Source of the DNA: the human T2T-CHM13v2.0 reference genome, Homo sapiens
Reading direction: 5' to 3' (one strand)
Length of the DNA stretch: 64,000 bases
Assembly: GCF_009914755.1 (NCBI RefSeq)
Contig: NC_060946.1
The notes beneath the pieces are model-generated. The model was given only the letters and a program-made list of their open reading frames with translations, was not told the DNA's origin and did no database searches. This document shows, one piece after another, positions 1-64,000 of this stretch. How positions within the stretch are numbered: the first letter of the stretch is position 1; each line of letters starts with the position of its first letter. The position numbers were made by a program, and so were the translations under genes.

Positions 1-3818
<3,818 letters not shown>

Positions 3819-5011
3819 TCAGGTTGTCCATCCCAGAAGGTCCTAAAGTCCAGGGAGGCAGGGGAACTCTCTGCTGCATTCCCCCAGCACCTCATTCAAC
3901 CAAGTGCGGGTGAACAAAATGGCTCTTCGCAGGCTGACCAATTGACCACTGACTCCTGGCTGCCACCCAGCCCCAAGGCCCAGGCTCTGCTTAGCACCTG
4001 CCATTCCAGGGCCTACTGGCATTTCCTGGCTTTGGTAACACACCTGATACCTGATGCCTGTAAAGGGGACCCACCTTTACTTGGGCCTCACACAGCAGGA
4101 AACCCTCCACCAGGCCGTGAGCCTGTGGGTCACTGGGTCTTGACGGCCAGCACTGGAAGGCGCCTTGACCTATGTCCAGGATTTCAAAACGCCCGAGGGG
4201 AACCTCCCAGGGCCCTCCATCCGCTTCCCAGGCAGACCTATCAGCCAGACAGCTTCCGTCTTGCCTCTGGGTTGAGACTGTGGCAATAATGGCTCTTCGG
4301 TTGACGAAAGGAAGTAAACTGTGTTGGGTAAATGCAGATGGACAGATTCTTTTCCAAGCTGGTGAGACCAAGGCAGGCGAGGCTGAGCGCTGCCCTTTTA
4401 TCAAGGCTTGACTGAAGGACCTCATCCAGAGTCACTATCAGAGCTCGCTCCAGCACTCTCCTTCATGGAGCCCCAGGGTCAGCAGTGGAGAGGGTCAGAG
4501 CACCCCCACAACCCCCACAGCGAGATGACCTCGGCTCGTCTTGCCTCTGCCACCAGAGCTGTGACTGTGGGCAAGATATTTTACAGCAGGACCAGTTTCT
4601 TGTCCGAAGGCAGGGCTATTAACAGGACCTAACTCAGGATACTTGTGTGGATAAAATCATGTGTGAAGAGCTTTTAGGGCCTTGCTTCTCAAAGAGGGGC
4701 CCCAGGCCATCAGCACACCTGGAGTGTGCAGGGGGAAGCTCTCAGCCCCACCCCAGCCCTCTTTACAAGACCCCCGCGTGGCACCTGTGGCGTGGCACCT
4801 GTGTGCACTCGTGTTTTCAAAGCCCCCGGACATCCCAACCACAGCCCAAGTGTTCTGAAAGTGGCCCCAGCCACACCTGCCTTCAGGGCGAGGGCTTGTT
4901 CCTCACTGACTCCTGCTGCTCCCAGCAAGACCCACTTCCGGGTCTGCAGGGAGAGGCCCTAAGGGCACAGAGGTGGACAAAGGGCTGCCTGCATCACTTT
5001 ATCTTTTCTAC

Positions 5012-5017
5012 TTTATT
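5012..5017 (-). terminator. Distal polyadenylation signal AATAAA
   Basis: Plus-strand tttatt; upstream U-rich/UGUA elements and a downstream UUUGU. Confidence 0.8.
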
Positions 5018-5641
5018 ACTTCAAATTAACAACCACGATAAAGCTCAAAAAAGTCCAATATTTACACAGGAAAAAAGTACAAAATTCCCCCCAAAGTTCT
5101 TCAGTTTTTTTTTTTTCAGTTTTTTAAATTACAAAGTAATAAAAAGCTTTGCTCTTTAATTAAAAAAAAAAAGGAAAAAGGGGAAACAGAGGTAAATAAA
5201 TTAGGAAAACACACACACGGAGAAAACAAACAAAAATAAAATAAAATAAAAACAAAAAGGTGTTAACTAGGAAGGATGGGTTAATCCAAAACCCAGCCCT
5301 GACTCCAGGCTCCTCCTCAGAAAGGTGGAACCAGGGAGAGGGGGGACCCCAGGTGACTGTCAGGACCAGGGAAGTAATTTATAACTCAGAGCCAGATGCC
5401 TTCTGGAAGCAGTCTCCATGGATTCTGCCCTAAAACCAGGAATGGAAGATGGAGCTGCCACCGGCTGATGACGGGCTAGGGGGGGACCGGTGGCAGCGAG
5501 GACCCTCTGAGCTCTGAGGGATGCGGAGGTCACCGCCCACCCCCATGTCCTTGTTAGTAGACACAGGAGAACGGGAATTCGGGCTGGCAGGCGGGGCGGG
5601 CCGTGGCACCTGCTGTCTTGGGAAACACAGGTCAATACATC

Positions 5642-5668
5642 CACACACACACACACACACACACACAC
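5642..5668. repeat. (CA)13 microsatellite, read as (UG)13 in the CSNK1E 3'UTR
   Basis: Direct reading. Confidence 0.95.
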
Positions 5669-6183
5669 GCAGGGGACGCCGGCCCCCACCACCTCCCCAC
5701 CCACTCCATGGAGAGGCAGAGGAGGAGCCTGGAGGCCAGGGGGACAATGGAAAAGCCCAGCACGGGAAGTCAGCCACTGTCATCTCAGAGTGGGTGGGGC
5801 TGTGCGTATCTCCTGGATTCTGAGGCTCGGAAAACTCGGTGGGAACTGCCTTCAACTGACTACACCACTCCCTGATGATGCTTGAGGGCCGGCTTTGGCT
5901 CTGGGACCTGTCACTTCTCCGACACGGACCCGACCCGTTCCTCTCCAGGCAGGTGGTGGGTGGGGGCAGGAACAGGAGGCCGGGCAGGCCCTGGCGTCTG
6001 GCTCCTGTAGCCTGGTGTTGTCAGGGGAGCATCTGGCAGCCTGAAGGTTGGGGGCAGCGGGCACCACAAGGGGGCAAGAATCCTCAGTGCTGAGGGCATC
6101 TCATCTTCTTGCCATTGGCAAAGAAATCAAAGAAACAAACTCCATCGTCGGTTTTGTGCTGGGTTTTTTTGTTGTTCTTTTGA

Positions 6184-6682
<499 letters not shown>

Positions 6683-7588
6683 TGACAGAAACGGATTCTC
6701 TCCCTTCTCTGCCCTCCTGGTGAGCATCTCCCCACCCCACCCCCAAATATCTGCCCAGCCCGCCATGGACAGCTTGGTTCCTGGGCCTGAGATCCGAGGA
6801 AGGCCAGCCCTGTTCATGCCTCCACTCTCTTGTGTGGATGAATTTCTACAAAACAGACCACACACAGATTGTCCCAGTGTAAAGTTGAGTCCCCCGACGT
6901 GTCGGACTACTGCCTACAAATGGACACACGTTCCCCAGAGAGCTCAGATTATACCCTCGAGAAGCCCAAAGAACCCCTGCCGCCTCCCCTTCCCCAAGCC
7001 AGGCCCCAGAGTGGGGCGTTTCCATACCCCGCCTCAAGGCCTGGTACAGTCCGGGAAGAACCAGCAGGCTCACGCTGGCCAGAGGGCCTCTCTCAGTCCT
7101 ACTACAGAGGCATAAAAAGGGCTCCTTTGCTTCCTCCACAGCCCTGTTGTGAGTCTTGTGCAGGAATTAACTTGCGTAACAGCCCAGAGGCTGAGACAGG
7201 GCTAATGCCGTGGGAGAGGTCAGAGTGTGAGCCCATGGCCCCGTCTCTGCTGGGAACCAACCTTCCAAAATATGTTAAGGCAGAAGGAGATAGAGACCTG
7301 GCCGAGGGCAGAAAAAGTTTTTCCAGCAGAAACTAATCCATGAGGGGTCAGGCCTGAGCATAGAAACCCTTGGCCCCAAGTCAGGCAGCCTCCGAGGTTT
7401 TAAACTACTTGAGGCCCCTTAGAGTTCTGGGGCGCCTGGTACCATCTGCCACTGCCACTGCCACCCACCCCTCCACAACACATTGGTCTCTTTCTGGGGC
7501 CCTGGGAGCTTCTAGGTCGGCTGGGCTGGCTGCATCTGCAGCAGTCATGGACTCACCTAAGCAAACACTGGTCCAATGGGGGCTCTCC

Positions 7589-7621
7589 TCACTTCCCGAG
7601 ATGGTCAAATGGCACACTTGT
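7589..7621 (-). CDS. CSNK1E: CSNK1E exon 10 coding part (TSVPFDHLGK*); exon continues as UTR to 7557
   Basis: Long pyrimidine tract then aaaag|ACA; TGA at 7591-7589; donor TAG|gtgagt at 7557/7556. Confidence 0.97.
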   Translation of the reverse strand, partial: TSVPFDHLGK

Positions 7622-8410
7622 CTTTTGAGGGTGGGGAGGGAGAGAGGGGGAGGGAGAGAGAGGGAGGTACAAGCTTCAAGTCAAGTCCCTTAGCCGCTGG
7701 CGATAGAGATTTGGCAAGTCTCTCCCCACTGAGGAGGTGTACCCCCACCCCCACCTCCAGGCAGCCCCTCAAGCTGAGGGAAGGCCTGTGTGATTCCAGT
7801 GACTCTAAGATGTCCCTGTCTGTAGCTAAGAATGTTGCCCAGGGAGGCAAACCTGCTACCTAAGTAGATGGCCAATGAGGGTTCTCTCGCAGGACTCCCT
7901 CCTCGCCCACAGGCAGGAGGACGAGGGCAGGGCTCCCACCCACCTCTGCCAGGCCACCTGCCCTGGGCAACTACAGATTCCCCCTTCCCAAGTGTCCCCA
8001 TCCAAACATAGCCCCAAAGAGGATGGGACCTCACTGCCCCTACACCCCATGCTCTTGCCAATGCTCACAGGGGCTCCTGGGGGCTCCCTGATGTCAGGGA
8101 GCAGCAACACCTCATCTCTGAGCCCCTGCTGCCCACCCTGGCTGGGCCCCTGGCAGCGAGGACTGGAGCCCAGCTGTGCCACTTGCCAGGGAATGTTACT
8201 GCCCTGAGCCTTGGTGAATGACTTTGCTCAAGAGGGCTCATCAGACCTCAGAGGATTAAATGAGGCCAAGTCCTGGCTCAACAGAAGGGGTTCACTCCAA
8301 GGCAAGCAGCGTCGATGGAAAGGGAAGAACAGAGCCACGGCCTGACCTCCCACTGGGGGGTCTCTAACTCAGTTCTGAGGCCCAGAGGGACTGGCAGGGG
8401 GGCAGCTCAC

Positions 8411-8550
8411 CTGTGAGGCTGGGATCCGGGAGACCTCTTGCCGCCCAGTGAGGTCTGAGGAGGAGACGTTGGCGGGCGCACCCCTGTGCAGCCTCATACT
8501 CACCTTCCTCTCCCGGTCGACCCGCGAGATCGCTCTGGGAGAAGTATTGC
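8411..8550 (-). CDS. CSNK1E: CSNK1E exon 9 ([47 protein letters not shown])
   Basis: ccag|GCAAT ... CAG|gtgagc; 140 nt; preceded by a 93-nt intron. Confidence 0.98.
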
Positions 8551-8643
8551 CTGGAGGGAGAGTGGGAAGCCACCCTCAGAGTAGGCACAAACAGAGCCCC
8601 CCACCCACCCTGAACCCAGCCCACTGCCTGAGTCCCTGCTCAC

Positions 8644-8836
8644 CAGCCGGCTGGATGCGGGAGGCTGGCGTGGAAGCCACGGGCTCGGCGGCACTGCGGA
8701 GCCGGTTGGCAGTGGCCCCCGTGGGTGGGCCAGGGGGCAGGGCTCGGGTCGCGGACCCCCGTAGCTGCCCCATCCTCTCCTCGCGTTCGTGTTCTCGCCG
8801 CTCCCGGTCCACATCCTCGGGATTCCGGGCTGCACC
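8644..8836 (-). CDS. CSNK1E: CSNK1E exon 8 ([64 protein letters not shown]); autoinhibitory tail
   Basis: gcag|GGT ... GCTG|gtgagc; 193 nt; matches ORF 8576..8860. Confidence 0.98.
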
Positions 8837-9688
8837 CTGCAGGGATGCAAGAAAAGACACCAGTCAGCCCCAGAGGCCAGGGTGCTCTGGGCCCAGCAGC
8901 CCTGCAGGGCACAGAAGGGGAGGGAGGCCAGGTGGATATCTCAGAAACCTTCTGCTCCAGCCTCCCTGACAAGCGCGGGAAGCCAAGACCCACGATCACA
9001 CAGCACAGAGACACGAAGCCACACAACCACCAGAGGAAGGAGAAAGCAGGAGTCTGGGGGCAGAGGGAGGTCAGTCTGCCCTGCTCTCCTGGGATGGAGC
9101 CAGAGAAAGGACAACTAATGCGCCCAGGATGATCAAGAGCACCTCTTGGCCCTCCTGACCTGGGGCTGGGCCTGCCCTGGCCCCACTCTGTGTACCAAGA
9201 GCCCTTAACTACTCAAGGTTGCTAAACCGAGCAGGAAAGCTGTTTAGAGGCCTCTAGCAGACTGGCTAGGGGTGTCCAGAGGGGGAAAAGAACAGGCCCA
9301 GAGTCACAAAACTAGTGGAAGGCTGGGCTAGGACTCAGACCAGCTCTCCCGGTACCTAGCCAGGGGCTCTTCTCATCAGGGAGCTGTCCTTCCCCCTGCC
9401 GGGACCTGGCAATGGCTTCTGGCAGGTGCAGTGGAGGCCACAGCCAGGAGGCCCAGGGAACCCACAGACACCGCCTGCCTTGGGACAGAAGCTCAAGGGG
9501 AGCTGGAGAAGAAAATGGGGCCACGTTCCCCACGGAGGAAGAAGAGGCCCAGCAGGCAAAGCTGGAGCAGAAGGGGTACCCTAAGCCCCCAGGTGCCCTG
9601 CTGTCCAGCCACTGCCGCCCCTGGTGCAGGAGGAAGTGAGAAGGGGCCAGAGAAGAGCATATGTGGGGGCAGCGCCCGACTGCGTTAC

Positions 9689-9749
9689 CTAGTTCATCCT
9701 GGGGCCGTCCACAGGGAAGGGCAGGGGGCTGGCAGGAAGGGGGCCGCAT
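9689..9749 (-). CDS. CSNK1E: Candidate 61-nt frameshifting cassette exon (MRPPSCQPPALPCGRPQDEL+G)
   Basis: Acceptor ctctctcctccacag|ATG; donor TAG|gtaacg; leads into an open alternative frame of exons 8-10. Confidence 0.6.
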
Positions 9750-11052
9750 CTGTGGAGGAGAGAGCTCTGGGCTGAGTTGGGGGCCTGCTCATGGGCACAG
9801 GGTGTGGTTCCTGCAACCCATGTCTCTCCCAGGAGACTGGCCAAGAGGTGGGGGTGGGCCCTGTCTTTAAGCAACTCCAGGAAGTAGTGGCTAGGACCAG
9901 AATGATCCCTGAATCTTAGTGAGGCACCAAGGCCCAGAGAGGCCTTGTGACCTGCCCGGGGTTGCACAGCTCAGGGCAGAGCTAGGGTCTGAACCCAGGC
10001 CTCTGCCACCTAGTCCCACTCTGCTCTCTGCACCCCAAGAGGTCACTGTTCAGAGTCTTGCCTTAGAACACTCTAGAAGATGCATCTTCCCATCCTCCCA
10101 CCCAGAAGCCTCTCAGGCAGGCCTGGGACCACCGGGGCTCTAACTCCTGACCTCCGGTCCTCACCCTGGGCTCCCACTCGGTTGCAGGCTGGCCAACAGT
10201 GACTCAGCCAGAGCCACAGCAAAGCCTGGGGAGGAACACGAGCTGTGGCACCTCCGTGCCGAACCTTCTGCGGGCAGAGTCACATCAACCCTGTGAGGCA
10301 GGTCAATCTCATTTCCATGCTTGGGATACAGAGGCTGAGTGACTCACTCCAAGGTGTGGAGCCCTGCAGCCAGCAGCCAAGCAGAGGGCTGGAGCCCCTG
10401 CCCTTTGTGAGCCCAGCAGGCTCAGGCCATTGCCAGCCCCGAGGCAAGAAGTGGGCGACTCTCCATGGTCCCATCCAACCCATAGGACGCAAGAAACACA
10501 CAGCAGGGAGCTCTCTTGGCCTTTACTGCCCATAGAAAACATAAAAGGTCAGCAAAGTCACACGAGCATCCACCCGTCATCATATGGACCTCTGTCCTTG
10601 GCTGTGTTGAATTCCTTCCCGGCCAGCTGACTGGACCTCGGAACACAGTGGCTGTATGTGCTGAGAGTGGCTTCCAGGCCCCAGGGATCCACAGATCCCA
10701 GCACCCCGGTGCAGCCAACAACACAGGGTGTCCTGTCTACTGTTGGGTAGCATGGGAAGGGCCTGGCCTCAGGGTGAAGGTTCCCATTGCATGTTTTCCA
10801 GGTGCTTCTGCCAGGGGACTGCTGGAGGTGGTTCAGCTCACTACAGTGGCCGTGGCATTGAGTCAGAGATTGGCAAAGGATAAGGCTGTGGGTGCCTCTG
10901 CCCAGCTTCTAACTCCAGGGCCTGCCTCAAGAGGGACTTCCAGGAAGGCGGTCAGACCAGCAGCAGTGGGTGGAGAGGTGCTCCTGGCCTGGTTGGAAAA
11001 GAGATCTTGCTGGCTAGACAGTCTTGTGAGACTCCATAAGGGAGGAACCTAG

Positions 11053-11532
<480 letters not shown>

Positions 11533-11920
11533 TGACTATCTCGATAAGAAAGTGCCCAGTGCCCAATGCCCTGTGGTGGAAAGAGCTGGTCCCAGGTGCT
11601 CAAGGCCATGGGCCCCATTTGGAGCCAGAAGGTCTAGGGTGAAGTCAGAGAAGACGTCCCCTGCCCATATCCCATTTCCAGCCTTGCTGAAAAGGGCAAC
11701 AGAGGCCTCTCCCTGAGGTCCCTAGCCTGCGAGACCCCCATTCTCTGCCTGACCTCTGTGTTACTCCTTAGTGAACAAGAAACCCAGAGAGAAGAGAAGC
11801 CCAAGACCAATGTGCCGACCTTGGCTTCCAGGAGAACAGAGCCTTGGTCCTAACCATCTAGCAGGGTGGCTGAGGGCCCTGCCATGAAAGAGGCACACCA
11901 GGATGAAGCAAGAGGAGGTG

Positions 11921-11926
11921 TTTAAT
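11921..11926 (-). terminator. Candidate intronic polyA signal ATTAAA for the alternative terminal exon
   Basis: Plus-strand tttaat about 260 nt after the alternative stop. Confidence 0.45.
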
Positions 11927-12185
11927 GAGTTCTGGTTCAACACAGAGGCCGCCAACGGGGTCTAGCTATGAGTCTGTCCTGGGACCCGTTCCCACCAGGC
12001 CCCTTGTGGGCAGTGGCCACCATCCCTCCCTCAGGCTGTCCTGGCCCTCAAGGACCCCATGGCAGGGCCTTTTCCACCATGGCCTCCACTGTGCTGCCAT
12101 CTCTTGGGAACAGGGGGTCATCCCATCCTCCCAAGAAACACTTCCTCAGGCCTGGCCCCGATGGGCTCAGGCACACCTGGCGACA

Positions 12186-12300
12186 TCAGAAATGGGGCCC
12201 TGGAGTCCAGACCACAGGCCAGTAGTTTTGGGGGGACAGCTCCTCCACCTCCTCCACCGGCCTATCTGGGGGGCTCTGGGTGCCCAGGGGAGCCGGGCAC
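12186..12300 (-). CDS. CSNK1E: Candidate alternative terminal exon, coding part (WCPAPLGTQSPPDRPVEEVEELSPQNYWPVVWTPGPHF*)
   Basis: Strong acceptor gctttttgtccctttcag|G; in frame with the 12396-12505 exon; TGA at 12188-12186; ATTAAA at 11926-11921. Confidence 0.7.
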
Positions 12301-12395
12301 CTGAAAGGGACAAAAAGCACAGCTGAGGCTCAGCCTCTTGCGCTCACTGGTCAAGTGGCAAATTTTGGAAAAGCCAGACCTCAGAGGATCCTTAC

Positions 12396-12505
12396 CAGTA
12401 CGTGGGTGAGTACGTGGGCCCAGCACAGGGACAGGGGCGGGGACAGAAAGGTCCCTTCGCTGTCATGGGGCTGTCACGGGGCTGAGCCTGGCTCGAGGAA
12501 GCCCC
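12396..12505 (-). CDS. CSNK1E: Candidate alternative CSNK1E exon in intron 7 (GASSSQAQPRDSPMTAKGPFCPRPCPCAGPTYSPTY)
   Basis: Acceptor tcttgtttcacatctcttctggaaaag|GGG; donor CTG|GTAAGG; 110 nt, open in phase 0 after exon 7. Confidence 0.7.
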
Positions 12506-13087
12506 CTTTTCCAGAAGAGATGTGAAACAAGACATACAATTTCACAGATTCCAGAGCTCTGGGTACGGCCGGCCAATGCTGCTCCCCACCCAACCCCACC
12601 CCTGGGACTCTTAAAAGAGGGAAACAGAACAACTGCCTAGCCAGACCCAGGGGCCCATGACCAAGAAGAAAGCAAGCACCATGACTGGGTCCAGGCTGGC
12701 CCGAGGGGCCATGGTGCAGGTAGCCACCTGGGATGTGCAGAACAGGAGCAGCAGGACGGTGTAGGCAGCAATCAGGGCAGCAGGGGGCGCCGCCAGCACC
12801 ACCCATGCCCTGCTGCGGGCACCCAGGAGGGACCCCAGGTGAAGCCAGATCCTCCTTGTTCCGACGGGAGACAGCGCCCTGCCTGGGCCCTGCTGCCCAT
12901 GGTGGCACAAGCTGTCAGCACGGATGAGGCTGGAGGGCTCTGGGACCCCAGTGAGGTCAACCACACTGTCCAGCTCGTACCTCCCGTCTGTCGGGAGCCC
13001 CTCCCGCCACCAGCTCACTCTGGCCCTCTGAGTCAGGGCCTTCCCCATCCAGTCCCCCAAGCCCGCCTTGGCCTCCAGGTGACTCAC

Positions 13088-13236
13088 GAATTTCAGCATG
13101 TTCCAGTCAAAGACGTAGTCATAGGAGAAGCCCTGCCGGTGGAAGAGGTTGCGGAAGAGCTGACGTAGGTAAGAGTAGTCGGGCTTGTCGTCAAACCGCA
13201 GGGAGCGGCAGAAGTTGAGGTATGTTGAGAATTCGG
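13088..13236 (-). CDS. CSNK1E: CSNK1E exon 7 ([50 protein letters not shown]); end of kinase domain
   Basis: ccag|CCGAA ... TTC|gtgagt; 149 nt; ends in phase 0 at codon 295. Confidence 0.99.
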
Positions 13237-13825
13237 CTGGAGGGTGTTGCAGAGGATAGAGAAGGCCACTGTGAGGCCCACGCTCCCAGACCCCCTGCAG
13301 CCAGCACTGTCCTAGCCACCCACTGTCCCTAGATACTTCCAATCTGTGAGAGGCAAGAAAAGGAGGCAACAGAGCCATGGCCTTCCCTATCCTACCGTGA
13401 TGAAAGCCTAGCCTGCCCGTGAGCAGAGCCTCTGCTGCTTTCAGAGCAAGGGAAGACCTGCGAACAGTGGCCAGGAGCCTCTGCCAGGTAGCCGGATCCA
13501 GGAGCCATCCATGCCCACAGCTCTTCCGCTGCCCTCGCCAAGCACCCTGGGGCCCACAGATCAATCGTTGCCATAAATTCAAAGGACTGCAAGAGCCTGA
13601 CGGGACCTTCTAACACAACCTAAGCAAGAAGAGGAAAACTTCCAATTCCTCCTCAAAAACACTGGGGAGAGGGCCCTTGGGAGATGAGGCAGGAATGTAG
13701 GCTGGGAAGCAACAGGTGTAACAGCCAGGACAGGGAAACCGGGCCTTCTGGCTGTGCCAAGGAGTGGCAAAGAGCCAGGGATTACTGCTCAGGTGCCAAG
13801 GGCTGTGGGGCAGCCCAGTGTGGGC

Positions 13826-14110
<285 letters not shown>

Positions 14111-14196
14111 CAGCGTGGGCTTTGTATGGCCTCACCTTTCCCTTAGACAGTGCCTCAGGGGCCCCCAGGCATGTCCCCTCCCACTGGGCTACTCAC

Positions 14197-14367
14197 AGGG
14201 ATAGCCTTTGCAGAGGACCTCGATGGGCGTTGACATCTTCTTCTCGCTGATCCGTTCATACTTCTGGCGCTTGGTGGCTGCTTTGAGCCCCTGCCAGGGC
14301 AGGGAGCCCAGGTTGAAGTACATGAGCACGTAGCCCAGGCTCTCCAGGTCATCTCGACGGCTTTGCT
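14197..14367 (-). CDS. CSNK1E: CSNK1E exon 6 ([57 protein letters not shown])
   Basis: gcag|AGCAA ... CCCT|gtgagt; 171 nt; LPWQGLKA signature and TKRQKY basic motif. Confidence 0.99.
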
Positions 14368-15025
14368 CTGCACAGAGAGTCAAAGACTAGGTGAGGGACA
14401 GGGGTCCACTCAGGCCCCTAACTCATCCTCTGGGTCATGCTCCTCACAATGCACCAGGACCCTCCTGCCCCCACGTCGGATGTTGCTCACTGCACGCATT
14501 TTAAACAGGCACTGCTATTATCCTCCTCCTACAGAGAAGAAGCCTGAGGCAGGGCCTTCTCAACTTAATTTGGGCCTAGTTTTTCCAGTTCAGGCACTTA
14601 ATCATTCAATGACTATGAGAGGGCACCTACTGCCCCCTTGCCTGGCCCACCCCGTGGAGAGGTCACAAGCTTCAGCATCAGACAGGGCCGGGGTCAAGTC
14701 CAGCTTTGGCATTAGCTAAGCTGCATGACCTTAAGCAACCCATGTTAAACCTCTGAGCCTGTATCTTCCAGCCTGCACCAACAGGGCGGAGGAGGAAGCA
14801 GGGCCAGGGAAGGCGCCCGGCACACACAGCTTGGCTTACGAAGGGGAAGACCCGACTGTGCAAGGACACGGAATAAGCACGAGCTTGGGGGCAGACGGGG
14901 TGGGGACTTTCTCACTAGAAAAGAGCCTGGGGGCCTCCATCAGGGTAGGGGGTGAGAGGGCTCCAGAGAGCTGGGCCCCAGCCAGTGGCCCCGGGTGCAC
15001 ACTGCTCCAGGCCTGGCTCCCTCAC

Positions 15026-15254
15026 CAATGCCCAGGTGCGTGTTGATGGAAGCGTAGCGGGCCGTGCCGGTCAGGTTCTTGTTTTCCCGGTAGGGAATGT
15101 GCTGGTGGGTGCGGGCGTCCCGGTACTTCTTGGCCAGGCCGAAGTCGATGATGTAGACCAGGTTGCCCTTCTTCCCCAGCCCCATGAGGAAGTTGTCGGG
15201 CTTGACGTCCCGGTGGATGAAGTTCTTGGAGTGGATATACTCGATGCGGCTGAT
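15026..15254 (-). CDS. CSNK1E: CSNK1E exon 5 ([44 protein letters not shown]...[15 protein letters not shown])
   Basis: ccag|ATC ... ATTG|gtgagg; 229 nt; HRD, DFG and SIN motifs; includes R178. Confidence 0.99.
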
Positions 15255-15498
15255 CTGGGGAGGAGGGGGGCCATTTGTTCAACAGAGGGGCCCTTGCCTA
15301 GCACTCTGGGCCAGGCAGGGGCTGGGGCCACAGAGGTGGAAAGGCAGAGGGAGAAAGGCCTGCCTTCGACCATGAAGGATAACTAAGGGGCAGGCCAGAG
15401 AAGGCCTCCTGGAAAATGTGACATCAGGATGAACTCTAAAGGGGGAGTTCACCAAGTTGGCTGTGAGACAGAGAAAGAGAGTATTGCAGGAAAGCTAA

Positions 15499-17025
<1,527 letters not shown>

Positions 17026-17161
17026 CACCTACAATTCTATAGCCAGTGGACAAGGTCCCCTGGCCCAGGCCCATCCTCTGGCATCCTCTGGGGGCAGGAG
17101 GCAGGGCTGGTATCCTGGGCCCACAGGCATCTGGCTGGGGATGGAGGGGACGGGGACTCAC

Positions 17162-17310
17162 CATCTGGTCGGCCAAGAGCAGCACCGTCTTGAGGCTGAA
17201 TTTGCGGGAACAGAAGTTGAACAGGTCCTCGAGGCTAGGCCCCAGCAGCTCCATGACCATCACGTTGTAGTCGCCCTCAGCTCCGCACCACTTGATGGAC
17301 GGGATCCCCA
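17162..17310 (-). CDS. CSNK1E: CSNK1E exon 4 ([50 protein letters not shown])
   Basis: ccag|TGGGG ... ATG|gtgagt; 149 nt; CK1 signature [10 protein letters not shown]; matches ORF 16742..17311. Confidence 0.99.
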
Positions 17311-17434
17311 CTGGGGGTCAAGCAGAGGGCCTCTGTCAGGGGTCAGAGGCAGCCAGCCACGCCCGGCCCACCCTGTGCTCATGGCTGCCCACCGCCACCC
17401 ACCCGGCGCCCGCCGCCGCCCACCCTGCGCTCAC

Positions 17435-17545
17435 CGCCACCCTGCATCATCTTGTAGAACTTGCTCTCGATGTGCAGCTGGGGGTGCTTTGTCTTCACAC
17501 ACTCCAGCTTGATGGCGACTTCCTCACCAGAGGCGATGTTGGCAC
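17435..17545 (-). CDS. CSNK1E: CSNK1E exon 3 ([36 protein letters not shown]; catalytic Lys38)
   Basis: cag|GTGCC ... GGCG|gtgagc; 111 nt. Confidence 0.98.
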
Positions 17546-18699
17546 CTGCCCGGGGCAGGGAGGCAAGGGACCAGGGTCACCCTCAAAGGCCAGGCAGTCC
17601 CAGGCGCCCCACTAAGCATTTCTGAGATCTGGCGTGTGCCGGGCCCGGGGCCATCTGCCCTTGAGGAGCTCTTGGGGGAGGCTGGGAAGGGGGCAAAGGA
17701 GCCCCGGCAAAGGGTTCCTGAGGGGAAAGAAGGTCAGCGCTGTGAGGGACAGAGGTGACACACAAGGGCTACCCAGGGCCACAGGTTGGGGCGACAAGAA
17801 GGCCCGATGTGAGTGGGGCAAGGGTCAGGTATGCAAAAGGCTCACAGACCACCTAAGGGAGGGGGCTGAGTCCTAGAGCAAATTCAGGCAGTGAGGTCTG
17901 TCGGGTTGAGATGGTGGCACGTGCAGAAGAGGCCCAATGGGGCTGGGCTGCCGAACACACCAGAACAAGCCAGGACCACCCTGGCCTACAGGATGAGGAT
18001 GGGACAGCCGCAGCAACCCCTCAGTCAATGCTGATGCCTTCAGAGGCAGCCCTGCACATTCTAATCCAGTGTCTCATTCGATTCTCAACCCCCTTGTAGA
18101 GATGAGAAAACAGAGACCCAGCTAGAGACCCAGCTCAAGGTCACCTGACCTGTAAATGGCGGCCTTGAGATCAACCCCGGCTCTGCTGGCCTCCAGCATA
18201 GGTCAGAGGTCCTGCCTGCACCTCCCCGTCTCCCCCAGTCCACTCCTGGCTTCTCAAGGGGCTCTAAGAAAATACCCTCACACACACCAAGGCCCCGCTC
18301 TCTGCCTGGGCCCACTGCCCAACTCAAGAAGTCACAAGAAAGACCAAGCCCAAAGTGTACCTTGCCTCAGTTTCCCTGGCTGTATGGGTGGATGAGATGA
18401 AGGGCTGGGGCTAGGCTGGGCGACAGGGTGTCTCCTTCCTGGGGCCAGCAGCGAGCCCAGCAGGAGGAGTAGGACAGTGTCGCAACAGGACACAAACAGG
18501 CCAGAACAACCCCCAGGGACACAGCCTCAGGAGGAGTTCAAGACAGGAGAAAGGCAGGACCTCACATCAGAGGAAAAGATGAGACTGTTCATTAATAATG
18601 TCCCTGAACAACCGGCTGGCCACCTGAGAAAAGACACCATGGCTCACACCACAACCAGGAGAAATCTCAAGTAGAGGAAAAGTTTGTATATAAGAAATA

Positions 18700-20480
<1,781 letters not shown>

Positions 20481-20609
20481 AAAAGGTGGGGAACTAAGTA
20501 TCTGTGTTTGGCTCTAGCTACATAAAGAAACACTGAACAGAAACATGACTGTACAGGGCTAAGTGGGTCAGGGAGGAAGGGGTGGGGGACGCTTCACTGG
20601 ATACTGTGT

Positions 20610-22490
<1,881 letters not shown>

Positions 22491-23284
22491 CATTTTTGTG
22501 TTTTGATTTTTGAGTATTTGGATTTTTAATAAAAGAAAAAGAAAAACAGAATGAATAACTCAATCTAGCCAGCAACAGGAATGAAAGTACTTTGCAAACT
22601 GTAAAGAGCTTTTGACACATCAATGCTCGTCACTGGGATGAGCCACACAGGTTTCCAGGGGACAGTGAGGATCCTTAGAGTCCCCTGGCCATGCTCCATT
22701 TCCCCATGAGCAGAGAGGCAGGAGAGTGCAGCGGTTGAAGTGTGAGTTTCAGAGCCAACCTACTAGAGCCCAAATCCTGACTCGGACATCCCCTGGCCAG
22801 GGGTCGTCGGACAAGGCACTTCACCCCTCTGAGCCCCAGGTACCTCATGTGTAAACCGATGACACTATCTGGCTCATTGGGATGTTCTGACAGACAAACA
22901 TGCTTACAAGAGTGCCTGGCACACAGTCAATGCTCCATGATGTTCGGCTTGGTGGGAAGTGCAGCCCCTAGGCTAGAGATGAGCCGGTGTCCACCCAGTG
23001 GGAGGAGGGGAAGAGGGAATAAGCCATGCTATGAGGAAAGGAGAGCCTCCGGGAGGGCAGGCTGCAAGGGCTCCTGGCTCCCAAACAGGACTGTACTGGA
23101 CAGACAAGAGAGGTCACGGCACAAGCAGAGGCCCAACAGCAGCAGGTGCAGCGGGAACCATGGGGTGGCAGAAAAAGACAGTGGAAGAGGTGGGCAGGGA
23201 AGAGATCTGAAGGGTCTTGAATGGCCGGCTAAGATCCTGGCCTTCAGCCTGAGGCACCAAGGGCCATGTTCAGGTGTGTGATCA

Positions 23285-23490
23285 CAGGATCTCTCAACCG
23301 TGGCACTACTGACACTGGAGCTGGAGAATTCCTGGTTGTGGGGCTGCCCTGGGCACTGCACAGTCTAACAGCACCCATGACTTCTACCCACTAGATGCCA
23401 GGGCACCCCTTTCCCCCTGAATTGTAACAACCAAAAGGTCTCCAGATCTTGACATATGTCTCCTGGGGGACAAAAATCACCCTGTTGAGG
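23285..23490 (+). mobile_element. MER20 (hAT-Charlie) DNA transposon remnant
   Basis: ctctcaacc..ggcactactgaca ... tctacccactagatgccag ... acaaccaaaa..gtctccaga resembles the recalled MER20 consensus. Confidence 0.75.
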
Positions 23491-23697
23491 CTACCTGGTG
23501 GATACGAAAGGGCTGGAGGAGGCTAGAGGGGTAGTGGAAGGCCTGGGAAGGCCACTACAGAGACCAGGCAAGAGCTGACGGTGGCCCTGCCTGGGCAGGG
23601 TGCAGAAACTGATTGACACTTTGGAGGCAGGGCCTGCAGCACTTGGTGATTCGGCAGATGTGTGCAGGGAGGAGAGGTGCTGGGGAGGTAGTGGTAG

Positions 23698-26695
<2,998 letters not shown>

Positions 26696-28385
26696 TCCCG
26701 GCCTTTTTCTATTCTGCTGTGAGGCTACTGTGCATGTCTGTGCATGTCACAATCCCCATTTTCTCATTGGTTTGCTTGACTAGCCTTCAGTGAACACCCA
26801 CTGCGCTGGGCACTAGCAGATATTACCAAATGCCTGCCTCCCCGGGAGTAGCTTGGGGTCGCAGAGAAAAACCTTTAAACCAGCTGCACCACACACTCTC
26901 CCTCCCTCTGAGCTCCAGGGTGTCCATAGGGGAGGCTCATCTACTAAGCACTCAGCAATGAACTGCACATCTGGCTGGCACTTTAGAGTTTACAAAATAC
27001 TTTCCCATCTGTCATTTCATCTCTGCCTTGGAACAGTTCTTGGTCAGTCAGGCAGCATTATCACAAACTACAGATGGGGACACTGAGGCACAGAGGAGCT
27101 GCATGACCTTCCCACAGCCACACAAAGCCACGTCTAGAACGCAGAGCTAGACGTCTAACGTCTCCCTCGGCATGTTCTGTCTTCCACGCTCTCACTCATG
27201 TGGAGGGCTGTGGGCATACAGGCTGCTTCTGCCAGTTTTCTAGAGCGGTCTTGGGAGGCCAACTTGACCATCTGTGCCTCAGTTTCCTGATGTGCCAAAC
27301 AAATAATCTGGTACTATCTCTAGGGGCTGCAGAAAGTACCCTGCAAGGAAGTGGTCAGGGAACTCCCAGTCTCCGTCCCCGTCTCCATTGAGGCTTCCTT
27401 AGCACATTTCATACTCCAAGGAACCCTAACCATGGGGTAACAGAAACCCCGAAGTTCTGAGCTGATGGACACGACACACAGACTTGGTGTTCTCTGCACT
27501 GGACAGAGCTGATTTTCATTTTCCAAGGAGGGTAACCAAGGCACAGAGGTGTGTCTAGCCTGCTTCTGAGGGTGCAGGGACAGGAATGAGGATAACTCGT
27601 AGAAGGGCTGGCCACCTCACTCCAGCAACTTCAAGCCTCCACCCGCTAATCCACAAGCACCAACACTAAATACCTTCCCTTTGGACCAATAAGCACAAAG
27701 GAAGGGCCAAGACTCATGACCGTGCCCCTCAGAAGTGGCACTGAAAGGCGCAAGCCTCATTTCTCCCAGGCCAAGGGGAGGACTGAGAGGTCAGTGATTT
27801 GTTTAAAATGCAACATCACAGCATACTCATACTTTCAACAGGAAGCACATCCGGAGAGAAAAAGAGAGAGAGAGAACTCCCTAATGAGGAGACCGCATCC
27901 CCCCACCCCACCCCCGAGGTTACAGGGGAGCCTGCGTCATCCCAAAGCCTGCCTGGGCTGGGTTCCAGGAGGCCAGGACATAGAGAGGGGGGCCTGGCTA
28001 GGGGTCCAGCAGCAACCCAAGTCCCTTCTATCTACCAATATCCTTCTCCCAGGAAGCAGGGGAGAGGATGTGAACCCCGCCTGGGTTTTCCCACACCCAG
28101 CTGGTGACCCAGCTGACCCGGGACACTGAGGCACAAAAGAACCGCATGACTCCTGCAGAAACTGGAGCTAAAAATACCCTCCAGTGCCCAGCCTGGCCTG
28201 CGAGAGGAGCCCCCTGGCCTGCCTCCCGGCAACCTGCTGCTTCCTTCCCCATCTGGGATGGCCCTGGGGCAAATCATGCCCCTGGAGCCACATTCTGACT
28301 TCAGATCCCCAAATCCTGGGGTCTTTCCTCCTCTTGGTCCCATGGGCTGGCCCCAGGGGCTCCAGCTGGAGCTAGGAACACTTAC

Positions 28386-28461
28386 CCAGGTAGATATCTC
28401 CGAAGGACCCGCTCCCGATCTTCCGTCCCAGGCGGTACTTGTTCCCCACACGTAGCTCCAT
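28386..28461 (-). CDS. CSNK1E: CSNK1E exon 2 coding part ([26 protein letters not shown]; Gly-rich loop). Exon starts at 28473 with 12 nt of UTR
   Basis: Acceptor tctgcag|CAAGAGTGAGCCATGG with good Kozak context; donor CTGG|gtaagt; 76 coding nt. Confidence 0.98.
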
Positions 28462-30049
28462 GGCTCACTCTTGCTGCAGAGGAAGCAGGAACATGAGGGT
28501 CAGCGACGTGGGGAGCCGGGAAAGGGGTCCAGTCCACCAAGGCCAGGCAGAGCCACCAGGAACTCGAAAACCTGCATTCTCGAAGACCACATTCTGCAGG
28601 TGTCAGGTGGCCCACAGCCTGCACTCCACACACCTGGGGAACAGCTAAGGCAGGCTGAGGACAGGTTTCAGTGTGGCCAGAGAGGAAGCAGCCAAGCAAG
28701 CATGTCTTTGGGGGATGCTCATTCAGGGGCCCCTCAAAAGAAGCTTCTCAAGGGATCACAACGGGCATCAGCCCTCTTACACCTCCTACCCCACAGGCTC
28801 CCACAGCCTGGCCTGGTCTTCCCAAGTACTGCCCCTGCCCAGAGGCCAGACCTCGCCAGTGCCCAGCACGCCTTGCAGGAGAAAGTCGCATCCCCTACTG
28901 GGGGGAAGGCAGAAAAGAATGCCCTCGACCATCCACCTTCCAGCCACCTCCCCATCTCTACGTCATGACACCAAGACCTCACACGGAGGCCCATAGCCGC
29001 TTGGATAAACTGTTTGGAGCTGGCGTCCTTTAAGACTAGGAGGGTCTCCTAAGAGGGCCCTCATAGAACAACAAAGGGGACTGAGCCAGGGTTTTAGCCG
29101 CCTGCCCCGGATGGGTGGGAGGAGGAGTTCTGATGTGAGCAGCTTCTCTCCTTCCTCAGGGCCAGGGGGGAGCCCTCTGCTCTGGCCTGGGGCAGAGGAG
29201 GGACCCCTCTGCTCTGGCCTGGGGCAAAAGTCCGGACACCCTGTTCCTGGTCAGCAGAGGAGGAAACTGAAGGCCTGGAGGCAGTGCTGCCGTGGGGACA
29301 GGGACCAGGGACTGCAGTAAACAGGGGGAGGGGTGTTTACAAGAGGACCAGCATCAAGGACTAGCAAGAGGGAACTCCTTTCACAGACAGGGTACTCAGG
29401 CTCACAGAGGCCATGCCACCTGCCCCACACCACCCTGCAGATGGTACAGCCTCGCCGAGGACAGGGCTCCGGCTGTCCCACCTGGTGGTCTCCCACACTC
29501 ACAAACAGGGCAAAACAGGAAGACTGCAGAGCAGCTGTGCTGGCACAGAAGATCAGCCCCTTGCCCGTGCCAAGTGCTGCCCCCAACAACCAGGCCAGCC
29601 TGGGAGGGAGATGGATTCCAGGGACAGTGGGCAGATCCCAGGAGAGACAGGGAACCCCGGCACCTGGCTCCCAAGGAGCTCACCAGCCCTCCACCAATAA
29701 CCACGAGGCAGGGACCTCCACCAGAGCTGGCCAAACTCTGGGCTCTCAATCAAGGGCCGCTGCCCATATGCTTGGCCTGTCTCAGCTGAGGTGCCACGCT
29801 GCCAGGGGAACACAGTCCACGTTTGCAGGAAACCCACACGCCACACATCCCACGTACACACACGTCCAGCTTCCCGAGTGTGTACACTCCAACGGAAGAA
29901 AGAAAAGCAGGCACACACAGTGAGCCCTGTTGGGGGGTAAGGGGGGGTGTGCACGCAACCCCCCCCCCAACACCTCAGTCCACTTTCTGCCAACACCAAT
30001 TCAGAGACCACACATGGCAGCCAGGAAACCCGCAGGTTAGGAAAGGAAC

Positions 30050-30138
30050 ATAAATATACCCGCATCCTATATTACATAAATACCCACGCCGGGTTATATA
30101 AATACCCGTGCCCTCTGTCTGGGTGTCTTACATAAATA
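30050..30138. promoter_or_regulatory. Intron-1 D-box/forkhead motif cluster
   Basis: TTACATAA at 30072 and 30128; TTATATAA at 30094; ATAAATA at 30050, 30076, 30098 and 30132. Confidence 0.5.
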
Positions 30139-31587
30139 TACTGCACATGACCCCCCAGTCTCTCCCCACTCACCGGCTGTCTGCAGAGAACGAGAGCGGG
30201 AAGGGGCAAGCCCTTCAGGACCCCCTGACTGCTATGTGCCAGCCACCCAGACCCCCAGTCGCTCCCCAACACCCCAGGGGTCCAAGGTCCCTGGGGGAGC
30301 CTAGACTGTCCCGGCACCAATACCCAAAAAGCCTCCCAGAGGAGAGCAGAAAAGCTTCATTCAGGAATGGAGAGGCTTTTCAGTTCTTTTGCTGCTTCTC
30401 CCATGGGGGAGGGGGGGAGATAAACAAAGTGGGGGGAAAAGTGGATATAAAGGTTCAAGAGTTTCAGCAGGTTAAAAAAATTAGACAAACTACCAACCAG
30501 CATGGCACACGGGCAGTGCTTCTTACTCCCCGAACACCATCGCCTACCCCTGAGCCGGGGCCCTTGTCCCTCGGACGATTAAAATAAAAATTGAAGGGAC
30601 ATCATAGAAACGAAGGCAAAGGAGACCCAAACACAGGCATTGCTTGGAAGCAACTTGAGACACTTGTGTCCCCTTCTCCTCTCTCCAAATCCTTCTCCAG
30701 GAAGGAGGCTATGCCAGGAAGAAAATATGCAAGAAAACTAAGGGAAAAGTTGGGGAGGGGGCTCACCCCACTTCGAGTTAGGGTATTAACAAGAGCTTGG
30801 GAATCCTCTAACGACACCCAGACACTGTTTTGCGTTCCTTAGAGACTTGCAAGACATCAATCTCTCACACAAAAATGGGAGAATCCGATCCGACAAATAA
30901 CCCCCACCCCTTTCTTTCTCTCCACAAAGAAAAACAAATCAGTGGCCTGGTGACCACACACCTCTTCACCTTAGGACCCCCAAACGCCCGTCATCCAACG
31001 AGCGGGCGCAGCCTTGCGAACCCCCAGGTCCGGGCGCCGGGGCCGGGAGAGCAGGGGGCGCCGGTGATTGTCCGATGAAACCCTACGCGGGCCCGAATCA
31101 ACAGTATCCGGCGCCCAGCACCCCAAGCCCCCTCCCTCAGCGTCCCCAAATCACAGCCGGGGTGGCCGCCTGGCCGGCCGGGGCCTCGGAGGGCCCAGCG
31201 GGGGGAAGCGGAGGCAGGCCGGCCGGGGGGCCTCCCCCGCGAGCCTGCAAAATAACAGGCCCCCTCCTCCTCGTCCCCAGCCGCGCCTTTGTCCTCGCCG
31301 GGCCGAGCGGGCGGCGCCCGGGCTGCCCCCCCTACACCCCAGCGCGAACGCGCGTGTGTCTGCCCTCCCTTCCCTCCCTCTCCAGCAAAAACAAAGAGGC
31401 TGAGGGAGCCCGATTCCCCCCAGGTTTGCACCCTTCCGCGGGCCCGCGGCCCCCCGATATTTACCCCGCCGGGAAGGCGCCGATGCCGGGCCACTGCTCG
31501 GGGGGCTGCCGCGGGCGGGGGCGGCCCGCCGGGGCGGATGCCGGAGGATTCGCGGAGCCGCCCGGCGCGCCAGCCTCTCCCGGCCCA

Positions 31588-31611
31588 GCCGCCGCCGCCG
31601 CCGCCGCCGCC
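31588..31611 (-). repeat. (CGG/GCC)8 trinucleotide tract in the 5'UTR
   Basis: gcc x8 on the plus strand. Confidence 0.97.
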
Positions 31612-31653
31612 GCGCTCCGCTCGGCCCCGGCCGGGCTCTGGCTCTGGGCTCTC

Positions 31654-31680
31654 GCCGCCGCCGCCGCCGCCGCCGCCGCC
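31654..31680 (-). repeat. (CGG/GCC)9 trinucleotide tract in the 5'UTR
   Basis: gcc x9 on the plus strand. Confidence 0.97.
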
Positions 31681-32718
31681 TCCCTCCTCCCGGCCTCCTG
31701 CCCGCCCGCCCGCCCCCGCCGCCGGCTCGCGCGCTCTCGCACCGCGCGCGCCCGCCGGCTCCCATTGAGCCCCGGGCCCGCCCGCTGATGTCATCCCCGG
31801 CCCGCCGCCGCCGCCCCGGAGGATTTAAAGGGCCCGCGCCCTCCGCGCTGGGGGCCGCAGCTGCGAGACGCAGTTCCCCAGCCTCAGTGCAGGCGCGCGG
31901 GCTTACGCGTGGGGGTGGGGGAGCACACAGATACTGACACCCTAATGCAGTCCAGGGCACAGGTGGAAAAGACGGGGTGCGGGGGGGACAGAGGGAAGAG
32001 GAGGGCGCACAAAAAGCGGAGGTGAGCGGATGGGAGGGGAGGGTCTAGACCCAAAGTCTCCTCTCCCCGCCTGCCAGGATCTCTCTCCTCTCCAGGCAGA
32101 GCACTGGGCCCCTGCGAAAACAGGCGGCTATTCACGACACTGCAAAAGATGTTAGACTGCTGGAGGCTCAGTCCGCCTCCAGGTTCCGAGTGCCGCAGAG
32201 AACACAGGCCAGGTTGATTCAGGGCAAGAGATTTGAGGAGACAGCTAGGGATGTCGACACAAGGCCCAGAAAGGTAGCCTGGGCTCATACATTCTCCTCC
32301 CGTGGAAAAACGAAGGGCAAAGACCTCTTCTTCTTTTCCCTGAAGCTCAAACTGTGATGGGCACAGAGAGGACCCCTCAGATCCCAACCTCATTCTCCCC
32401 TGTTGAAGGAGGGGTGCCACAAGTACCAAAGCACCGACACTTGAGTCTGGGCTCCGAGTGGTGCACGTTTAGCCAAGCCACCTCCCAGCTCTGAGCTTGG
32501 GTTTCCTTAAACAGCAAATGGGAGGAAGGACCCTGTCCTCCCCAGGTCACAGAATTAATAAAAGCTTCTACCGGCATGCAGAGCCGCGATGAAAGGTTGC
32601 AGAACAAAGTCATTAAAGTGATGATATTTACACTGAGCCATGCAAAGCTTCCAATTATGACACACCTATATTCACACAGTTGTGACTGTGGACACGCAAA
32701 ATGCCTGAGGCCCTGCGT

Positions 32719-32809
32719 CCAATCCCGGAAGCACAGTTCCTGGGAGGAGTCACTTCTATAATAGCCGTATCTTCCCTCCTCGAGGCTGAGGGACTGAGTC
32801 ACACACGTG
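32719..32809. promoter_or_regulatory. Upstream motif cluster: CCAAT, ETS (CCGGAAG), AP-1 (TGAGTCA), E-box (CACGTG)
   Basis: Motifs at 32719, 32725, 32795 and 32804 in unique sequence about 1 kb upstream of exon 1. Confidence 0.4.
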
Positions 32810-33112
32810 TCCAAACGGGCAGGAGCCCCACAGACTAAGTCCTTTCGCCGGCCAGGAAACTGGCCCAGAGAGGGGAAGGGCTTTGCCCAGGACCACAAAG
32901 CCCAACAGGACAGCTCTGTTCTCCCAGCGATCACCAGGAAACTGGGTCTATCTAGAGCCCATTTCCAAGAGCAGGAGAGTGAGAAGCCTCCTCCCAGGAG
33001 GGCCTGCCTTCAGTGACACCTTTGCCAGAGCAGGGGGTCACCAGCCAGGTGGTGGGCTTTACTTGGCCTGCGCGGTGCTTTCTGTTGTTGTTTTGTTAAT
33101 TAATCCCCAAAG

Positions 33113-39863
<6,751 letters not shown>

Positions 39864-41006
39864 CTAGGCAAGTTCCTAAAATTCTTGAGTCTCATTTGTA
39901 AAATGGGGATAATATAAATCACAAAAACAATGTAGCCCAGAAGCAGCCCTGAGTAAGAGGAAGATGCTTACATTACAATGTTGCTATTCTTAGGAGCCGA
40001 GCAGAGTTCAATGCAGGGCTCCTGACTTGGGCTCCTCTGAGCACCTGAGCCCTGCAGGCTGTATCCCCCGCCTCTCCTTTCCTTTTGTCACCCTTCCTCT
40101 GGAGGGGCCACCGCCAGCCCCTTCTACGGTGGGAGTTGGAGATATGCAAACCTAGTTGGGCCCAGGGGAGCTGCTAGCCTTGCCCATCTTGGTCTTGGCT
40201 CTCGAAGGCCCCGGTGGGAAGCTTCTCAGGGTCCTCCCCTTTTCAGGCCCTGTTCATGGAGAGTCTGTGGCCCACAGGCTCCAGAGGTTCCCCCGCCCCC
40301 AGCCCTGCCAGCCTGAAGATGCTGTCCTGGGGCACTCTCCTCTCCTTACCCAGCTAGGCCTTGGCTCTTTGTCCCCAGACCCTTCCATGACATCCTACCC
40401 ACCCCTCACTATTCCCAGGGCACAGCTTTGGCCCCAGGCTCTCTTTTCAGGCACTTCTTCCAGGGAACCTCACCACTGGGCCGTGCCCGGTCAGGTCACT
40501 CCTGCCAGGGCTTCCTCCCTCCTCTTCCATCTTCAGCGGAGAGGCAGCAGGGCAGGGTAGCAAGGTCTGGGTTTGGTCCCTGGTCAGTCTGAATTTCAGC
40601 GCGACCTTGGAGAATCCACAGCCCTTCTCTGAGGAGCTGGACAAAGTGAGTGCTAAAGCTCTCAGTCTCCCCAGCTGAAGCTAAGGGCAGGGCTGGATGG
40701 GCAAGGACCCTACACTCCACATCCCGGGCACTAAGCTGAGAAAGACCTTGAGGTGACAAATCTGGGCTCAGTGGGAAACGGCTCTCCCCGCACCCCTTAC
40801 CCCCATATTCAAAACCTGAGCAGCTCCCATGAGCTCTACCTTCCAACTGGATTCTGAACCCAGCCACTCTTACCACGTGTGTCTTCCACTTGGCTACTAC
40901 AGTGGCCTGTTAACCACTGAGATCTGACTGTGGCTACTGAAAATACACCAGTGGCTCCTTCTTCCCTTAGCATGAAATTCACATTCTTTCCCAGGGCCTG
41001 CTATGA

Positions 41007-50145
<9,139 letters not shown>

Positions 50146-50329
50146 AAGAATGATAACAATACATTTGCGGTTGAAATATTTGGAAACCTGCTGCTTCCTC
50201 TTCAACTTCCTCTCCTTCAATTCCCTCCAAAGTCTACGTTTTCAGGACAACGTGACTATAACCCAGAGACAAGGGAGGATTTGGGGGGAGCAGGCAGTAT
50301 CTCCACAGACCCACGCCCACCTCCTCCTC

Positions 50330-50780
50330 CTCTCCTTTGACCCGGTTCTCCTCTCCGTCGAGTGAGGACCCCCACCCCGGGCCCTCCTCCTCCCAGCACC
50401 TACCCCCAGCTGCTGCTGGCGCTCACCTGAAGCTTGCTGGCCGGCCTTCGAGATGCGAAGTGCGCACACCTGTGCCTGCAGGTGAGGACTCCGCTGGGGA
50501 GCGCTCCGGGAGGAGGGAGCCGGCCGGGGGCGGGGCCGCGACGTCACCGGCCCAGCCCCGCGCCGCTTCCCGGCCCCGCCCCGCCCCGCCCCGCCCCGGT
50601 TTCCCGGCCCCGGGGGTTTCGTGGTTCTCATGCTTGCGGGGTGAGGCGCTGGGACACTTCTCCCGGCACGCACGCCCCACATGGCCTGGGCCCCGGGCGT
50701 CAGCCGCGCCCGCCTTGGAGGCGCGGTCCTCCAAGTGCGGCCCTCCAAGTGCGGTCCTCGGGGGTGGGCGGACTGAAAGG
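50330..50780. promoter_or_regulatory. Second CpG island with CRE (GACGTCA, 50540-50546) and tandem GC boxes (50574-50598)
   Basis: Local CpG enrichment; repeated CCCCGCCC; minus-strand donor CAG|GTGAGC at 50427/50426. Confidence 0.75.
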
Positions 50781-51229
50781 GGAGGTCCCACTCTCCCAGA
50801 TGAGCATCTTTCTGATCTCCCAGATCGGAAAGAGCTGGGATCCCCCACCCCACCTCCACCCCTGGGTTACTTAGAACTCTTGGGGCCTCGGACTTCAGGT
50901 TCAGATCACCTGGAGTAAGGGATGACCTCCGAGGGATGAGGAGCCTCCGAAAGGCCTGTTTCCTTCTCCTCGCAGCCCACTCTACTTCTCTCCGGCCCGC
51001 TCCAACACCTAAGAGAGAGATAGGGACATGGAGATCGGGGTGTTTGGGTCAAGTTATCTTTGGATCTGACACCTGCGCTCCGGAAACTTTCCATCTTCTT
51101 TGTATTATCTGAGACTGCTTGTATTTGGCAAATTTTTTTCTTGAAAATATCAGCCTGCTGGTGGTGGCAGAGATGCTCTGTCGGACAGGTTCCAGCTGCC
51201 CAAGAGTCGTAAATTAGCGTTTGCCTTAG

Positions 51230-60066
<8,837 letters not shown>

Positions 60067-63000
60067 TGAATTTTGATGTCTGTGAAAATATTTTCCATTC
60101 CATAAATCGAATTAAATTAAATGACCAATTTCCCCATTTTACAGAGAAGGAAACTGGGTCAACAGAATCTGCAGGCTCCTCTCCCACAAGGCCCAGGGTG
60201 ATGGCAGAATGGTGAGGGAAGGGGACCTGCCACCAGGCATCCTTGGGAGGGCGCTCCCCTTGGCTTCCTGATTGAATGCTCAGCTGCCTCTCCAGTTTGC
60301 AGATGTGGAAATGGAGGCAAAGAGTGCGAGAAGGACACCCCAGGCTCACTGGCTGGGGTACAGTGGGGACCTAACACCCTCCTTGAGCCCTGTCACCACA
60401 CAATGCCACCCCCAGCTAGGCATGACCAATTTCTCATTTTACTGGCGCCGGCCTTCTTCAGCGTCAACTTTCTGGTCGTTTGACCAAAGTGGACCATTGT
60501 TTCCCCAAATTACACTTTAATAAAAAAAAAAGAAGAAAAGCTAAGCCGATTGAATGATGGTCACGGGACTGGACAATTTCAAAGCAGAGTTATTGGGGAC
60601 TTGACTCAGCTGGCCATGCCATTCATTAGATTACTTGGAGAGTTGACTTTAAATTTAGTAGGCATTGAATTCACTGGCTTTCTGAATAGGCCTGGATTTG
60701 GAAAGAAATTCAATTAACTGGTTCTTTGACTAAATTAACAGGGTTCTTTTTCTGATTGAATTATGGCAGTTTCTTGGAAGACTTCACTTGCCTCTTCCCC
60801 GAAGCTTCCGTGGACCTTACCAGGGAGTCCTGAGGGCCGTGGGCGAGTCCCGCAGCTCCAGCGGCTGATTCTGAAGGCTGCTTCCTTCCGAGTTGGGCCC
60901 TGGGCCACTTCTCCTAGGAGCCCCTTCCTCTGGGTCCACACTGGGTGCTAGCGAGGTGTTTCTAGGACTGTTTCCCCAGCAGGCTCTCAGCTCTTTCGGG
61001 ACAGGGACTGTGGGGCTCACCTGGGTCCGGGCGCTGGACAGAGGTCTTAGCTCAAAGCAGGGGCTGGGGCAGGATGGGAGTGAATTCAGTGGAACCGACC
61101 CCAGGCCTTCTGATTCCAAGGCTGAGGGACTCACGCTTCTGCCCCACTGGGACATCGAGCTTAGTTCTTCTCTCAGACAAGGCAGGTGCTTCCCAATTGA
61201 CTCCAGTCATCCACCACCCCACCCCATTCCGGCCAGCAATGAGCACCCACAAGGCCAGATCTCCAAAGTGCACCAGGCTTTACAGTTTACAAAGAGCTCC
61301 CACCTTCTCTCTGTAATCCTCAGAACGGTCCATGAAGGCAAGGGGGTCTCTTCCCTCTTTTACAGTTGAATGGCCCAGGGCTCCCAGAGGGGCTAGGCCT
61401 TGCCTAAGGTCACGTGGCCAGTGGGCAGGGAATATCAGGACTCCAGGCTGAGCCCAGGAGGTGTGCAGAGATCATAGGGGGCCCTCATCCTGTGCTAGAA
61501 GCAAGGAGGGATGAGGGCTGGAGGGTTTCAGCTCACGGAACACAAGGTTCAGCTGAGCTGGGGTCGGTAGAAGGTCAGAGAGGATGCCCGGCACTCCCAG
61601 GAGGTGACAGGTGGCCACAGGAGTGGGAGGGGGAAACGGAAGAGGACTTGCTCACTCAAGTGTCAGCAGATCCGAGGGCCTGCCAGGGGCATGAGCAGGA
61701 GCCTGGCGGACCCCCCCGCAGACTGCTGCCCTCAAGAGATGCAGGGCCAGGGGTGAGGAGGAGGCAGGGAGGCTACTCACCCTTGCTTTGCAGGATGAGA
61801 AAAGCTGCGGAGAAGGAAGAGGGCAGCTCTACCTGGGATGATGGCCAGGAAGGCAGTGCAGAGGCGGTGGCGTTGACCTGGTGGGGAAATGATCATTCTC
61901 CTGGCCAACCCGTGCCCCTCTCTGTCCTAAATGCTTTTCACACTCTGCCCCTGGGAGGCTGGTGTTATTAGCATCCCCACTTAACAATGGCTGGAGAACC
62001 CTGGTGGCAGGGGTCAGTGACTTGCTCAAGGTCACATGGCTAGTCTTGAACCCTGGCAAGGGGGCTACAGGGCCTGGCTCTTGACCCCAGCTGCCTCGGA
62101 GCACAGAGGACCCCCAGGCAGGGGACAGCAAGAGCAAGCCCATGGGGCTGAGAAGGGGTGGCTTTCGGAGGACAGGCTTTTCGCTCACTTTTGCTTTTTG
62201 CCTAAAAGCGGAGGGAAGAGCAAGCTGGAGGTGAGCAGACTCAGTTGAGTCCCCACCATGTGAGCTCCCGACTGTGCAACTCCACCTCTCCAAGCCTCAG
62301 TCTTCCAGTCTATAAGATGGGGCTAAGATTCCCGCCTTGAAGCTTATGAAGACAAAACCCAATGCCTGGTGTATACCAGGTACTCAGGAAAGTGGGTTCC
62401 TGTCCCCCCTCACACCCCTGGGGAGGTCAGGGACAGAGTCTGGAAAGGTCTGTTAGTCCAGGCCACCTTGTATACAGAGAGCAGGCTTGTCACTGGCCAG
62501 AGGCATCCTCCAGAGAAGGAAATTCTTTGAACCTCCAGATGCTGATGGCACGGGGGTGACGGCGGTGATGAGGAGAATGGGGATGAGTATGAAGGCGGTG
62601 ACGAAGAGGGTAATTCTGGTGACTAAGTTCTGGTCACTCCCTGACATTCAGGCAGGCCAGGACAGGCTTGGCTAAGCACTGAGCATAGCTCTGAGAGGCG
62701 GGAGGTGGTGAGTGAGTGTCAGCACCCAGCTAACTCTGCTATGGGGATGATGCACCTGTCACTCTGTCACCTGACCGTGCCCCACCCTCGGGTCATGGCC
62801 TTGATAATTCCCTCTGTCCCCGCTTTTGCTGCTCTGACGGAGCACATCCTGTGGGATTGGCTGCCCAGGAGGCCACATTTCCTAGAAGGGGAGACACCTC
62901 CCTGAGGTCACACAACAAAGCTCGAGCAGGACAGGAACCCAGGGGTCCTGACTCTCTTGGGTTGTCCCTACCAGTCCCACCTCCTCCATGGAGTTCAGAG

Positions 63001-63534
63001 GTTGGACAGGAAGGCTGCAGTGAACCAATCCGTAGGCTGATTCCAGCTGAGCCCCTACTTTGTGTTGGCACCAGGAAGGGCCTGGAATTTGTCAAGACAG
63101 GGCCATCAGAGGATGCCCCTGTGAGCCATCCAGGAGGCAGAGGAGGGAGCAGGGTCAGCCTGCCAGGCTGGGGAAGGGCATTCCTAGAGGAAGGGAAGGC
63201 GAAGGCCAAGGGGTAGCAGGGACGGGCAAGGTATGGAGGTCTAGACGGAAGTAGAGGCTGCTGGGAGGCTGCTCCGAAGCTGCTCCTTGAGCTGGGTACA
63301 GGTGCCCACAGGGCTAGGGCAGGGCCTGCACAAGGAGTGATGGGAGAGGTCAGCGGGTCAAGTGCCAGGAGCCTTAAATGCCAGACCAAAGCCTCTGGAC
63401 TGTGTCTTGTAGACCACAGGGGTCCTAGCAGGTTTTTAGCAGAGGACAGAGCTCAGGGTCTTCCCAGATGGCAGGGATGTGCGTGACAGCTGGGGTAGGT
63501 GCAGGGCGGATGGTAAGACTCTAAGGCTCCCTGA

Positions 63535-64000
<466 letters not shown>

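What the first reader, a model, noticed from the sequence alone, without database searches (positions are those of the whole stretch)
11921..12505. Two-exon alternative terminus with its own polyA signal (369-aa CK1e)
Seen: a 110-nt exon (aaaag|GGG ... CTG|GTAAGG), a 95-nt intron and a strong acceptor at 12300 join in frame to give GASSSQAQPRDSPMTAKGPFCPRPCPCAGPTYSPTYWCPAPLGTQSPPDRPVEEVEELSPQNYWPVVWTPGPHF*, followed by ATTAAA at 11926-11921. The tail has a CPRPCPC cluster, SP/TP sites and an acidic EEVEELS patch resembling an acid-primed CK1 site. It would also replace the whole canonical 3'UTR. The six-frame track misses it because it is split by splicing. It resembles mammalian Csnk1e isoform tails I recall, so it may already be annotated.
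Basis: partly seen in the sequence, partly recalled or inferred. Interest (0 to 1): 0.7.

Follow-up and report, generated by a model that had tools for sequence, protein, structure and literature searches.

The report
Conserved alternative tail exons of CSNK1E
Two small exons inside an intron of the human clock-kinase gene CSNK1E could swap the kinase's whole regulatory tail for a different one, and the same tail is predicted in many other placental mammals, so it looks real but already catalogued and functionally unstudied.

Summary
On the minus strand there is a 110-nt exon (12505-12396), a 95-nt intron and a second exon starting at 12300. The stop is at 12188-12186 and ATTAAA at 11926-11921.

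The open frame alone is not unusual: 10.9% of intron positions stay open for 74 codons or more. Comparison with other species decides it. Protein searches found 12 casein-kinase-I clusters (44 member sequences, 11 named placental taxa from primates to tenrec) that carry this tail. Eight carry it cleanly, directly after the same junction, and the Cebus record is also 369 aa. Identity to the human tail is 72-93%. That is above a neutral simulation and above the flanking intron (58-62%).

Best reading: a placental-conserved alternative last-exon module that replaces the whole autoinhibitory tail. Human use of the junctions and of ATTAAA was not testable here. A published human intronic poly(A) site maps about 1.4 kb further downstream. 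Already catalogued in orthologues; function uncharacterised.

The parts
13088..13236 (-). Constitutive CSNK1E exon whose donor (TTC|gtgagt) feeds either the canonical tail exon (8644-8836) or the alternative module. It ends in phase 0 after residue 295 (...NMLKF).
   Evidence: Hub annotation. (885 nt = 295 codons). By the rough matrix its donor scores -0.1, the lowest of the 9 annotated donors scored.
12396..12505 (-). Alternative exon A, 110 nt, encoding 36 full codons plus 2 bases. It has a weak AAG acceptor and a strong donor, CTG|gtaagg.
   Evidence: The same peptide follows ...NMLKF in 8 clean orthologous isoform records. Galemys shows 26 of 34 residues identical to human, against 58% in the flanking intron.
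12301..12395 (-). 95-nt intron between exons A and B (gtaagg...ctttcag).
   Evidence: In the unnamed ORF P0001 the equivalent stretch is read through in another frame and enters exon B in frame, unlike in human. So a frame-shifting length difference separates the two sequences somewhere between the exon A region and exon B (inference).
12186..12300 (-). Coding part of alternative terminal exon B: 1 base plus 37 codons plus the TGA stop at 12188-12186. It holds the best-conserved parts of the tail, namely CPAPLGT, the acidic EEVEE patch and NYWPVVW.
   Evidence: Its acceptor is the top-scoring AG of the intron. Camel shows 32 of 37 residues and Galemys 25 of 29 residues identical to human. The camel model P0003 splices into the same acceptor from a different donor.
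11886..12185 (-). Putative short 3'UTR with ATTAAA at 11926-11921, a CA at 11905-11904 and a GT/T-rich stretch at 11900-11886.
   Evidence: Read from the sequence only. Use as a cleavage site is not shown.
10490..10527 (-). Alternative distal poly(A) site candidate: AGTAAA at 10527-10522 followed by tgtgtgtttcttg. The published site chr22:38296209 (hg38) maps to about 10512-10514.
   Evidence: The mapping uses hg38 gene coordinates that I recalled, so it is approximate.
12506..12609 (-). Possible 5' extension of exon A through a stronger upstream acceptor (ctcttttaag|AGT, first exon base 12609). In the phase-0 frame it reaches a stop at 12465-12463, giving a 48-aa tail with the stop 67 nt before the A/B junction.
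   Evidence: third-best acceptor of the intron, score 7.0; the ORF at 12463..12636. The unnamed spliced ORF P0008 carries sequence upstream of exon A contiguous with it.

Best explanation
The region is a placental-conserved alternative last-exon module inside the CSNK1E intron that separates the catalytic-domain exons from the tail exons. When the donor of exon 13088-13236 is joined to exon A (12505-12396), and exon A to exon B (from 12300), translation ends in exon B. The message is then cleaved inside the intron, either at ATTAAA/11904 or at a more distal site near 10512.

The product keeps residues 1-295, which is the whole crystallised catalytic domain. It loses the entire canonical C-terminal tail together with every mapped inhibitory autophosphorylation site. 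In its place it gains a 72-76-residue tail that is proline-rich and predicted to be unstructured. The conserved core of that tail is an acidic EEVEE patch followed by an aromatic NYWPxVW motif.

Shown here: the sequence anatomy, the orthologous predicted isoforms, and conservation of the two exons above that of the flanking intron. Inferred: that human cells use the junctions, that the protein is made, and that loss of the autoinhibitory tail gives a de-repressed or differently targeted kinase.
For: Anatomy.

Orthologues: three searches returned 14 clusters with this tail (10 hits among 52 candidates; 9 among 23; 12 among 8000 scored).
- 12 are casein-kinase-I proteins, holding 44 member sequences under 11 named placental taxa. 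These cover Primates, Rodentia, Perissodactyla, Artiodactyla, Chiroptera, Eulipotyphla and Afrotheria (lineages checked for two species).
- 8 of these (P0002, P0004, P0005, P0006, P0007, P0009, P0010, P0013) have exon A plus exon B directly after ...NMLKF.
- 5 of the 12 carry NCBI 'isoform X' names.

Conservation:
- Identity to the human tail is 68/74 and 69/74 in the two monkeys, and 52-59 of 72 in the non-primates.
- A substitution-only neutral simulation at 0.3-0.5 substitutions per site gives a mean of 38-55% and a maximum of 59-77% in 3000 runs. The divergence values are recalled.
- Internal control: the intron between exon 7 and exon A, read in the retained-intron frame, is 58% (Galemys) and 62% (camel) identical. 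Exon A is 76% identical, and exon B is 86% identical in both species.
- Length differences inside the tail are whole codons: 2 residues in exon A, and 2-3 residues in the VEE repeat.

Transcript-level hints:
- The unnamed ORF P0008, from a 1423-base contig, runs from exon A into exon B without the intron.
- Mouse Ensembl holds two support-level-1 protein-coding Csnk1e isoforms with identical kinase domains and different C-terminal domains. One of them is selectively expressed in choroid plexus (bioRxiv 10.1101/2025.08.27.672533, passages).
- Human CSNK1E is a published example of intronic polyadenylation (PMC11629677, passages; PMC12626307).

Mechanism:
- The solved CK1 epsilon chains 4hni and 4hok cover residues 1-294.
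- The eight proposed autophosphorylation sites are Ser-323 to Ser-408, all beyond residue 295 (PMC4032983, passage).
- The stop lies in the last exon, so the message should escape nonsense-mediated decay (established rule).
Against: - No human junction read, 3'-end read or peptide was seen here.
- Human RefSeq lists no such exon (hub table).
- All orthologous records are computational gene models. Such models exist only where the frame is open, so the sample is biased towards intact frames.
- One record is frame-shifted inside exon B (yak, P0012), and one is shifted at the last two codons (Tenrec, P0010).
- The VEE length changes sit in a GAG/GTG repeat that would slip in whole codons anyway.
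- Without orthologous DNA I could not separate protein-level from nucleotide-level constraint, so no dN/dS or PhyloCSF test was done.
- The flanking intron is itself fairly conserved and overlaps a RefSeq enhancer feature (12621-13821).
- The exon A acceptor is weak in human.
- The published human poly(A) site maps to about 10512, not to the ATTAAA.
- PMC11629677 treats the CSNK1E intronic transcripts as unspliced, nuclear-retained and degraded. It does not name the intron in the passages read.
- The tail has no Pfam family and no predicted structure: mean pLDDT 62, pTM 0.13.
- No hit was found outside placentals. This is weak evidence.
Confidence: 0.6

Rival explanations
1. The two exons are real and conserved, but they work at the RNA level. 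They would act as a regulated 'off-ramp', in which splicing into the intron and early polyadenylation lower the output of full-length CK1 epsilon. The transcripts would be retained or degraded, and the open frame would be incidental or yield little protein.
For: - CSNK1E is shown as an example of intronic-polyadenylation transcripts that rise after ZFC3H1 depletion, so they are normally removed in the nucleus (PMC11629677).
- An open frame of this length is common in this GC-rich intron: 10.9% of positions.
- The tail has no family and no predicted fold.
- The yak record is frame-shifted.
- The donor of the upstream exon is the weakest of the 9 annotated donors scored, which fits a kinetic competition.
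Against: - The frame is intact over both exons in 8 clean records from four superorder-level groups.
- Amino-acid identity is 72-82% at distances where the simulation never exceeded 77%.
- The stop lies in the terminal exon, so the spliced form is not a nonsense-mediated-decay target.
- The PAXT pathway described acts on transcripts with an unspliced 5' splice site, which the spliced two-exon form lacks.
- The mouse isoform with an alternative C-terminus is annotated as protein-coding at support level 1 and has a cell-type-specific pattern.
Confidence: 0.28
2. In human the only product from this intron is an unspliced composite terminal exon. Exon 13088-13236 would read straight through its donor into the intron and end at an intronic poly(A) site. 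The two-exon pattern would then be unused in human.
For: - Published CSNK1E intronic-polyadenylation transcripts are described as keeping an intact 5' splice site.
- The retained-intron frame stays open for 158 codons.
- The unnamed ORF P0001 reads through the A/B intron unspliced.
- Human RefSeq lacks the exons.
Against: - All splice signals, the frame, the stop and a poly(A) hexamer are intact in human.
- The donor at 12395 and the acceptor at 12300 are the best-scoring sites of the whole 4251-nt intron.
- Two monkeys have the isoform predicted with 92-93% identical tails.
- Both kinds of transcript can coexist.
Confidence: 0.08
3. It is a chance pattern that gene-prediction pipelines have propagated between species by protein homology, with no biological use anywhere.
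For: - Every record is a computational model, and some are plainly odd: Galemys at 713 aa, and the Cricetulus 468-aa cassette model.
- The open frame is not significant on its own.
Against: - Conservation is specific to the exons and exceeds that of the flanking intron.
- Both splice junctions are conserved.
- Two short ORFs from unnamed contigs are independent of the kinase-gene models, and one of them is spliced.
- The mouse isoform was imaged, though its identity with this tail is not shown.
Confidence: 0.04

Closest known systems
Predicted 'casein kinase I isoform X2/X3/X4/X9' records of other mammals (Cebus imitator 369 aa, Chlorocebus sabaeus 371, Erinaceus europaeus 310, Myotis daubentonii 370, Tenrec ecaudatus 386), plus the Equus, Cricetulus and Bos records
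   Same: They have the same junction after ...NMLKF and the same two-part tail, 72-93% identical to the human translation. The Cebus record also has the same total length.
   Different: They are computational models from other species. Human RefSeq has no counterpart (hub table). I could not see whether a human sequence sits inside the 90%-identity clusters, because the members are not listed.
Mouse Csnk1e alternative protein-coding isoform (Ensembl Csnk1e-203 and its partner), imaged in brain
   Same: The authors describe identical kinase domains and a different C-terminal domain, with selective use in choroid plexus (bioRxiv 10.1101/2025.08.27.672533, passages).
   Different: The passages do not give the tail sequence, so identity with this tail is an inference and not a result.
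CK1 delta splice isoforms delta1/delta2 (CSNK1D)
   Same: [quoted passage not shown]
   Different: In that case only the extreme end differs, 'beyond amino acid 399' (PMC4032983). Here the whole tail from residue 296 is replaced and the message ends inside an intron.
Rat CK1 epsilon splice forms (Takano et al. 2000 FEBS Lett; Takano et al. 2004 Neuroreport, 'rat casein kinase 1epsilon-3')
   Same: The titles show that a distinct rat CK1 epsilon form '-3' was cloned and assayed for expression, localisation and activity (reference lists only).
   Different: Neither paper is held. Whether epsilon-3 carries this tail is unknown to me. My memory that it has an altered C-terminus is recall only.
Intronic polyadenylation transcripts with an intact 5' splice site (PAXT/ZFC3H1 targets)
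   Same: CSNK1E is a named example, and the transcripts end inside an intron (PMC11629677).
   Different: That class is unspliced at the upstream donor. The module described here is spliced twice and has no retained 5' splice site.

Membership tests
Spliced alternative last exon (intronic terminal-exon isoform) | An acceptor site inside a host-gene intron that can be joined from the upstream constitutive donor | tested here: met
   AG acceptors are present at 12505 (weak) and 12300 (best of 323 AG sites), with the GT donor at 12395 the best of 213. The matrix is built from recalled frequencies.
Spliced alternative last exon (intronic terminal-exon isoform) | An in-frame ORF that stops within the terminal exon | tested here: met
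   Entry is in phase 0 after 295 codons, followed by 74 codons and TGA at 12188-12186 in exon B.
Spliced alternative last exon (intronic terminal-exon isoform) | A poly(A) signal with a downstream GU/U-rich element after the stop | tested here: met
   ATTAAA at 11926-11921 is followed by a GT/T-rich stretch at 11900-11886. AGTAAA at 10527-10522 is followed by a GT-rich run. This is sequence evidence only.
Spliced alternative last exon (intronic terminal-exon isoform) | Junction reads and 3'-end reads in the organism itself | not testable with these tools
   No human RNA data are held. The literature gives an intronic poly(A) site at hg38 chr22:38296209 and names CSNK1E as a source of such transcripts.
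Orthologous CK1 epsilon alternative-tail isoform (as predicted in other mammals) | The same junction and a homologous tail across both exons | tested here: met
   8 clean records have the tail directly after ...NMLKF, with 52-69 of 72-74 residues identical to human. 32 columns are invariant among 8 non-human tails.
CK1 delta1/delta2-type tail isoforms | Isoforms share most of the tail and differ only at the extreme C-terminus | tested here: not met
   The divergence starts at residue 296, immediately after the catalytic domain. In CK1 delta it starts beyond residue 399 (PMC4032983).
   The EELS serine is present in human only, 1 of 11 tails. The acidic patch itself is present in 11 of 11.
PPxY (WW-domain-binding) motif, considered for the tail | PPxY conserved among orthologues | tested here: not met
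   Present in 4 of 11 tails and absent in human. The motif definition is recalled.
Unspliced intronic-polyadenylation transcript with intact 5' splice site | Continuity of exon 13088-13236 into the intron up to the poly(A) site | not testable with these tools
   The retained-intron frame is open for 158 codons. The paper does not name the intron in the passages read.
Rat CK1 epsilon-3 | The tail sequence of the cloned rat form | not tested
   The papers are not held. Only the titles were seen.

The most novel reading that the evidence does not exclude
The module encodes a functional CK1 epsilon isoform found so far only in placental mammals. In it the whole autoinhibitory phospho-tail is exchanged for a disordered tail whose conserved acidic patch and aromatic NYWPxVW motif bind a partner, or bind the kinase's own anion-binding sites. 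The result would be a kinase free of the usual autophosphorylation brake and used in particular tissues, for example the choroid-plexus clock. This isoform is absent from human RefSeq. No paper in the searched library contains either of the two tail peptide strings I searched for.
Probability: 0.35. Interest if true: 0.65.

Novelty: already known. Interest (0 to 1): 0.4.

Why it matters
CK1 epsilon and delta set the pace of the circadian clock and act in Wnt signalling, and their C-terminal tails are their main brake. For CK1 delta, a splice choice affecting only the last residues changes clock behaviour. An isoform of CK1 epsilon that drops the whole tail would therefore affect experiments: antibodies and tags placed on the canonical C-terminus would miss it, while knock-downs and inhibitors would still hit it.

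The practical point for annotation is that human RefSeq lacks a module that is intact in the human sequence and is predicted in at least 11 other placental taxa. The practical point for biology is that its conserved motifs are the acidic patch and NYWPxVW. The serine and cysteine features that first caught the eye are not conserved.

Tried and rejected
The IPScan site tables and Supplementary Figure S7 of PMC9794997, which shows which vertebrates splice CKI epsilon alternatively, were therefore not seen, and both may bear on the claim.
- The Takano 2000 and 2004 papers are not held.

Searches and tests that gave nothing:
- The first protein search was too short at 37 aa. I repeated it with the whole stop-to-stop ORF of 47 aa.
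- Pfam found no family for either exon peptide at E up to 1.
- AlphaFold2 on the 8-tail alignment gave no secondary structure, with pLDDT 62 and pTM 0.13.
- The exhaustive profile search of 1.84 billion representatives returned only the two unnamed ORFs already known, plus a weak hit (E 4.7e-5, 7 stretches) to the tandem-repeat protein P0015, which I regard as spurious. Full isoforms would be hidden there inside canonical CK1 clusters.
- A self-BLAST of 11850-12650 against the rest of the window found no other copy at E up to 0.1, so there is no sign of a repeat family within the window. No repeat library was available.

Literature:
- Papers containing NYWPVVW or CPAPLGTQ: none.
- Reviews name no CK1 epsilon protein isoform. 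One gives 416 aa as the only length.
- One search was uninformative, because my setting allowed hits without the gene name.
- Searches were irrelevant.

Readings considered and dropped:
- A conserved acid-primed serine, a conserved Cys cluster and a conserved PPxY motif.
- An internal cassette made of exon A plus the first 49 nt of exon B spliced on to the canonical tail, as in the Cricetulus model P0011. Its donor GAG|gtggag departs from the consensus at +4 and +5. I judged this by eye and did not score it.
- Skipping exon A, which gives only a 12-residue tail.

Full report
**1. Observation**

- The annotated coding sequence up to exon 13088-13236 is 885 nt. The exon therefore ends in phase 0 after residue 295 (...NMLKF).
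- Exon A is 12505-12396, 110 nt, with acceptor ctggaaaag|GGG and donor CTG|gtaagg.
- A 95-nt intron follows.
- Exon B starts at 12300 behind tccctttcag.
- ATTAAA at 11926-11921 is the first poly(A)-type hexamer after the stop. No AATAAA exists between the stop and canonical exon 8.
- A CA lies 17 nt behind the hexamer, followed by a GT/T-rich stretch.

**2. Is it more than chance?**

Within the human sequence alone, only partly.
- The intron is GC-rich, 52-67% in 300-nt windows.
- 436 of 4009 sense-frame positions (10.9%) stay open for 74 codons or more.
- The retained-intron frame itself stays open for 158 codons.
- By a rough weight matrix built from recalled human frequencies, the donor at 12395 is the best of 213 GT sites and the acceptor at 12300 the best of 323 AG sites in the 4251-nt intron.
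- The exon A acceptor is weak, with 43 of 323 sites scoring at least as high.
- A stronger acceptor at 12609 would extend exon A but runs into a stop at 12465-12463.

**3. Relatives**

Searching the exon B ORF by reference against 5.8 billion proteins gave 10 hits among 52 candidates. A search with the tail region of one hit gave 9 among 23. A profile of eight tails gave 12 among the 8000 candidates scored. Together this makes 14 clusters.

Twelve clusters are casein-kinase-I proteins, holding 44 member sequences. Their representatives are named for Cebus imitator, Chlorocebus sabaeus, Equus przewalskii, Cricetulus griseus (two records), Bos indicus x taurus, Bos mutus grunniens, Camelus dromedarius, Myotis daubentonii, Tenrec ecaudatus, Erinaceus europaeus and Galemys pyrenaicus.
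- Eight records carry exon A plus exon B directly after ...NMLKF. The Cebus record is 369 aa, like the human prediction.
- The camel model enters the same exon B acceptor from a donor inside the retained intron.
- The second Cricetulus model and the Galemys model are odd constructions.
- The yak model is frame-shifted inside exon B.
- The Tenrec frame shifts at the last two codons.

Two further clusters are short ORFs from unnamed contigs. P0001 reads through the A/B intron. P0008 joins exon A to exon B without the intron but carries upstream intron sequence. If the same unspliced ORF caller made both, P0008 comes from spliced RNA; this is an inference.

Tenrec is an afrotherian and Erinaceus a laurasiatherian, so the module spans the placental tree. 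Nothing outside placentals was found. This is weak evidence, because of candidate caps and 50% clustering.

**4. Strength of conservation**

- Identity to the human tail is 68/74 (Cebus), 69/74 (Chlorocebus), 59/72 (Equus), 59/72 (Cricetulus), 58/72 (P0008), 56/72 (Bos hybrid), 54/72 (Myotis), 52/72 (Tenrec) and 44/71 (the frame-shifted yak).
- A substitution-only simulation on the human exons gives mean identities of 55%, 46% and 38% at 0.3, 0.4 and 0.5 substitutions per site. The maxima over 3000 runs are 77%, 66% and 59%. That these divergences fit human versus non-primate placentals is recalled, not computed.
- For the two monkeys the observed values lie only in the upper tail of the simulation.
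- As an internal control, the intron between exon 7 and exon A is 58% identical in Galemys and 62% in camel, read in the frame that two models happen to translate. Exon A is 76% identical (Galemys), and exon B is 86% identical in both species.
- Length differences within the tail are whole codons, but the VEE changes sit in a trinucleotide-type repeat.
- I had no orthologous DNA, so protein-level and nucleotide-level constraint cannot be separated. Gene models also exist only where frames are open.

**5. What is conserved in the tail**

Among 11 tails:
- the acidic patch is present in all 11;
- the aromatic motif (N/R)YWP(V/M)VW is present in all 10 complete tails, and its start is present in the partial Galemys tail;
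- CPxPCPC is present in 5;
- PPxY is present in 4, not in human;

Thirty-two columns are invariant among eight non-human tails. Neither exon peptide matches a Pfam family. AlphaFold2 on the tail alignment gives no secondary structure, with pLDDT 62 and pTM 0.13, which fits a disordered tail.

**6. Mechanism**

- The catalytic-domain constructs of CK1 epsilon in the Protein Data Bank (4hni, 4hok) match residues 1-294. The isoform therefore keeps the whole domain.
[quoted passage not shown] All lie in the part that is lost.
- I therefore infer a kinase without the usual autophosphorylation brake, carrying a new interaction tail.
- A further, purely speculative idea is that the acidic patch mimics a phosphorylated tail. 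The one tool that could have probed this was unavailable.
- Because the stop is in the last exon, the spliced message should not be a nonsense-mediated-decay target (established rule).

**7. Literature**

- Two CK1 reviews name splice forms for alpha and delta but no epsilon protein isoform (passages). A third says that epsilon variants exist but lists 416 aa only.
[quoted passage not shown] Its Supplementary Figure S7 was not seen.
[quoted passage not shown] Only Csnk1e-203 was substantially expressed in choroid plexus (passages). The tail sequence is not given.
- For human, PMC11629677 shows CSNK1E as an example of intronic-polyadenylation transcripts that rise after ZFC3H1 depletion (passages). 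The intron is not named.
- PMC12626307 shows a site at chr22:38296209 in hg38, drawn from PolyA_DB or 3'-end-seq sites (section 13 and passages).
- Using hg38 gene coordinates that I recalled, that site maps to window position 10512-10514. This is 8-10 nt behind AGTAAA 10527-10522 and just before a GT-rich run.
- Rat 'casein kinase 1epsilon-3' (Takano 2004) and the rat cloning paper (Takano 2000) are known to me by title only and are not held.
- No paper in the library contains the tail motifs NYWPVVW or CPAPLGTQ.

**8. Verdict**

The pattern is real, and it is best read as a placental-conserved alternative last-exon module that swaps the regulatory tail of CK1 epsilon (confidence 0.6).
- The main rival, at 0.28, is that the same conserved exons serve RNA-level down-regulation and little or no protein is made.
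- Use only as an unspliced intronic transcript in human (0.08) and a propagated annotation artefact (0.04) are less likely.
- The isoform is already catalogued as predicted proteins in many mammals, and probably in mouse Ensembl, so it is not new as a thing. Per the hub table it is missing from human RefSeq.
- No paper I could search or read characterises it. This rests on the ten library searches, none of which found the tail described.
- Interest is moderate.

Noticed in passing
window 12611-13609 (minus strand): The frame of exon 13088-13236 stays open for 158 codons into the retained intron. The camel and Galemys gene models translate the equivalent stretch, with 62% and 58% identity to human. 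This stretch overlaps the RefSeq enhancer feature 12621-13821.
   Followed up: partly
window 13080-13090 (minus strand): The donor of exon 13088-13236 (TTC|gtgagtca) scores lowest of the 9 annotated CSNK1E donors scored by the rough matrix, at -0.1 against 2.6-6.9 for the others. A weak donor just before an intron with internal splice and poly(A) sites fits a kinetic competition.
   Followed up: no
window 12240-12262 (minus strand): The acidic patch is encoded by a GAG/GTG repeat (gtggaggaggtggaggag). Its length varies between species by 2-3 codons, as VEE units.
   Followed up: partly
window 11398-11408 and downstream (minus strand): A second ATTAAA, overlapping AATGAA, sits shortly before sequence that looks like the start of an Alu element (ggccaggcctggtggctcatgcc). 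The Alu identification is by eye and from recall.
   Followed up: no
P0011 (Cricetulus griseus, 468 aa): This gene model uses exon A plus the first part of exon B as an in-frame internal cassette (53 residues in human coordinates) ahead of the canonical tail. The equivalent human donor would be GAG|gtggag inside exon B.
   Followed up: partly
P0012 (Bos mutus grunniens, 410 aa): The yak record leaves and re-enters the tail frame inside exon B and runs past the stop, whereas the Bos hybrid record is in frame. This could be an assembly error or a real disruption.
   Followed up: no
P0015 (450 aa, unnamed): A seven-fold tandem-repeat protein weakly matched the middle of the tail profile (E 4.7e-5). 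It is probably a chance match to a proline-rich repeat.
   Followed up: no
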